Counted from the stretch's first letter, positions 1 through 64,000 are shown. The stretch is DNA of 64,000 bases from an uncultured archaeon (GCA_963799775.1 CAWCYD010000002.1:32001-96000); one strand, 5' to 3'. Notes: a model not told the origin generated them from the letters alone. Numbers and translations: made by a program.

Positions 1-2
1 GC

Positions 3-434
3 TTCGCTGAGATTAAGATTCTCCGTGAAATCGACTCTGACCCGAAGGTAAACTCCGAAATCAAGATTCTCCACCCCTTCGGCGGGCGCGCGGAGTTTGG
101 TTTCAGGTGCGACGTCAATGCCGATGCGGACCCCGACTTGCGGTGCGACGCGCACCTCCTCCCGTTCAGGGATTGCACCTTTGATGTGGTGTTCCTTGAC
201 CCGCCATATAACGAGCAATACTCAAAAGCTCTCTATGCAGCCGGCAAGCCCAGGTTCAAGAAGTACACGGCCGAGAGTGTCCGGGTGTTGAAGCCGGAAG
301 GCTACATGGTGATGTATCACTACATGGCGACGCCGAGGATAGACGGCACCCGGCTTGTCAAGCGGATATTCATCGAGACCCGCCTCTGGCACAAACTCCG
401 AGTAGTCCATATCCACAGAAAGGAGAAGGCGTAA
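3..434 (+). CDS. small amino-(N6A/N4C) DNA methyltransferase-like protein, 5'-truncated by window edge
   Basis: Frame is open from base 3: ILHPFGG (motif I-like) ... FDVVFLDPPYN (DPPY catalytic motif); sits directly upstream of vsr/dcm. Confidence 0.7.
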   Translation, partial: FAEIKILREIDSDPKVNSEIKILHPFGGRAEFGFRCDVNADADPDLRCDAHLLPFRDCTFDVVFLDPPYNEQYSKALYAAGKPRFKKYTAESVRVLKPEGYMVMYHYMATPRIDGTRLVKRIFIETRLWHKLRVVHIHRKEKA

Positions 435-439
435 GAGCA

Positions 440-904
440 GTGAGGCGGGGAGGATACAGCACCGCCGTCGTTGGCCGCTCACCTCCCCCGACCTCGGAGG
501 CGGTGACGCGGGTGATGCGGTCAAACAAGAGCACGGGCACATCGCCGGAACTGGCGCTGGGGCGCCTGCTGAGAAAGAAGCCCGCGCGTTCGAGGTTACC
601 AGGGAGGCCAGACTTCGTCTACAGCAGGGCGAGGCTGGCCGTGTTCGTCCACGGGTGCTGGTGGCACAGATGCCCCGTGGAGGACTATCCTCTGCCAAAG
701 ACGCACACGGATTTCTGGCGTAGGAAGTTCGAGAGGAACGTCGAGAGAGACCGACTGAACGCAGGGGCGCTTAAAGCGATGGGCTGGAATGTTATCGTCG
801 TGTGGGAACACGAGGTCAAGCGAGACCCAAAGGGGACGGAGCGGAGAGTCAAGGGGCTCGCCGTTGAATTATTAAGCGAGCGCGAGGCCACCCGAGGCAA
901 CTGA
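440..904 (+). CDS. vsr: very short patch repair endonuclease Vsr
   Basis: MRSNKSTGTSPE, LPGRPDFV, AVFVHGCWWHRCP, FWRRKFERNVERD, GWNVIVVWEHE; adjacent to a C5 MTase. Confidence 0.92.
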   Translation: MRRGGYSTAVVGRSPPPTSEAVTRVMRSNKSTGTSPELALGRLLRKKPARSRLPGRPDFVYSRARLAVFVHGCWWHRCPVEDYPLPKTHTDFWRRKFERNVERDRLNAGALKAMGWNVIVVWEHEVKRDPKGTERRVKGLAVELLSEREATRGN

Positions 905-906
905 CA

Positions 907-2212
907 ATGGCCAAGCCGCGAGAGTTCGAAGCGTTTTCCCTCTTCTCAGGGGCGGCAGGTCTCGACTACGGCCTAGAGACGGCGGGCAGGCTCCTAGGCG
1001 ACGACCTCGGCCCTGTTTCGGCGCGGTTCCGGATACGCGGCTATGTCGAGTCCGAACCCGTAATGCAGGAGACCCTCCGGCTGAACATCGCCAGAGGGGT
1101 GCTGAGCCCGGGGAAGGTCTACGGCGACATAGCTGAGATCGCAGACCCGCGGGGGGTCGTCGAGGAGTGTGGCGTTCGAGGCGAGCTCCCCCTCCTCTGC
1201 GGAGGGCCTCCCTGCCAGCCGTTCAGCACCGCGGGGCGCAGGGGGACTGTCCAGGATCCGCGCGGCTCGGTGATTTGGGAGTTCGTGCGATTCGTCCGTG
1301 AGGTCCAGACCCCAGTTCTTCCTGATGGAGAACGTGCGCGGCCTCATCTCGGCGGCCGTTCGCCACAGACCCATAAAGCAGCGGGGTAGGGGCAACCCGC
1401 CGCTGGCGCCAGAGGAGGAGCCCGGTTCCGTGTTGCGGTTGCTGCTCGCTGACTTCGAGGCCCTGGGATACCACGTCGACGTGTTCGAGGTGAACGCCGT
1501 GAACTACGGCGCGCCCCAGTTGAGGGAGCGAGTCCTGCTCATGGGCAACAAGTATAACATGACCCTGGACTTCCCAGCCCCCGCATACGGGAAAGCCGGC
1601 ACTCTCCTACGGCGGTGGCGGACGCTGGGCGAGGCGCTAGAGGGCCTCAAGGACGGAGCGGGAGAGGTGCTCGACTTCTCGCCGCGCAAGAAGAGGTATC
1701 TCGCCATGATACCGCAGGGTGGGAACTGGAGGTCGATGCCCGTCGCCACGCAGAAGGAGTCCATGGGCTCCGCCTGGTATGCCAAGGGCGGCCGGTCGGG
1801 CTGGTGGCGCAGGCTGTCCTTCGACCTCCCAAGCCCGTGCCTCGTCACGATGCCGAACCACTCCGGGACGGCCCTCTGTCACCCGACGGAGGTCAGGGCG
1901 CTGAGCCTCAAGGAATACCTGAGGGTGCAGGAGTTACCCGACGACTGGGAAGTGGCGGGAACCCTGGCGGAGCGATACAAGCAGGTCGGGAACGCCGTGC
2001 CGGTAAGGCTCGGCGAGGTGGCAGGAAAGGTCATAGGTGACGCGCTCGCGAGCCTCGGCGACGTGGAGGAGGTCAGGCCAGGCCGGAAGGTGGTCCCTAG
2101 CGCGAAGGTCTACGTGACTTCGCACGTGAGGACGCGCCGCTGGTATGAGAACGGCAAGGCCGTCGTGAGGACTGCGCCCCAAGCCCCGCCCGTCGCGGGG
2201 CTGGCAACCTGA
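907..2212 (+). CDS. dcm: DNA (cytosine-5)-methyltransferase, frameshift near 1305
   Basis: SLFSGAAGL (motif I), GGPPCQPFS (IV), ENVRGL (VI), PQLRER (VIII), YKQVGNAVP (X), split across ORFs 907-1389 and 1298-2212. Confidence 0.92.
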
Positions 2213-3294
2213 GCGCTTCCAGAGCGAGGGCGAGCATCGAGCAGAAGGCACAAGAAGACTTCTACGCAAGGGTAAAGAAGGCCGCGCCTTTCGACCCTGC
2301 TGAGTTCGCCTCCCTTCTCCAACGGCTCGACGAGCGGAGGGTTAGGGATATCGCGGAACGACTCTCAAGGTATCTGGAGGCCAAACTGCCCGCGACCGTA
2401 AGACGCAGGGATGGCCTGAAGGACTACAAGCTCAACCCATACGTGCTGCTCACCTCTGCCGCGACTCGCAGGCTCAACGAGCCGCGGCGGTTCGCGTCAT
2501 TCATCTTCGACGCGAAGTTCTACGCCGGTCTGGAGACCTCGTTCGGCAAGTCCATAGAGTCGGAGCTGTTGGCGCTGTATGAGTGGAAGAAGCCGGAGGA
2601 AAAGACCGCAGAGGAGAATTCGCTGAAGGGGCTGCCAAGGGTCGAGAAGGCCAGGAGGCGCGTCAACTCCGTGTGGAGAGAGGTGGACAGCAGCCGGATG
2701 GTGGGGAACAGGCGCTTCTTCCTCACGGTGAAGTCGGGCCCCAACTGCATAAACGACACTCAGGTCGACAACATGCAGGAAGCCATCGCCAAGCACCATT
2801 TGACATGGCTTGACCAGACCCGAAGGTCTCTTCCGGACGTTCGAGGCATAGACGTGGTTGTCGGGCTGACATACGGAACCACGACAACCACGAACAACAA
2901 GGAGAACCAAATACTCGTCAAGCTCTTGGAGCATGGGTTCAGGGAGACCAAGGAAAACGGGGTGCTCGTCTCAGGCAAGAACGATGCTGTAAGGGTCTAC
3001 CGCCGCATCGGGCGGGACTTCTGGGCACTAGTGGGCTCTCCGGCTGCGCCCGCGAGGGGCGGGCACACGTTCCTTGAGGTTCTATTGGGCCTCGCGCTTG
3101 CGTTGAAGCAGGGGAGCCTAACGGAGACCATGGAGAAGATGGTGGACCACAAGATAGACGAGCTGGCAGTGGCAATCTCCTCCCTAAAGCTCGAGGGGCA
3201 ACGGCTGCCCGACTGGGTATCCCAGACCTTCGGGGCACAAGAGCTGAGCGTTTTCATCGACGCGGTCTCCTCGTTCTACGACGGCGGCCTTTAG
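2209..3294 (+). CDS. type II restriction endonuclease (EcoO109I/PmeII-like)
   Basis: NPY...LETSFGKSIE...EVD...TVKSGPNCIN; frame is open back to a CTG overlapping the dcm stop (CTGA); cognate position after the MTase. Confidence 0.65.
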   Translation: MSASRARASIEQKAQEDFYARVKKAAPFDPAEFASLLQRLDERRVRDIAERLSRYLEAKLPATVRRRDGLKDYKLNPYVLLTSAATRRLNEPRRFASFIFDAKFYAGLETSFGKSIESELLALYEWKKPEEKTAEENSLKGLPRVEKARRRVNSVWREVDSSRMVGNRRFFLTVKSGPNCINDTQVDNMQEAIAKHHLTWLDQTRRSLPDVRGIDVVVGLTYGTTTTTNNKENQILVKLLEHGFRETKENGVLVSGKNDAVRVYRRIGRDFWALVGSPAAPARGGHTFLEVLLGLALALKQGSLTETMEKMVDHKIDELAVAISSLKLEGQRLPDWVSQTFGAQELSVFIDAVSSFYDGGL

Positions 3295-3315
3295 TCCATC
3301 CTGGATGGGCTTTTT
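3294..3315 (+). terminator. hairpin plus T-tract terminator
   Basis: GTCCATC-CTG-GATGGGC followed by TTTTT right after the REase stop. Confidence 0.5.
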
Positions 3316-3366
3316 GTGGTTAAGGAGGGATGGCCCTGGACACCGAATCTTGCCGGCGGAAGGCAA

Positions 3367-3660
3367 CTATACTGCGACAAGCAACCAGGCACTGAACACG
3401 AGGAGTAGGAACGCCACTATCGCGACAGAAATCGACGGGGCGCCGCGGATTTCTTCCCAACCCTGCCACAGGCCGTAGAGCGAGAGCGCGAGGAACCCCA
3501 GATCCAGAAGGACCGCAACGGCGGGGAAGAGCGCGTCGAGGAACACCTGGACGCAGAACCAAGCGACGAACGACTTCATCGCCTCCGGAATGCCGGTGAG
3601 CACCCCGTTCAAGACGGTGTCAATCCCGTCGAAGAAGTCGTCGATGACCGACATGGGCAA
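3367..3660 (-). CDS. small membrane protein
   Basis: 97-aa ORF with 2-3 hydrophobic segments. Confidence 0.55.
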   Translation of the reverse strand: MPMSVIDDFFDGIDTVLNGVLTGIPEAMKSFVAWFCVQVFLDALFPAVAVLLDLGFLALSLYGLWQGWEEIRGAPSISVAIVAFLLLVFSAWLLVAV

Positions 3661-3763
3661 ACGTGGTGCAGGGTACTAAAAAAAATTTTTGCGCCGAGTC
3701 AAGGCTCTTTTGGCGCAATGACGTTGGTATTCGAGATTCCCGCAAGGATTTAAGATTCGCATC

Positions 3764-5083
3764 GTGAAAGGAAGGGCGGTGTCAACCAGTCAAGCGACGT
3801 TGCGCGAAGAGACTGCCGATGAGATGCTCCAGCTAATCGAACGAAGGAAGACAACCTATGGCAAGGCGAAGATGACCTCTGCCTTAGTGAAGGTGGGCGG
3901 AAGCTGGGAGAATTACCTCACTAGGTTTGTCGTCCTCTCTTCCGAGGATGCCAAGCAATACCAGAGGACGATGAACTACGGGGATCTCTTGCTGAAGGAG
4001 ACCGTCGTTGACATCCCGAAAGTCGAGTCGATGTTGCAGTTGTTATCACATGGGAATCAACTCACACTTCCTGGGTTGGATGCACGACCGATTGATGGTG
4101 ACCTCCAGAGATACCCCGCATCGCCGTCCTATTATCAGCCCAGCAATGATCCAGGATTCAATCTTGAATGGCCGGGCAATGTATTCGTGGTCGCGCCGAA
4201 ATCCAACCGGCAGGTTCAGCTTCCTAATGGTCCAACCTGCGCCATAGACGAGCCGCTTTACGATTCCGGGAATGCCGCGGTGAATGATTTCTTTGGATTC
4301 CTCGCGAGCAACGTCCCCTGGAGGGGATCTGCGATATTCATGCTTCCAAACTACAAAGCCAAGATAACCCAAATCAAGCTCGGCTCCACGAGAATTACGG
4401 TCACTTTTGCTCTCGGGAAGGACTCGCGCTACTCTGACCTGCTGGCGAAAATGTATCTTGAGTCCGCCCAAGGCATTGCGCAGAGAGACTTCGAACCGAA
4501 GGAAGGGGAGAACGTGATTCCCATAGGCATCGCGCCGCACCTGTACGTAATCTATCTGTTCTCGAAGGCCGGGGGAGAGGTTGTGGATTTCCGGCGCTTT
4601 GGAGCTGGATGGACCAACCTGAGAGACGTGGTGATTGAAACAACTCCCGACAACATCGAGCAGATAATCAGCCGCGGCGAAAATAACCGCGTTGAGTTCA
4701 AACTGGCAATTCCCAAGAAATGGGAAGACTTCGCAGAAACAGCAGTCTCGATGTCAAACTCCAGCGGAGGGATTATTTTCCTGGGAGTGGACGACGACAC
4801 TACTGTCGTGGGCGTCGACGATCCGAAAATCGTTGACACCATAACTGATGCGCTAAGGAATCTCAGCGACCCGTGGATTAATCCGAAGATAACCACCCAG
4901 GTGGTTCAGGGCAAGACCGTAGCGGTCGTTGAAATCAGTCAGGGGACGAGAAAGCCGTACGTATTGAGGGCTAGAGGCCCGATGGTTCGGATTGGCGCGA
5001 CCGATAGAATCGCGACGCGGGATGAAATAGTCGCTCTCGCAACGAATCAGAGTCCGTGGACCTCAGCACCTGGAGTCGTCTGA
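3764..5083 (+). CDS. Schlafen/AlbA_2 domain protein with uncharacterised N-terminal region
   Basis: C-terminal GENNRVEFK...AETAVSMSNSSGGIIFLGVDDD...KPY...RIGATDR is the AlbA_2 signature. Confidence 0.8.
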   Translation: MKGRAVSTSQATLREETADEMLQLIERRKTTYGKAKMTSALVKVGGSWENYLTRFVVLSSEDAKQYQRTMNYGDLLLKETVVDIPKVESMLQLLSHGNQLTLPGLDARPIDGDLQRYPASPSYYQPSNDPGFNLEWPGNVFVVAPKSNRQVQLPNGPTCAIDEPLYDSGNAAVNDFFGFLASNVPWRGSAIFMLPNYKAKITQIKLGSTRITVTFALGKDSRYSDLLAKMYLESAQGIAQRDFEPKEGENVIPIGIAPHLYVIYLFSKAGGEVVDFRRFGAGWTNLRDVVIETTPDNIEQIISRGENNRVEFKLAIPKKWEDFAETAVSMSNSSGGIIFLGVDDDTTVVGVDDPKIVDTITDALRNLSDPWINPKITTQVVQGKTVAVVEISQGTRKPYVLRARGPMVRIGATDRIATRDEIVALATNQSPWTSAPGVV

Positions 5084-5090
5084 GAGCAAC

Positions 5091-5615
5091 TCAATCTTCG
5101 AAGCACGGCCCAAGACTCGACCATGACTCTTCTGACCATTCCACGTCCGGGCGGTCCTTGTATCTCACTGCTACGTGGAATCTTATGAAGATTCCGAATC
5201 GGTAGCCCAACTCCTTTTGATAGTTTGAAATCTTCCGCTTGTCGCACTTTCCTTCGCTTTCGGGATTCGTGTCCTTCTTCGCCTCTATGATTAGGAAATT
5301 GTTCTTGGTTCCTCTTTCATGGACGACTATGTCGGGATAGACGGTCTCGCCAAGGTCGTCATCAGATGATACACTTTTGGGCTTCAGATGGAGTCTCTTT
5401 GTTTCATATTCATCTCTGTTGTACTCGCAATCGACATCCCAATCATGGAAATACTCCTCGAGATGGATGGCGAACTTGTGGGTTATCGATCGCTCGTTGG
5501 CGTCCTTCTCAAGAAGCTTCCAGTCGTTCTCGCGAAACTTGACCCACGCGCCTTCAATTGCCCGCTCGACATACCCTTTGTCATGGTCGGTCGGCACAGC
5601 ATTTCGTCTTTTCAT
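5091..5615 (-). CDS. PD-(D/E)XK-like nuclease, hypothetical
   Basis: NERSITHKFA...VDCEYNR...YPDIVVH...LIIEAKK. Confidence 0.6.
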   Translation of the reverse strand: MKRRNAVPTDHDKGYVERAIEGAWVKFRENDWKLLEKDANERSITHKFAIHLEEYFHDWDVDCEYNRDEYETKRLHLKPKSVSSDDDLGETVYPDIVVHERGTKNNFLIIEAKKDTNPESEGKCDKRKISNYQKELGYRFGIFIRFHVAVRYKDRPDVEWSEESWSSLGPCFED

Positions 5616-5755
5616 AGACCGTCAAACGGACCATTAAGCTTTGGCATTGAAGGCATACGTGCCAAAGATGAGGTGGCCTGAACCGCGCGGAGGGGCCGGT
5701 GCATTTCAGCTCGTAACTGGCCGAGACCTCTGCGTCAACGTTCGAAGAAGAAAAA

Positions 5756-5825
5756 TGGGGAGGGTGCCCGCTACGGTTCCGCCGCGGGCCCTGCCGGGCC
5801 CGAACCCAGGTACAGCTTCGCTCCC
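5756..5825 (-). ncRNA. candidate structured small RNA (70 nt)
   Basis: GC-rich island; ends pair (GGGAG/CTCCC); internal GGTTC/GAACC and CGGGCCC-GGCA-GGGCCCG stems; TTAAG ~30 nt upstream; ends CCA followed by TTTTTCTTCTT. Confidence 0.4.
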
Positions 5826-5942
5826 GAAAGCCTAAATCTCTTCGATGAATCTTAACCCTAGATGGGATATTCAAACCTGCTCGAGTGGCTTAAACCGTTA
5901 AAATATTCCAGCACGAAACGGCTTTACGGGTCTTTTTTGCTT

Positions 5943-6013
5943 GACAGGTAGAAGTTATCTTCTACCTCTACTTCGACATTTAGACGATATGTAGAAGTCA
6001 ACTTCTACATATC
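5943..6013. repeat. double-palindrome dispersed element, copy 1
   Basis: GACAGGTAGAA-GTTATC-TTCTACCT...CTTCGACATTTAG..GATATGTAGAA-GTCAAC-TTCTACATATC. Confidence 0.9.
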
Positions 6014-6235
6014 CGCACCTGAATTTCCTCGCTGGAATCAGGGAAATCGACGGTTGTTCAGCCGAGGCCCTAACGTCTCCGGAGCGGCAGAACTGAAGGG
6101 GTGTCACCGCATCATGCCTAGTTCGAATCGATTCATCTTGCTCTAGTGTTGACGAACTAGACAAGAGTTTCGGAGCGACCTAGAAAGCGAATAAATTCAA
6201 TCTGGCATGGAGGAGATAAAAATCCCTGGTCTTTC

Positions 6236-6478
6236 TCATCCCAAACTTTTTTTGGCGGTTGCCTGAATTTCGGGAATCTTTGGCTTGACATAAAGCTCCA
6301 AGGCCCTCTTCAAGTTCAAGAATTCCACTCCAACAAGCCGTTCGTTCTCACCGTAATCGAATAGGACATCCAATGAATCCACTTTCCCTTCTCGGGTCTT
6401 CTTCACGTGTCCAGCGCTCAATTTGATATAAGCTGCATTGGCATCCACATCAAACTCGACTTTGGGCGTCTTGTCCAT
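6236..6478 (-). CDS. DUF2283-type antitoxin-like protein
   Basis: FDVDANAAYIKL...DVLFDYGENERLVGVEFLN. Confidence 0.8.
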   Translation of the reverse strand: MDKTPKVEFDVDANAAYIKLSAGHVKKTREGKVDSLDVLFDYGENERLVGVEFLNLKRALELYVKPKIPEIQATAKKSLG

Positions 6479-6485
6479 AGCTAAA

Positions 6486-6698
6486 TCATTGGTAATACGC
6501 AGTCTTCACCTTAAAATCATTTCCTCGGCGATAAGCAATCACCACTAGAATCTTGTTACCGAAGTGACGCTCGAATGCCCATTTGTCGGGTTCGTCATAC
6601 AACCTGGTTGAGCTCGTCGGCCGCTTGAGAGCTCGCAGAACTTCGGATTTCGAGATTCGTCTCTTACCCATCCTGTCCTCCGCATGTTTCGTATACAC
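6486..6698 (-). CDS. DUF4258 / RelE-like toxin
   Basis: YTKHAEDRMGKRRIS...EV...L...VKTAY; paired with DUF2283; true start may lie slightly upstream. Confidence 0.8.
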   Translation of the reverse strand: MYTKHAEDRMGKRRISKSEVLRALKRPTSSTRLYDEPDKWAFERHFGNKILVVIAYRRGNDFKVKTAYYQ

Positions 6699-6944
6699 TA
6701 CGTTGGAAGCGGAGTGACTCGCGTTCTCAGCCTGTTCTTCAATAATCGGAACACTAGATAACCTATGGTGCTCTTGTCAGACTTGTCGGATCATTTTCTC
6801 AAGCTGGAACGCAAACTGTTTCAGTACCCCCAATCTCTCCGCACCTTGGTGGCGAATGTGATGACTCGCTGGGTACTCGACTATCGCAATTGCGTCGATG
6901 ATCTTCCGCGACGTGTTTGAGCTAGGAGATGCCGGATTGGGCAT

Positions 6945-7015
6945 GATAGGTGGCAGTTAACTTCTACCTGAACTTCGACATTTAGATGATATGTAGAAGT
7001 TGACTTCCACATATC
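6945..7015. repeat. double-palindrome dispersed element, copy 2
   Basis: GATAGGTGGCA-GTTAAC-TTCTACCTGAACTTCGACATTTAGAT-GATATGTAGAA-GTTGAC-TTCCACATATC. Confidence 0.9.
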
Positions 7016-7085
7016 GCCTGGCCCCCTGGGAACCGAAAAGGTTAGGGTTCGGCGAAGCGCTAGCGATTGGCGTAGCTTCTTCGTG

Positions 7086-8534
7086 CTAGGGCTTCAAAGG
7101 CAAGTCCTTAGGCCCGCCTCTGAGAGAGAGCGAGGTGGCGACGCCGACGCCGGCGAAGACCGCCGCAGCTAGAAAGGCGTACCGAAACGCGGTGACGACC
7201 TCGGCGCTAGGTGCCGCGACTCCCATGCCCAGGGTCACCAAGCCTATGACCGAGACGGCAACGGCTAGGCCGATGGGCCCTCCTACCTGCCTCGACGTAT
7301 TGATAAGCCCAGAAGCAATCCCCTCTTCCCCGGGCTTGGCAGCCGAGAGCCCAACGATGCTCGATGCCGTCGAAGCGATGGAAGAACCCACAACGGCAAT
7401 GAGCTGTGCTGGGAGGATCACCGTGAAGTAGTTCGAGGTCAACGAAATCTGGGTGAAGAGGAGCATCCCGGCCGTGAATGTCGCCATCGCTCCAATCATG
7501 ACGTCCTTGGCCCCCACCCGCCTAACCAGCCTCGGCGCCGCGAACCCGCCCAAGAATGCGTAGAGAAGCGAACCGGGCAAGAGCGCCGCTCCCGCGTAGA
7601 TGGGCGAGTAGGAGCGCAAGACCTGCAGATAGGTGGTAATGACGAACACCATCAGGACCATGCAGGCAAAGACAATCAGCATGGTAGCGTTGGCAAAGAA
7701 GATCTTCCTGCGCCTGAGGAACCCCAACGGCATCAGCGGTGCGGGGGAGAAGTGCTCAAGAGCGATGAAACAGGCGAGGACTCCGGCAGCGAGGGCGAAG
7801 ACCAGGTAGGTCGTGTAGGAAGGGTCCCCGTTGCCGACGCCCGTCAAGGCGTAGACCAATAGCATCAGCCCCCCTGTTACAGAGACCGCTCCAGGCAGAT
7901 CGAGGGTCGCGTGCTTCCTCTCCTGTCCCCTCGGGTCCGGGACGAATCTGATCGCGAGTAGGGCTATCAAGACACCTATGGGGACGTTGACGAAGAATAT
8001 CCACCTCCAGCCGAGCTCCTGGGTCAGGACTCCGCCCAGCACGATTCCGGCCGAGAACCCCGATGCGGCGACCGCGGTGAAGATGCCCAGGACCTGGTTC
8101 AGCCTTCCCAGGGGCGCGAATATCCTGACTATCATGGCCAGTCCCGTGGCCGAACAGAGGGCCGCACCGATGCCCTGCACGACCCTGGCGGCTATCAGGA
8201 TCTGCTCTGACGGTGCAAGTCCACCCGCGAGAGATGAGAGAGAGAAGACGACCAACCCGACCATGAACAGCGTCTTTCGGCCATACAGGTCCGAGGCGCG
8301 GCCGCTCAGCAAGAGCAGGCCTGCGAACGTGAGGCCGTAGGCGCTGACTATCCACTGGAGGTCAGGCAGAGACATCTGGAGGTCAGTCCGTATGGTTGGC
8401 AGAGCTATCTGGACGATTGAGAAGTCTAGCACAACCATGAACTGCGCAGTAACTAGGAGTCCCAGAACTAGTCCAAGCCGTCGCGGAGGACTATTTGCGG
8501 GAGGTTCCTCAGAGGGCAAAAAATCTCGAACCAC
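7086..8534 (-). CDS. MFS drug-efflux transporter (DHA2/EmrB-like)
   Basis: QFMVVLDFSIVQIALPTI, GRASDLYGRK, WRWIFFVNVPIG; ~14 hydrophobic segments. Confidence 0.92.
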   Translation of the reverse strand: MVRDFLPSEEPPANSPPRRLGLVLGLLVTAQFMVVLDFSIVQIALPTIRTDLQMSLPDLQWIVSAYGLTFAGLLLLSGRASDLYGRKTLFMVGLVVFSLSSLAGGLAPSEQILIAARVVQGIGAALCSATGLAMIVRIFAPLGRLNQVLGIFTAVAASGFSAGIVLGGVLTQELGWRWIFFVNVPIGVLIALLAIRFVPDPRGQERKHATLDLPGAVSVTGGLMLLVYALTGVGNGDPSYTTYLVFALAAGVLACFIALEHFSPAPLMPLGFLRRRKIFFANATMLIVFACMVLMVFVITTYLQVLRSYSPIYAGAALLPGSLLYAFLGGFAAPRLVRRVGAKDVMIGAMATFTAGMLLFTQISLTSNYFTVILPAQLIAVVGSSIASTASSIVGLSAAKPGEEGIASGLINTSRQVGGPIGLAVAVSVIGLVTLGMGVAAPSAEVVTAFRYAFLAAAVFAGVGVATSLSLRGGPKDLPLKP

Positions 8535-8585
8535 AGGCGCTATACTTAGTATAGTTTATAAATCGATAAGGGAGAGAAAGTATAG

Positions 8586-9044
8586 TTGGAATACATCCAA
8601 GGCGAGCGGGAACGGGGTTCAGACGAGAGCGCCCTGCTCCCGTCTGCGAGTTTCAACCATTGCCCGATAACCATTTCCGCCGGGCTGCTCGGGAAGAAGT
8701 GGACGATGCTGATCCTTCGGGACATAGGGATGCGCAACATCCAGCGCTTCAACCGCCTCCTCCAATCGGTGCGGGGCATCACCCCCCGCGTGCTTTCGCA
8801 GCGCCTCAAGGAGCTCAATCAGGAGGGATACATCGAGTGCGTCGAGGAGCGGTCCCCCACTGTGGTCCGATGGACCCTGACCGAGAAGGGAAGGGACACG
8901 CTTCCAATCCTCATGAGCTTCATAGCCTTCGGCTCGAAGTGGTATGCCGACCAGGTCTTCCATGACAAGAAGCCAAGGACTCTCAGCAACCTCTTCCCGA
9001 CTCCTCAGGCTAGGGAAGTCATGGAAAGGTTCACCCGGCCCTAG
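8586..9044 (+). CDS. HxlR-family winged-helix regulator
   Basis: CPI...LLGKKWTMLILRD...RFNRL...GITPRVLSQRLKEL...LTEKG; divergent from the MFS gene. Confidence 0.88.
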   Translation: MEYIQGERERGSDESALLPSASFNHCPITISAGLLGKKWTMLILRDIGMRNIQRFNRLLQSVRGITPRVLSQRLKELNQEGYIECVEERSPTVVRWTLTEKGRDTLPILMSFIAFGSKWYADQVFHDKKPRTLSNLFPTPQAREVMERFTRP

Positions 9045-9147
9045 CGAGCCCATAGTTCCCATCGTGAACGTTTCGCCATTTTGGAATACCACAACCATGA
9101 AGGCAAATGGCAAGAGTTATATGCTAACTAAATCACTTAGTGACCAA

Positions 9148-9375
9148 ATGGCAACGGTCAAAGTGGACGAAAAGACATACGCCGAGCTGAATCGTATCGC
9201 AGGGTACCTCAGAGCGGCAAGAGGGAGGCCGGTGCCGATAGACGAGGTCATTCGGGAACTCCTCAGCAAGAAAAGGGCTTCGGAATTCATCGGATCGTGG
9301 AAGATGAGCGACGAGGAAGAGAGGCGAGTCTTCGGCGAACTGCATGAGGCGTGGAAGAAATGGAAACAAGCCTAG
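9148..9375 (+). CDS. antitoxin (VapB-like)
   Basis: MATVKVDEKTYAEL...DEVIRELL...FIGSW; overlaps the start of a PIN toxin. Confidence 0.7.
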   Translation: MATVKVDEKTYAELNRIAGYLRAARGRPVPIDEVIRELLSKKRASEFIGSWKMSDEEERRVFGELHEAWKKWKQA

Positions 9376-9768
9376 TCCTGGACACCGATGTCCTCGTCTC
9401 TGACCTTCGGGGCATGGACCTCCATTCTGAAGGAACTAGAAGGCAAAGATCCAGCCACGACCGTGGTTAATGCCTTTGAGTTGTTCCACGGCGCCTACAA
9501 GTCAAAGCAGTCTTCTGCAAATCTGTCCGCCACTCGGGGCCTCCTTGGGAGCCTGAGACTCGTCGACTTGAGCGTGAAGGCTGCCGAGAGAGCTGGAGAA
9601 GTGCTGGCTCAGGCACAAAAGTCCGGACAAAATATCGAAATCCGAGACCTCCTGATTGGGTGCATCGCGAGAGAGGAAGGGCTGTCGCTGCTCACGCACA
9701 ACGTCAAGCACTTTCAAAAGATTCCGGGTTTGACGGTAGTAGATGCTGCCCGGTACGCTGATAGGTAG
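9360..9768 (+). CDS. vapC: PIN-domain toxin VapC, frameshift near 9420
   Basis: METSLVLDTDVLV ... TTVVNAFELFHG ... DLLIGCIA ... LLTHNVKHF. Confidence 0.85.
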
Positions 9769-9840
9769 AAGTTAACTTCTACCTGAACTTCGACATTTAG
9801 GCGATAGGTAGAAGTTAACTTCAACATGAACTTCGACATC
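9760..9840. repeat. double-palindrome dispersed element, copy 3 (two tandem 43-bp units)
   Basis: GATAGGTAGAAGTTAACTTCTACCTGAACTTCGACATTTAGGC then GATAGGTAGAAGTTAACTTCAACATGAACTTCGACATC; contains the vapC stop codon. Confidence 0.9.
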
Positions 9841-10088
9841 TGAGGACGCAAAGTCAAGGTCGATTCGGACCGGCTAGGAGACGGAGCAGGGTCAACCCCT
9901 GTCTTTGTCCCCTCGCGGTCGCCTCGGAGCACCTTTCAGAGTCTTCGGCACCGGCTGGGGCAGAACTGCTTCAGAGAATCGGAACTTAACTGGCCTTCGT
10001 AGCGTTCCATGCAAAGTCAGTTAACCGCCTGAGACCGCTCGGTGCCATGAGTTCCAGCACTCAGTCGAGCGTCAGGAGGGAGACACGC

Positions 10089-10514
10089 ATGGCGACGCAC
10101 GTCAGCCCCTACCTGAGGTTCAAGGGGAATTGCACCGAGGCAATGAATTTTTACGAGAACTGCTTCGGTGGAGACCTGAATCTCACGACCATCGCTCAAT
10201 CGCCGATGGCAGGTCAAATGCAAGGAGAAGATCCGAAGCACGTCTTCCAAGCCAGCCTGACGAGCGGCGGCATCGAGCTGCTAGGTTCGGACATGGCTCC
10301 GCGGGAGGGTCTGAAGAAAGGCAACGCGATGGCGCTCGCGTGTCAGTGTGCGAGCGAACAAGAGCTGAGGAACCTCTTCGCAAAGCTCTCCGCCGGTGGC
10401 AAGGTGAACTCCCCCGTGGACAAGGCAGCGTGGGGCGGACTCTACGGCCAACTCGTCGACAAGTTCGGGAACGAGTGGATGCTCACCTTCATGGAGCAGC
10501 GACACCGGCCCTAG
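10089..10514 (+). CDS. VOC/PhnB-family protein
   Basis: PYLRFKGNCTEAMNFYENCFGG...WGGLYGQLVDKFGNEWML. Confidence 0.88.
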   Translation: MATHVSPYLRFKGNCTEAMNFYENCFGGDLNLTTIAQSPMAGQMQGEDPKHVFQASLTSGGIELLGSDMAPREGLKKGNAMALACQCASEQELRNLFAKLSAGGKVNSPVDKAAWGGLYGQLVDKFGNEWMLTFMEQRHRP

Positions 10515-10718
10515 CGGGAAGCTCTCTTCTTCCTCCGGGGTGCCAGTCGAAGATTCCTTCTCATCCCTCTCTTGAGAGGGCGGAGCTTCTCTGGGTCCAT
10601 GACGTCCTCGAGGATTCCCGGCCCGACGGTCCCGAAGTACGCCTGGAGACTCGCGATCTATTGCTCCACCGTCGCAGGGAAATGGAAGGCGGAGGCCCAT
10701 GTCGGGGTTCGGAGACCC

Positions 10719-12199
10719 TCAGGCCAGGGACGAGGGACGCACTATCGTGAATCCGGCATTCGAATGATTGGAGGACTTGGACTCGATCGCGTCGGCCCAC
10801 TTCCTTGTGACCTCGATGAGCTCGCCTCGCAGGTCTTCACCCGTCAAGCCCATCCTGCGTATCTCTTCTATTCCATCCGCCAACTCGTTGAGGCCTAGGA
10901 CATCCCTGATCCACTTCTCGTAATCCCTCCTCTTGGCGTGGAACTCGATCGAATCGATGGGCGACCTTTCGAGGGCCTCTATGAATCCCTCGACGGAGGT
11001 CGCAAGTATCCCCGTGTAATGCCCGAAGTTGGTGAAACAGTAGAACGCGGTCTCTAGAGGCGAAGCTATGATTCCAGATACCACCTCATCCGAGAGGATC
11101 GATACGCTCGGCCAGATCCTGCTCCCGCTCAGGACGGTCGCCCTGTCGCCGATCACGCACCCGGGACCGATTATCGATCCGCTCACGGAGGCATTGTCGT
11201 GGACCACAACGGTCTCGCCTATCACGCTATCTGAGATGGTGCAGTTCCGCCCAACATACACCCTCTCCATTATGGCGCTGCGCTCGATCGAGCTGCCCGA
11301 AGAGATCAGCGCGTTCCTCTTCACCGAGCAATCTCTACCTATCTTCACCCTTTCCTCGATCGTGACGTCTCTCTCTATGATGACCGGCTCAGCAATCTGG
11401 ACCCCCCGTGCTATTGAGGCTGACCCGTGAGTCATCGCGACGTTCGGCGACGATGTCTGCGGACCTGGTTGCGGTCGGCTCGTCGTCTCCAACACCCATT
11501 TCATCCCGCCCAGGAATCCCTCGAGATTTCCGATGTCCACCCAGAACGCGTCCGAGGCGAAACCATACAACTTCTTGTGGAGCCTCAAGAGGTGCGGAAA
11601 GAGGTCCTTGGCAAAATCCCACTTGTTGTCAGACAGGTAGTCTATCGATTCCGGCTCCATCACATAGAAGCCTGTGCTGACGAGGTTGCTTCTCGCTTCT
11701 CCCCTCTTCGGCTTCTCTTGGAACTCTGTGATCATGTTCTTGTCATCGAGCAGCGCTACGCCGTACTCCGAAGGGTCGGGCACCCTTGTCAGCACGATGG
11801 TCGTCAGGGAACCGACCTTGTGATGAAAGTCTACCGCCTCGCGAAGCGGAATCTCGGTCAAGGTGTCCGCCTGGGCAATCAAGAAAGTTTCGTCTAGCAG
11901 GTGTTCGACAAGTTTGAGACACCCGGCCGTCCCGATATGAAGCCCTTCTGGTTCGACCGCATAGGTGATACGCACGCCGTAGCTCGAGCCGTCACCGAGA
12001 TAGTCCATGATCTGGTCCCTCTGGGGACCCTGACCACCGTGACGACCTCGTCAAAGCCCTCTTTTGCAAGGCGCGTGAGCACGTAGTGGATGGAGGGCTC
12101 CGGACCCAACGGGATCATCGGTTTCGGCCGCGTGAAGGTTAGCGGTCGCAGCCGCGTCCCTTCCCCGGCCGCAAGGACCACCGCTTTCGCCCCACTCAC
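10719..12199 (-). CDS. NDP-sugar pyrophosphorylase (mannose-1-P guanylyltransferase-like) with LbH repeats and C-terminal DUF5752-like domain, frameshift near 12025
   Basis: AVVLAAGEGTRLRPLT..RPKPM, GTAG, EFQEKP, FWVDIG, hexapeptide repeats; C-terminus FYCFT...SIEFHAKRRDYEKWIRDVLG. Confidence 0.85.
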
Positions 12200-12243
12200 C
12201 CATCGAGAACGAGTTGGCTCCGCTCTAATTAATGGTTGCTGTC

Positions 12244-13026
12244 CTAGGCGCTCTTTGCGAAATTGCCGCTTCCGTCGGGTAATAGGTCGAAGCGGATCTT
12301 TCCGTTCTCCATCGCCAAGTTCTGGACGACGTAGTCGGAGGAGTAGGTCTTCGAGAGGGCGCCCCTGACCACCCCCACCAGGAACTGGTCCACGACCCCT
12401 TTCTTGGAGCCCGATGTCACAGGCTGGTCGATTACTACCTTGAGCCCCCTGAAGTCCCCTGAGAGCTCCAGCACTCCCAGCCCCACGGCGCCGAAGTATG
12501 CCTTTAGATTCGCGATCTCCTGCTCCACCGGCGCAGGGACGTGGAAGAGCGTCCTTATGCTGTCCATGATCTCCTCTCCCACCGTGACGCCTTGGTTGTG
12601 GAGTATCACTCCACCCGGGGTCCCGAAGGTCTTGAGGATCGAGTCGATCAGCGCCGCCCAACCCTCCGCTGAGAGCACGAAGACCCGCGTGTGGCCCGAG
12701 CGGGTCAGCGGGAACATCATGGTCTCGAACTTCACATCCGTCCTCGCTTCGATCCGAGCGTCCTTGACAAAGTCCAGTTTCTTGAGCGACTCCACAAGTT
12801 CCTTTGGCTTGACGGTCGCCCCGGCCATCTCCAAGTAGAAGATGTCGTAGCCCGTGCGCATATCGTCGGAGCATTGCAGACTGCCCGAGAGGATGTCGAT
12901 GTTCTTCTCTCCCATGATCGTCGCGAGCTTGGCGAGAACCATTGGCTTGGAGTCGACGGAGATGTAGAGCTCATAGACCTGGCGACCCTCGGGCGACGAT
13001 ATGCCCAGTGACCGAGTTTGCCTCAA
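12244..13026 (-). CDS. ACT-domain plus V4R-like protein
   Basis: N-terminal SKPMVLAKLATIMGEKNIDILS (ACT-like); C-terminal FG..GG.IL...G...G, GLGVLE, FLVGVVRGAL (V4R-like). Confidence 0.65.
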   Translation of the reverse strand: MRQTRSLGISSPEGRQVYELYISVDSKPMVLAKLATIMGEKNIDILSGSLQCSDDMRTGYDIFYLEMAGATVKPKELVESLKKLDFVKDARIEARTDVKFETMMFPLTRSGHTRVFVLSAEGWAALIDSILKTFGTPGGVILHNQGVTVGEEIMDSIRTLFHVPAPVEQEIANLKAYFGAVGLGVLELSGDFRGLKVVIDQPVTSGSKKGVVDQFLVGVVRGALSKTYSSDYVVQNLAMENGKIRFDLLPDGSGNFAKSA

Positions 13027-13275
13027 ATGGTCCGTATTGCGCTAGAGGAAATATAAGTAATTCGTGCGAATTCTCAAATCCATGTTAACTTTGGCGGCCT
13101 TGTGTGTTGACAATTGTCAGCCCGGCTGAAGGATGGCGCCCTTGCTCTCAGAATTCGAACTCGAGTTGGGCTTTTAAGAATTTCCAGCTCTTCAGGGCTG
13201 TTCTTGGTCCTCGATTACTGCGGCATCCTTATGCGTCTCCCTCGAAGCAACGTGTAGCTCTTGCCAGTAACGACA

Positions 13276-13990
13276 ATGTCGCCTCAGAAGGGCGCGGAAT
13301 TCGAGTCGCTGGACCAAGTGGCTGCGGCCATCGTGGAATGCAGGCGCTGCCCGAGGCTTGTCAGGTATCGGGAGTCGCTCCCGAAACGCAAGTCCTTCGG
13401 GTCGGAGGAGTACTGGCGGAGGCCGGTTCCCGGGTTCGGAGACCCGGAAGCCAGACTCGTGATCATCGGTCTCGCGCCAGCTGCGCATGGCGGGAACAGA
13501 ACGGGGAGGGTGTTCACAGGGGACGAGTCGGGAAAATTCCTGGTCAGGGTTCTCTTCGAGGCGGGTTACGCAAGCTCGCCCATTTCGTCTGGGCGAGCTG
13601 ACGGCTTGGTCTATTGCGACTGCTACGTCTCCGCCGCGGTGAGGTGCGCGCCGCCTGAGAACAAGCCGACCACGAAAGAGTTCGAGAACTGCAGCGAGTA
13701 TCTCGACTCCGAGCTAAGGCTTCTCCCGAACGCGAGGGCCGTGCTCGCGCTTGGAAAAGGCGGCCTTCGACTCCTATCTCGCCTACGCCCGCAGCAGAGG
13801 GGCAGACACGAAAGGCATGGGATTCTTCCATGGGGCCGTATACGCGCTCAGGAGTCTCCCCACTCTCTATGGCTCGTATCACCCAAGCCCTAGGAACACT
13901 TTCACGGGTAAGCTGACGAGGAGTATGCTGCTCTCCCTGCTCACGAGAATAAAGAAGGGTTCGGAGTCTTTCGACTCCGGGGCGATGTAG
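13276..13990 (+). CDS. uracil-DNA glycosylase family 5, frameshift near 13757
   Basis: CRRCPRL, GLAPAAHGGNRTGRVFTGDESG, RCAPPENKP, SYHPSPRNT. Confidence 0.9.
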
Positions 13991-14033
13991 CGCTCGTCGC
14001 GAGCCTTTCGCGAGGAGTCTCAGCTCTAGCGCG

Positions 14034-14528
14034 CTATCGGGTGGAGTTAGACCCGCTCGACGTCGAGTTGGTCTCGAACATCGATGTGGAGGTTGTCACC
14101 GAACTCGAAGTTGTCGTGGAGCTCGTGCAGCTGGTCTCAATCGAGACGGTGCCGGTGCCGTTACTGGTCACGGAACTTGTAGACGTCGAATTGGAGGTCA
14201 AAGTGGCGCCGCTGGCCGGGACGCTCCCTGAGCTAGAAACAGTGCTCGTGGTCAACGTCGAGCTTGGCGTGGTAGAGTTGCAAGGCGAGCAAGGTGTGTA
14301 GGTGCCTGCACATGGCGTGGCCTTTGAGAGGTTGCTCGTGTTGGCGGTTGTGAATGGATTGGCTATGCTCGTAGTGTTGTTGGGTAGCGTACTGTTCGTG
14401 GTGGTGCTGTTGGGGTGGCTCGAGGCGAGATACACGGCGACTCCCGCGATTATGATGATAACAATCACGACTGCCGCTCCTGCTGACGCTGCGAGGCCCT
14501 TCCTGCCCTCCGTGACGTAGCTGGTCAA
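14034..14528 (-). CDS. membrane-anchored Ser/Thr-rich protein
   Basis: RKG followed by hydrophobic N-terminus, then low-complexity S/T with a few Cys. Confidence 0.6.
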   Translation of the reverse strand: MTSYVTEGRKGLAASAGAAVVIVIIIIAGVAVYLASSHPNSTTTNSTLPNNTTSIANPFTTANTSNLSKATPCAGTYTPCSPCNSTTPSSTLTTSTVSSSGSVPASGATLTSNSTSTSSVTSNGTGTVSIETSCTSSTTTSSSVTTSTSMFETNSTSSGSNSTR

Positions 14529-14701
14529 GAAATCTCAAGTTCCAAAATGCCGACGTGCATTATATGCAAATACAGAGTCCGTATTAGATGAATGCTACAA
14601 ATCGGAACACGGAAGGCAGACCACAGTATCGGAGCAGTTCCCTCCAGAAGGGGACAAGCTAACAATAAATCGACGTGTGCTGATGACAGCGGCAGAGGAC
14701 C

Positions 14702-15487
14702 ATGGTCAGATTCCCTAGGTTCCCAAGACCGCTAATGGAGGCCTTGCATCGAAGGGGCACTGTCTTCACAATGATGTTCGTCTGCTTGGTCGCCTCCGTC
14801 TGCCTCAGCGCCGGTCTCTACCTGCTCCTAAGGGCTACAAATCCGCCGCCGCCCTACGGGCACCCTGGAGCCCCCACCTCAATTAGGGTTTGGACTGAAT
14901 CATACGCCAGCTGGAGCCAGGCAAGCCAGAGCTACGGACTGGACTTCGCCCTCAGTCTGCTGGCGCCGTTCTCGTTCCTCGCGGCGCTAGGTGTCATGAG
15001 ATTCCCCAGGGCGGCGTTCGTCACCTCGTTCTCACTCTTGAACCTTTTTTTCGCGTGGTCTTCCCATGTCATAGCCTCGATTTCTTTTTGGCTGCAATCC
15101 GGCCTGACGCAAGCGGTCTCCTCCCAAGACTTCTTCCTTTTGACGAGCCTGAGACTCTTCTTGTTCACAGGCAATGCCTATGTCGTCGCAGACGCGGAGT
15201 CTCTGGCCTTGCTCGCCGGTGTCGTCGCTTCCGCATTTCTCTTGGGCCGAGACCGCGGGAGGAGAAGGGCGCTGGTGCTCTCGACCTGGGCAGCGTCCCT
15301 CTGCCTCGTCATTCTTGGGATCGAGATCGCGGTCTTTGACTATCGCGAGCTCTTCCTGCACGTTACCCAGGCTCAAGTCGTCCTCGACCTTGCGCCGTGG
15401 TTCTCCAACGCGGACCTCCTCTTCTCGGCCCTCCTGGTCTTCTCGCTCGCGAGCCTCTCGCTCCGCCGCCCTTGGTCGGACCGCTGA
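14702..15487 (+). CDS. multi-pass membrane protein
   Basis: 261-aa ORF with ~6 hydrophobic segments. Confidence 0.6.
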   Translation: MVRFPRFPRPLMEALHRRGTVFTMMFVCLVASVCLSAGLYLLLRATNPPPPYGHPGAPTSIRVWTESYASWSQASQSYGLDFALSLLAPFSFLAALGVMRFPRAAFVTSFSLLNLFFAWSSHVIASISFWLQSGLTQAVSSQDFFLLTSLRLFLFTGNAYVVADAESLALLAGVVASAFLLGRDRGRRRALVLSTWAASLCLVILGIEIAVFDYRELFLHVTQAQVVLDLAPWFSNADLLFSALLVFSLASLSLRRPWSDR

Positions 15488-15616
15488 CCGGGTCATCCGC
15501 ACCCCGGAGGGCGCGCGCAGAATCTGGGGCCATCTGGCGGAGATTCACTAACAATTTTGGAACGAGTTCGGAAATCCAGTATATACTTCAAATACATGGA
15601 TGACATCGACGAAAAC

Positions 15617-16252
15617 ATGACGACGACAAGAACCAAAGCAGCGACCATCGGGGTCCTCGCAGTGGCACTGGCAATAACCCTGGCCTACTCGGCCTTGGCC
15701 TTGCCCGCCTCCGCACAGGCCCAGACAAGCAACTCCACCACATCCAACTCGTCCAGTTCAGGCACAGCGACAAGCACAACGACCGCGCCCCCAGGAAGGC
15801 TCGGCGGCCCCGGCTGGGGCCCCTTCGGCGCAGGGCCTCTCCGCGGCGGCCACGGCCTCGGCCAGCAACCGGCCAACCTCACGGTCGGCCAGACAATCAC
15901 CATCACAAGCTCGAGCGGAAACTATGTGGTCGTGGGCAACCATGACCAGAACGGGACAGCGTCAGGCACGCTGACGTTCACCGTCACCGGCAAGCTAGCC
16001 GGCGGCTACACGCTCTCAATCACTTCAGGCAGCCTGGTCGTGAGCGGGACCACATACACAGTCTCCTCGGGCTCGGCCCAGATGGGAAGGGACGCCGCCC
16101 GACTCGTGGGACAGGGAGCCACAAGCTCCTCCGGTGAGTTCCTCGTGACCGCATCCGCCCATGGCAGCTTCGTGGGCACAACAGCAACGATGTCGCTAGA
16201 CCTCAGCAACGGGTCGACCGAGTACCTCGTCTTCCTTTCAGGCACAGCCTAG
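15617..16252 (+). CDS. secreted hypothetical protein
   Basis: Signal peptide, S/T and Gly-rich linker, beta-rich C-terminal domain; T-tract downstream. Confidence 0.65.
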   Translation: MTTTRTKAATIGVLAVALAITLAYSALALPASAQAQTSNSTTSNSSSSGTATSTTTAPPGRLGGPGWGPFGAGPLRGGHGLGQQPANLTVGQTITITSSSGNYVVVGNHDQNGTASGTLTFTVTGKLAGGYTLSITSGSLVVSGTTYTVSSGSAQMGRDAARLVGQGATSSSGEFLVTASAHGSFVGTTATMSLDLSNGSTEYLVFLSGTA

Positions 16253-16389
16253 AAGGACTGCGAGGCTACTCGGCCCGCCTTATTTTTTCCCTGATGGAGA
16301 CCCTTCTCCGCAGCGGGTCACGCAACGTAGACGTTTCCTTCAGAAGACTAATATCGCGTCAGACGTCGTTTCCTACCGGTTTTCAAGCC

Positions 16390-18914
16390 GTGGTGTCGAA
16401 GAACGCCATCGCGATCGTGATCGGAGTCTTGCTGATCGTCTCCAGCTTCGGGTTCCTCTTGTCCACCCAGTCGCAACCTCCTCGCTCGTCGTCGAGCAGC
16501 GTCTCCTCTCTCTCTTCGAGTGGCAGCTCTCTGTCGACGCGCACAACTCCGACCTCCGCCACTCTGAGCTCGCAGACCTCGACGACCCCCGGCTCGTCCA
16601 GCGCGAGCTCGACCGCCACCTCCACGTCAGCGACCACTTCTTCGACGGCCTCCACCACGACATCGGCGTCTTCCATGACATCGAGCGCCCCGAGTTCGAC
16701 GTCCTCGACCACCTCCTCGACGACCGCCTCGACGTCGACGAGCACCTTCTATCCGCCGACCCTCTACGTCGCCACGGACGGCAACGACGCATGGAGCGGC
16801 ACTCTCTCCTCGCCGAACAGCGCCCACACCGACGGACCCGTCGCGACGCTCGCGAAGGCCCAAAGCCTGGTTAGGACGATCAAGGGCGGGCAGAACGTGC
16901 CGAGCATCATCGCGGTAGAGGTGGAGAACGGGACATACTTCCTGGCGTCCTCGCTCACTCTCACCTCAGCCGACTCTGGGCACCCCACCACCCAGATCGT
17001 GTACGAGTCGGCCCCCGGTGCGACGGTCGTCATAAGCGGGGGCAAGGCGGTCACGGGCTGGACGAAGGTCGCGGGCAACGAGTGGGAGGCGTCCGCCACC
17101 GGCTTCCAGTACTTCGAACAGCTCTGGCTAAACAACCAGGTGATATTCCGACCGAGGACGACCAGCTCCTATCTCTACTTCGTGGGGCCGGTCTTCTCCA
17201 AGTACAGGAGCTCCAGTTGCTCGGTCCCATCGGGCACCCAGTACCAGTGCTTCAACAGGTTCCAGTTCAAGAGCGGCGACCTGGCCTCGAGCTACTACGA
17301 CCTCAACGACGTAGAGATCGACGACTTTGAGTGCTGGACCATGCCGAGGATGAGGCTCGCTTCAATTGACACGGCCAACGACACCGCCTACACCACGGGA
17401 GAGACGGCCCCGGTCTCCGACTGCCACGGGTTCATCGCGGGTCACAAGTATCTCGTGGAGAACGTGAAGGAGGGCCCTGAACCAGCCCGGGCAGTGGTAT
17501 TTCGACCAGCCCAACAACCAGATCCTCTACATGGCGGAGCCGGGGGAGAACCCCAACTCAGAGTCCTTCATCGCGCCTCAGCTCACCCAGCTCATCGTCG
17601 CGAACGGCCTGAGCTACGTCACCTTCCAGGGTATTACCTTCTCCAACTCGAACTGGGTCGTCCCTCCCCAGGGGTGGCAGTCTCCCCAGGGAGAGGAGCT
17701 CAGCGCCAACTCCTACGTCCCCGCGGCGCTCTCGTTCACGGGCTCGAGCTACATCACGATTGATGACTGCGTCGTCTCCCACATCGGGGACTACGGCATA
17801 GGCTTCTACGGGACGGGGCCGTTCACCCCCACGCAGCAGACCCCCTACAGCAACCAGATAACCAACAGCGAGGTCTACGACTCCGGGGTCGGCGGCATAG
17901 TCATCGGCCGGGTTCACCCTGCCCAACGACACGGACGCGAACGTGGCCGAATACGACCTGATCTCGAACGACCAGATAACGGGGATGGGGAGGTTCCTCC
18001 CCGGCGGCTACGCGATCTACGTCATGGACGCTCACAACAACATGGTGTCCCACGACACCGTCGACGACACCTACTCGAACGCCATCTCCGTCGGCGCCAC
18101 CTACGGGGGGAACCTTGCGGTCTCCCAGTACGCGTACGACAACATCGTCGAGTACAACCTCTGCTACGACGTGAACCAGGGCGTGGCCGAGGACGGAGGG
18201 GCCATCTACACCGCCTCCGGAGCGACCCAAGGGAACAAGATACTCAACAACGTGGTCCACGATGTCACCGCGGACATCAACTCCACGGTCCACGGCTACG
18301 GCGGATGGGGCATCTACTTCGACTCTACGAGCCAGAACGTCTATTCCGCGAACAACCTGGTCTACCGCACGTCCTTCCCGAGCATCCACCAGAACGACGG
18401 CTTCAACAACACAGTGACGAACAGCATCCTCGCCTACGGCAACTTCGGTCTCATAGACCGCTCGCACAACAACGCGAGCTCCCTGACCGTCGCCCACAAC
18501 ATCCTCCTCTGGGACATCAACTCCGACCAGGGCTCCTTCCAGCGCGGCATCTGGAGCTGCATCTCCACTTGCACGAGCCAGTTCTCCTTCGCAGACAACC
18601 TGTATTGGTATCTCAACGGGACGCCGAGCTTCTTCACGACGAACGGGGAGAACCAGAACCCGATGGTCCACACGCTCGCGCAATGGCAGGCACTCGGAGA
18701 GGATGCAGGCTCCATCATCGCCAACCCCCTCTTCACTGCTGCGAGCTACCCCACCTACAACTTCACCCTGGCCTCCAACTCGCCCGCGTTCAGCATCGGG
18801 TTCGTCCCCTTCGACCCCAGCCAGGCCGGGGTCATCCCGGGTTCGACGCCTCCACCTCCGCCTACACCAGCGGCGTTCCCGCTGCAGCTGTTGAACTCTG
18901 GCTCAGGCTTCTAG
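16390..18914 (+). CDS. membrane-anchored right-handed beta-helix glycoside hydrolase-like protein (GH141-like), two frameshifts (~17475, ~17910)
   Basis: N-terminal TM plus S/T linker; YVATDGNDAWSG..DGP.ATL, DGGAIY, GWGIYFD, NNLVY; continues across ORFs 16294, 17531 and 17943. Confidence 0.75.
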
Positions 18915-18927
18915 AGGAGCAGCCCGC

Positions 18928-20577
18928 TCAAGCGGCGAAGATTCCTTCCTCGATGACGTACTTCCTCCTCGCGAGGTCCATGAGGTTCCTCGTGAAGACT
19001 ATGCCGTAGATCGCCACGACGATAGCGAAGAGCAGCGAGACGTACGCCGCGGGTGCGATGTTCCCGGCCGCCATGTTCGACGAGATGTAATACATCATCC
19101 CGTTCTTCACCTGAAGGCCTTGGGTTGAGACCGAGGGTGCAATCCCAGGCCAGAACTCCCCGATTGCGATTCCCGCCCACGCGCTGTTGATGGTGCTCGA
19201 CAGCCCGGTGATCAAGTAGGGGAGCGTCGAAGGGAAAATCACCCGCCTCATCTTGGTCCAGAATGGGATGTGGTAGTTCATCACCACCTCGTTGAACTCA
19301 GACGGCACCGCCTGGACCCCTATCCAAAAGTCGAAGAAGATGTAGTAGAAGCAGCTCAGGAAACCGAGGATGAAGATGTAGACCTCAGTGTAGGTGAAGG
19401 GGAGCGCGTGCTCGAGGAAGGGGAGGGTGGCGATGAAAATCAGCGGGAAGTATGTGGGCGCTGGGAACGCCGCGAAGACCTGGATAGCAGGGAGGAGAGC
19501 GTTGCTGGCCCTGTGGTGGTTCGAGAGGTAGTAGCCCACGAAGACTGCCGTCGCGAGCGAGGCGAGCGCGATGAGGCTGACGCGGATGTAATCGGCCCCC
19601 ACATATTCGAGGAGCTGGGGCGTCTCGGAGAAGAAGGTCATCCACGTCTGCTTGGGGACCGACGTGACAAGCTGCGCTGTCCCGTACAGCAGGTATCCGA
19701 GGACTCCCAGCAGGATGGCGATTCCGATATACTTGGTGGCCTTTGCCCGAGTCTGGTGCTTTTCTACGTCGAAGGCCTCGCCCATCCTTGCCCTTATCAC
19801 GCGTGAGTAGTATCCGCCCACCACGCTGCTCGACCTGAAGGCGCGCCACGGAGTGGCAAGCCTGCCCCGCCACCTGCCCGCGTTATGCTTGATGACCCCG
19901 GGCGTATCGACGCCGAACTTGGCTATCGCCCACCGGCTGACCCTTGAGAGAGACAGAGTGACTATCACGACGGCGACCGCTATTGATAGCAGGCAATACA
20001 CCACCCCAGTGAAATCCCCCGCGGCGGTGTATTGCGTGATGAGCGTCCCGATTCCGAAAGTCGAGCACTGGCCGCTCGGACAGATCTTCGCCGTGGCGAC
20101 CCCAGCGGTGAAGACTTCGCTCACGGAGATGTAGAAGAAGGCGTCAGCGAAGCTGGAGAAGACGTTCGAGGTTATCCTGGGGATGGAGTGTGGGATGAAG
20201 ATGGTCGACATCCTTCTCGCGAAGCTGAACCTGTAGTTGTCAGAGACCTCCAGGAGGTGCTCCGGGACGGTCTTGAAGGCCTGGTAGATGCCTATCCAGA
20301 CGTTCCAGACGACCGCGTCGAATACGAGGAAGTCGACGGCGAGCTCGACCCCTATCTGCCCAGGAATGGCGAGAACGAAGGCGACAAGGACCAGCGGCAG
20401 GAAGCCGATGACGGGAATCGACTCGAAGACGTTCACCAGAGGGACGTATATGCTCTCGAAGGTCCGGCTCTTGATTGCCGCGTAGGCCAGACCCCACCCG
20501 GTGAGGATCGAGAGGGCTATGAGCGCGAAGATCCTGACGAGTGTCGCGAGGGTAGCAAGCGGAATGGTGAGGTCCAC
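18928..20577 (-). CDS. NitT/TauT-family ABC transporter permease (duplicated domain)
   Basis: Two BPD_transp_1 repeats (ESIPVIGFLP; AAFPAPTYFP; IFPSTLPYLITG). Confidence 0.88.
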   Translation of the reverse strand: MDLTIPLATLATLVRIFALIALSILTGWGLAYAAIKSRTFESIYVPLVNVFESIPVIGFLPLVLVAFVLAIPGQIGVELAVDFLVFDAVVWNVWIGIYQAFKTVPEHLLEVSDNYRFSFARRMSTIFIPHSIPRITSNVFSSFADAFFYISVSEVFTAGVATAKICPSGQCSTFGIGTLITQYTAAGDFTGVVYCLLSIAVAVVIVTLSLSRVSRWAIAKFGVDTPGVIKHNAGRWRGRLATPWRAFRSSSVVGGYYSRVIRARMGEAFDVEKHQTRAKATKYIGIAILLGVLGYLLYGTAQLVTSVPKQTWMTFFSETPQLLEYVGADYIRVSLIALASLATAVFVGYYLSNHHRASNALLPAIQVFAAFPAPTYFPLIFIATLPFLEHALPFTYTEVYIFILGFLSCFYYIFFDFWIGVQAVPSEFNEVVMNYHIPFWTKMRRVIFPSTLPYLITGLSSTINSAWAGIAIGEFWPGIAPSVSTQGLQVKNGMMYYISSNMAAGNIAPAAYVSLLFAIVVAIYGIVFTRNLMDLARRKYVIEEGIFAA

Positions 20578-20580
20578 AGG

Positions 20581-21408
20581 TCACACCGGCGGCGTAGGGT
20601 TGTTCTTTCTCAGGCCTGCGTACAGCCTGTCCACGTAGTCGAGGAACCCCTGATTCCTCTCCGAGCGGGGGCGTGGCAGATCTATCTTGACGCAGTCGGT
20701 TATGACGGCCGGCGACCCGTTCATTATGTAGACGCGGTCTGCGAGCTGGACCACCTCGTGCAGGTTGTGCGAGACGAGGATAGCCGATTTCAGCGAAGTC
20801 TCCGGGTTGAACACCAGCTCGTAGACCTCCTTCCTTATCTCGTCTGCGGTGAGCTCGTCGAGGTGGACGAACGGCTCGTCGAGGAGCAGCACGACAGGCT
20901 CCGCCGCCAGCGCTCGCGCTATCGCGACGCGCTGCCTCATCCCGCCGCTCATCTCCTTGGGATAGTGGTACTCGAACCCCCTCAGCCCGACCATCCCCAG
21001 CATCTTCATCGCCACGTTCGTCATCTCTCCTTCGCTCATGCCTGTGCCGATTAAGACGAGCTTGATGTTGTCGAGGGCCGTCATCCAGGGGAAGGTCGCG
21101 ATCGACTGGTGGACGAGAGATATCTTCGACGACGGCTTTGTCACCTCCTCCCCGTTCAGGAACACCTTTCCGGATGTAGGAGGGATCAGATGTGCGAGAC
21201 ATCTGAGCAAGGTGGACTTGCCGGTCCCTGTAGGCCCGACGAGAGCTATGAACTCGTCCTTGTGGGTTATCACGTTGATGTTCTGGAAGATTGGCTTCGA
21301 ATCCGGGTAGCTGAAGCTCAGGTCCCTTCCCTCGAGCACTATGTCTCCCGTCTCGACGGATGCCGATTGCACCGCAGGTTGTGAGTTCAACGTCTCACTC
21401 TGCTGCAT
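20581..21408 (-). CDS. NitT/TauT-family ABC transporter ATP-binding protein
   Basis: GPTGTGKST, MSGGMRQR, LLLDEPF, SHN. Confidence 0.92.
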   Translation of the reverse strand: MQQSETLNSQPAVQSASVETGDIVLEGRDLSFSYPDSKPIFQNINVITHKDEFIALVGPTGTGKSTLLRCLAHLIPPTSGKVFLNGEEVTKPSSKISLVHQSIATFPWMTALDNIKLVLIGTGMSEGEMTNVAMKMLGMVGLRGFEYHYPKEMSGGMRQRVAIARALAAEPVVLLLDEPFVHLDELTADEIRKEVYELVFNPETSLKSAILVSHNLHEVVQLADRVYIMNGSPAVITDCVKIDLPRPRSERNQGFLDYVDRLYAGLRKNNPTPPV

Positions 21409-21461
21409 CGCCGACGGCACAAGGATAATCTATATACACGTATCCCCTCCCCGGGGAGGGG

Positions 21462-21726
21462 ATGGCACAGCACAGGAGGAAGCAGGTGAGCCTGCGCATC
21501 AAGAGGATACATGGGCACGTCCACGCGATCACAGAGATGCTCGACGATGGACGCTCGTATCCCGAGATAGTGCACCAGATATCAGCAGTGAGGTCGGCGC
21601 TCGACGGAGTCATACAGGTGATAGTCGATGGACCTCGTCGAGGACTGCATCGCGTTGCAGAAGGGCGAAGAGCCGCTCGAGAAGACGCTCCACGAGCTCG
21701 AGGCGGTCGTGGAGAAGCTGCGCTGA
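21462..21726 (+). CDS. CsoR/RcnR-family metal-sensing repressor, frameshift near 21631
   Basis: RIKRIHGHVHAITEML...EIVHQISAVRSAL then DLVEDC; immediately upstream of a P1B ATPase. Confidence 0.8.
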
Positions 21727-23613
21727 ATGAAGCCAGAGGTCGGGCAAGCCAAGGAGCCCACGGAGAACGGCCCTGAAGAGGGCAATACCAACGCCGACTT
21801 GGTCAAGCTGGGGGTCATAGCCGTTGCGGCTCTGACCAGTGCGCTGGGGGTCTGGCGCCAGCTGCTCCCTATAGACGTCGTAGCCATCGCGGCGACCCTG
21901 CTCGGCGGGTACCCGGTCTACAAGGAGACCTTCCAGGCCCTCAGGCACGGCCACATCAACATGGAGGTCTCGATGACCGTCGCAATCCTCGCCTCTCTCC
22001 TAGTCGAGCAGTTCACTGTCGCCGTCGTGATAACGTTCTTCGTCCTCCTCTCCGAGTACATCGAGAACTACGCCGTCGACAAGGGAAGGCAGACGATCAC
22101 ACTCCTCGAACGTTCGGCACCCAAGCAGGCTCTGGTGAGGAGGGAAGGGAAGGAGGTCGAGGTGGACGTGTCCTCGTTGCAGCCCGGAGACATCGTCATC
22201 GTGAGGGACGGGGAGCGCGTGCCAGTGGACGGGACCATAGCGGTGGGCTCTGCTTTCCTCAACCAGGCCTCCATAACGGGAGAGTCGGCGAGGGTCGAGA
22301 AGACGGCCGGCGACCAGGTGTACGCGGGGAGCGTGGCCGAGTCGGGCCTCATCGAGGTGAGGACGGAGAAGGTGGGGACGGAGACAGTCTTCGGGAGGAT
22401 AATCAAGCTCGTCGAGGATGCGGAGAACAGAAAGGCCCCAGTCCAGAGGATTGCGGACAGGCTCGCCACATGGCTCGTCGAGTTCGCCATCGGGTTCTCC
22501 GCCCTCGCGCTGCTCGTCACAAGGAACACGACGACGGCCCTCTCAGTAGTGGTCGTGGCCGGCGCCTGCGGGGTTGCCGCTGGCACGCCGCTGGCCATAG
22601 TCGCGATAATGGGCAGGGCCGCGAAGAAAGGCACGATAGTCAAGGGAGGCGCCTACATCGAGGCGATGAGCAAGGTCGACACGGTGGTCATCGACAAGAC
22701 TGGGACGCTCACCTTCGGTGAGCCGACCGTGACCGCGGTTGTGGGGTTCGACGGCTATCCGGAGCGCAAGGTGTTGGAGTACGCGGCTATGGCGGAGAGA
22801 TACTCGAGCCATCCGTTGGCGAAGGCAATCGTGAAGAAGGCCACAGCCTCAGGAATCAAGCTCCCCGACTCTGGCTCCCCCGCACCTCCGAGCTACATAG
22901 CAGGGAAGGGGGCCATCTGTCAGTTCGACGGAGGGCAGATTCTCGTCGGCAACGACGCGCTGATGGCGGACAAGCTGGTCAGGCCACCCAACAACGACGA
23001 GCTCGCGAAGGCTCAGGGCGTCTCCGGCGGTGCGTCGACCGTGCTCGTCGCCTACCAAGACAGGTTGTGCGGGGTGATAGCCATCTCCGACGAGATTCGG
23101 AGCGAGAGCAAGAGGGCCATCGACCAGCTGAAGAGAATGGGCATACGGACCGTGATGCTGACGGGCGACAACAAGGTGGTCGCGCATCAGGTCGCTCAAC
23201 AGGTGGGGATAGACGAGGTCTACGCGGAGCTGCTCCCTGAGGACAAGGTCTCTATCGTGGAGAAGCTCGTGGCCGCTGGCCATAAGGTTGCGATGGTTGG
23301 AGACGGGATAAACGACGCCCCCGCACTGGCGAGGGCCGACGTTGGGATCGGGATGGGGGCCGGGACGGACGTGGCGATCGAGGAGGCGGACATCGTCCTG
23401 ATGACGAACGACCTCCAGAGGATCGCGGATGTCGCCAAGATGAGCAGGAAGGCCTACTCCACGATAATGCAGAACTTCTACGGGACCGTGGCGGTCGACG
23501 GCATCGGCGTAACCCTGGCTTTCCTGGGCCTGCTGAACCCGCTCCTGGCCGCCGGGATACACGTCACCTCGGAGCTGATCTTCATCCTCAACTCAGCCAG
23601 GCTCATCAGATAA
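21727..23613 (+). CDS. heavy-metal-translocating P1B-type ATPase
   Basis: TGES, DKTGTLT, SHPLA, MLTGDN, GDGINDAP; TM motif GACG instead of CPC. Confidence 0.93.
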   Translation: MKPEVGQAKEPTENGPEEGNTNADLVKLGVIAVAALTSALGVWRQLLPIDVVAIAATLLGGYPVYKETFQALRHGHINMEVSMTVAILASLLVEQFTVAVVITFFVLLSEYIENYAVDKGRQTITLLERSAPKQALVRREGKEVEVDVSSLQPGDIVIVRDGERVPVDGTIAVGSAFLNQASITGESARVEKTAGDQVYAGSVAESGLIEVRTEKVGTETVFGRIIKLVEDAENRKAPVQRIADRLATWLVEFAIGFSALALLVTRNTTTALSVVVVAGACGVAAGTPLAIVAIMGRAAKKGTIVKGGAYIEAMSKVDTVVIDKTGTLTFGEPTVTAVVGFDGYPERKVLEYAAMAERYSSHPLAKAIVKKATASGIKLPDSGSPAPPSYIAGKGAICQFDGGQILVGNDALMADKLVRPPNNDELAKAQGVSGGASTVLVAYQDRLCGVIAISDEIRSESKRAIDQLKRMGIRTVMLTGDNKVVAHQVAQQVGIDEVYAELLPEDKVSIVEKLVAAGHKVAMVGDGINDAPALARADVGIGMGAGTDVAIEEADIVLMTNDLQRIADVAKMSRKAYSTIMQNFYGTVAVDGIGVTLAFLGLLNPLLAAGIHVTSELIFILNSARLIR

Positions 23614-23744
23614 TGCTGGGGCAGGGGTCTCCGAGGCCGACCTGCCACGGAGACAAGGGCCAAGCGTGCGGTTAGAGGCAAGATGAATCTCAAATTCTCA
23701 AAGCTTATCGCTCTGAAACCACCCGAATGGCTCCCGAGGTTCTG

Positions 23745-23880
23745 ATGGCAGTAGAGTTCTTCCTCGCACTCTTCCTCATGCTCCTGGTCGCTAGGGTGTT
23801 CGGGGAGGTTCATCCATAGGGTGAAGCAGCCCGCGCTGGTCGGCGAGCTCTTCGCCGGAGTGCTCATAGGTCTCACGAGG
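23745..23880 (+). pseudogene. N-terminal fragment of a cation:proton antiporter (CPA2-like)
   Basis: MAVEFFLALFLMLLVARVFGE..RVKQPALVGELFAGVLIG; similarity ends abruptly. Confidence 0.55.
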
Positions 23881-23998
23881 ATAATGTCCCCGATCACCGC
23901 AAGGATCTCGATAGCCAGATAGCTGAAGCGCCAAGAGGGGCCGAAGGAAACAGAGGAGGCCAGCGAGCGCGCGGCCACGCCGAGAATTGTCTGAAGGT

Positions 23999-25092
23999 CT
24001 AGCCTGCTCTAGCCTCGTTCTCAAGGATCTGCAGCTTGCTCGGGTCTCCGAGGACCAGGAGTGTGTCTCCCTCCCGGAGCCTGAACGAGGGGTCGAAGAC
24101 GTCATGGAGCACCTCGTCGTTCCTGACCACGCCGATTATGACCGCGTGCTTCATTATCTCCTGCAACCCCTTCCCGATTAGAATTGATCCTTTGAAGATT
24201 GAGAACTCGGCGATTTCCTTCGTCCCTGTCTTCTCGGAGAACACTACGCCCACCAGGTCACTTTGTCACCGCGGAGAGGGCGAGGAGGTGGCCGACCGTG
24301 ACCGACTCGGGTATGACCACGTCTGCGCCGGCGTTCTTCGCGGTCTCCACGAGAGCTTCGTCGTGAACGACCGTGACGATCCTGATGTCGGGTCTGAGCT
24401 TCCTCGCGCTCAGGATGTACAGCATGTTCTCGGGGTCGCTGTTGTGCGCGACGACCACCATTCCTGCCCTGTCGATGCCCGCTTCCTTGAGGACGGAAGC
24501 CGGCCTGTTCTCCGCCTCTAGCACCACTAGCACCTTCTTGTTCAGGAGTTCCTGAAACAGGGCGGGGTCCCTTGTCGTGACCACGTAGTCTATCCCCAAC
24601 TCCTCGAGCTTCTCAGCCACATATCTGCCCATGTGGGTGTAACCGAAGATTATCACGTGGGATTTCAGCCGCCCTACGAGCCTCTTCTCCGCCTCGCCCT
24701 TCGCAAGCGACGAGTTGACGGCTGTGTTGACCGCGCTCTGCAGGATTGACGCGCCGGCCCCGACGGACACGACTATCATCACCACGAGGAGGCCCGCCTC
24801 GGTCCTGTTGATCGTCATGAAGTTGCCCCCGTTCGGGACGTAGAGGCCTATCGTCGTGATCGTGGAGACGGAGGCCAAGAACGCGGAGAGGACGGGGAGG
24901 CTCTCGTAGTAGTGGAAGATTACCGCGCCCGAGACGAACATCACAAAGAGGACGATCACCTGTCGGTAGATCGCCTTGCCCAGCGCTATCGGCCCGTATC
25001 AGGGCCTCATACAGGAGGAAACTGAACTTCCTGCTCTCCCTCTTGGTCGTCGACTTGCCGGCCCGGAAAAAGATGGGGTCGGAGGAGCTCAC
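23999..25092 (-). CDS. TrkA/RCK-domain potassium channel protein, frameshifts ~24995 and ~24258
   Basis: STITTIGLY pore-like motif, HVIIFGYTHMG TrkA-N, AGADVVIP, TrkA-C (LREGDTLLVLG). Confidence 0.8.
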
Positions 25093-25195
25093 AAAGGAAA
25101 ACGACAGGCTCACGTAGTTTTTACGCGTTTCGAAGATTCGGTGGCGGGTCCGAAGGCGGATTCCGCAATTATATCTCTCCCGTCGAGGGGGATGC

Positions 25196-26479
25196 GTGTC
25201 AACGCAGGGAGAGGCGTCGCGAGACACGAACCTCCGCCCGCAGCTGAGGTTCTTCGATACCATCGCCACTGGCCTCGCAGCCATCCTTGGCGCGGGCATC
25301 TTCTCCGTCATCGCCCCCGCCGCGAAGATCGCCGGGCCCGCCCTCCTCATCTCGTTTCTCATCGGGGCCTTCGTCGCGCTGTGCAACGCGCTCTCCTCCA
25401 CCCAGCTGGCCGCGATTTTTCCGAGGGCCGGCGGGACTTACACCTTCGGAAGGAAGATGCTCGGCCCCTGGTGGGGCTTCTCCGCAGGATGGATGTTCCT
25501 CGTCGCGAACACGGTCGGGCCCGGGGCGATAGCCCTGGCCTTCGGCGGGTACCTGAACGCGGTGGTGGGCGAAGTCCCCGCCCGCGCCGCGGCGGTGATG
25601 GCAGCCCTTGCGATGACAGCCGTCAACGCCGCTGGGATACGCCGGTCGGTCCGCGTCACAGACGTTGTCGTCGTCCTCTCGGTCCTTTCGCTGCTCGCGG
25701 TGGTAGTCATTTGCCTTCCCAGCGCGAAGGTCTCGAACCTCTCACCATTCGCCCCCGGAGGGATACCAGGGATACTCCAGGCCACGGGCCTGCTCTTCTT
25801 CGCGTACACCGGCTACAGCCGGATTGCGACACTGGTCGAGGAGGTGCACGACCCCAAGAAGACCATCCCCCGCGCCACGCTGATAGCCCTGGGGACGGCG
25901 ACCCTGCTCTATCTGCTTGTTGCCACCACGGTGCTCGCCGTCTTGGGACCGCAGAGGGTCGCCGCCTCCTCCTCTCCGCTCGAGCAGGCTACGGTCGCGG
26001 TAGGCAGCGGCATCGGCGTGGCGATAGTCGCGGCAGGAGCCCTCTTGACGACCTTCAACGAGGGCCTCTCCGACCTCCTCGGCGTCTCTCGTGTCGCCTT
26101 CGCGATGGGCCGTGATTCAGACTTGCCATCGGGCCTTACACGGCTGGGCTCGGGCCAGAACCCCTGGCGCAGCGTGGTCTTCGTCGGGGTCATCTCAATC
26201 TTGGTCGCGGCCTTCGCCCCCTTCTACGTGGCCGTCGCGGTGTCCAGCTTCGGCACCCTCCTGTATTACGTGGTGGCGAACCTATCGGCGCTGCGGCTCG
26301 AAAGGGGACAGCGTATGTTCCCGAGGGCGCTCGCCGCGGCTGGTCTGTTGGGCTGCCTGGCCCTCGCCTTCAGCCTGGCCCCGCAAGAGATCGCAATCGG
26401 CCTTGCGATCCTTCTCGTGGGCCTGGGCTTCCGGACCCTTCGACTCCGGCTCGCCGGTCCCCACGAGCCCCACGGATAA
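25196..26479 (+). CDS. APC-family amino acid permease
   Basis: AAILGAGIF, PRAGGTY, FFAYTGYSRIATLVEEVHDPKKTIPRA. Confidence 0.9.
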   Translation: MSTQGEASRDTNLRPQLRFFDTIATGLAAILGAGIFSVIAPAAKIAGPALLISFLIGAFVALCNALSSTQLAAIFPRAGGTYTFGRKMLGPWWGFSAGWMFLVANTVGPGAIALAFGGYLNAVVGEVPARAAAVMAALAMTAVNAAGIRRSVRVTDVVVVLSVLSLLAVVVICLPSAKVSNLSPFAPGGIPGILQATGLLFFAYTGYSRIATLVEEVHDPKKTIPRATLIALGTATLLYLLVATTVLAVLGPQRVAASSSPLEQATVAVGSGIGVAIVAAGALLTTFNEGLSDLLGVSRVAFAMGRDSDLPSGLTRLGSGQNPWRSVVFVGVISILVAAFAPFYVAVAVSSFGTLLYYVVANLSALRLERGQRMFPRALAAAGLLGCLALAFSLAPQEIAIGLAILLVGLGFRTLRLRLAGPHEPHG

Positions 26480-26499
26480 TTAGACCGAGGCCCGGAGGG

Positions 26500-26938
26500 A
26501 TGGCGATGATCACAGGAATCGGGTCCGTCGCTGTCCTCGTGAACGACGCGAAGAGATCGGCGGAATGGTATAGGGACAAGCTCGGATTCGAGGTCGTCTC
26601 GGCTGAGGGACACGCGGTGTTCGTCAGTGCCCCAGGCTCCGACTCCTTGCTTCACCTGTGCGGGAGGTGCAACGACTGGGGCGATGATACACCGGGTGGA
26701 AGGACAGGATCTGGCTGAGCTCACGAGACGTCATCATGAGAAGGGACGAGAAGACCGGATCGTTGCTGCCCCCGAGCAGCCCAGAGAAGGTCGAGGAGAC
26801 CTATCGAGAGCTGAAAAGGAGAGGAGTGGAGTTCACCCAGGAGCTCATGACCACGAGCTGGGGCAACGCGGCCATGATCAGGGACATCGACGGGAACGAG
26901 TTCGAGATTTCCTGGCCCGTAGTCAGATCTTCATGTAG
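26500..26938 (+). CDS. VOC/glyoxalase-family protein, frameshift near 26715
   Basis: VAVLVNDAKRSAEWYRDKLGF ... VEETYRELKRRGVEF...WG...DIDGNEF. Confidence 0.75.
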
Positions 26939-27178
26939 AAGTTCTCTGGGTGATCCAGCGTGTGGTCTCTCTTCTTGTGGGTCGTCCCGCAGCGCCTGAG
27001 ATGTCTAGAGTATCTTTGGGCACTGATCATCTTTCCACACTTGGGGCAAGTAGGCAAGTTGTCCGGTGGTCGCCTGCAAGGACTTACCGCCACCGGGGAT
27101 ATAATTGCCTATCCTTGCGGGCAACCCTTAGCTCCGGCTCGCGTGGCTTACCGGGCCGAGATCCAGGGGAATGAACCC

Positions 27179-28356
27179 CTAGACCCCGCCGCAGCCGTTG
27201 GTGCACGTGTACCAGGCGTCCACGTATCCCCCGTTGGCCACCACAGCTAGAGGCCGGGTGGTGCTGCCAGTCGCCCATTGGCTAAAGAGCACATCGTGCG
27301 TGGACCCGTGACACTGGTCACAGTCTGACGGATAGACGTAGTATGTCGCCGACGGGCTCAGCCCAGAGAACACGAGCCCGTTCTCGTTGGAGAAGCCCGT
27401 GGCCACCTCGTTGCCCGACCCGTCATACAGAACCACCCACATCGACGCCCCTGGTCCTGTGCATGACGTATCGCATGAGGCCTGTGGGTTGGTGCACGTA
27501 GTCGCGAAGCATGGGGCCCAGTAGCTCGCGGAGGTGCCTGTGGTCGTAGATGGTTATCGTCCCTGGCCCTGCTCCACCCTCGCCCGAGACAGTCCCGCCA
27601 CTACCACCCCCCCCTCCGGTCCCTCCGCCACCTCCCGATGGGCCCTCCGCAGTTGTATACCGCGGTGAACGTCATCGACCCGCTGGCCGAGAACCCTCTT
27701 GGGTCGCTGGTCACGCCGTCGGACCACTTTGCGAAGGAGCAGCTGCCGTAGTTGTCCACCTGGATGCTGTAAGACAGCCCCGACGTGGTGCTGAAGGTCG
27801 CCGGCGTGAAGCCGTTCGAGACCTCGTTCCCGCTCGAGTCGTAGAGGACTGTGTAGTACCCCGAGATGGAGTTCCCGCTAGTGTCCTGAGAGTTCACGAC
27901 GACCGATGATGCGCCGCCTCCGCTGCTTCCCCCTCCCGTCCCTCCGCCGCCACCACCGCCACCGCTGCTGCCGCCGCAGTTGTAGACCGCCGTTATCTGG
28001 GTGTCGCTGCTTATGGAGATCTGTCTAGACGCGCTCGTGCTGCCCGTGTCCGACCAGTTAGCGAAATTGCAGCTGCCGTAGTTGTCCACTTGGACGACGT
28101 ATATGGCCCCGTCATCCAGCGCGAACGAGGCCGGCGTGAAGCCGGTCGAGACCTCGTTCTGACCTTGATAGAGTACTGTGTAGTAACCCGAGATCGTCGA
28201 GCCAGACGTGTTCTGGCTGGCCACAACCAGGCTCGACTGGCTTTGAGCGTGCACGGCCGCCAATGGGAAAGCGAAAGCAAATCCCAAGAGCGCGGCCATG
28301 ACGACTAGTCCGGCGCTCCGATCCCGAACGGACAAGAACCTTCCGGATAGTTTCAT
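27179..28356 (-). CDS. secreted protein with repeated beta-sandwich-like domains and Gly linkers, frameshift near 27640
   Basis: Signal peptide; two near-identical GYYTVLY..TGFTP..VDNYGSC.F..WSD..TAVYNC units plus a third variant (27179-27442). Confidence 0.7.
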
Positions 28357-28468
28357 CTTCACAAAACACCAGTCTGCTGAAAGACTCCGTATTGATGTCG
28401 GTATGCGGAGACGGCTACGTAGGGTGCTTCTGAACCCTTGCGACTAGACCTTTGACCATGGGATGGAG

Positions 28469-29463
28469 TCAGAAGAATGCAGGAACGAAAGACACCAGTC
28501 CTATCAGCAACTGGAGCGCGATCGCCTTCTTCACAGGGACGTTGTTTCTCCTCAGCATCAAGAGTGCCAGCAGGTTGGCGAAGGACGAGATGGGGTCTAT
28601 GTTCCCTGCCAGACCGGCGTCGACCGCAAGGACTGGGGCTGCCTGGGAGGTCGGGTGTGACACGCTGAGGACGAGCTGCGTCGCCGGGACGTTGCTTATC
28701 GCCGCCGAGACGACCCCGAAGAAACTGGCGGTGGCCGGCTGCGAACCCGCGGCGACAGGGGCCACGTAGGGGAGGACGACCGGCTCGATGAAGGCGCCGA
28801 GAAGTCCCACCAGGCCGACAAGCAAGAAGAGGATAGCCAGGCTCCTCAGGTTGAACTCTCTTGCGACCCGTCGCAGAGACCTGAACGTGAAGGCGAACCC
28901 GAGGACGAACGCCGCGAGGAGGGCGATTACGCTGGGGACCCTCTCGAAGCTTAGGAAGAAGACGAGGGCCGCCGAGCCGGCTAGATAGACCGCCGGAGCC
29001 AGGGGCCCTCGCGAAGGTCTCGGCGCTGCTATTTCGGTCCGCCTCGCTCGGAACATGAGGAGCAACAGACCGGAAGCCACGTGCCGGCTACGAACTCTAC
29101 CGCCGAGATCCCGGATTCCTGCCACAGGAGGATGTTCTGCGGATTGCCCAGCGGCGTGAGGGAGCTCGCGATGTTGGTGAACGTGATCTCCGCCACCACG
29201 AACGGCGCGACGTCCGAACCGGTCTGCTTGGAGTAAGAGACGAGGACGGGCGTAAGTATGAGGACCAGGACGTCGTTGAGAACGAACGGCGAGAAGACCG
29301 CTGTCACGACCACGACCGCGTACATAACGCCCAGCCGGCCCTCTAGCGCGGAGATGAGCCCCCGCAGGAAAGAATACCCGTCCGCTGCCCTGAACTGGGC
29401 CGCTATGCCGAAGAGCAAGGCCAGAGACACGAAGATCGAGTAGTCGAGTGTCAGGATTCTCAG
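28469..29463 (-). CDS. ArsB/NhaD (SLC13-like) permease, frameshift near 29065
   Basis: FSPFVLNDVLVLILTP, NIASSLTPLGNPQNIL, SAAISNVPA, GNIDPISSFANL. Confidence 0.8.
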
Positions 29464-29541
29464 CCGCCGGGCGCGGCAGGGTGCCGAGCACCTTTAGATG
29501 AACCTGCTACTCTTTCGACGACCGCCCGCTAGGCCGAAGAG

Positions 29542-29739
29542 CTACTCTTGGGTTGCCTGGGGGAGCCCGAGCACCGGGTCCCAGCACGTGCAGACCCATG
29601 TGTGCCTTCCGCAGCCGACGCAGATCGCCTTCACCACCGACGAGTTCCTCTCGGTCATATCGGGTGCCCAAGATGCCCTACCGCACTTCGTGCATATGCC
29701 AGCAGAGAACTTTGAGAAGCCCAGTGTGGTAAGCGACAT
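29542..29739 (-). CDS. small Cys-rich protein
   Basis: CTKCG...CVGCG-x4-CTC. Confidence 0.5.
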   Translation of the reverse strand: MSLTTLGFSKFSAGICTKCGRASWAPDMTERNSSVVKAICVGCGRHTWVCTCWDPVLGLPQATQE

Positions 29740-29823
29740 CCGAACGTTTCGTGACGTGCACTCTATAGTAAGTGATGCAACAATCTTCTATCTAAGGAGA
29801 GCCGCCCGTTGACCGCCTGCCCG

Positions 29824-30561
29824 TCACGCAGGCGCGGCCCCGATGAAATGGCCTATCAGGAATCCCGCGAGGCCCGCCGCGAGGCCGATGACCGTCATCT
29901 GGAGGCCGCTCCTCCATATCGAGCCGACTGTCGTCTTGGCCTCATAGTAGCCGATGACGAAGAGGAACGCCCCGCTTATCGCGACGGACCCGACCGCCGA
30001 TGCCTGGATGTTCTGGCCCCATAGCGCGTAGGGTATCAGGGGCATTATCGAGCCGAAGACCGTCGAACCGAGCACGACAAGGAAGCTCCTGAAGGGCTCC
30101 GACTCGCCGACCTCCTCCATGTGGAGCTCGTGGGCCATCATGAACTCGAGCCAGGCCTTTGGCTTCTCAGCGATCAAGTCGGTGGCTCGCTCCAGGTCAT
30201 CCCCGGTGTAGCCCCACCTCCGAAAGACATCCCTGACCTCTTCTCTCTCTTGCTGAGGGACCTCTTTCATCTCCGTCCTCTCTCGCCCCACCTCTTTCAG
30301 GTACTGTTTCCTTCTGGCCAGGGTGGACGTGTAGGCGACGGCCCCCATCGAGATGGACTCCGCTCCGAGCGCAGCAAGGGCGGCGACGAAGATGAGCCTT
30401 AGATCGCTTGTCGCGGCACTCAGCCCCAGAAGGATCCCGAGAACGTTGACCAGGCCGTCTTGGCTCCCCAGGATGAAGTTCGAAAGGACGTTGGTCCTGG
30501 CGTGCTGCTCTGGAGAGGTCTCGTGCTCTTGCTTCCTTCGCTCTCCGAGGGGATACGACAT
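29824..30561 (-). CDS. VIT1/CCC1-family Fe/Mn transporter
   Basis: ILGSQDGLV, AESISMGAVAY, EREEV, FMMAHEL. Confidence 0.9.
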   Translation of the reverse strand: MSYPLGERRKQEHETSPEQHARTNVLSNFILGSQDGLVNVLGILLGLSAATSDLRLIFVAALAALGAESISMGAVAYTSTLARRKQYLKEVGRERTEMKEVPQQEREEVRDVFRRWGYTGDDLERATDLIAEKPKAWLEFMMAHELHMEEVGESEPFRSFLVVLGSTVFGSIMPLIPYALWGQNIQASAVGSVAISGAFLFVIGYYEAKTTVGSIWRSGLQMTVIGLAAGLAGFLIGHFIGAAPA

Positions 30562-30679
30562 CAGCAGAGACGCGGAGCCTGCCTCTTACATAAACTGGAT
30601 TGGCTCCTCCAACAGTTATGCTCCATAACATTTTTCGCAAACCCGTAACTAAGCCCCGCGAAATAGTCGGTCGATAGCG

Positions 30680-30946
30680 ATGGCAAGGCAAAGCAACAAG
30701 ACGGTGACAGTTCCTGACCAGGGTAAGGCTTCGAAGACCCTGAGCGACGCCGCTGAGAGCCTCAAGGAGAGCGTGGAAAAGGCAACGAAGAGCGTTCGGT
30801 CGGGTGTCGAAAAGGGAAGGATTGCGGTGAAGGAGCACCCCAAGGCAGCCTTGGGCGTCGCCCTGGGGGCGAGCTTTGCAGCAGGCGCGATCGCCGGCGC
30901 AGCATTCCGGAACAGTGCGAAGAAGTCGCGAGCTAAGCCAGCCTGA
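30680..30946 (+). CDS. small membrane-anchored protein (DUF883/YqjD-like architecture)
   Basis: Charged helical N-terminus then VKEHPKAALGVALGA. Confidence 0.6.
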   Translation: MARQSNKTVTVPDQGKASKTLSDAAESLKESVEKATKSVRSGVEKGRIAVKEHPKAALGVALGASFAAGAIAGAAFRNSAKKSRAKPA

Positions 30947-31062
30947 GCCGGCCTTGGCTCCATCCCCCGTCTCTTAGCCTCAAGTATCTTCTATCTCCAG
31001 ACCACCTAAGAAAGTATCGTCAGCGACTTAACTTTGGGCGAGCACCTTCAGTCCGAAAGACA

Positions 31063-31413
31063 ATGAGTTCTGAAGATACGGAGGAGAGGAAACAATACGT
31101 CCAGCAGAGTCCCAACAGCCCGGGTACTGTGGTGGTCGAGCAACCAGCTCGGACAGCACCCGTCGCCGCTCCAGCGCAGGTCATACAAAACGTCCCAGCT
31201 AGTCAGAAGACCGTAGTGAGCCATAGGACGACGAACACTGGCGCACTCATCGCTATGGCCGTGGGCATCGTGGTGCTCTTGGCCGGAATAGGTTTGATCG
31301 CATCCCAGGTCAGATTCCTGCCATACCCATACTCGCTGATCGTGATACTAGGGTTCGGCCTGATCCTGCTTCTGGCCGGCCTCTCGATGATCGACAGAGG
31401 CAGCGAACCATAA
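31063..31413 (+). CDS. small two-TM membrane protein
   Basis: Two C-terminal hydrophobic helices. Confidence 0.6.
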   Translation: MSSEDTEERKQYVQQSPNSPGTVVVEQPARTAPVAAPAQVIQNVPASQKTVVSHRTTNTGALIAMAVGIVVLLAGIGLIASQVRFLPYPYSLIVILGFGLILLLAGLSMIDRGSEP

Positions 31414-31608
31414 CCGCCGGATCGACCTTTCCGACACACCGAGCCACCGATAGACACGGGTAGCCCCACTGTGGGTTCTGGATGGATCGGAGGGTACATA
31501 ACGTGCGCGCTCGGGCAATGCCTTGAGTGGGAAGGCCCGAGGGCCGCGGTCCTCTGGTCTAGGAAGAATGTCACAAATTCATTTTAGAGACGAGCAGATG
31601 CGGTCATC

Positions 31609-31866
31609 ATGTCAGCTGTTCCCGTAGCTCTCGGTATCATAGTCTTAGCGGCGATCTTCTTACCGGTCATACCTCATACTCAGTCGTCCTCATGGTTTTA
31701 CGGCCTCGGAAACAATACGGTCGAGGCCGACGTCTCACTGACCTTCCTTCTCGTTCACTGCGGTGCCTACATCAACGCGAATTCGACTTCGACCGTCCTA
31801 GAGGTTGGCGCATCTTCACCCGGTCCGAAGGGATACAACTTCAACTGCAACTTCCGAGTCACCTAG
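31609..31866 (+). CDS. small secreted/membrane hypothetical protein
   Basis: Hydrophobic N-terminus, two Cys. Confidence 0.45.
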   Translation: MSAVPVALGIIVLAAIFLPVIPHTQSSSWFYGLGNNTVEADVSLTFLLVHCGAYINANSTSTVLEVGASSPGPKGYNFNCNFRVT

Positions 31867-31933
31867 GCGTTCCAGGCGAGAAAAATTCCGAGGCCCTCCC
31901 GCCACCGTCGGGAGGGTCCATTTGCGCTAACGT

Positions 31934-32455
31934 TCAGACTCGAGATTGTACGACCGAGACGGTCCTGATGGAGCCGAAGGTGTCGCTTCTCAGCAACTTG
32001 TCAGCGTCTCTGACCTGCACCGAGAAAGCGTCGTCGATCTCCATAGAGTCAGGGATGTGGAACGACAGCGAACCGTCGCGCGGCAACCTGGCCTCTGACT
32101 TCAACTCTCCCATGTGGTCGATAGTGCTGAGCTGGACGCCGTTGTAGAAGACACGGCACCGCTCGACGCCCTGATAGCCCGAGACGGCGATTGCCCAGGT
32201 GCTCGCCAAGGGCGTGGTGATCTTCTCTTGTCTGGCCTCGAGCATCGGCCAGTGAGATGTCGTGACCGTCTTCGTGTTGGCAGACGCGATGATTCGGACG
32301 GCGTTACCTTTTCTGACGTCTCGAGGAGGGTTCGACGAGGATTTGTTTGGATAGACGATGAATGCGCCGTCGCCCGTGATTCTCATCACAGTGCCGTCGA
32401 CGACCTCTTCGGTCCTGTATTCGGTGGACTCTACTTGTTCGGTTTCCTGTGCCAT
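31934..32455 (-). CDS. hypothetical protein
   Basis: 173-aa ORF with ATG and TTTAAC-like box upstream. Confidence 0.55.
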   Translation of the reverse strand: MAQETEQVESTEYRTEEVVDGTVMRITGDGAFIVYPNKSSSNPPRDVRKGNAVRIIASANTKTVTTSHWPMLEARQEKITTPLASTWAIAVSGYQGVERCRVFYNGVQLSTIDHMGELKSEARLPRDGSLSFHIPDSMEIDDAFSVQVRDADKLLRSDTFGSIRTVSVVQSRV

Positions 32456-32566
32456 AATCCGAGGGATAGTTGTGCAGGTTAAATCTGGGACTTGACTTCA
32501 TGCCAATTCAATCGTCGGACTCGGTCTTCTAGGGGAATCTCTCCCCGGCGTCTCAGCTAGCCGTGG

Positions 32567-32947
32567 TCACTTTTTTCGGCCTGACGTCTGCGAGTTCACG
32601 TAGGCCGCGAGTTCGCTTATCCCGATAGGCTTTCTCAGGAGCTTGTCTACCTTCATGTCCGGGAACATCTTCTGGAATTCGTTCTGGTAGACGTCGAACG
32701 CGGTGAGGAAGGCGATCGACACGTCCGCGTCCTTGGTGCGCAGCTGGCGATACAGCTCGAAACCGTTCATCTGCGGCATCCTGATGTCGAGGAATATCAT
32801 GGCGTAGTGCTTGGGCTTGAACTCGGCGAGCGCCTTCCTAGGGTCGTTGAACGCGTCGACCTCGAACCCCTTTCTCTCTAGCCCTATCTTCAGGCTGGTC
32901 GTGATGTCGGGCTCGTCATCGACTATCAGTATTCGCACGGAATTCAA
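32567..32947 (-). CDS. stand-alone response regulator receiver
   Basis: ILIVDDEPD, FLDIRMPQMNG, FLTA, KP. Confidence 0.92.
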   Translation of the reverse strand: MNSVRILIVDDEPDITTSLKIGLERKGFEVDAFNDPRKALAEFKPKHYAMIFLDIRMPQMNGFELYRQLRTKDADVSIAFLTAFDVYQNEFQKMFPDMKVDKLLRKPIGISELAAYVNSQTSGRKK

Positions 32948-32963
32948 ATTGATTCTACTCTAT

Positions 32964-34301
32964 TTATACCATGGGAACGAGACTGAGCCTTGCAGGTCCG
33001 TGGTCGGACTCGCAAGCGAGTGCAAAGTACTCTGTCCAAGGGACCTGTGACTGCAGCATCGGCGTCCCGTTCAGGTCGCTGAACTTTAGCGAGAGGTCGG
33101 CGGCCCTGGAAAGGTTCTCCGAACCGCCCTCCTCGCCCCGGACCATCACTGTCAGGTCGATCTCCGACTTTAGGAACTCGAGGAGCTCCTCGCTCTTGTC
33201 CTCCTCCGACTCGAGTATCTGGGCACCGATCAGCGCGATGGTCCTTGGCCGTCCGGCCTTCTTTTTCCCTGCCTGTCCCCTGAGCGCCTCTACGACATCG
33301 GCTTCGCGTCCCCGGTTCTTTATGACAGTGACGTCCCCAAAGGCTTCTCTTACCAGTTCTGGGCTCAACCCCTGGAATGGCTTGTACAGCAGGTTCCTCG
33401 AGCCGGGCGCGTACCTCGCCACAATCCCGCTAAGAAGAATGAGCAGCTGCACCGAGTTCACTCCGGGTCCCAAGGCGAGGCTCATTATCGTACCAGATGG
33501 GAGCGTCCCATCGAGAACGGAATCGAGCTCGCGGTACCCCGTGCTCTTCGCCCTTCTCTCCCAGACCCACCGAGCCTTCTTGCCCGAGCGGACCTCGAGA
33601 GGGTTGTACGTGGCGAAGCTCCGGAACACCCCCGAATCAAGAGTGAACAGGTGAGAGGGCCGGGTCACCTTGACCCCGCTCAGCTTCGAGAGCTGGAGCA
33701 TCCTCACGATCCTCCCATCCTCATAGTAGCGGTCCAGGGTCAAGACGCCGTCATAGAGCGAGTCGTAGTTGCTGTTCGACGAGTCCTCGATGAGTGTGAT
33801 GATGTTGGCCTCGGCCCTCTCCCGCCAGGTCTGGAGGACTTTGGCGTTGGACAGAAGGGCCTCTGCGTCCATCATGGTCTCTACAGGGTCCCAAGAGTCG
33901 ACAACGATCGTCGGCGACCTCACGTCCATGAGCTCGTTCGTGATCCTCTCGAAGAACGGCACCGGCTCGTCGAGCCGCGAGTCGACGAACCTGTCTTTCG
34001 CGCCTTGGCCCTCCGGCCGCTCTTGCTCGCCTTTGCTCTTTCCGTCTCCTCCTAGCTCCTTCAGCCACGGGTTGTTCTCGAAGAGCTGAGAAGGCGAGAC
34101 CCTAGTCGAGAGATAGAGGAAGTTGTCCGTCATTCCCCGCGCCCTCAGGATTGACAGCGCGAGGATGGTCTTGCCCGTCGCAGCCTCCCCTTTGATGAGC
34201 AAGGAGTATGTCCGGCGTGAGAGGAAGCTCAAGAGCTCCGGAGGGAGCACCGGGCTCGGGACTGAACTTTCCTCCCTGGGCGCGTTTTTCATCGTCTCCA
34301 C
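32964..34301 (-). CDS. GvpD-like KaiC/RecA-superfamily P-loop ATPase
   Basis: SLLIKGEAATGKTILAL, YLSTRVS, IVVDSWD, DGVLTL, KLSGV, FTLDSG.F, STGYRELDSVL. Confidence 0.75.
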   Translation of the reverse strand: METMKNAPREESSVPSPVLPPELLSFLSRRTYSLLIKGEAATGKTILALSILRARGMTDNFLYLSTRVSPSQLFENNPWLKELGGDGKSKGEQERPEGQGAKDRFVDSRLDEPVPFFERITNELMDVRSPTIVVDSWDPVETMMDAEALLSNAKVLQTWRERAEANIITLIEDSSNSNYDSLYDGVLTLDRYYEDGRIVRMLQLSKLSGVKVTRPSHLFTLDSGVFRSFATYNPLEVRSGKKARWVWERRAKSTGYRELDSVLDGTLPSGTIMSLALGPGVNSVQLLILLSGIVARYAPGSRNLLYKPFQGLSPELVREAFGDVTVIKNRGREADVVEALRGQAGKKKAGRPRTIALIGAQILESEEDKSEELLEFLKSEIDLTVMVRGEEGGSENLSRAADLSLKFSDLNGTPMLQSQVPWTEYFALACESDHGPARLSLVPMV

Positions 34302-34394
34302 TCCGATTCGTGCTCCTGAATATAAGACGAATGGCCGTTTGATTGGCGGGTCGGACCTGCGTCCTGCGTCCGAGGTTCTGTTCTCTCTAGGAGC

Positions 34395-34583
34395 TTATCG
34401 GGTGGAGCTGGCCGTCTTCTCCCAGCAATGACAGTGATACCACCTGTCTCCGAAGAGGACATCCCCTGCGCCGAGGACGACCTCGCCACCACATTGCTCG
34501 CACCTCCTGACCAGGAAGTTGACTTGGGTGAAGTCGTCGGATACGACGACCGCGCGCTCCATGACGCTTGTCGGATGTGACAT
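34395..34583 (-). CDS. small zinc-finger protein
   Basis: CEQCGGEV...WYHCHC. Confidence 0.5.
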   Translation of the reverse strand: MSHPTSVMERAVVVSDDFTQVNFLVRRCEQCGGEVVLGAGDVLFGDRWYHCHCWEKTASSTR

Positions 34584-34662
34584 ATCGAACTACATCACTT
34601 CCTTCGATGCATTATCTTGTTTGGCATTCAAACTTCTAGTATAATCATTGGCCGGCCCGAGG

Positions 34663-36421
34663 TTACCTGACGGTCACGGACTTCGCGAGGTTCCGCGGGT
34701 AGTCGGGGTCGGCGTTCCGCTGCACGGCCATGTGGTACGCCAGGAGCTGGACAGGGAGTATCTCGAGGATCGAGAAGAGCTGCTCCTCGACGCGCGGGAT
34801 CCTGATCCAGTGGTCGTAGATGGGGTTCGGCTGGTCCGAGATGCCTATTATCTTGACGCCGCGCGCCTTCACCTCGTGGGCCATCGCCAGGGTGTTGGGG
34901 TAGGTGAAGTCCGTCGGGTTGAAGACGAGGACGTACGAACTGGAGCCGAGCAGGGCGAGGGGCCCGTGCTTCAGCTCTCCGCTCGGCATCGCCTCCGCGT
35001 GGACGTATGCGAGCTCCTTCAGCTTCAGGGCGGCCTCGCACGCTATGAAGTAGTGGATGCCGTCGCCGAGCACGTAGATGTCGGTGACGTCCCTGAGCTC
35101 ATTCGCTAGCTCGCGGATCTTGTCCTCCTGCTCCAGGATCTCCTTCATCGCCGCGGGCGCCTTCGAGAGGTCGAAGTCATGTCCCCCGCAGAGCATGTCG
35201 TTCAGCGCGTAGAGGACGGCCAGCTGCGATGTGAAGCTCTTCGTCGCCGCCACGCCTATCTCCGACCCGCAGTTGAGGCCTACCGAAATCGTCCGAGAGC
35301 CTCGCCAACGACGAGGTCGGCACGTTGACTATGGACGCGACGGCCGCACCGTGTTCCTTGGCTATGTTCGCCGCTTCGAGGACGTCTGCGCTCTCGCCGC
35401 TCTGGGAGAGGGCGAGCAGGAGGGAGCGATTGTCAAGATACATCGGAGAGAACTGCGCCTCGCTCGAGATTATTGGTTCGACCCTCGTCCCCGCGTATTT
35501 CGAGAGGAGGTGCTTTCCCACGAGCGCCGCGTTGTAGCTTGTCCCGCTCCCGGTGATGTAGATGACCTCGGAGCGCTTCATCATCGCGGCGAGGACCTCG
35601 AGCTCGGCCCTGGACCGACTGCCCGCTTTCACGATCACGTCTGGCTGTTCGTGTATCTCCTTGCGGGTGTAATGGACGAACTCTCCCTTGTCGGCGTCGG
35701 CGAGCTCCCTCGAGACCCTGACGACCCGCTGCTCGACCGGTCGGCCGAAGAAGTCGCAGATCTTGATCCTCTCGGGGGTGATGGTGACGAACTGGCCGTT
35801 GTCGAGGTAGATCACGTCGTCTGCCTCGTCGATGAACCCCATGATGTCGCTCGAGACGAAGACGCCGCACCTTCCTATCCCGAGTATCAGAGGCGCTTGG
35901 TTTCGGGCTCCCACGAGCGTCCCGTCGTCCATCAGGGCCACGAAGGCGTACCTCCCCTTGAGCGCATGCAACGTCTCGGAGACGGACTCCTCTACAGTCA
36001 TCCCCAGGTCGCGATTGCACTGGAGCAGGTTGGCTATCACCTCGCTGTCCGTCTCGCTCTTGAAGATGTAGCCGCGCTGGCCGCACTCTGCCTTGAGCTC
36101 CTCATAGTTCTCGATTATCCCGTTGTGGACTATGGCGATCTTCCCCGCCGAAGACAGGTGCGGATGGGCGTTGGCCTCGTTGACGCCTCCGTGGGTCGCC
36201 CACCTGGTGTGGCCGATTCCGATGTGACCGGGGAGCGTCTCCAGCTTCTTCGCCGAGTTCACCTGCTCGACCTTCCCTACCCCCTTCTTCATGAGGATGA
36301 CGCCGTCGTTCCTCATCGCGACGCCAGCACTGTCATAACCACGATATTCCATCTTCCGGAGAGCCTTGACGAGCAGCGGAGCTCCGTCCCCGCTGCCAAG
36401 ATAGCCGATTATCGAGCACAA
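34663..36421 (-). CDS. glmS: glutamine--fructose-6-phosphate aminotransferase, frameshift near 35285
   Basis: MCSIIG, EYRGYDSAG, GHTRWATHG, SQSGES, AATKSFT, ELKHGP, PRNLAKSVTV. Confidence 0.95.
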
Positions 36422-36553
36422 ATCTGAAATACGGAGTGCGCGCGGCGGATATTAGTTGCTGACCGAACTATCATATGAAGCCATGTTAGCTTCGATTGCT
36501 ACGGAAGATTACTGATTCCGGCTTAAAACCGGTCCCGAAGGGTCTATTCTACC

Positions 36554-37180
36554 GTGCAAACGACTACCTGGAAGGATAAAATCGCAGACCCTTCTAACCC
36601 TTGGTTGAACGCCATCAGGGCAGAAGAGGATTCTAGACTCTCCGAGGCAACCACCCTCTACCTCCGAGATGCGGCCGAGTGCCTCAACCTTGGTCTCAAG
36701 GCAAGGTCAGCCCTGAGCTGCTCGTGCGCAGCGACGTGCCTACAGAGGATGGGGAACGTGAACGCCGCTAGGCGCCTATACTTGGAGACTGCCAAGATCT
36801 ACGAAGAACAAGCAGACGCCTCGTTCAGCACCTCGATACGTGATGCACTATGGCTCTTGCAGGAGGCCCACGACTACTACGTCCTGGGCGGGGACTCCAA
36901 CGGCGCAGCCAAGCAGTATGAGAGGTGCGTCGAAATCGTCAAGAAGCTTGACCCCTTCGCCAGCGATGGGAACCTCGACCGCGTGCTGAGGATCCGGCGC
37001 AACACGCAGACGAGAGCTATCTCCTACTCGGTACCTACCCCGCAGGCACCGGAAATGAGCGCGGCGATAGACGGTTTCCTGCGTCTCAGAGACCAGCAGC
37101 CCTCGAAGCCGACGCAGACTGCCAGGGCTGTCAGCGCTACCTACAGGAGGCCTTCCGTTGAGAAGAGTATTGTTAGTTAA
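36554..37180 (+). CDS. helical-repeat (TPR/SNAP-like) hypothetical protein
   Basis: Ala-rich helical repeats (A..LY..AA.C; AAKQYERC); first gene of the glycosyltransferase operon. Confidence 0.6.
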   Translation: MQTTTWKDKIADPSNPWLNAIRAEEDSRLSEATTLYLRDAAECLNLGLKARSALSCSCAATCLQRMGNVNAARRLYLETAKIYEEQADASFSTSIRDALWLLQEAHDYYVLGGDSNGAAKQYERCVEIVKKLDPFASDGNLDRVLRIRRNTQTRAISYSVPTPQAPEMSAAIDGFLRLRDQQPSKPTQTARAVSATYRRPSVEKSIVS

Positions 37181-38649
37181 CTGGGACGGATATCCCAACA
37201 TCGCTCACGGGGGCGTCTACACTTGGGAGAAGGCGCTCGTCGAGGAGCTTAGCGACTGGGAGTTCGTCGTCTACAACCAGCTCTCGAACTCGAACACCAA
37301 CGGCGCATACAAAGTCCCGACGAACGTCACCCGAGTCACCGCCTTCCCGCTCTTCGGCGCAATGAGGTTCGAGGAGTTCACGGGGAACCCCTTCCTGGGG
37401 AAGGTGCTAGCGACCTCCCAGAGGGCGATCGAGAGGCACTTCGTCCCGACGTTCCAGCGCTTCCTCTCGCAGACACTCTCGGCAGAGTGCGACACCTCTG
37501 AGGTGAGGGAATCGGTCATCCAGCTGCACGAGATCTTCAGGAAGTTCGACTACAAGAAATGCGTCGAGAACCCGGCCGTCTGGGAGAGCATTCCTCCGCC
37601 AGCTGAAGGAGGATTCACTCTACCGCGTCATGAGCCTCAACGAGGCGTGGCGCGCGTTCCAGGGAATCCAAAGGACTATGCAGACGCTGTCGATGGACAT
37701 CCCCAAGGTCGACCTGGTCCACTGCAGTCTCGTGTGGACCCCCTCATTGCTTGCGGTGATAGCCAAGTCCAAGTACGGCTCCCCGGTGATCGTCACCGAG
37801 CACGGAGTCGCGTTCCGAGAGCTCATGCTCTACTACAACGCGTACACCTTCGACGAGGCCTCGAAGGTGCTGATGAAGGTCTTCGCTGCCAACATCGTGA
37901 AGACCGTCTACTCGATGGCCGACATCGTGGCGCCCGTCTGCAGCGCCAACACGGAGTGGGAGCGAAACCTTGGCGTCGCTCCGGAGAAGATCAGGGTGAT
38001 CTACAACGGGATCGACACAAAGAGGTTCAGGCCGATGCCCGTCGAGAGGAAGACGGACCGCCCTGTCGTCGTCTCGGTCGGAAGGATTGAGATTTTCAAA
38101 GACACGATCTCGCTCATCACCGCGATGAAGGACGTCAGGGACGAGATCCCTGACGTCATGTGCCTCATCTACGGCGAGTCGACGGACCTGGACTACGCCC
38201 GAAAGTGCTTGGAGACGGTGAGGAGGCTAAAGCTCGAGCGCAACGTGAAGTTCATGGGCAAGACCGAGGAGCCTGAGAAGGCGTACAATCTCGGCGACGT
38301 GGTCGCGATGAGCAGCCTGACGGAGGCCTTCCCGTTCGCGGCCATCGAGGCGATGGCCTGCGGGAAGCCTGTGGTCGCCACTGACGTCGGAGGCACGAGG
38401 GAGGCCCTCGAGGGCGTCGGAGTCCTAGTTCGGAGCAGGAACGAGACTGAGCTTGCGCGGGGTATCCTGAAGCTCCTGAAAGACAAGGAACTTCGGGCTC
38501 GGCTCGGCGAGGCGGCTCAGAGGAAGGCGAGGGAGAAGTTCGAGCTGTCCGCAGCCGCGGGCCGTTATCGGCTCCTCTACGAGGAGCTGCTCGAGACTCC
38601 TAGGGCCTCGTCCGCGAAGCAAAGCGAGCCATTGGTGGTACTCCGATGA
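37158..38649 (+). CDS. pelF: GT4 glycosyltransferase, PelF-like (DUF3492-type N-terminus), frameshift near 37592
   Basis: DGYPNIAHGGVYTW, VIVTEHGVAFRE, VIYNGID, GRIEIFKD, SLTEAFPFAAIEAMACG. Confidence 0.75.
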
Positions 38650-39629
38650 GCGTCCGCGTCCGCAGAGCGGTTGTGACCGGAGGGGCCGGCTTCATAGGGA
38701 GCCACATCGTGGACGAGCTGATCCGCAGGGAAATAGAGACCTACGTCGTAGACGACCTCAGCACCGGGAAGCTCGAGAACCTAAGCCAGCACTATGGCAA
38801 CGGACTGCTTCACGTCATCGTCGGGGATGCGAGGAGGATAGACGGGCTGCTTGCCGACGTCGAGGAAATAGACGTCGTCTTCCACGAGGCGGCGATCGCG
38901 AACGTCCTGAGGTCCGTCAGGGAGCCAATGGTCGTCCACGACGTGAACGTCAACATGACCCTCGAGATAATGAACTTCTGCCTCGCCAAGAAGATCAGGA
39001 GGTTCGTCTTCGCCTCGACCGCCGCGGTCTACGGGGCGATAGGCGACACGAAGGCGAGGGAGGGCCTCCTCTGCTACCCGTCGTCTCCATACGGCGCCTC
39101 GAAGATGTCCGTGGAGAACTACCTGAGCGCGTACCAGAAGACATACGGTCTGGAACCCGTGATCTTGAGATACTTCAACGTCTTCGGGCCGAGGCAGGCC
39201 CAGAGCGACTACAGCGGCGTGATAACCCTCTTCGTAAACGCCATGCTCAAGCGGGAGCCGGTCACGATATACGGGGACGGGAGGCAGGTCCGCGACTTTG
39301 TCAACGTGAAGGACATTGTGCAGGCGAACATGCTCGCTATGGATAAGGACGCTGCGGTGGGCGATGTGTTCAACGTGGCCTCCGGGCAGTCGACGAGCAT
39401 CTTGCAGCTGCTAGAAGCCCTGAAGTCGATGGCCGACATGAGAGACGTCCAGCACAAGTTCGCGCCGGCAAGGCCGGGGGACGTGCGCTTCGGGATGGCC
39501 TCGATCGAGAAGATAGAGAGAGTCCTGAAATACAGGCGGACGGTCTCAATCGAGCAGGGCTTGCGGGAGCTCATGCTCCACGCGGCCTCCCGCCTTGAGA
39601 TGCAGATCCCTCAGGGTCAGCGAAGGTAG
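38646..39629 (+). CDS. UDP-hexose/HexNAc 4-epimerase (GalE/PelX-like)
   Basis: TGGAGFIGSH, STAAVYG, YGASK, LRYFNVFGPRQ, RDFV. Confidence 0.9.
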   Translation: MSVRVRRAVVTGGAGFIGSHIVDELIRREIETYVVDDLSTGKLENLSQHYGNGLLHVIVGDARRIDGLLADVEEIDVVFHEAAIANVLRSVREPMVVHDVNVNMTLEIMNFCLAKKIRRFVFASTAAVYGAIGDTKAREGLLCYPSSPYGASKMSVENYLSAYQKTYGLEPVILRYFNVFGPRQAQSDYSGVITLFVNAMLKREPVTIYGDGRQVRDFVNVKDIVQANMLAMDKDAAVGDVFNVASGQSTSILQLLEALKSMADMRDVQHKFAPARPGDVRFGMASIEKIERVLKYRRTVSIEQGLRELMLHAASRLEMQIPQGQRR

Positions 39630-39634
39630 TCGCC

Positions 39635-41281
39635 ATGGCTTGGAGCCCCTCCGCAGCGCCGCCCGGACGGAGCGATTCGCGCGCCTTCCTCACAAAGGCA
39701 GCGAGATCGGTCGCCGAGCTGCAGCCCAAAGTCAACAACGTCGCCGATGTCTTGGTCTTTCTCGAGATACTGGGCTACACGAATCAGGATGCCTTGCATA
39801 ATGGGTTTGACGACCTCCTGGACATGTCGCGACGGATCTACGAGTTCGTCGACATCTTCGAGCCCCGGGTGGAAGACGTGCCCGGATCGCTCGACGCATA
39901 CGTCAAGGTGCCGACAATCGCAAGAAGGCTCGGGGAAGGCTTTGCACTCTCCTTCGGGTGGCTCGGTTCCCTCCTGATCCTATTCGTCGCTGGAGTGTCT
40001 CTCTGGCTTTCGCTACTTCTCCCACTGAAGGTCACGACCGTGTTCCTTGGTGGCCTCTTCGCCGGGTTGTTCATCACGGAAGGACCGCTGCAGAGCTTCA
40101 ACAGGCTATTCAGCTTCTATCACGACCAGGGAAACGTGGCGGAGGCGAAGCGGGTGCTGAAAAGGACGTACCTGATCGTGGCAGGCGTGGTCGCCCTGAC
40201 GGCGAGCGCGCTCTACGCGGTCGCGTCGCTGACCGGCTTTCCGATTGGCCTCTTCGAGATAGGGATTGCGAGCCTCGTCTTGGTCTCCCTGCAAAGGGTC
40301 GTCTACGCGATCATCTACCCCCTGAGAAAGATCGCCCACCTTGTTGTCTCCTACTCGCTGGCGTTCGCCGTCCTCCTGCTGATCTACTTCGGGGCTGGGA
40401 CCATCGTCCCCGACGCCATCAGCCGCTATCTCTACGCGCTCATCGGAGCCGTCGTCGTCCTATGCTCCTTCGCGCTCTATGATCAGTTCCAGGTATTGCG
40501 AGGCAAGTCCTTCCAGATGAAAGGCCCGATCCCCAACTTCTTCAAGCGCACAATGATAAACAAGACGACGATAAGGTCTAAGGTATCAGTCCAGTTCTGG
40601 GAGACCGTACCAAGCTACCTCTTCGGGACTTTCTTCTTCGTCCTGATATTCGGTGACAGGGTGCTTTCTTGGTTCTTCAACCCCATCAAGGTCGCCAACG
40701 GGATAACCCTGCCCTTCGTCTTCAACTCCGCCTACCACTCGGGCGCCGACCCCGCGCTCCTGATAATCTTCCCCGCCCTCATCCTCCAGTACGCGTTGAT
40801 GAGGGCAGTATACGGACAGGTGACCAACGCCACTCTCGCGTCCTCGGTCCTCGAAGCGAGCAAGGTCCGGCAGCTTTTGGTCAAGCGATATGAGACTGTC
40901 ATGGCGGCCTCTCTCCTAGCTTCTGGCGCCGCGGCGATCGCGTTGATCTATCTGGCCCCGATGTTCCTTCCCGCGGTTTCACTGACGCCCACGACTTTGC
41001 AGATCCTTCACATCGCCTCGGTCGCGAACATCTTCCTCGTTGTCTTCCTCGCAAACACTCTCTTCCTGCAGCTGCTGAACAAGATGTTGGGTCTCGCGCT
41101 CATCACAATCGTGGGAGGATTGGTGGTCCTGATAGGAGGTTTGATCGCGGCGCAGACGGGCTTCCAGAACCTGGAGCTCGCCTACTTTGCGGCCGCGATC
41201 ACGGTCGCAGCGATCTCGACGTTCTACGTGCTCTCGAACCTCGGCCGCGCCACGAGCATATTCTTCGGCCGCTACGTCTGA
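39635..41281 (+). CDS. multi-pass membrane protein, PelG-like polysaccharide exporter
   Basis: ~12 TM segments, FGDRVLSW motif; position after PelF-like GT and epimerase. Confidence 0.55.
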   Translation: MAWSPSAAPPGRSDSRAFLTKAARSVAELQPKVNNVADVLVFLEILGYTNQDALHNGFDDLLDMSRRIYEFVDIFEPRVEDVPGSLDAYVKVPTIARRLGEGFALSFGWLGSLLILFVAGVSLWLSLLLPLKVTTVFLGGLFAGLFITEGPLQSFNRLFSFYHDQGNVAEAKRVLKRTYLIVAGVVALTASALYAVASLTGFPIGLFEIGIASLVLVSLQRVVYAIIYPLRKIAHLVVSYSLAFAVLLLIYFGAGTIVPDAISRYLYALIGAVVVLCSFALYDQFQVLRGKSFQMKGPIPNFFKRTMINKTTIRSKVSVQFWETVPSYLFGTFFFVLIFGDRVLSWFFNPIKVANGITLPFVFNSAYHSGADPALLIIFPALILQYALMRAVYGQVTNATLASSVLEASKVRQLLVKRYETVMAASLLASGAAAIALIYLAPMFLPAVSLTPTTLQILHIASVANIFLVVFLANTLFLQLLNKMLGLALITIVGGLVVLIGGLIAAQTGFQNLELAYFAAAITVAAISTFYVLSNLGRATSIFFGRYV

Positions 41282-41437
41282 GTGAAGCCCGTGACGCGAC
41301 GCGCCGACCATATGCGGATTCCATCTCGGATTCGCGGTCATCTCGCAAGTTACGAAGCAATCGACGCTAGGATTCTTCCGCTGGATTGTTACCTAGCCGA
41401 GCCCGAGATGATTCTCTGCATCTGTTAGTATGCTAGA

Positions 41438-43075
41438 TTGTCATGTATAGTGTGCTTGAATCATACGTTCGCATCAGTAGCAACTCTAGTCCTCGTCGCC
41501 TCTCTCCTAACGGTCACTCCGATAGCCGCGGTCACATTGATGACCAGCGACGCTCCCCTCCCCCCGGTCTCGACGCTGAACGTCGTGCCCTTCCCGATTT
41601 CCCTGGGCTACAACCCCTCTGATGGATACGTGTACGCCGGAGGCTTCAACGGGTCGGTCTCGGTGATATCAGGGAGCAAGGTGATAGGGACCATCCCATC
41701 CGGCGAGATCGGTTACTCGGCGCAGGCCTTCGCATACAGCCCATCCGACCGGGCCGTCTACGTCGCGGGAGGCGACCAGGTCTCTTCGATATCGGGTCTG
41801 AACTCGACGTCGAACGTATCCAGCGCCGGGCCGTCCCCCCAGACTCTGATGTACGACCCCTCCGACTCCTACGTCTACGTCGCGAACCTGGGCTGGATAT
41901 CCATCCTCTCGAGCCAAGACGGCCTGAAGGCCGCTCTTCCGGCGAACATGCGTCCCGGCGGATTCGCCTTCGACTCGTTCGACAACTACACGTATGCCAC
42001 TTACATGATCCAGGACAGCACCGGAGCGTACACGGGCACCGAGGTCTACATCTTCTCTGGAACGAACCCCATCGGGAATGTGACCCTGTCGGGCGGTTCT
42101 GGTGGCTTCGTGGCGCCTGTCTATGACGCCTGTCATGACTACCTCTACGTCGCGAACACATCCGCTCAGTCCGTCTCTGTGATATGGGGCCAGACAATCA
42201 TCGGACAGGTTCCGGTGGGGCAGGAGCCCGAGTCCATGGCGTATGACGCGAAAACCAATCTCGTCTACGTGGCGAACTACGACGCAGGGAGCGTCTCAGT
42301 GCTCTCGGGCACTCAGAACCTCGGGACCGTCGCTGTGGGCCGCTCGCCGATTGCTGTCGCCTACGATCCCTACGACGGCAACGTCTACGTGGCGAACGAG
42401 GCTTCGAACACGGTCTCTGTCATCTCGGGGACGACACTTGTCGCGACAATCCAGGTGGGAAAGAGCCCGGTCGCCCTGGTCTACGACGCCTCAAACAACG
42501 ACGTCTACGTCGCGAACAACGGCGGCAGCTCGGTCTCGATAATACCGCCTCTCGGCTCGGCCACGACCAGCACATCCCCATCGCACGCTCCTTGCTCGCC
42601 AACCCCGGCGGGCTTGATCACGACCACCACCGTCACCGCCACGGCCACGACCACCGCGACTACGACAGCGACAGACACCGTGACCAACACTGCGACTCTC
42701 ACCACCACCGAATTGAACACCACCACGGCCACCGTCACGCGGTCCGTCACAGCTGCGCCCAACGACACCACAACGGGAAACACCGATCCCACAGTAACCA
42801 GCACCGTGACACTCTACCAGACATCCAGCGTGACGACAACTTCCCAGCCTGGCGCTCCTCCGACGTCAGCCGGAGCCACGACGACGTCTGAAACAGGCGC
42901 AGTCCAGTCGTCTGCTAGCTCTCACGTCGGTTCCCCCGCTGCATCGAGCCTGCCCCTCGCGGATATCGCCGCGGTCGCTATACTCGTCCTAGTGGGCTTC
43001 ATGGGCGGCATTGTTGCGGGCAGGAGGAGGCGCTCCAAAGGCGCAGGCACAGCAGAGTGGGATGTCCCGATATGA
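41438..43075 (+). CDS. YVTN/YncE-type beta-propeller surface protein with Thr-rich stalk and C-terminal TM anchor
   Basis: Repeated YD....VYVAN..S.SVSVI; poly-Thr; TM followed by RRRR. Confidence 0.85.
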   Translation: MSCIVCLNHTFASVATLVLVASLLTVTPIAAVTLMTSDAPLPPVSTLNVVPFPISLGYNPSDGYVYAGGFNGSVSVISGSKVIGTIPSGEIGYSAQAFAYSPSDRAVYVAGGDQVSSISGLNSTSNVSSAGPSPQTLMYDPSDSYVYVANLGWISILSSQDGLKAALPANMRPGGFAFDSFDNYTYATYMIQDSTGAYTGTEVYIFSGTNPIGNVTLSGGSGGFVAPVYDACHDYLYVANTSAQSVSVIWGQTIIGQVPVGQEPESMAYDAKTNLVYVANYDAGSVSVLSGTQNLGTVAVGRSPIAVAYDPYDGNVYVANEASNTVSVISGTTLVATIQVGKSPVALVYDASNNDVYVANNGGSSVSIIPPLGSATTSTSPSHAPCSPTPAGLITTTTVTATATTTATTTATDTVTNTATLTTTELNTTTATVTRSVTAAPNDTTTGNTDPTVTSTVTLYQTSSVTTTSQPGAPPTSAGATTTSETGAVQSSASSHVGSPAASSLPLADIAAVAILVLVGFMGGIVAGRRRRSKGAGTAEWDVPI

Positions 43076-43860
43076 GGGCCGCACTCCTTCGAGCGATTCG
43101 ACCGTCGCTGCTGGGGTCCATGGTCCTTCTGTCCGTCTTCGTCGCCGCTCTCCCTCCCACCAACGCCGCAACCTCCAACACGCCCACGGGGGTAATGGTG
43201 CCGCTTTTCTCGTACCTCGGCCCGTCGTGGGCGCAGCTCATCGCGTTCCACCAACGGTATCCGGCCGTGCCGATGGTCGCGGTGGTTGACCCGGTCCGCG
43301 GTCCTGGCTTGTTCCGCGACCCCAACTTCGAACTCGGCGTTCAAAGCCTGCAGAACGCCGGGATACCAGTCCTGGGTTACATCGCGACCGGATATGCTCA
43401 CGTGAGCATACCAGCCGTCGAGTCTTTGATAACACAGTACCGAAACTGGTACCATGTCAATGGGACGGTGCTAGACCAGATGAACAACACAGGAATGGAA
43501 GGGTACTATTCTACGATAACTAGCTTCGATAGGTCACTGGGCATGACGATGACCGTCGGAAACCCTGGCGCGGAGGTGCCCTCGAGCTACGTCGGGACGG
43601 TCGACACGATGGTGATATACGAGAGCCCCGGGCTCCCGACTCTCTCGTTCATCGGTGGATGGCACGCAGCCTACCCCAAGAGCGACTGGATCATCACGGC
43701 ATACGGGGTCCCAAACCTTGACGTGAACTATGTTCGAAGCGCCTCTCAGTTCGTTGGCTACCTCTACATCACCGACGGGGTCTGGCCGGACCCTTACACC
43801 AGCGGACTTCCCAGCTACATGAACACGCTGATGTCGACACTGGCGGCCCTGGACGCTTGA
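43072..43860 (+). CDS. spherulation-specific family 4 (Sph3/GH135-like) glycoside hydrolase, secreted
   Basis: GVMVPLFSY, VVDPVRGPG, LGYIATGY, LDQM, TVGNPG, VIYE, YLYITD..PDPY. Confidence 0.85.
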   Translation: MRAALLRAIRPSLLGSMVLLSVFVAALPPTNAATSNTPTGVMVPLFSYLGPSWAQLIAFHQRYPAVPMVAVVDPVRGPGLFRDPNFELGVQSLQNAGIPVLGYIATGYAHVSIPAVESLITQYRNWYHVNGTVLDQMNNTGMEGYYSTITSFDRSLGMTMTVGNPGAEVPSSYVGTVDTMVIYESPGLPTLSFIGGWHAAYPKSDWIITAYGVPNLDVNYVRSASQFVGYLYITDGVWPDPYTSGLPSYMNTLMSTLAALDA

Positions 43861-43912
43861 CACCCGATCCTTTCAGCGGAGCCTGTCTCGACCACGACCT
43901 TCCCGGCTCTGG

Positions 43913-44971
43913 CTAGAAGTAGTCGGGCACCCACGAGCGCGAGCCATCGACCTTCCCTGTCTTTCTCGCCTTTTCATATTCGTCGTACGGCACGTAGACC
44001 TCGTTCCAGTATCTGAGGCAGACCATCCTCTCGTAGCCCTTGGTCTGGATGCTCTCCCCGAGAACGAGGTTGCGGTAGAGGATGTCGGGCTCGTTGACCC
44101 CCGCCGCTGCACGGATCGGACAAGAGGCGGAGAACCTAGGGTTTATCTCGAAAGCCTTGGGTTCCCCCTTCTCCATCCTCGCCTGAACGTTGATCGGGCC
44201 CGCCCCGCCGAGCCCAACAGCGACCTGCTCCGCGGCCTTCCTGACCTCGGGGAACTCGTCTATGAACGCCTTGTAGGTCTGCCCGCCCTTCAGGGTCCGT
44301 CGAATCGCTATCGAGGACATGACCTTCCCCCCCTTGCCGAGCGTCACCCCGGTGGTGAACTCGTCGGCGTCCTCGGAGAGATATTCTTGTAGCATCGGGC
44401 GCCAGCCCCTTCTCCGAATCGACGCGATTGCGTAGTCAATCTCGTCGCGTGATCTGGCCACGAAGAACTGTTCCGACCCGTGCCCCTCCCTGGGCTTGAC
44501 GACGATGGGATAACCGAACTCCTTTACGAATCGCTCCCTTCCACCAGGCAATGAGGACTCAGCGCGAGGGAGCCCATGCTTCTTCATGAACTGGTATGTC
44601 TTCCACTTGTCGGAGCCGATGGATATCGTCTCGGGCTTGTTCGAGATGACGACAGCTCCGCCCGCCTTCATTATCTGGTCCGCCGCGGAGCCTACGACCG
44701 CGAGCTCCTCGTCCGCGCCCACGAAGATCGCCGACGCCCGTTTCTTCCTCGCGAGGTCAATGAGACCTTGAACGAAGTCAGGAGAAGAGGCATCCGGTAT
44801 CAGGAAGCCTTTGTCGCCCCTGTAGAGCCCTGCTGCGCGAGCGTCGGCGTCGCCTACGAGGATCGTGTAGGAGACCGGACCGCCCTTCATGTTCGCCAGA
44901 CGGAGGCACTTTATGATGCCCTCCCCGATTATGCCGCCCCCGGCTGTGACTAGGACTGTGGCCTCCACCAT
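43913..44971 (-). CDS. ATP-grasp ligase (CPSase-like)
   Basis: DKWKTY, PIVVKPREGHGS, LQEYL, EFT, FEINPRFS. Confidence 0.85.
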   Translation of the reverse strand: MVEATVLVTAGGGIIGEGIIKCLRLANMKGGPVSYTILVGDADARAAGLYRGDKGFLIPDASSPDFVQGLIDLARKKRASAIFVGADEELAVVGSAADQIMKAGGAVVISNKPETISIGSDKWKTYQFMKKHGLPRAESSLPGGRERFVKEFGYPIVVKPREGHGSEQFFVARSRDEIDYAIASIRRRGWRPMLQEYLSEDADEFTTGVTLGKGGKVMSSIAIRRTLKGGQTYKAFIDEFPEVRKAAEQVAVGLGGAGPINVQARMEKGEPKAFEINPRFSASCPIRAAAGVNEPDILYRNLVLGESIQTKGYERMVCLRYWNEVYVPYDEYEKARKTGKVDGSRSWVPDYF

Positions 44972-45106
44972 CGCCCCGAAACCCGGCTGGCCATTTATCT
45001 GCCTTCAGAAGAATCCTCTGGTCGAGGGTTTGGAGACATTGTTGCGCTTTCGCTTAAATCTCTGGCTCGCGTAGTCTCTTCGTTGCGGCTTATTCTGGAA
45101 CTCGAA

Positions 45107-45820
45107 ATGAGGTCAGGCCTCTTGGTCCCGCTCTACGGCCATCCAGGGTCCGCTTGGGACGCTCTGGCCAAGCTCAAGTCTGACTGCGCAGAAGTACCCG
45201 TAGTCGCCATCGTCAACCCCTGCAGCGGCCCAGGGGAAAGCCGGGACCAGAGCTATTCCGCCGAAATCTCCACACTCCAGGCCTCGGGCGCAACCGTCAT
45301 AGGATACGCGCCGACAAGCTACGCATCCAGGACCCTTGCGGAAGTCGAAGCCGTAATCGACCGATACGTTGACTGGTACCGGGTGAAAGGGATTTTCTTC
45401 GATGAGATGTCCACGCTCCCCCGAGACGAAGGCTACTACTCAAGTCTGAACGAATACGCGAAGTCCCTCGGCCTTGAGATCACGGTCGGCAACCCAGGGA
45501 CAAGCATGCCGCCGAGCGTTGTCCGAACCATGGACGTCGTCGTGATCTACGAGGGCGAAGGCCTACCGAGCCTGCGCTATCTCGAACGACAATCTTCAGA
45601 TGGTGAGAGAGACTTCGCCGTCATGGCGTACGGCGTGCCCGCCATGGACCCGTCCTTCCTCCGAGCTGCCATGCGGCACGTCAGCCTCGTGTACCTCACT
45701 GACCAAGGGTTACCGAACCCGTATTACGCTCCTTCGTCTTACATCCCCGACATCGCACATGCTTTGCTGTCTGGCAACGGACCTTGGCGAGATCCGAGCG
45801 AAGGGCCGTTCCAGCCATAA
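45107..45820 (+). CDS. spherulation-specific family 4 (Sph3/GH135-like) glycoside hydrolase, no obvious signal peptide
   Basis: GLLVPLYGHP, AIVNPCSGPG, GIFFDEM, TVGNPG, VIYE, YLTD..PNPY. Confidence 0.85.
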   Translation: MRSGLLVPLYGHPGSAWDALAKLKSDCAEVPVVAIVNPCSGPGESRDQSYSAEISTLQASGATVIGYAPTSYASRTLAEVEAVIDRYVDWYRVKGIFFDEMSTLPRDEGYYSSLNEYAKSLGLEITVGNPGTSMPPSVVRTMDVVVIYEGEGLPSLRYLERQSSDGERDFAVMAYGVPAMDPSFLRAAMRHVSLVYLTDQGLPNPYYAPSSYIPDIAHALLSGNGPWRDPSEGPFQP

Positions 45821-45880
45821 ATGAGTCTAGAAGATTGTTTCAGATGGGTTAAATAAGGAAGGCTAGAGTAACAGACTATC

Positions 45881-46180
45881 ATGAAATACAGGAGCAGGAC
45901 CGACATTATCGCCATGATACTGCAGGCAGCGATGCATGGCGCAACCAAGACTAGGCTCATGTACAGCGCCTACCTCTCCTACGCCCAAGTGCAAGAATAC
46001 CTTGCGTTCTTGAAAGACAGGAAGCTCATCAGCTTCGAAGAGGAAAGCCAAGAATACAAGCTCACAGAGCAGGGCCTACGCTTTCTGCGAGTCTATGACG
46101 AGATCAGCGAGATCGTCTCACTCAACGGCAACGGCGTGGGCAAGTCGCTAGAGAGAACACCGTCTAGTCTCGTCAGATAG
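45881..46180 (+). CDS. archaeal winged-helix regulator (HTH_45-like)
   Basis: YRSRTDIIAMIL...ATKTRLMYSAYLSY.Q..EYL...Y.LTEQG..FL. Confidence 0.85.
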   Translation: MKYRSRTDIIAMILQAAMHGATKTRLMYSAYLSYAQVQEYLAFLKDRKLISFEEESQEYKLTEQGLRFLRVYDEISEIVSLNGNGVGKSLERTPSSLVR

Positions 46181-46393
46181 GCATAGCCAGCCCATTAGGG
46201 CTTCGCAATGCCGACCGCCGCCAGGCGGTCACTTTTCTTTTTTTGAAAGCTACCAGCGTGTGCCTTGGCCCGAAGCAATCTTCGGCGCCAGGTGTCCAGC
46301 CAGGACGAACTTTCTTCTCTCATATTGAGACGCTTGATTGCTATTGAGATTTCCATCCAAGTGCTTTTAGGGTCTTGGCTCCAACGAAGCGCC

Positions 46394-47305
46394 ATGTTAC
46401 TGAACCCCACCATCGGGAGGCAGACAGACAGATGCCACGAGTGTCGCGCTGTGCTCGTATCTGATTTCGAGTCGGGCGAGCAGGTCTGCGCGTCCTGCGG
46501 CGTCGTCACAAGGAACGAAGACATCCGCTTCTCAGCGATGTTCGGAAGCCCCGCATCAGAGCTAGGCTCGATAATGGGTGAGGAGAACTCCGGGATGATG
46601 TACTACGTCTCACTCCCTGCGCGGATCGACGACAGAGACGTCGACGCCAAGGGGAAGCACATCTCAGAGGTCGGAGACATGAACAGGCTGAGGAGGCTGA
46701 ACAACCTCACGATAGCAAGCGACTCGAAACGCAGGAACCTGACCCGGGCCGCCTCTGAGATCCAGAGGATCGGCGGGTCGCTCGGCGCCGGCCGGAACGT
46801 CGTCGAGAGGGCCTACGAGCTCTACCGCAAGGGAATCGAGGAAGGGAGCGGAAGGAGAAGGTCCATCGTCGGGATGGCAGAAGCGGCGGTCTACCTCGCG
46901 TGCAAGGAAGGAGGCGTACCAAGGTCCGCCGAAGAGATAGAGCAATCCTCAGACGGAAACGAGGGGAAGAACATCAGGCACTACTCCAAAGTCCTGCTAA
47001 AGGGATCGGGGATCCACATATCTGCGCCAGACCCGGCCTCGCAGGTCTCGAGGATCGCCAGCAGAGCGGGCCTGGGAGGAGTGACCGAACGAAGAGCAAT
47101 CCAGATCCTCGAGAAGGTCAAGAACGACGCCCTCCTCGCAGGGAAGAGGCCGGTCTCGATCGCGGCGGCGGCTCTCTATCTCGCCGCGAGCCAGACGTCG
47201 GAGTACACGACCCAGATCAGGATAGCCTTCGCAGCAGGGATCACCACGATCACCCTGCGGAAGCGGGCGACCGAGGTATCGAAGCTGCTCGGCACGACAA
47301 GCTGA
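46394..47305 (+). CDS. tfb: transcription initiation factor IIB paralogue
   Basis: Zn ribbon CHEC...GEQVCASCGVV; two cyclin folds (AAVYLACK...PR; GKRPVSIAAAALYLA). Confidence 0.88.
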   Translation: MLLNPTIGRQTDRCHECRAVLVSDFESGEQVCASCGVVTRNEDIRFSAMFGSPASELGSIMGEENSGMMYYVSLPARIDDRDVDAKGKHISEVGDMNRLRRLNNLTIASDSKRRNLTRAASEIQRIGGSLGAGRNVVERAYELYRKGIEEGSGRRRSIVGMAEAAVYLACKEGGVPRSAEEIEQSSDGNEGKNIRHYSKVLLKGSGIHISAPDPASQVSRIASRAGLGGVTERRAIQILEKVKNDALLAGKRPVSIAAAALYLAASQTSEYTTQIRIAFAAGITTITLRKRATEVSKLLGTTS

Positions 47306-47360
47306 AGGCCACGGGGTAGCATTGCCAGCGTCCGTCTCCCAGGGCCGAAAGGGTCGCGAG

Positions 47361-48083
47361 GTGGGACGAGTGAGGGCAGCGATTCACCAACCGATGTACC
47401 TGCCCTACCCTGGGTTCTTCCAGAAGCTCAGCATGTCGGACGTCTTCGTCCTGATGGATGACGTCCAATACGACAAGAGATACACCAACAGGAACCAGAT
47501 TCTCGTACCCCAAGGGCCCATCTGGATATCGGTGCCGATAGACAAGGGCGACAAGTTCTCCGAGAACAGGCACGTAAGGATCAACAACTCCATCGACTGG
47601 CGCGCGGAGCATCTGCAGAAGATAGACAAGTCCTACGCGAGAGCGCCGTTCTTCCACCAGTACGGGCAGAAGATGAAGGATGTCTACTCGAGAGACTGGG
47701 AGATGCTTCTCGAACTCGACCTGGAGCTGGTGAAGCTCATGATGGACTGGCTCGGGTTGAAGATCCCAACAGTCCGGGAATCAGAACTCGGTGTAGGAGG
47801 AGAGTCCACGGAAAGGCTGGTGAACGCTTGCAAGGCGGTGGGGGCCGACACCTACGTATCTGGCATCGGGGGAAAGAACTACATGGACGAGTCGATGTTC
47901 GCGAGGGCAGGCCTGAGCGTCGTCTACCAGCATTACGAGCCTGTAGAATACAAGCAAAGATTCGGCTCGACCTTCGTGCCCAACCTCTCGATAGTCGACA
48001 TGGTCTTCAACGTCGGGCCTGAGTCTTCGAGGCTGATCCGCGAGTCGAAGGCCGATGCTCGCACTGCACCGCTTGCAGTGTAA
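47361..48083 (+). CDS. WbqC-like protein
   Basis: AIHQPMYLPYPGFF.K, DDVQY, NRNQI, YVSG.GGKNY, NLSIVDMVFN.G. Confidence 0.9.
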   Translation: MGRVRAAIHQPMYLPYPGFFQKLSMSDVFVLMDDVQYDKRYTNRNQILVPQGPIWISVPIDKGDKFSENRHVRINNSIDWRAEHLQKIDKSYARAPFFHQYGQKMKDVYSRDWEMLLELDLELVKLMMDWLGLKIPTVRESELGVGGESTERLVNACKAVGADTYVSGIGGKNYMDESMFARAGLSVVYQHYEPVEYKQRFGSTFVPNLSIVDMVFNVGPESSRLIRESKADARTAPLAV

Positions 48084-48146
48084 CATGGGCATCTCACTGT
48101 AACAATATTGCAGTATTGATATAAAAAGCCCGGGCGGCAGTGCTCG

Positions 48147-48855
48147 ATGAACATTCTAGCAATAGGTGCCCATCCAGATGACATTGAGCTGGGATGCGGT
48201 GGCACCCTGCTCAAGGCGGTAAGGGAAGGTCACAACGTGTTCATGTACACCCTCACGCGCGGAGGCGCCTCTGGGAATCCGGCGCAGAGGACGGAGGAGC
48301 TGAAGAGGTCGGCCAAGTTCATAGGCGCCAATGGACCTCAAGATCGACGATTTTGAAGACACGAAACTGACGCCCGGCCCAGAACTCATCAACCACATAG
48401 AGGCCTACGTTAACTTCGCCGACCCCGACGTCATCTTCACCCACTCAAAGAGCGACATCCATCACGACCATCGTGCGATCTCGATGGCAACCGTCGAGGC
48501 GGCGCGCTTCTCCTCGAACATCCTTTCTTACGAGATACCTCTCACCAAGGACTTCGAGCCAACGCTCTACTACGACATCTCAGACGTCATCGACGAGAAG
48601 GTCCAGCTCATAGAGATATTCTGGTCCCAGAACGCGAAGCTCTACCTGAAGGCAAACGCGATCAAAGGACTGGCCGAGTATCGCGCGCTCCAGAGCAGGA
48701 TGGGCGCCTCCGTGAACTACGTAGAGACCTTCGAGGTCGCGAAGCTCTGCCTCGACAAGCAATTCCGATTGATGAAAGTTCCCCGCCCCACGGAGTCCAC
48801 CGCCCGTGTCAGACTGCCTGAGGAACAGATCGAGTATGCGTGGAACAAGGGCTAG
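48147..48855 (+). CDS. PIG-L/LmbE-family N-acetylhexosamine deacetylase, frameshift near 48330
   Basis: AIGAHPDDIELGCGG, THS..D.HHDH. Confidence 0.88.
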
Positions 48856-48863
48856 AGGGACAA

Positions 48864-49190
48864 ATGGAACGTAGTGCCCAAGAAGAGGGCTACAGCAGCG
48901 TGCTCGGCTGGGGCAACAGGGGATGGCTCGAGATCATCGACCTCATCCTCTTCGTCTGTGAGCAGGGCGCGCTCAAGACACACGTCATGTACAAGTGCAA
49001 CCTGAACTCCAAGCAGGTCCAACAATACCTGGACTTCGTCCTGAGCCGGGGCCTGGTAGTGGTCTCGCACGACCCGCAAGATCCGAAGCGGACCTTCTAC
49101 GTGACGACGGAGAGGGGAAGGAAGTTCATGCGGGCCTACAACGAGCTCGCGGACATATTCAGCCTGAAGAACCAGGTCGTAAACCCGTAA
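48864..49190 (+). CDS. archaeal winged-helix regulator (HTH_45-like)
   Basis: RGWLEIIDLIL...ALKTHVMYKCNLNSKQVQQYL...TTERGRKF. Confidence 0.85.
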   Translation: MERSAQEEGYSSVLGWGNRGWLEIIDLILFVCEQGALKTHVMYKCNLNSKQVQQYLDFVLSRGLVVVSHDPQDPKRTFYVTTERGRKFMRAYNELADIFSLKNQVVNP

Positions 49191-49333
49191 CGCGAAGAAG
49201 GAAGTTACTGTTTGGTCAAAAGGGCTTTTAGGGCTTCTCATCGAGAGAAGGTTTGGCCACGAAAAGCGCCAGCTAAGACCCATCCGTAACAGACTACGCC
49301 AACCCGTTTAACATCCGAGGAATCGTTCCCACC

Positions 49334-49537
49334 ATGGCAGAACAAGCCGCGACGTTCAAGTGCGACTTATGCGGAGCGGAGTTCGAAGACGCCGACGCTC
49401 TGACCAAGCACATGGCAGTCCACGGCACGGGCGGTGAATCCAAAGCGGAAGACAAGGAGCCTCTCGAGCAGGGGGCCGAGTCGCCGACGGTAGCACCGAC
49501 GATGCCGGGCTCGGGCCCCGTCATGCCGAACGCATAA
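49334..49537 (+). CDS. C2H2 zinc-finger microprotein
   Basis: FKCDLCGAEF....LTKHMAVH. Confidence 0.75.
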   Translation: MAEQAATFKCDLCGAEFEDADALTKHMAVHGTGGESKAEDKEPLEQGAESPTVAPTMPGSGPVMPNA

Positions 49538-49684
49538 GGGGAGGACGGCAGAGCTCTTGAGACGCGTCTGGTCGCCCACCCTCCTTAATTTTCATGCGGG
49601 ATCGGCCCAGCATAGAACAATCTTCTAGTACAATTCTCCATACAACCTTTAAGCTCAATCCTTGCATCCATGCAACGATAGATT

Positions 49685-49930
49685 TTGTCCCAAGCGCAAA
49701 TGGGCTACAGACCACTGCTTAACATCTACGACCTCATCGACAGAGTTCTCGACAAGGGCATCGTCATAGACGCGAACGTCTCCGTCGCGCTCGTGGGCAT
49801 CGAGATCCTCGTCATCAGAGCAAGGATCGTCGTCGCAGGAATCGACGCGTTCCTCAGCTATGCACAGGCCCTGGGACTTGCGGCTACGCCTGGCGCTCCG
49901 GCCCCGTTGACCGAAGCACCAGCACGCTAG
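49685..49930 (+). CDS. gvpA: gas vesicle structural protein GvpA
   Basis: DLIDRVLDKGIVIDANVSVALVGIEILVIRARIVVA. Confidence 0.9.
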   Translation: MSQAQMGYRPLLNIYDLIDRVLDKGIVIDANVSVALVGIEILVIRARIVVAGIDAFLSYAQALGLAATPGAPAPLTEAPAR

Positions 49931-49952
49931 CAAAACGGACGGCTGGCTGGAG

Positions 49953-50201
49953 TTGGCCATATGTCTCGTCTGCGGCAAGTACGAGAAGCTCGACCTGGAG
50001 GACGCGATGAAGAAGGGCTGGGTCTTCATGCGCTGCCCAGAGTGCCACCGTGGGACTCCGTTCGACATCGCAAAGGTCTACCTCTCGAAGACGATGGGCG
50101 AGGAGAACATGGAGGGCTTCTGCAACAAGCACTGGTTCAAGGACTCGGGTCTCTGCGGATACTGCAGGATGAAACGGGAGGGAGCAGAGATTGTCCCTTA
50201 G
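49953..50201 (+). CDS. Cys/His-rich small protein inside the gvp operon
   Basis: CLVC, CPEC, CNKH, CGYC; stop overlaps the gvpJ start. Confidence 0.65.
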   Translation: MAICLVCGKYEKLDLEDAMKKGWVFMRCPECHRGTPFDIAKVYLSKTMGEENMEGFCNKHWFKDSGLCGYCRMKREGAEIVP

Positions 50202-50460
50202 CGAGACAGGCCGAAGGGACCTTTCGCTCGTCGACCTCCTGGACCGGATCCTGGAGAAGGGCGTCGTGATCAACGGGGACATCACCGTGAGCGTGGGGAG
50301 CGTCGAGCTGCTCTCCGTCAAGGTGAACCTGGTGATCGCGTCGCTGGAGACGGCCAAGCGCTACGGGCTGAAGCTCCCGTGGGAGGAGCAGGGGCGGTCG
50401 TCGTCCAAGAGGCCTCCCAGGCGCGTGATCAACGCCAAGAACTACAAGGTGATCCGCTGA
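50191..50460 (+). CDS. gvpJ: gas vesicle protein GvpJ
   Basis: LVDLLDRILEKGVVINGDITVSVGSVELL...ASLETA. Confidence 0.85.
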   Translation: MSLSETGRRDLSLVDLLDRILEKGVVINGDITVSVGSVELLSVKVNLVIASLETAKRYGLKLPWEEQGRSSSKRPPRRVINAKNYKVIR

Positions 50461-50461
50461 G

Positions 50462-50947
50462 ATGCAGGCGCTATCCAGAGGCAAAAAGGCCTCCCCAACG
50501 CCGACCGAGAAGATAGACCTTGGCGAGGGTGGCGAGAAGATGCAGCAGGGACTCGCGAAGCTCACTTTGACCGTGATGGAGGTCATCAGGCAGGTCCTGG
50601 AGCGGCAGGCCCTCAGGCGGGTCGAGTCAGGGACGCTCACCGAGGAGCAGGTCGAGCGCATGGGAGTCGCGTTCATGCAGCTCGGCGACGAGATGGGGAA
50701 GCTCACCAAGAACCTGGGCCTTAGCCAGAAGGAGCTGGACTCCACGCTGGGTTCCTTGCTCAAGACCGGCGGAAAGGCGTCCCTGGTCGACGTGCTCGAC
50801 AGTCTCGTGGCACGGGGGGCGGTAGTTGCAGGACAGGTGAAGCTCTCGGTCTCTGACGTGGACCTCGTCGGGGTGGACCTCCTGGCGATGCTCTATCCCA
50901 TCTACGGCCAGCGGCGATGGCTGGACGACAGGTCGGTGACCCCATAA
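50462..50947 (+). CDS. gvpK: gas vesicle protein GvpK with C-terminal GvpA/J-like domain
   Basis: GLAKLTLTVMEVIRQVLERQALRRVESGTLTEEQVERMG; C-terminal LVDVLDSLVARGAVVAGQV..SVSDVDL. Confidence 0.85.
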   Translation: MQALSRGKKASPTPTEKIDLGEGGEKMQQGLAKLTLTVMEVIRQVLERQALRRVESGTLTEEQVERMGVAFMQLGDEMGKLTKNLGLSQKELDSTLGSLLKTGGKASLVDVLDSLVARGAVVAGQVKLSVSDVDLVGVDLLAMLYPIYGQRRWLDDRSVTP

Positions 50948-51682
50948 ATGGCCGATGGCCGATACGTCTACTGCATAGTCGACACGGCCGAGACTGCGAA
51001 GCTGAGGAGCATCGGTTTGTTCGGAAACCCCGCCTACATCATAAACCACGAGGAGATCGGGGCGGTCATCAGCCCCATACCCTATCAGGAGACGAACGCG
51101 AGCATCGACAACATCCTCGCCCACCAGCGCGTCATCGAGGCGGCGAGGAAGGTGGGCACGACCCTGCCGGTCAAGTTCGGGACCATCTTCAGGAAGGAAG
51201 AGGGAGTGAGGACGCTGCTCTCCAAGTCGCACGGCGAGTACAGGTCCAAGCTCGACAAGCTGAAGGGCATGGACGAGTTCGGCGTCAAGGTCCTGTACAA
51301 CAAGGCCGGGATAGCCAAGATGAAGGACCAGGTGGAGCGAGCGACCCCCGAGGTCGTGAAGATGCGCAAGTCCATCGCGAAATCCAGCTCGGGCAAGTCG
51401 TATTTCACGAAGATGAAGATGAACGAGGCGATCCGCAGCGAGACCTACAGGAAGATCGACGAGCTGAGCAGGGAGATCCACAAGGAGCTCGTCAAGAGCT
51501 CCATGGAGAACTCGATCCTAAAGACAGAGCACGAGCAGATCATCCTCAACGCAGCCTACCTCGTGCCACGCGGCAGGGGGGATGCGTTCCTGACCCGGGC
51601 CGCTGACCTTGGGCGCAGGTATGCCGAGAAGGGTCTCATCGTCCACTCAAGCGGGCCTTGGGCGCCCTACTCCTTCTGCTGA
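50948..51682 (+). CDS. gvpF: gas vesicle protein GvpF/GvpL
   Basis: GRYVYCI, AHQRVIE, LPVKFGTIF, LNAAYLV, SGPWAPYSF. Confidence 0.88.
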   Translation: MADGRYVYCIVDTAETAKLRSIGLFGNPAYIINHEEIGAVISPIPYQETNASIDNILAHQRVIEAARKVGTTLPVKFGTIFRKEEGVRTLLSKSHGEYRSKLDKLKGMDEFGVKVLYNKAGIAKMKDQVERATPEVVKMRKSIAKSSSGKSYFTKMKMNEAIRSETYRKIDELSREIHKELVKSSMENSILKTEHEQIILNAAYLVPRGRGDAFLTRAADLGRRYAEKGLIVHSSGPWAPYSFC

Positions 51683-51694
51683 GGCGACTCGCGC

Positions 51695-51928
51695 GTGATC
51701 GCGACCTACTTCATCCTGAAAATCACCTTCCAGGCCATCCTCGAGGAGTCCAACCGCATCGCAAACGAGGCCGAGAAGGGCGACAGGGCGCGGTGGCTAA
51801 AGTCCCGAGTCATCCAGCTCGACATCGACTTCAGCACCGGCGTGATAGACGAGGAGGAATACGGTCGAAGGCAGGCTGAGATCATCGATGAGCTGAGGAA
51901 GCTGGAGGCGGGAGGCCCGCCGAGTTGA
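51695..51928 (+). CDS. gvpG: gas vesicle protein GvpG-like
   Basis: G.IDEEEY...AEI..EL; position after gvpF. Confidence 0.6.
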   Translation: MIATYFILKITFQAILEESNRIANEAEKGDRARWLKSRVIQLDIDFSTGVIDEEEYGRRQAEIIDELRKLEAGGPPS

Positions 51929-52367
51929 TCGGGGACATCGACGACCTGCTCGAGGAGCTCGCGAAGGCGATCGGCCTCTCTCTCCAAGACCTCGACGCAG
52001 GGAGGGTCGTGAAGAGCAGAAAGGCGGTGGGAGGCGACACGTTCAAGATAACAAGCACTTTCTCAATCGGCCCCGCGATCCCCGAGGTGGCCCGCCCTGA
52101 GCCGCCAGTCAAGGAGCCTCTTGTCGACGTCTTCGAGGACGGGAATCGCGTGCGGCTGGTCGTCGAGCTGCCCGGGATCAAGAAGGACGATGTGCACGTA
52201 AGCCTCCAAGACGGCTCCTTGCGAATCGACGTGGTCCAAGGGGGGAAGGTCCACACAAGGGAGGTCCCTTGAAGACGCCCCCGAGCGGCTTCGAGATTCG
52301 GTCGACCAGAGAGAACAACTCCGTCGTCGAGATCACCTTCGCTAGAAAGGGGAGAGCCTCAGGGTGA
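51925..52367 (+). CDS. GvpH/Hsp20-like protein, frameshift near 52268
   Basis: EPLVDVFE...LVVELPGIKKDDV ... NNSVVEITF. Confidence 0.7.
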
Positions 52368-53482
52368 GATGAGACGAGCGTAGACGTCGAGAGGGCGCGC
52401 GCAGAGTTCCAGCAGCGCAACATCGCCGCCGTCAAGAACGCACGAGAGAGGATAGAAAGATTCAGGCAGGACGCGGTCTACACCTTCGAGCGGACGAAGA
52501 AGGAGAGGCAGCGGGTCATCGGCGACGTCGCCCACACTCTCAACGTGACGGTGAACGAGGTCCAGTCCAGACACGAGGCCGTGAGAAGGCGCCTGAGGCA
52601 GGAGGCGGTCCGGAGGGACGTCCACGTGAGAGTGAGCCGCAGCCTCGGGGCCCTGGCTGACTTCCTCAACGTGCAGCGCGACGAGTACATCGACGAGAAG
52701 GCGCTGCTCGCAGCCATAGCCGACCCGGCGATCAGCGGCTCGACCGCAGACAAGAACAGGAAGGCCTCGGTCTCAGAGCTGATCCTCTCCGCGCAGAAGC
52801 AGCTCATACAGCAATCAGAGTTCATCAACGTCGCCGCCCACGAGCTCCGCACTCCGATAATGCCGATCCTGGCGTACGCCGAGATAATGGAATCGAAGAT
52901 GCCCGAGAAGTCGCAGGAGCTCGAGGCCATAAAGCGGAACGCCATCAGGCTGCAGCGCCTCGCGGAGAACATCCTCAACGTCGCGAGGATCGACAGCAAC
53001 ACGCTGGTGCTGAGGAGGGAACCCACGAACCTGACCTCGCTGGTCCGCGAGATAATCGCCGAGAAGAGGCCCCAAAAAGGCGTCTACCTTCAATTCGAGA
53101 GCGCCGACAATCTCGTGGTCTCTGTCGACAGGGAGAGGATCTCGCAGGTCATCTCCAACCTCGTGGACAACGCAATCAAGTTCACCGAGAACGGCGAGAT
53201 CTTCGTCTCCATAAGAGCCGAGGGGAACGACGCGGTCCTCAGGTCCTGGACGACGGGCCAGGGATCGCCCAAGAGGCGTTTCCCGTCCTCTTCACGAAGT
53301 TCGGCGCGAGGTCGCAGGGCGGAACGGGCCTTGGCCTCTTCATCTGCAAGGGCATAGTCGAGGCGCACGGAGGCCTGATAAGGGCCCGCAACAGCGCAGA
53401 AGGCAGGGGAGCGATCTTCCAGTTCACCCTCCCCCTCGCGAGATCCATCGCCGGCGCGGCCACCGGTCCAAAGCAAGACTAG
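52364..53482 (+). CDS. cytoplasmic sensor histidine kinase (HisKA + HATPase), frameshifts at 5' end and ~53243
   Basis: FINVAAHELRTP, QVISNLVDNAIKFT, shifted-frame DDGPGI, GTGLGLFICKGIVEAHGG. Confidence 0.88.
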
Positions 53483-53641
53483 GTTTCATTCCAAAGTATG
53501 TGGATTTCGGCTCCAAAACCGAGAATCTTGCGCGGAATACCCTTCAGGTCGTCGAAACATCCTTCGCGTAGGGATGGCGGGTCCATCTCCGACCTAAGAT
53601 TCAACGTATCACCACTTCAACCGTTGGGTGATTCGAATGTC

Positions 53642-53773
53642 ATGGCAAGCGAGCAGATGAGCGGGATCTGTGGGAGGTGCGGCAAAGGGGCGCACCTGGA
53701 AGGCCCGTTCAGGGTCTGCAACGGCTGCCTCCAGGTCGCCAGCGCCTGCAAGTGCGTGGACATCATGGGCTGA
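53642..53773 (+). CDS. Cys-rich microprotein
   Basis: CGRCG...CNGC-x5-CKC; same Cys spacing as 29542-29739. Confidence 0.5.
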   Translation: MASEQMSGICGRCGKGAHLEGPFRVCNGCLQVASACKCVDIMG

Positions 53774-53833
53774 TCGCGTCCGTATAGAGATAGGAAGGAA
53801 CGAAGTTATGGAAGAATCTAGCGGAAAATCTAT

Positions 53834-54565
53834 TTGACGCGCGAAACTGGAATCGGCGAAGGCTTGACCAAGATTCTCATAGTCGACGACGAACACGACG
53901 TCGCCGACGCGCTCAAGGCGGGCCTTCAGATGGACGGGTTCGAGGTCGACGCGTACTACGATCCCATAAAGGCGCTCGCGGCCTTCAGCCCGGACATCTA
54001 TGACCTCGTCATAAGCGACATCAAGATGCCTCACATGAATGGTTTCGAGTTCGTGTACGAGATCAAGAAGATAGACAAAGACGTCCAGGTCATATTCCTG
54101 ACCGGCTACGTGGACCTGATGAAAGAGGTGAACAAGCTCTTCACGAAGCTGAACGTCATGGACGTCATCCAAAAGCCGATAGGTGTGCGGGAACTAGCGC
54201 AGAGGATCAACGCGTTGCACCTCGGGCTGAAAGCCAGCCCGGAGGGACAAGACGAAGGCCCCGCACGGCGAGTCCCTCTAGAGGGGACCGAGCATCCCTA
54301 CGCGACTTTAGAACGGGTAGAACTTCGGGATCGAGACACCGAAGACAGCGGTCAGGATGACGTCGAGGATCACCAGGACGGCCCAGCTCGCGATCACTAT
54401 CGCCAAGGCACCGAGCCACCCCGTGTCGAACGAAGCCCTGTATACCCCCAACCAGACGAGCAGAGCGAAGAGGAAGGCGAGCACCACCGCGCTGGATCCC
54501 AGGAACGGCGTGAGCACGAAAGCCCCAGCCCACAATATGATGACATAGGCCACCGCCCCTCCTAG
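53834..54565 (+). CDS. response regulator receiver (true end probably near 54281; read-through likely an indel)
   Basis: ILIVDDE, ISDIKMPHMNG, FLTG, KP. Confidence 0.85.
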   Translation: MTRETGIGEGLTKILIVDDEHDVADALKAGLQMDGFEVDAYYDPIKALAAFSPDIYDLVISDIKMPHMNGFEFVYEIKKIDKDVQVIFLTGYVDLMKEVNKLFTKLNVMDVIQKPIGVRELAQRINALHLGLKASPEGQDEGPARRVPLEGTEHPYATLERVELRDRDTEDSGQDDVEDHQDGPARDHYRQGTEPPRVERSPVYPQPDEQSEEEGEHHRAGSQERREHESPSPQYDDIGHRPS

Positions 54566-54727
54566 CGTAGCGCCCATCGCGGATCCAAAGTCCGCGCGCC
54601 CGCCCGTCACAAGCTCTCCGGAGATGTACACGGGAATCGAGACGACTATCCAAAGTATGATCAGTGCGACCGCCAAGATCAGCACCCCGGTCAACGTCGT
54701 CGGAACCGCGATCGAGAACATTGACAT
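54308..54727 (-). CDS. four-TM membrane protein
   Basis: Hydrophobic ORF with F.TGWLGAL.I motif. Confidence 0.65.
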   Translation of the reverse strand: MSMFSIAVPTTLTGVLILAVALIILWIVVSIPVYISGELVTGGRADFGSAMGATLGGAVAYVIILWAGAFVLTPFLGSSAVVLAFLFALLVWLGVYRASFDTGWLGALAIVIASWAVLVILDVILTAVFGVSIPKFYPF

Positions 54728-54827
54728 CGTTATCGCTTCGAGACACGCCTTCGCGTTCTAAATAGAGGACTGCACAGCGATACAGGCTAATCTTCCAGTA
54801 GATAGATTCCCGTTCGTCCGTCTGTCG

Positions 54828-55461
54828 CTAGGCTGCCGTCTTTCGGTCTCTGATGACCCCGACCCTCACCTGGGTCTTCGGGTGCCTTCGGACGCCAAGG
54901 TCGGGGAACCTAGAGCCGCTTCTTCGTCTCTGCTGCCACCACCTCAGCGGCGTGAATCGCCTCCACAAGGGCTTCCCCGTCGACGAAGGACGCCGCGAGC
55001 TCGTCCGAGTGCATCTCCTGCTTGTGATAGCGACGAGAGTAGACAAGCGAGAAGAACGAGGTCGAGAGCAGAAAGGCCGCAATCAAGGTGCACTCCAGGA
55101 AGAGGACCGACCGGGACATCGCGAATGACGACGCGGAGAAGACGAACGAGACGAACGCCGCCGGGGCTACGACCCGCTTCCTCCTGTCTTCGCCGTCCTT
55201 CCCAAGCAGGTGACCGAACTCATGGGCTGCGACGGCGAGCCTTTGCTTTTCTGTGAGCTTGGAGTAGTATCGCGCCCCGAAGAGGAGCTTGTTGCCGATG
55301 CTCAGCGCCGACAAGTTGGACCTCGCCAGAAAGTATCTCTGGCCCGTGCTCTTGCTCATCTGGCCAGAGACATTCATCTTCTCAGCCAACGAGTCCATCT
55401 CCGCAGACTCGAAGGGCTTTGCCCCGAAGAAGATCCTCAGGTATAGCGAGCCTGCGTCCAT
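54828..55461 (-). CDS. M48/HtpX-like zinc metalloprotease, frameshift near 54915
   Basis: AVAAHEFGH, QEMHSDELA, shifted-frame HPKTQVR. Confidence 0.75.
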
Positions 55462-55579
55462 CGGATGAACCCTTTCAGCCGGATCCCTCTCGACATGGGA
55501 AGATGAGGGAGCGTGGCATGAATCGGTCAGGGCATCTACGGGTAGATTTACCTTGTGAACGGACCCTTCAGCCCAGACC

Positions 55580-55919
55580 CTAGTCCAAGTTCTGCTCTAA
55601 AGGACGGGGGTTCCAACCAGGGCCAAGGAGGTTGAGCAGGAAGGAGCGGAGCAGCTTGATCTCCTCGGGGTCCGAGGTCAGGATTGTGAACCCGCGGGCT
55701 TCGCCATCCTGTCCCTCTTGCATCCCGCTCAAGCGGGGGCTCACGTGGCCAACGTCGCCTGTTTGATGCGTCTTCTTGTGGGCCTGCATGTGGACGAAGC
55801 AGTGGACCGCTCCCGCAGAGCTCGCACGTGTAACGATAGTCTGCCTCGAGCCTCGAACCGCAATAGAGGCAGTCCGAGCTGCTGCGCGCCTCCCTTCCTC
55901 CTTGCAGCCCGGACGCCAT
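55580..55919 (-). CDS. AN1-like zinc-finger protein, frameshifted
   Basis: CLYCG....RYTCELCG then HCF.HMQAH. Confidence 0.5.
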
Positions 55920-55925
55920 CCGACT

Positions 55926-56258
55926 TTAGTCCTTCCTGATAGAGGGTATCGAGCTCTCTATCGTGGGCGGCGTCTTCTCGGTCCTGTAGACATCGTATTC
56001 GTCGAAGCTCGGCGGGAGAGGCCTCATGAAGTCCTTGTTGGCCTGGTCTTCCGTCATGTTGAATCTCACTGCCTTACCGTCGAACCCTTCAACCAAGGCT
56101 TTCGGCAGGTAGAATCTTGACATCTCCTTCTCATTAAGCTTCTCCGTCATCACCCATTTTTGACCAATCTGCTTTACCTCGCCGAGGGAGATGTCGTCCT
56201 CGCCCATCGCCTCGCGGGTTACCATCTGGTCCCACCCGTAGCTAGTGACTCGTTGCAT
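55926..56258 (-). CDS. hypothetical protein (thaumarchaeal-type, PRC-barrel-like)
   Basis: EAMGEDDISLGEVKQIG...FYLPKALVEGFDG. Confidence 0.6.
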   Translation of the reverse strand: MQRVTSYGWDQMVTREAMGEDDISLGEVKQIGQKWVMTEKLNEKEMSRFYLPKALVEGFDGKAVRFNMTEDQANKDFMRPLPPSFDEYDVYRTEKTPPTIESSIPSIRKD

Positions 56259-56357
56259 ATCTGACCGATGGTCGAGGATGATTTCACCCTCTGTCAACAG
56301 TGTTATGTAGGAATCTCGCGTTCGCAATATCAGCAGAGGGCAACATGACCACTTGGT

Positions 56358-56894
56358 TTGAGCGCCCAAGCAGTTGCGACGGAAGTTGACTGGACGGGAC
56401 ATCCATGGGTCGTCCCCGCCTTCATCTGGCTCACGGTCGAGGCCGTCGCCCTTGGGATCGTCCTGGCGACCGGGGAGTTTCTCGGGAACCTGGCCTTTCG
56501 CCATATGGGCCCTTTCGGCCTGATAGCCTGGACGATGGGCTTCGTCTTCCTGCTCTGGCTGATAGGAAGCCTGAGGCTCGCCGTCCTGAGGGCCTCGAAC
56601 AAGTACGTCCTCAGGGGCTCCAGCCTAGAGATACAACACGGCCTCCTGAGCAAGAGGATCTACACAGTCTCGGCCGCCGGGTTCTCCGACCTCGAGGTCA
56701 TCAAGAGCATCACGGGGCGCATCCTGAACATGGGGACGATAGTCATCGAGACGGACAGCGACAGGGCAGATCAGGCTGATTAAGGTCCGCGACCCTGTCC
56801 GGGTGGCCGCCTTGATAAGGCAAGTGATGACCGTGCCCGTCGTGAGGGTGGCCGCCATGGCGGGACCGCCCGCTCCTCCTGCACCTCAGCGATG
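56358..56894 (+). CDS. membrane protein with bacterial PH (bPH_2) domain, frameshift near 56765
   Basis: Two TM helices, GLLSKR, SITGRILNMGTIVIET. Confidence 0.7.
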
Positions 56895-56993
56895 AGCTCT
56901 TGGCAGGCGCGGGCTCCCCCACGCCTTGCGGGGAGTTCATCGATGTCCACGTTCGTTCAAGAATAATAGAGAGAGGTCTGCCCTAGATTGCCA

Positions 56994-57509
56994 ATGGCGG
57001 TGGGGCGGTTCCAGGTCATGGCCCTGCTCCAGGCGGCCAGAGCGCACGAGCTCGGCTTCCCCCTGGAGTCGGCGAAGTCGTGGGGCCTGAACAGGGCGAT
57101 ATTCTATGCAGCCGCCAAGAGAGGGTTCAAGGGCGGAGGAGGCGCGCACGAACCGCCGGCAGCCAAGGGCAAGGGCATAAGGCCTCTGTCGGGCAAAGGG
57201 AGGGAGCCATCGTGGACTGGCTTTGGCGACGACCTCGCACCCGGAGCCGAGGTCGGGGGTAAGCGGCTCTTCGTGATCGGCGGCGAGGTCCAGACGGAGA
57301 AGGATTTCGAGAGGCAGATCCAATCCAGATTCGGCGTTGGATATGCGGAGGCGTGGGAGGAAGCTCTCGACTACGTCCGCCATTTCCCCAGGGAGACTCT
57401 AGAGTCCAGAGAGGGGTTCTACCAGGACGTCTACAGGCCGAAGAGAGACGACTTCGCCACCAAGTGGACCGAGCTGAGCCAGAAGAAGACCGCAGCGAAG
57501 CCCAAGTGA
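56994..57509 (+). CDS. conserved archaeal hypothetical protein
   Basis: GRFQVMALLQAARA...AKSWGLNRAIFYAAAKRG...Y.P.RD. Confidence 0.65.
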   Translation: MAVGRFQVMALLQAARAHELGFPLESAKSWGLNRAIFYAAAKRGFKGGGGAHEPPAAKGKGIRPLSGKGREPSWTGFGDDLAPGAEVGGKRLFVIGGEVQTEKDFERQIQSRFGVGYAEAWEEALDYVRHFPRETLESREGFYQDVYRPKRDDFATKWTELSQKKTAAKPK

Positions 57510-57615
57510 CGCCAACTTCGAGGAGGTACTGCGAGATTTCTAGCATCCGTAACAATGCTGCTGTAATGGTATATCACCGCGCGGGAGCACTCATTCGGGA
57601 AAGAGGGAAAGAGGC

Positions 57616-57954
57616 GTGTATCACAATTTGGAGAGGAGTTCGCAGTCCGTCGAATACAGGAGCGTCCTCGGATGGGGGAACAGGGGATGGCTCGAGATAA
57701 TCAGCCTGATCATATCCGCTAGCACACACGGCGCCCTCAAGACCCACATAATGTATCAGTGCAACCTCAACTCAAAACAGGTCCAGCAATACTTGGACTA
57801 CGCATTGGCCCGCGGGCTGGTCGTCGCCTCGCCCGACCCTGAAGACGAGAGGAGGACCATCTACACCACCACAGAAAGGGGAAGGAGGTTCACGCGGGCC
57901 TACGACGAACTTGCGGCAATGTTCAACCTCCAGAGCCCGAGTCTCGACGTCTAG
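57616..57954 (+). CDS. archaeal winged-helix regulator (HTH_45-like), close paralogue of 48864-49190
   Basis: SVLGWGNRGWLEII...ALKTHIMYQCNLNSKQVQQYL...TTERGRRF. Confidence 0.85.
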   Translation: MYHNLERSSQSVEYRSVLGWGNRGWLEIISLIISASTHGALKTHIMYQCNLNSKQVQQYLDYALARGLVVASPDPEDERRTIYTTTERGRRFTRAYDELAAMFNLQSPSLDV

Positions 57955-58055
57955 GTCTTCATCGCGACGTCTGGTCCTAAAGCTACTCGACCGATCCGCC
58001 CCAGTAACTGACCAGTTGCAAACGCTTATGTAAAGTCCGGAAAACCGCAGAACGG

Positions 58056-59025
58056 TTGAGCAAGATTTTGGTCACCGGCGCCGCCGGCCAAATCGGCTCT
58101 GAGCTCGTCGTCGCCCTAAGGGAGAAGCACGGCGAGGAGAACGTCATCGCCACTGACATCCTGCTGAAAGCAGTCGAGCGGGTCCATCCCCTCCGGCCCC
58201 AACGAGCAGGTGGACGTCACCGAGATCAGGAAGCTAAGGGAGGCCATCAGCACCTGGGACGTGACCACCATCTACCATCTTGCAGCGATCCTCTCCGCAT
58301 CGGGAGAGAAGAACCCGCAGATGGCCTGGGACGTCAACATGAAAGGCCTGCAGAACATCCTCGAGCTCTCGAGAGAGATGGGGGTAACGCGCGTCTACTG
58401 GCCCAGCTCAATCGCGGTCTTCGGCCCGGGCATCCCCCGCGTGAAGACGGGGCAGGACGTCCCCCTGGTCCCAACGACGATGTATGGGATCACAAAGGCG
58501 GTCGGCGAGCTCCTTTGCAACTACTACTTCCAGCGCTATGGCGTCGACGTCCGCTCGATACGATATCCAGGGATCATCAGCAACAAGGTGCTCCCACACG
58601 GAGGGACGACCGACTACGCGGTCGACATGTTCTACGAGGCGATCTTGAGGAAGCGGTACACCTGCTTCGTGAGGAAGGACACGGTCCTTCCAATGGTCTA
58701 CATGCCCGACGCGATACGCGCGACGCTGATGCTGATGGACTCCAGCCCTAAGAGCGTCTCCTACCACATGGGCTACAACCTAGCGGGCCTGACCTTCTCG
58801 GCCGGGGAGCTGGCCGACGAGATCAGGAAGCACATACCGGACTTTAGATGCGACTTCGTCCCAGACTTTAGACAGAAGATCGCGGACTCCTGGCCTCAAT
58901 CCATCGACGACGGCCTCGCTCGCAAGGACTGGGGGTGGAAGCCAAAGTACGCGCTGACCTCCATGGTCAAGGACATGATAAGGGAGCTGAGCGCCCGAGC
59001 GAAGCAGGGCGTCCTGGTGTCCTGA
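58056..59025 (+). CDS. tdh: SDR-type L-threonine 3-dehydrogenase, frameshift near 58200
   Basis: [52 protein letters not shown]; near kbl. Confidence 0.88.
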
Positions 59026-59034
59026 TCTCGCAGA

Positions 59035-59580
59035 CTATGTGCTAGTGGTGCCTGTCTTGGACCCTTCCAGTGCACGCGCTGGTCTCAATCCTCGGGCGGC
59101 GACCACCACCCCCGCGATTACGGCGAAGAGGATTGCAGCCAGCCAGGCGGCGGGGAATTCTGGCGTGGGCGAAGTGCCCGCCTTTACCGTCACGCTACCG
59201 ACCATCCATGCGTGATACGAGCAGTAGTAGTCATAGACGCCCGGGACGGTGAATGTGAAAGGGTAAGTGGCTCCCGGCGAGATGTTCCCAGAGCCCGCGG
59301 TCGGCCAATTCCCGCCGGACGGCTGGCCCTTGGGCACCACAGTGTGCGAGGTCCCTGTCCCCGCCGTGTCGTTATTCGTCCAGACGACTGTGTTGTTGAC
59401 TCCGATGACGACTGTAATGTTCTCGGGCGTGAAGCTTGGCCCCGCGCTTGGACCGCTCCCCGACCCGTTGGGGATGGAGACGACGACAGAGCTAGCGGCC
59501 CTGGCCGCTGGGACCGCAAGAACCAATCCCGCGAGAATCACTATGACGAAGGCGCCGAAGCCGATCATCTTTCTAGACAT
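59035..59580 (-). CDS. cupredoxin (plastocyanin-like) with PEF-type C-terminal sorting signal
   Basis: N.TVVWTNND...HTV...YDYYCSYHAWM.G; TPEFP followed by TM and basic residues. Confidence 0.85.
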   Translation of the reverse strand: MSRKMIGFGAFVIVILAGLVLAVPAARAASSVVVSIPNGSGSGPSAGPSFTPENITVVIGVNNTVVWTNNDTAGTGTSHTVVPKGQPSGGNWPTAGSGNISPGATYPFTFTVPGVYDYYCSYHAWMVGSVTVKAGTSPTPEFPAAWLAAILFAVIAGVVVAARGLRPARALEGSKTGTTST

Positions 59581-59690
59581 TGCAACCGATTCCTTTACGC
59601 CGGGATTGATTAAAGTTTCCACTATGATTTCCATAACGTGAAAAGGAAATAAGGCGAGCGCAGCCATGCACGAAGCGGTTCTCAACAAAC

Positions 59691-60896
59691 ATGGGCAGAG
59701 ACCCCACGTCTTTCCTGGGTGAAGAATACAGGGCGCTCGTCGCGAGCGACCTTGACTGGAAGATCAGGACTCTTCAGGGGCCTAGCACCCCATGGTGTCA
59801 CATCGACGGGAAGAAGGTGCTGATGCTCTGCTCCAACAACTATCTTGGGCTCACCAACCACCCTTCACTGAAGAAGGCGGCCGTCGACGCCGTCAATTCT
59901 CACGGCGCGGGCTCAGGCTCGGTGCGCGCGATCGCGGGCAACATGGACCTCCACATCCAGCTCGAGGAACGTCTCGCCCACTTCAAGCGCGCAGAGGCGT
60001 CGCTGGTCTACCAGACCGGCTATGCCGTCAACAGCGGCCTGATCCCCCAGCTGGTTGGAGAGCAGGACCTGGTGATCAGCGACGAGCTGAACCACGGGAG
60101 CATTATCGACGGGGTCAGGTTGTCCCGCGCGGAGAGGGCGGTCTACAAGCACGCCGACACTATGGACCTCTCGAGGGCCCTCGACGAGGCGGAGAGGCAC
60201 GTGCCCCAATATCGCCGGATACTGATAATCACGGACGGGGTCTTCTCGATGGACGGCGACATCGCCCCCCTCGACCAGATAGCCAGGCTGGCCGGCGAGC
60301 ACGGGGCTCTCGTCTACGTGGACGACGCTCACGGCGAAGGGGTCCTGGGAGACGGAGGACGCGGCATAGTCTCCCACTTCCATCTTGACAGGAGGCAGGT
60401 GCAGATCGAGATGGGCACCTTCTCAAAGGCCTTCGGCGTCGTAGGCGGGCACGTCTCCGGCTCGAGAGACCTGACCAACTTCGCCTACAACAAGTCGAGG
60501 ACCTGGCTGCTCAGCGGCTCGCACCCTCCTGCCGTGGCCGCGGCGTGCATCGCGGCGATCGACGTGCTCGAGAACGAGCCCGAGCGCGTCCAGACCCTCT
60601 GGAAGCACACCAGGCACTTCAAGCAGAGGATGAGCGAGCTCGGCTTTGACATAGGGAGGAGCGAGTCCCCGATCACGCCGATCATGGTCGGCGAGGCGGA
60701 GGTCGCAAAGAAGCTCAGCGCCCGCCTCTACGAAGAGGGCGTCTTCGCGCTGCCGATCGTCTTCCCCATGGTCGCAAAGGGCAGAGCGAGGATCAGGACG
60801 ATCATGAACGCCGCCCTCACCCCTGAGGACCTCGACTTTGCGATCGGCGCCTTTGAGAAGATCGGGAAGGAGCTCGCGCTCGTCGCCAGGCACTGA
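59691..60896 (+). CDS. kbl: 2-amino-3-ketobutyrate CoA ligase (glycine C-acetyltransferase)
   Basis: CSNNYLGL, SDELNHGSIIDG, TDGVFSMDG, DDAHG, GTFSKA, ARIR. Confidence 0.88.
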   Translation: MGRDPTSFLGEEYRALVASDLDWKIRTLQGPSTPWCHIDGKKVLMLCSNNYLGLTNHPSLKKAAVDAVNSHGAGSGSVRAIAGNMDLHIQLEERLAHFKRAEASLVYQTGYAVNSGLIPQLVGEQDLVISDELNHGSIIDGVRLSRAERAVYKHADTMDLSRALDEAERHVPQYRRILIITDGVFSMDGDIAPLDQIARLAGEHGALVYVDDAHGEGVLGDGGRGIVSHFHLDRRQVQIEMGTFSKAFGVVGGHVSGSRDLTNFAYNKSRTWLLSGSHPPAVAAACIAAIDVLENEPERVQTLWKHTRHFKQRMSELGFDIGRSESPITPIMVGEAEVAKKLSARLYEEGVFALPIVFPMVAKGRARIRTIMNAALTPEDLDFAIGAFEKIGKELALVARH

Positions 60897-60902
60897 CCTG
60901 CC

Positions 60903-61229
60903 TCAGGCCATCGCCTGGGCTTGGATCAGTTCCTCGAGCTTCTCGAAATAGAGCCTGGTGGCGAGGGGCATGTCCTTCAGGTTCGCCTCTATCGCCTGGA
61001 TGACCTTGTCTACGGCCCGCCTTGAGGTCTTGAACTCGAACTTCATCGTCAGGATCGGGTCCCTGACGACCTGGATGCTGTCCCTTAGGTCGGGCGGCGC
61101 CCTGGCCTTCGCGTCGACCTCGACCTTTCGATACCAGGCCGCGAGCACCTCAGGGTCAAGGCCGAGCTTGAGCCGGTCTATCTCCTGGGCGAGCCTCTGG
61201 ATGAGCCTCATCTCGCTGCTGTCAGACAT
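60903..61229 (-). CDS. hypothetical protein
   Basis: C-terminal part of ORF 60903-61682 from ATG 61229. Confidence 0.55.
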   Translation of the reverse strand: MSDSSEMRLIQRLAQEIDRLKLGLDPEVLAAWYRKVEVDAKARAPPDLRDSIQVVRDPILTMKFEFKTSRRAVDKVIQAIEANLKDMPLATRLYFEKLEELIQAQAMA

Positions 61230-61246
61230 GCGAGCCCACTCGATCC

Positions 61247-61657
61247 TCAGCTGCACCGGGACTGCAGGATCTCTGTCTTCTCGTACTCTGCTTCCCAGAC
61301 GTGCATGCTGTTCCTCGCCCTCCTCACTGTGATCAGGGCGTAGCCCTCCGGCGCGTCGGAGAGGGACTTCCGGAGTATCTCCTGCACGCTCTCGTGGTCC
61401 TCGTCGAAGGTCTTCACGATGTGCTGCTTGTATTTCTCGACCTCCTTCATATGGTCCTTCAAGCACAGGTTCTTTCCCTGGAACCGCGAGGAGGTCAGCA
61501 GCTTCACCTCTGTCCCGCAGAGGTCGCACTTCACGGTCTGCATCCCGCAGGAGAGGCATATCCTTCCCACGCCGATGACCATCGGGAAAGTCCCGGGCGT
61601 GGTCTCCTCCTTCCCGCAAAGGGAGCACTTCATCAGCTTGCCGGTCGAATGCTGCAT
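61247..61657 (-). CDS. zinc-binding hypothetical protein
   Basis: CSLC, CLSC, CDLC, CLKDH. Confidence 0.6.
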   Translation of the reverse strand: MQHSTGKLMKCSLCGKEETTPGTFPMVIGVGRICLSCGMQTVKCDLCGTEVKLLTSSRFQGKNLCLKDHMKEVEKYKQHIVKTFDEDHESVQEILRKSLSDAPEGYALITVRRARNSMHVWEAEYEKTEILQSRCS

Positions 61658-61769
61658 GACTAGGACGTCCGAGAACGGCCATTGCTTAAGACGATTTCGC
61701 TCGGCGCGTCGAGTCGGGTGCTCGAGGAACGTTTAGTCTTATATAATCAATCGCCGTTTGTTCGCAAGA

Positions 61770-62356
61770 ATGGTCAGGGCGACCCGCGCCGTCCAAGTGA
61801 TTTCGGACGAGAAGACCGCTCGCCTACTGGTCGTCCCGATAAAGCGGCAGATCCTTAGGCACCTCGCCGAGCGCGAGCTGACCCAGAAGATGCTCGCGAA
61901 CCTGCTCGAGGTCTCGGACCCGACGATCAGCTACCACCTCCAGGCGCTCAAGTCGGCCGGCCTGGTCAAGGTCGTGCGACGGGAGCCCGAGCTCCACGGC
62001 ATAGTCCAGAACTTCTACAGGGCGAGCGCGACCTACTTCGTGGCTGACTACGGCGAGATGCCCCTCGACCTGAAGAGGTACTTCCTCGACGTCAACCTGG
62101 AGAGGCTCAGGGGTGTCTTCTCGATCCTGAGGGCTCTGAGAGGGATAAAGATCACGTTGACGAGCGCAGACATGGAGAAGCTCGCCGACCGGATCTCTCT
62201 GTCCGTCGCGGAGGTCGCTAAGGAGTATCAGGAGGCGTCTTTCGATGGAGGCAGGGAGTCGCTGATAATGAGCCTCTACGGCGACGCGCTCCAGCGGGTC
62301 ATAGAGAAGGCACCCTTCGAGCATATCTTCCCTAAGCTCCCAGTTGGCGGAGCTAG
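61770..62356 (+). CDS. ArsR-family HTH regulator (long ORF read-through probably an indel)
   Basis: IKRQILRHL....TQKMLA..L.VS.PTISYHLQALKSAGLV...FYRA. Confidence 0.8.
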
Positions 62357-62384
62357 GCTTGCTGAAGGCCTGACCGCCGCTTCC

Positions 62385-63164
62385 TCAGATGCCTTCCGCG
62401 ATGTCGTCGACCGTCTCGACCACCGCGTCTGCCTGAGTTTTCGTCTCACCCCGGGAGAAGACCCCTGTCTTGACGATGATGCTCGTTATCCCCATCTTCT
62501 TCGCACCGACGATGTCCGTCTCCTCCTGGTCTCCCACCATCACCGCGTCCTCTGGCCTGCACCCGGCCTTCTCCAGGGCGAGCTCGAACATCAGCCGCGA
62601 CGGCTTGCCTATGGCGACGGCCCTCTTCCCGGACGCGTACTCTATCGCCTTGACGAGAGGGCCCACGGCCATGGCCACCCTGTTCCTGAACATGTAGAGC
62701 CGGGCGTTGTGGCAGGACACGATGGAGGCTCCGTTCCTCGCGACCTCCGCTGCCTTGTCCAATTTGTCGTAAGTGACCCACCTGTCCAGGCCCACAACGA
62801 CGACGTCGGCCTTGGTCCCTCTAGTCCTGCGCAGACCTTCCTTGTTGAGCTCCTCCTCCAGCCCGCGCTCGCCCACGAGGAAGTAGGCACCCTTGGGGTG
62901 GCGCTTCGCCACGTACTGGGCCGTGAGCTTGGCGCTTGTGAGTATCTCCTCGTACTTGACAGGAATGTCGAACCTCTGCAGCCGTTCGAGCACGGTCTCG
63001 ACCGTGTCGGTCGAGTCGTTCGTGACGACGAAGAACCGCTTTCCCTTGGCCCTTATCTTGTTCATGACCTTCGTGCCGCCCAGCTTCACAGGGCTCTCCT
63101 TCCCAGCCGTCAAGACGCCGTCGAGGTCGAAAAGGAAAAGCTTCTTCCTTTTCAGGTCTATCAT
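62385..63164 (-). CDS. HAD-IIA hydrolase (NagD-like)
   Basis: FDLDGVL, VTND, IGKPS, MVGDQEETDIVGA. Confidence 0.9.
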   Translation of the reverse strand: MIDLKRKKLFLFDLDGVLTAGKESPVKLGGTKVMNKIRAKGKRFFVVTNDSTDTVETVLERLQRFDIPVKYEEILTSAKLTAQYVAKRHPKGAYFLVGERGLEEELNKEGLRRTRGTKADVVVVGLDRWVTYDKLDKAAEVARNGASIVSCHNARLYMFRNRVAMAVGPLVKAIEYASGKRAVAIGKPSRLMFELALEKAGCRPEDAVMVGDQEETDIVGAKKMGITSIIVKTGVFSRGETKTQADAVVETVDDIAEGI

Positions 63165-63347
63165 AATCTGCAAAAAAGCCGACGTCTCGGGTGACGATAT
63201 ATGACTTGCGGCACGACTGGCCTCCAACGACGCGGTCCCAGGGTTTGCGACGGGCAAAGCCTAATACCAGAGGGCCGTCCGATTGCTCCTTCGCTTGGAG
63301 AACGCCCTACATGTGCCAAGAGCACAAGGCGATGGGTCAAGATCCCG

Positions 63348-64000
63348 ATGTTGAGACCAGTCGCAATCCAGCGAAGGAGGAGGTCCACCGGCGAGACGCC
63401 CAAGTCAAGCCTGGACTCGGGAGAGACAGCGATAGTCGTCTTCGGCGCGTCTGGTGACGTGACGAGTCGAAAGCTCGTGCCGGCGCTCCACTCTCTGCAA
63501 TGCGCAGGCCTGGTCGGGAAGCAGATGCGGATCATCGGTTTCTCCAGAAGCAAGATGTCAGAGCAGGCCTTCCGCGAGAAGCTCCGCTCCGGAGTCATGC
63601 AGCACGCCCGGATAAAGCCGGGCAAGAGGAATCCTTGGAGAAGGTTCTCCGAGAACATCTCGTACCTGCAGGGGCGATACGACGACCCCAAGGGCTACCG
63701 CGCCCTCTCGGAGATGATCGAGGACGACGTGAATTGCCTGTTCTATCTGGCCACTCCGCCGGAGCTCTTCCCGATAATCGTGGGCCAGCTGGGCAGGTCG
63801 AAGCTCGGAAGCTCTGACTCGTCCTGGCGGCGGATAATGGTGGAGAAGCCCTTCGGCGTAGACCAGCGGACCGCCCATCAATTGAACTCCTCCATCCACG
63901 ACGTCTTCCGCGAGGACCAGGTCTACCGGATCGACCACTACCTGGGAAAGGAGACGGTCCAGAACATCCTGACGCTTCGCTTTGCCAACGTGATATTCGA
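63348..64000 (+). CDS. zwf: glucose-6-phosphate 1-dehydrogenase, 3'-truncated by window edge
   Basis: My translation: IVVFGASGDVTSRKLVPAL, LFYLATPP, VEKPFG, YRIDHYLGKETVQN. Confidence 0.93.
   Translation, partial: MLRPVAIQRRRRSTGETPKSSLDSGETAIVVFGASGDVTSRKLVPALHSLQCAGLVGKQMRIIGFSRSKMSEQAFREKLRSGVMQHARIKPGKRNPWRRFSENISYLQGRYDDPKGYRALSEMIEDDVNCLFYLATPPELFPIIVGQLGRSKLGSSDSSWRRIMVEKPFGVDQRTAHQLNSSIHDVFREDQVYRIDHYLGKETVQNILTLRFANVIF

Follow-up and report, generated by a model that had tools for sequence, protein, structure and literature searches.

How three copies of a paired palindrome came to bracket small blocks of accessory genes is the question raised by one locus in a 64,000-nucleotide stretch of DNA (the window) from an uncultured soil archaeon (GCA_963799775.1, CAWCYD010000002.1:32001-96000). 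The repeats are most probably attachment-site junctions, produced when a tyrosine integrase inserted mobile elements into the final codons of glnA, the gene for glutamine synthetase. Genomic islands are already known to be built in this way; what is unusual here is the presence of small modules that carry no recombinase.

A Repeat Family at a Single Locus

A search of the window for repeats found one direct-repeat family with three copies of about 75 bp each (5939-6013, 6941-7015, and 9756-9830), in agreement with the preliminary description of three copies in the same orientation. Identity to copy 1 is 85% for copy 2 and 81% for copy 3. Every copy contains two palindromes exactly 43 bp apart (Table 1), again as first described. 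The further claim that these are 28-bp palindromes of the 11-6-11 form holds only for copies 1 and 2, and there only for the second palindrome; the first palindromes are shorter, at 18-20 bp. The 6-bp centers at 5997 (GTCAAC) and 6999 (GTTGAC) are reverse complements of each other, as claimed, and copy 3 is made of two complete 43-bp units. Pfam matches bear out the gene calls made earlier for the intervening blocks (DUF4258/DUF2283, MFS, HxlR, and PIN), and the stop codon of vapC does lie inside copy 3.

With up to two mismatches allowed, the motif GTAGAAGTYRACTTCNAC has 12 matches in the window, which are the six palindrome sites read on both strands; shuffled sequence would be expected to give 0.02, and none of 100 shuffles gave as many as 12. 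The preliminary description had proposed scanning the genome for the motif, and the scan returns 14 matches, namely the 12 at the window sites and two poor, two-mismatch matches on another contig (a control with the reversed pattern gave 1 + 1 matches). The repeat of about 75 bp has no copy outside the three in the assembly of 2.47 Mb and three contigs, which is 81.7% complete, so that further copies, or a second cognate recombinase, may lie in the remainder of the genome. A dispersed repeat of the MITE or REP kind and a transcription-factor regulon were both rejected, given that the genome-wide matches are the six palindromes of this locus plus the two poor ones.

Table 1. Features of the locus, in window coordinates unless a contig is given
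Feature	Position	Strand	Content and evidence
Element E (17.7 kb, integrated), start	G000:C2:20215		At the glnA stop; outside the window
Element E, right-hand 6 kb	1..5969	+	Vsr, split C5 methylase, EcoO109I-like nuclease, Schlafen/AlbA_2 protein, PD-Lambda-3_A homologue (Pfam, PADLOC)
Copy 1 junction	5943..6013	+	E right arm (GACAG + palindrome 5948-5965); core ACTTCGACAT 5970-5979; stop TAG 5981-5983; module 1 left arm, 11-6-11 palindrome 5986-6013; 18-bp palindrome starts 5948/5991
Module 1, about 1.0 kb	6014..6944	-	No integrase; GC 0.48; small unassigned ORFs in addition to the pair below
Module 1 DUF2283	6236-6478	-	Member of toxin-antitoxin-like pair (Pfam, E 4.1e-10)
Module 1 DUF4258	6486-6698	-	Member of toxin-antitoxin-like pair (Pfam, E 9.8e-10)
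Copy 2 junction	6945..7015	+	Module 1 right arm (6950-6967); core 6972-6981; stop; module 2 left arm (6988-7015); 18-bp palindrome starts 6950/6993
Module 2, about 2.8 kb	7016..9759	both	No integrase (Pfam)
Module 2 MFS transporter	7086-8534	-	Pfam
Module 2 HxlR regulator	8586-9044	+	Pfam
Module 2 VapB-like gene	9148-9375	+	
Module 2 PIN/VapC	9360-9768	+	Pfam; frameshifted near 9416 (reading frames); stop TAG 9766-9768, inside copy 3
Copy 3	9760..9839	+	Module 2 right arm (palindrome 9765-9782); core 9787-9796; then an "empty" 43-bp unit (stop, spacer, palindrome 9808-9825, second core 9830-9839); 18-bp palindrome starts 9765/9808
Native chromosomal flank, beginning	9840..9880	+	CTGAGGACGCAAAG...; resembles the flank after the last core in G226, G222, and metagenome locus L107

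The End of glnA and a Linked Integrase

The extra direct box reported in the preliminary description is present in each copy and can now be recognized as a copy of the glnA 3' end, comprising the last codons and the stop of the gene (...YFDI*). The genome's own glnA (C2:19069-20214) is encoded 17.7 kb upstream by the same strand and still ends in ...YFDI*. Its end is composed of CTCTACTTCGACAT, a palindrome, and CTGTCAAGG. A 10-bp core, ACTTCGACAT, together with a stop codon, is found at the end of glnA and in all three window copies. There is also a terminal inverted repeat, as CTTGACAGGTAG in copy 1 is the inverse of CTACCTGTCAAG in attL.

As stated in the preliminary description, the window itself has no recombinase (a profile search with PF00589 found none), but one does exist just outside it. 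A tyrosine recombinase of 430 aa (G000:C2:20245-21537) starts 30 bp past the glnA stop and lies 16.4 kb upstream of copy 1. It matches PF00589 (E 1.6e-18) and a PHROG integrase (E 2e-27). Its R, HxLR, and Y residues align to the XerA structure 5HXY, and XerA proteins are its best solved relatives, although the match is weak (E 6e-8). Against the archaeal XerA model NF040815 it scores 74.2 bits, where the cut-off is 220; a better XerA-like gene is found elsewhere in the genome (C3:9034-9903, 151 bits). The integron-integrase models TIGR02249 and NF011946 give 41.5 bits (cut-off 265) and 21.5 bits (cut-off 435).

Empty and Occupied Sites in Relatives

The 3' ends of glnA were read in 15 relatives across the genus. 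Five have the same attL arm followed by an integrase gene, with identities to the integrase described here of 96, 92, 91, 86, and 67%. The glnA ends of another six have no arm and are therefore empty sites. One of the empty sites, in G229 (glnA 93% identical), shows glnA, the core, and then a different, palindrome-free sequence, and genes located 1.4 kb past this glnA match genes of the window in the same order (at 14.7, 21.4, 21.7 [81%], and 25.2 kb [85%]). Breakpoints between presence and absence in relatives, a comparison suggested at the outset, fall exactly at the element. They support the original proposal that the repeats are recombination (att) sites bracketing accessory and toxin-antitoxin modules beside a defense-rich element.

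Occupied sites show how the pieces are joined, and relatives also have comparable integrase-less modules behind glnA. A homologous element of 12.8 kb in G228 has a palindrome-core-palindrome junction at its right end, 12.8 kb downstream, and at the attR of the metagenome locus L107, a right arm and core are joined straight to palindrome-free native flank. In G220 and G226, glnA runs into the palindromic left arm, which in eight junctions is preceded by a right arm instead; the right arms themselves lead into right-hand sequences of three kinds, and the core is constant throughout. Identity around the sites is 0.80 in the left 0-30 nt and 0.71 in the right 0-40 nt, against 0.49-0.54 outside those intervals, with the site values inflated because the sites were picked by their palindromes. 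Double units beside native flank are also seen in G222 and G227, and a unit made up of VapBC and the right arm is conserved in G224 (VapB 64.5%, PIN 55%). Motif matches in the genus whose surroundings were read are mostly behind glnA or beside glnA-type native flank, with many matches on small contigs left unplaced; G228 has two matches far from its glnA. The integrase is more conserved than glnA in comparisons with G228 (96 versus 88%) and G230 (86 versus 74%), a pattern that fits horizontal spread. In sum, the locus has the terminal recombinase, the att direct repeats containing the glnA end, the intact glnA reading frame, and, in relatives, the empty sites by which a tyrosine-integrase element at a gene 3' end is recognized.

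The same comparisons bear on the idea that the palindromes are transcription-factor operators or hairpin terminators that were duplicated with the glnA 3' region by segmental duplication. Perfect palindromes do sit between genes and at gene ends, and in G220 the stop codon of glnA is followed by a comparable palindrome. However, the motif is confined to the locus, with no genome-wide regulon, and a segment with the glnA stop codon is present in every copy. Furthermore, the copies coincide with insertion boundaries relative to the empty-site relatives, and an integrase occupies the glnA-proximal end in 6 of the 16 genomes read, all of which makes a regulatory or structural origin extremely improbable.

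Probable Serial Integration Behind glnA

In the explanation favored here, integration into the end of glnA, the attP of the element would carry the 10-bp core identical to the glnA end, flanked by two palindromes of the GTAGAAG-N4-CTTCTAC type that are presumed to be integrase-binding arms. The chromosomal attB would be the glnA 3' end alone, without a palindrome, and strand exchange inside the core would place the element behind glnA. As the element brings a new stop codon, glnA would stay intact, and a tandem array would form because the same core is used repeatedly. The array runs from glnA and attL through the 17.7 kb element (with the integrase, ParA, and restriction-modification genes) to copy 1, then through the 1.0 kb toxin-antitoxin module to copy 2 and the 2.8 kb MFS/HxlR/VapBC module, and finally through copy 3 and its empty unit to native flank. 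Each window copy is therefore an attP-like hybrid in which the core links the right arm of the left-hand element to the left arm of the right-hand element.

A few polymorphisms indicate where exchange may occur. The arm dinucleotide in G228 is CT at attL and GA at attR, and the stop codon begins with C in one and T in the other; in G225, attL and attR have cores that differ at a single base. From these, we infer that exchange takes place in the glnA-derived core. The target in uninvaded relatives lacks the palindrome, and exchange would therefore map to the 10-bp core and not to the 6-bp palindrome centers.

The preliminary description drew an analogy with Xer/dif or pdif sites. On a reading of that kind, XerA, the host's chromosome-resolution recombinase, would recombine the 11-6-11 palindromes by exchange at their 6-bp centers, as in pdif-type modules. 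Palindromes of this geometry do bracket toxin-antitoxin and transporter modules here, in copies 1 and 2, where they are the second of each pair. The genome also has the XerA-like gene on C3, and the linked integrase is itself weakly related to XerA by structure. Yet that integrase fails the XerA model, the repeats are direct where dif-mimicking sites would alternate in orientation, and the palindrome, being confined to the locus, mimics no chromosomal dif in the 81.7%-complete assembly. A full linker of palindrome, core, stop, and palindrome lies between modules, and exchange at palindrome centers would not create it. Finally, the chromosomal side of the empty attB sites and of the L107 attR has no palindrome. 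The analogy is therefore not supported, and recombination by a host XerA is very unlikely here.

Comparison with Known Integrating Elements

Integration behind glnA has counterparts in both archaea and bacteria. The cryptic integrated elements of thaumarchaea described by Krupovic et al. (2019; PMC6563490) target the 3'-distal portion of protein-coding genes, one of them (NitEve-E2) supplies a new stop codon, and tandem reuse of one site is described there as known for tyrosine-recombinase elements. They resemble the present case in phylum, in the tyrosine recombinase, in direct att repeats that include the gene 3' end, and in plasmid-like cargo. The target genes in section 8 of that article do not include glnA, and the att repeats given in it are short (e.g., 13 bp), whereas here a 10-bp core with two conserved palindromic arms makes up about 75 bp. 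The array here also differs from the elements covered there by including integrase-less modules. The same target is used by SPbeta-like prophages of Bacillus, which integrate into glnA with a tyrosine integrase, leave the gene intact, and have part of glnA duplicated at attL and attR (bioRxiv 10.1101/2021.11.22.469490). Those are bacterial phages with a 106-bp duplication, and the part of the preprint that covers integration describes no palindromic arms or module arrays.

The closest match to the small modules is offered by CIMEs, which accrete in tandem with ICEs or IMEs, e.g., ICESt1/ICESt3 of Streptococcus thermophilus (PMC5704250). In that review's account, CIMEs lack an integrase but retain both att sites (attL and attR), are found at a gene 3' end in tandem with an integrase element, arise by repeated site-specific integration, and could in principle be mobilized in cis. 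Correspondingly, the intervals 6014-6944 and 7016-9759 are att-flanked and without PF00589, and the integrase element abuts copy 1. The repeats are thus best seen as products of an integration hotspot where elements accreted in tandem, CIME-like modules among them. There are differences: the host here is archaeal, no conjugation genes were seen, and the integrase element is gene-proximal, whereas the relevant passage of the review describes integration into attR. The modules here are also very small (1-3 kb) and recur in many species. Like CIME remnants, they have both arms and no integrase, and they would at most be moved by the neighboring integrase.

Small Modules and the Question of Cassettes

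Twelve att-bounded modules of 1.0-10 kb were read in nine genomes (two each in G000, G227, and G225 and one each in G228, G215, G226, G219, G224, and G218). None of the 12 has a PF00589 match in its scanned ORFs, which were picked by a simple longest-ORF rule that could miss a broken integrase, and no autonomous relative with the same left-arm type is found among them. Integron cassettes are small accessory or toxin-antitoxin modules without a recombinase, each bounded by an imperfectly palindromic site (attC). Arrays of small recombinase-less modules with imperfectly palindromic sites are therefore a feature in common. The site here differs in holding the end of a host gene, and there is no attI/Pc platform. 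An integron in the strict sense was rejected, with the IntI models below cut-off, genes on both strands with their own HxlR, and the integrase 16 kb from the modules.

A looser version of the idea keeps the site anatomy set out above and adds present-day mobility, module by module. The element of about 75 bp would be a working attC-like site, and modules would be excised as circles and reinserted singly at the glnA core and stop by an integrase supplied in trans from the co-resident plasmid-like element. The lack of PF00589 in all 12 modules suits this idea, as do the retention of both arms, the many palindromes that are still perfect, the same left-arm types ahead of unrelated cargo, the empty 43-bp units, and cargo made up of transporters, regulators, toxin-antitoxin pairs, and redox enzymes. 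However, arrays in the same order in G227 and G215 suggest inheritance rather than shuffling; they look vertically inherited, and the small modules may have been immobile for a long time. The nearest homologue of module 2's MFS-HxlR pair (75% and 72% aa) belongs to G228, where it occupies a chromosomal locus free of att sites, and five such loci gave no model matches. Module genes face both ways and come with regulators of their own, in contrast to integron cassettes. Searches turned up no deleted or polymorphic form, no excised circle, no empty-site variant of the same strain, and no attP-form contig. Public runs with the region comprise contigs of four soil runs at low depth, with no such joints; the five genuine att matches of a metagenome scan included none in which a right arm was followed by the integrase-side arm; and a search of a viral collection gave nothing relevant. 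Mobile cassettes are accordingly rather unlikely, and an integron-like cassette system at this locus is unproven.

Tandem accretion behind glnA accounts for the locus with a known way of building genomic islands, extended to modules that carry no recombinase of their own. If the modules do prove to move singly, soil Nitrososphaerales would possess an integron-like array of accessory genes that evolved independently of the integrons of bacteria.

Direct repeats and their chromosomal target

The locus belongs to a family of integrative elements that target glnA, the glutamine synthetase gene, and it has grown by tandem accretion. A repeat search of the window returns three direct copies of a unit of about 75 bp. 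Each contains a pair of palindromes of type GTAGAAGTTAACTTCTAC at a spacing of exactly 43 bp; the second and third copies are 85% and 81% identical to the first, and the third comprises two complete 43-bp units. The repeats are as the preliminary description had them, and they are highly non-random: its motif has 12 matches in the window (six sites on both strands) against a shuffle expectation of 0.02. Across the whole assembly (2.47 Mb in 3 contigs, 81.7% complete) the motif is confined to the same six sites and two poor matches, while 201 genomes of the order gave, outside the source genome, single near-chance matches only. Of the palindromes, only the second one in copy 1 and the second one in copy 2 have the proposed 28-bp 11-6-11 geometry. 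The centres of these two palindromes are mutual reverse complements, each one change from the symmetric GTTAAC found elsewhere, and relatives hold both variants; the asymmetry may be chance or an orientation mark. The earlier gene calls agree with Pfam, and the vapC stop codon does lie inside copy 3.

The link to glnA was found through stray motif matches in two genomes of another genus of the family, G104 and G097, where the palindrome lies directly 3′ of an open reading frame (ORF) encoding glutamine synthetase. The additional box of the preliminary description consists of the final codons of glnA and its stop. In the source genome the 3′ end of this gene is CTCTACTTCGACAT, as in the copies, and the palindrome that follows, CTAGCAGTTAACTGCTAC, provides the stop codon. 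At the glnA loci of G104 and G097 (L012 and L013) the same attL arm is found, and the integrase there is without residues ~183-364, its catalytic core. A tRNA gene as the integration target was dropped, as a tRNA scan found none in the window.

Coordinates of the features discussed (window positions unless a genome and contig or a locus is named; G000:C2 is the source contig)
Feature	Position	Strand	Remarks
glnA, single in genome	G000:C2:19069-20214	same as copies	17.7 kb upstream of copy 1, outside the window
C5 methylase, first ORF	907-1389		Pfam profile positions 2-104
C5 methylase, second ORF	1298-2212		Pfam profile positions 101-322
PD-Lambda-3_A homologue	5091-5874	-	174 aa; the range is that of this ORF and its 97-aa partner
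Copy 1	5939-6013
Second-palindrome centre, copy 1	5997		GTCAAC
Copy 2	6941-7015
Second-palindrome centre, copy 2	6999		GTTGAC
vapC	9360-9768		PIN N-terminus LVLDTDVLV in frame of ATG 9360, remainder in frame of ORF starting 9388
Copy 3	9756-9830
Empty unit, window	9797-9839
Empty unit, G227	L030:3203-3250
Stretch from last att core to first G229-syntenic gene	9841-14700		glyoxalase-family gene, two nucleotidyl-transferase ORFs, uracil-DNA glycosylase
Best homologues of the MFS-HxlR pair	G228:C7:741118-743425 (L115)
glnA of G156	G156:C3:14934-16038		reported as two pieces, in-frame TGA

The integrase element

After the palindrome at the end of glnA comes CTGTCAAGG; its inverse, CTTGACAGG, stands before copy 1. 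Thirty bases further on begins a tyrosine recombinase of 430 aa (PF00589, E 1.6e-18) that also matches a PHROG integrase and whose catalytic R, HxLR and Y align to XerA structures (E 6e-8). The dif/Xer mechanism of the preliminary description is unsupported: with 74 bits (cut-off 220) the integrase falls short of the XerA model, and with 41.5 bits (cut-off 265) of the integron-integrase model, and a gene with a better match to XerA is found at another locus of the genome.

The stretch from the integrase to copy 1 encodes winged-helix proteins, a DnaJ-domain protein, a ParA-like ATPase, Vsr, a C5 cytosine methylase, an EcoO109I-like nuclease, a Schlafen/AlbA_2 protein and a homologue of PD-Lambda-3_A, a candidate defence protein in PADLOC (E 1.5e-38). 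The whole is a cryptic integrated element of plasmid-like character; its right end is rich in defence genes and is bounded by copy 1. The methylase is split into two overlapping ORFs, the result of either a frameshift or an assembly error. A 97-aa partner ORF adjoins the PD-Lambda-3_A homologue just within the right end.

Occupied and empty sites in relatives

The glnA gene is present in 19 of the 23 genomes of the genus, and its 3′ end was read in 15 relatives. Five of these have the same arm followed by an integrase gene (G222, G228, G225, G156 and G230, with integrases 92%, 96%, 67%, 91% and 86% identical to that of the source genome). One, G220, has another arm type consisting of a stop, a 7-nt spacer and a palindrome; three (G227, G224 and G214) have a third, related left-arm type; and six (G229, G186, G217, G144, G219 and G218) have no arm behind glnA. 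In G230 (L036) two attL copies stand 170 bp apart with a run of N between them, probably a scaffolding artefact. Five loci from G227, G225 and G215 (L030, L041, L045, L048 and L040) show a second type of each arm, with GTAGTGGTTAACCGCTAC as the right-arm palindrome and a stop followed by CTAGATGTCTGAGTAGATGTAGAACTCG on the left; these types dominate in a clade with glnA ~74% identical.

The closest relative with an empty site is G229 (glnA 93% identical), in which the genes after glnA match the window at 14.7, 21.4, 21.7 and 25.2 kb, in that order. In a metagenome contig, L107, the end of a Schlafen-bearing element is followed by the right arm, the core and then directly by a palindrome-free native flank. 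G226 and G222 have flank of this type after their last core, and a diverged form follows window position 9840. Taken together, the empty sites and the palindrome-free flank indicate that the chromosomal target is just the glnA 3′ end and that the palindromes belong to the mobile DNA. The genes that separate the last att core from the first one in synteny with G229 are bounded by no att copy; they may be native and lost in G229, or older island DNA.

A sequence-only covariance model built from seven copies matches 16 of the 23 genomes of the genus at E <=0.01, the weakest matches being the glnA ends themselves. At E <=1e-4 it matches 15 of 71 sampled family genomes (the source genome and 11 of 22 others in its genus, with 1 of 3, 1 of 6 and 1 of 29 in other genera). 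The site catalogue holds 39 candidates, about 30 of them genuine, with arms recombined in several combinations around a constant core. Conservation extends ~30 nt to the left and ~40 nt to the right of the core, with pairwise identities of 0.80 and 0.71 against a baseline of 0.49-0.54, values inflated by palindrome-based site selection. When the right flank was searched as DNA against 41 genomes of the family, the sequences proved too diverged for the purpose.

Inferred position of exchange and composition of the copies

The att architecture of the family is well resolved. The left, element-derived part of a junction ends in a variable dinucleotide (in G228, CT at attL and GA at attR), and the right part starts with a stop codon, reading CTAG on the side of the integrase and TTAG on the opposite side. 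As these variants bracket the exchange, we infer that strands are exchanged inside ACTTCGACAT, a mapping that is not watertight because the attL and attR cores of G225 differ by one base. Exchange in the palindrome centres, as the preliminary description had it, was set aside, since attB would have to contain a palindrome and the complete inter-module linker would not be restored.

Tandem integration through a shared core would produce inner junctions made of the right arm of the left element, the core and the left arm of the right element, and the window copies fit this prediction. Copy 1 would then join the integrase element to module 1, copy 2 would join module 1 to module 2, and copy 3 would join module 2 to an empty 43-bp unit followed by native flank. 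The integrase element of G228 (12.8 kb) ends in a palindrome-core-stop-palindrome junction of the same architecture.

Empty units lack cargo and consist of a stop, a spacer, one palindrome and an additional core; they are found in the window, in G222 (L049) and in G227, and those of the source genome and G222 adjoin native flank. They may be modules from which recombination between their two palindromes removed the cargo, or the target region may have been duplicated long ago.

Modules without an integrase

The general idea that recombination sites bracket accessory modules was right. Among the loci read, nine genomes have 12 modules bounded by att copies. None of the 12 has a PF00589 match among the ORFs scanned under a longest-ORF rule, which small or broken genes may escape, and none was found among the ORFs scanned over ~10 kb downstream of glnA in G227.

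Cargo of the att-bounded modules, by genome
Genome	Modules and cargo
G000 (source)	two: module 1, between copies 1 and 2 (DUF2283, DUF4258); module 2, between copies 2 and 3 (MFS, HxlR, VapB-like ORF, PIN protein)
G228	one, 1.8 kb: PIN protein and metallo-beta-lactamase-fold protein
G227	two: TetR/DUF4386/ADH, then ABC-2 transporter
G215	TetR/DUF998, then ABC transporter
G226	2.3 kb: unknown ORFs
G219	luciferase-like monooxygenase
G224	AsnC-type regulator and small ORFs
G218	10 kb: cation efflux, ABC transporter, hydrolase
G225	two: Usp and membrane protein; VapBC-like (85-aa ORF and PIN), TrmB, SDR

Module 1 has a GC content of 0.48, against roughly 0.56-0.66 across most of the window. A VapBC pair with its stop in the right arm is common to module 2 and G224. 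The vapC of module 2 appears frameshifted; a related contig from soil read run X3 has one base absent at 9416, in the zone of the frame change, and the homologue in G224 is likewise frame-scrambled.

The best homologues of the MFS-HxlR pair of module 2 (75% and 72% amino acid identity) lie in G228, far from its glnA and with no att copies, which hints that module cargo was derived from ordinary chromosomal genes. As a test of module mobility the MFS gene gave no support, its homologues in relatives being at att-free loci. The arrays of G227 and G215 have the same order, which suggests inheritance.

Free or excised forms were sought in several collections. Four public soil runs yielded only short, low-depth contigs, among which there was neither a joint nor a spanning piece; the loose ends at 5984, 6013 and 9838 show that in those soils the att sequence has other flanks too, and no more. 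A scan for the core-plus-arm pattern gave 57 loci, 56 from a metagenome collection and one from a viral collection. Five are genuine att copies and 52, including the viral one, come from unrelated coding sequences, in many cases a single recurrent membrane-protein motif; no attP form is among the 57. The integrase found at best a 30% partial match in viral contigs. The low-depth soil contigs, the metagenome pattern scan and the viral contigs gave no excision product, no circle and no polymorphism between strains. The modules may be long-standing remnants that no longer move. That they are cassettes mobilised in trans seems rather unlikely, and an autonomous cassette system is no more than a possibility.

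Comparison with known systems

Insertion at the 3′ ends of protein-coding genes has been described for thaumarchaeal integrated elements, among which NitEve-E2 provides a stop codon, as at glnA here, and tandem re-use of one site by tyrosine recombinases has been noted (PMC6563490). Protein genes are the targets of 14 of 68 elements in that study, and glnA is not among the targets listed in its section 8 (PMC6563490). The tyrosine integrase of SPbeta-like Bacillus phages targets glnA and leaves the gene intact (bioRxiv 10.1101/2021.11.22.469490). The arrangement also resembles the CIME/ICE accretion model of bacteria, in which integrase-less, att-flanked remnants stand in tandem with a functional element (PMC5704250).

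Implications

The glnA gene joins the protein-coding genes that serve as integration targets in Nitrososphaerota. The locus shows how a variable region of ~22 kb, with defence genes, toxin-antitoxin pairs and an efflux module as cargo, was built up behind a core nitrogen-metabolism gene of an uncultured soil archaeon of the Nitrososphaerales. Its att architecture, a 10-bp core flanked by two palindromic arms, is unusually legible and directly testable by archaeal integrase biochemistry. On present evidence the locus is a clear but rather ordinary example of tandem accretion at an integration hotspot, in which the modules without an integrase are of particular interest. If these modules are mobile, they would form a CIME- or cassette-like system, which to our knowledge has not been described for archaea.
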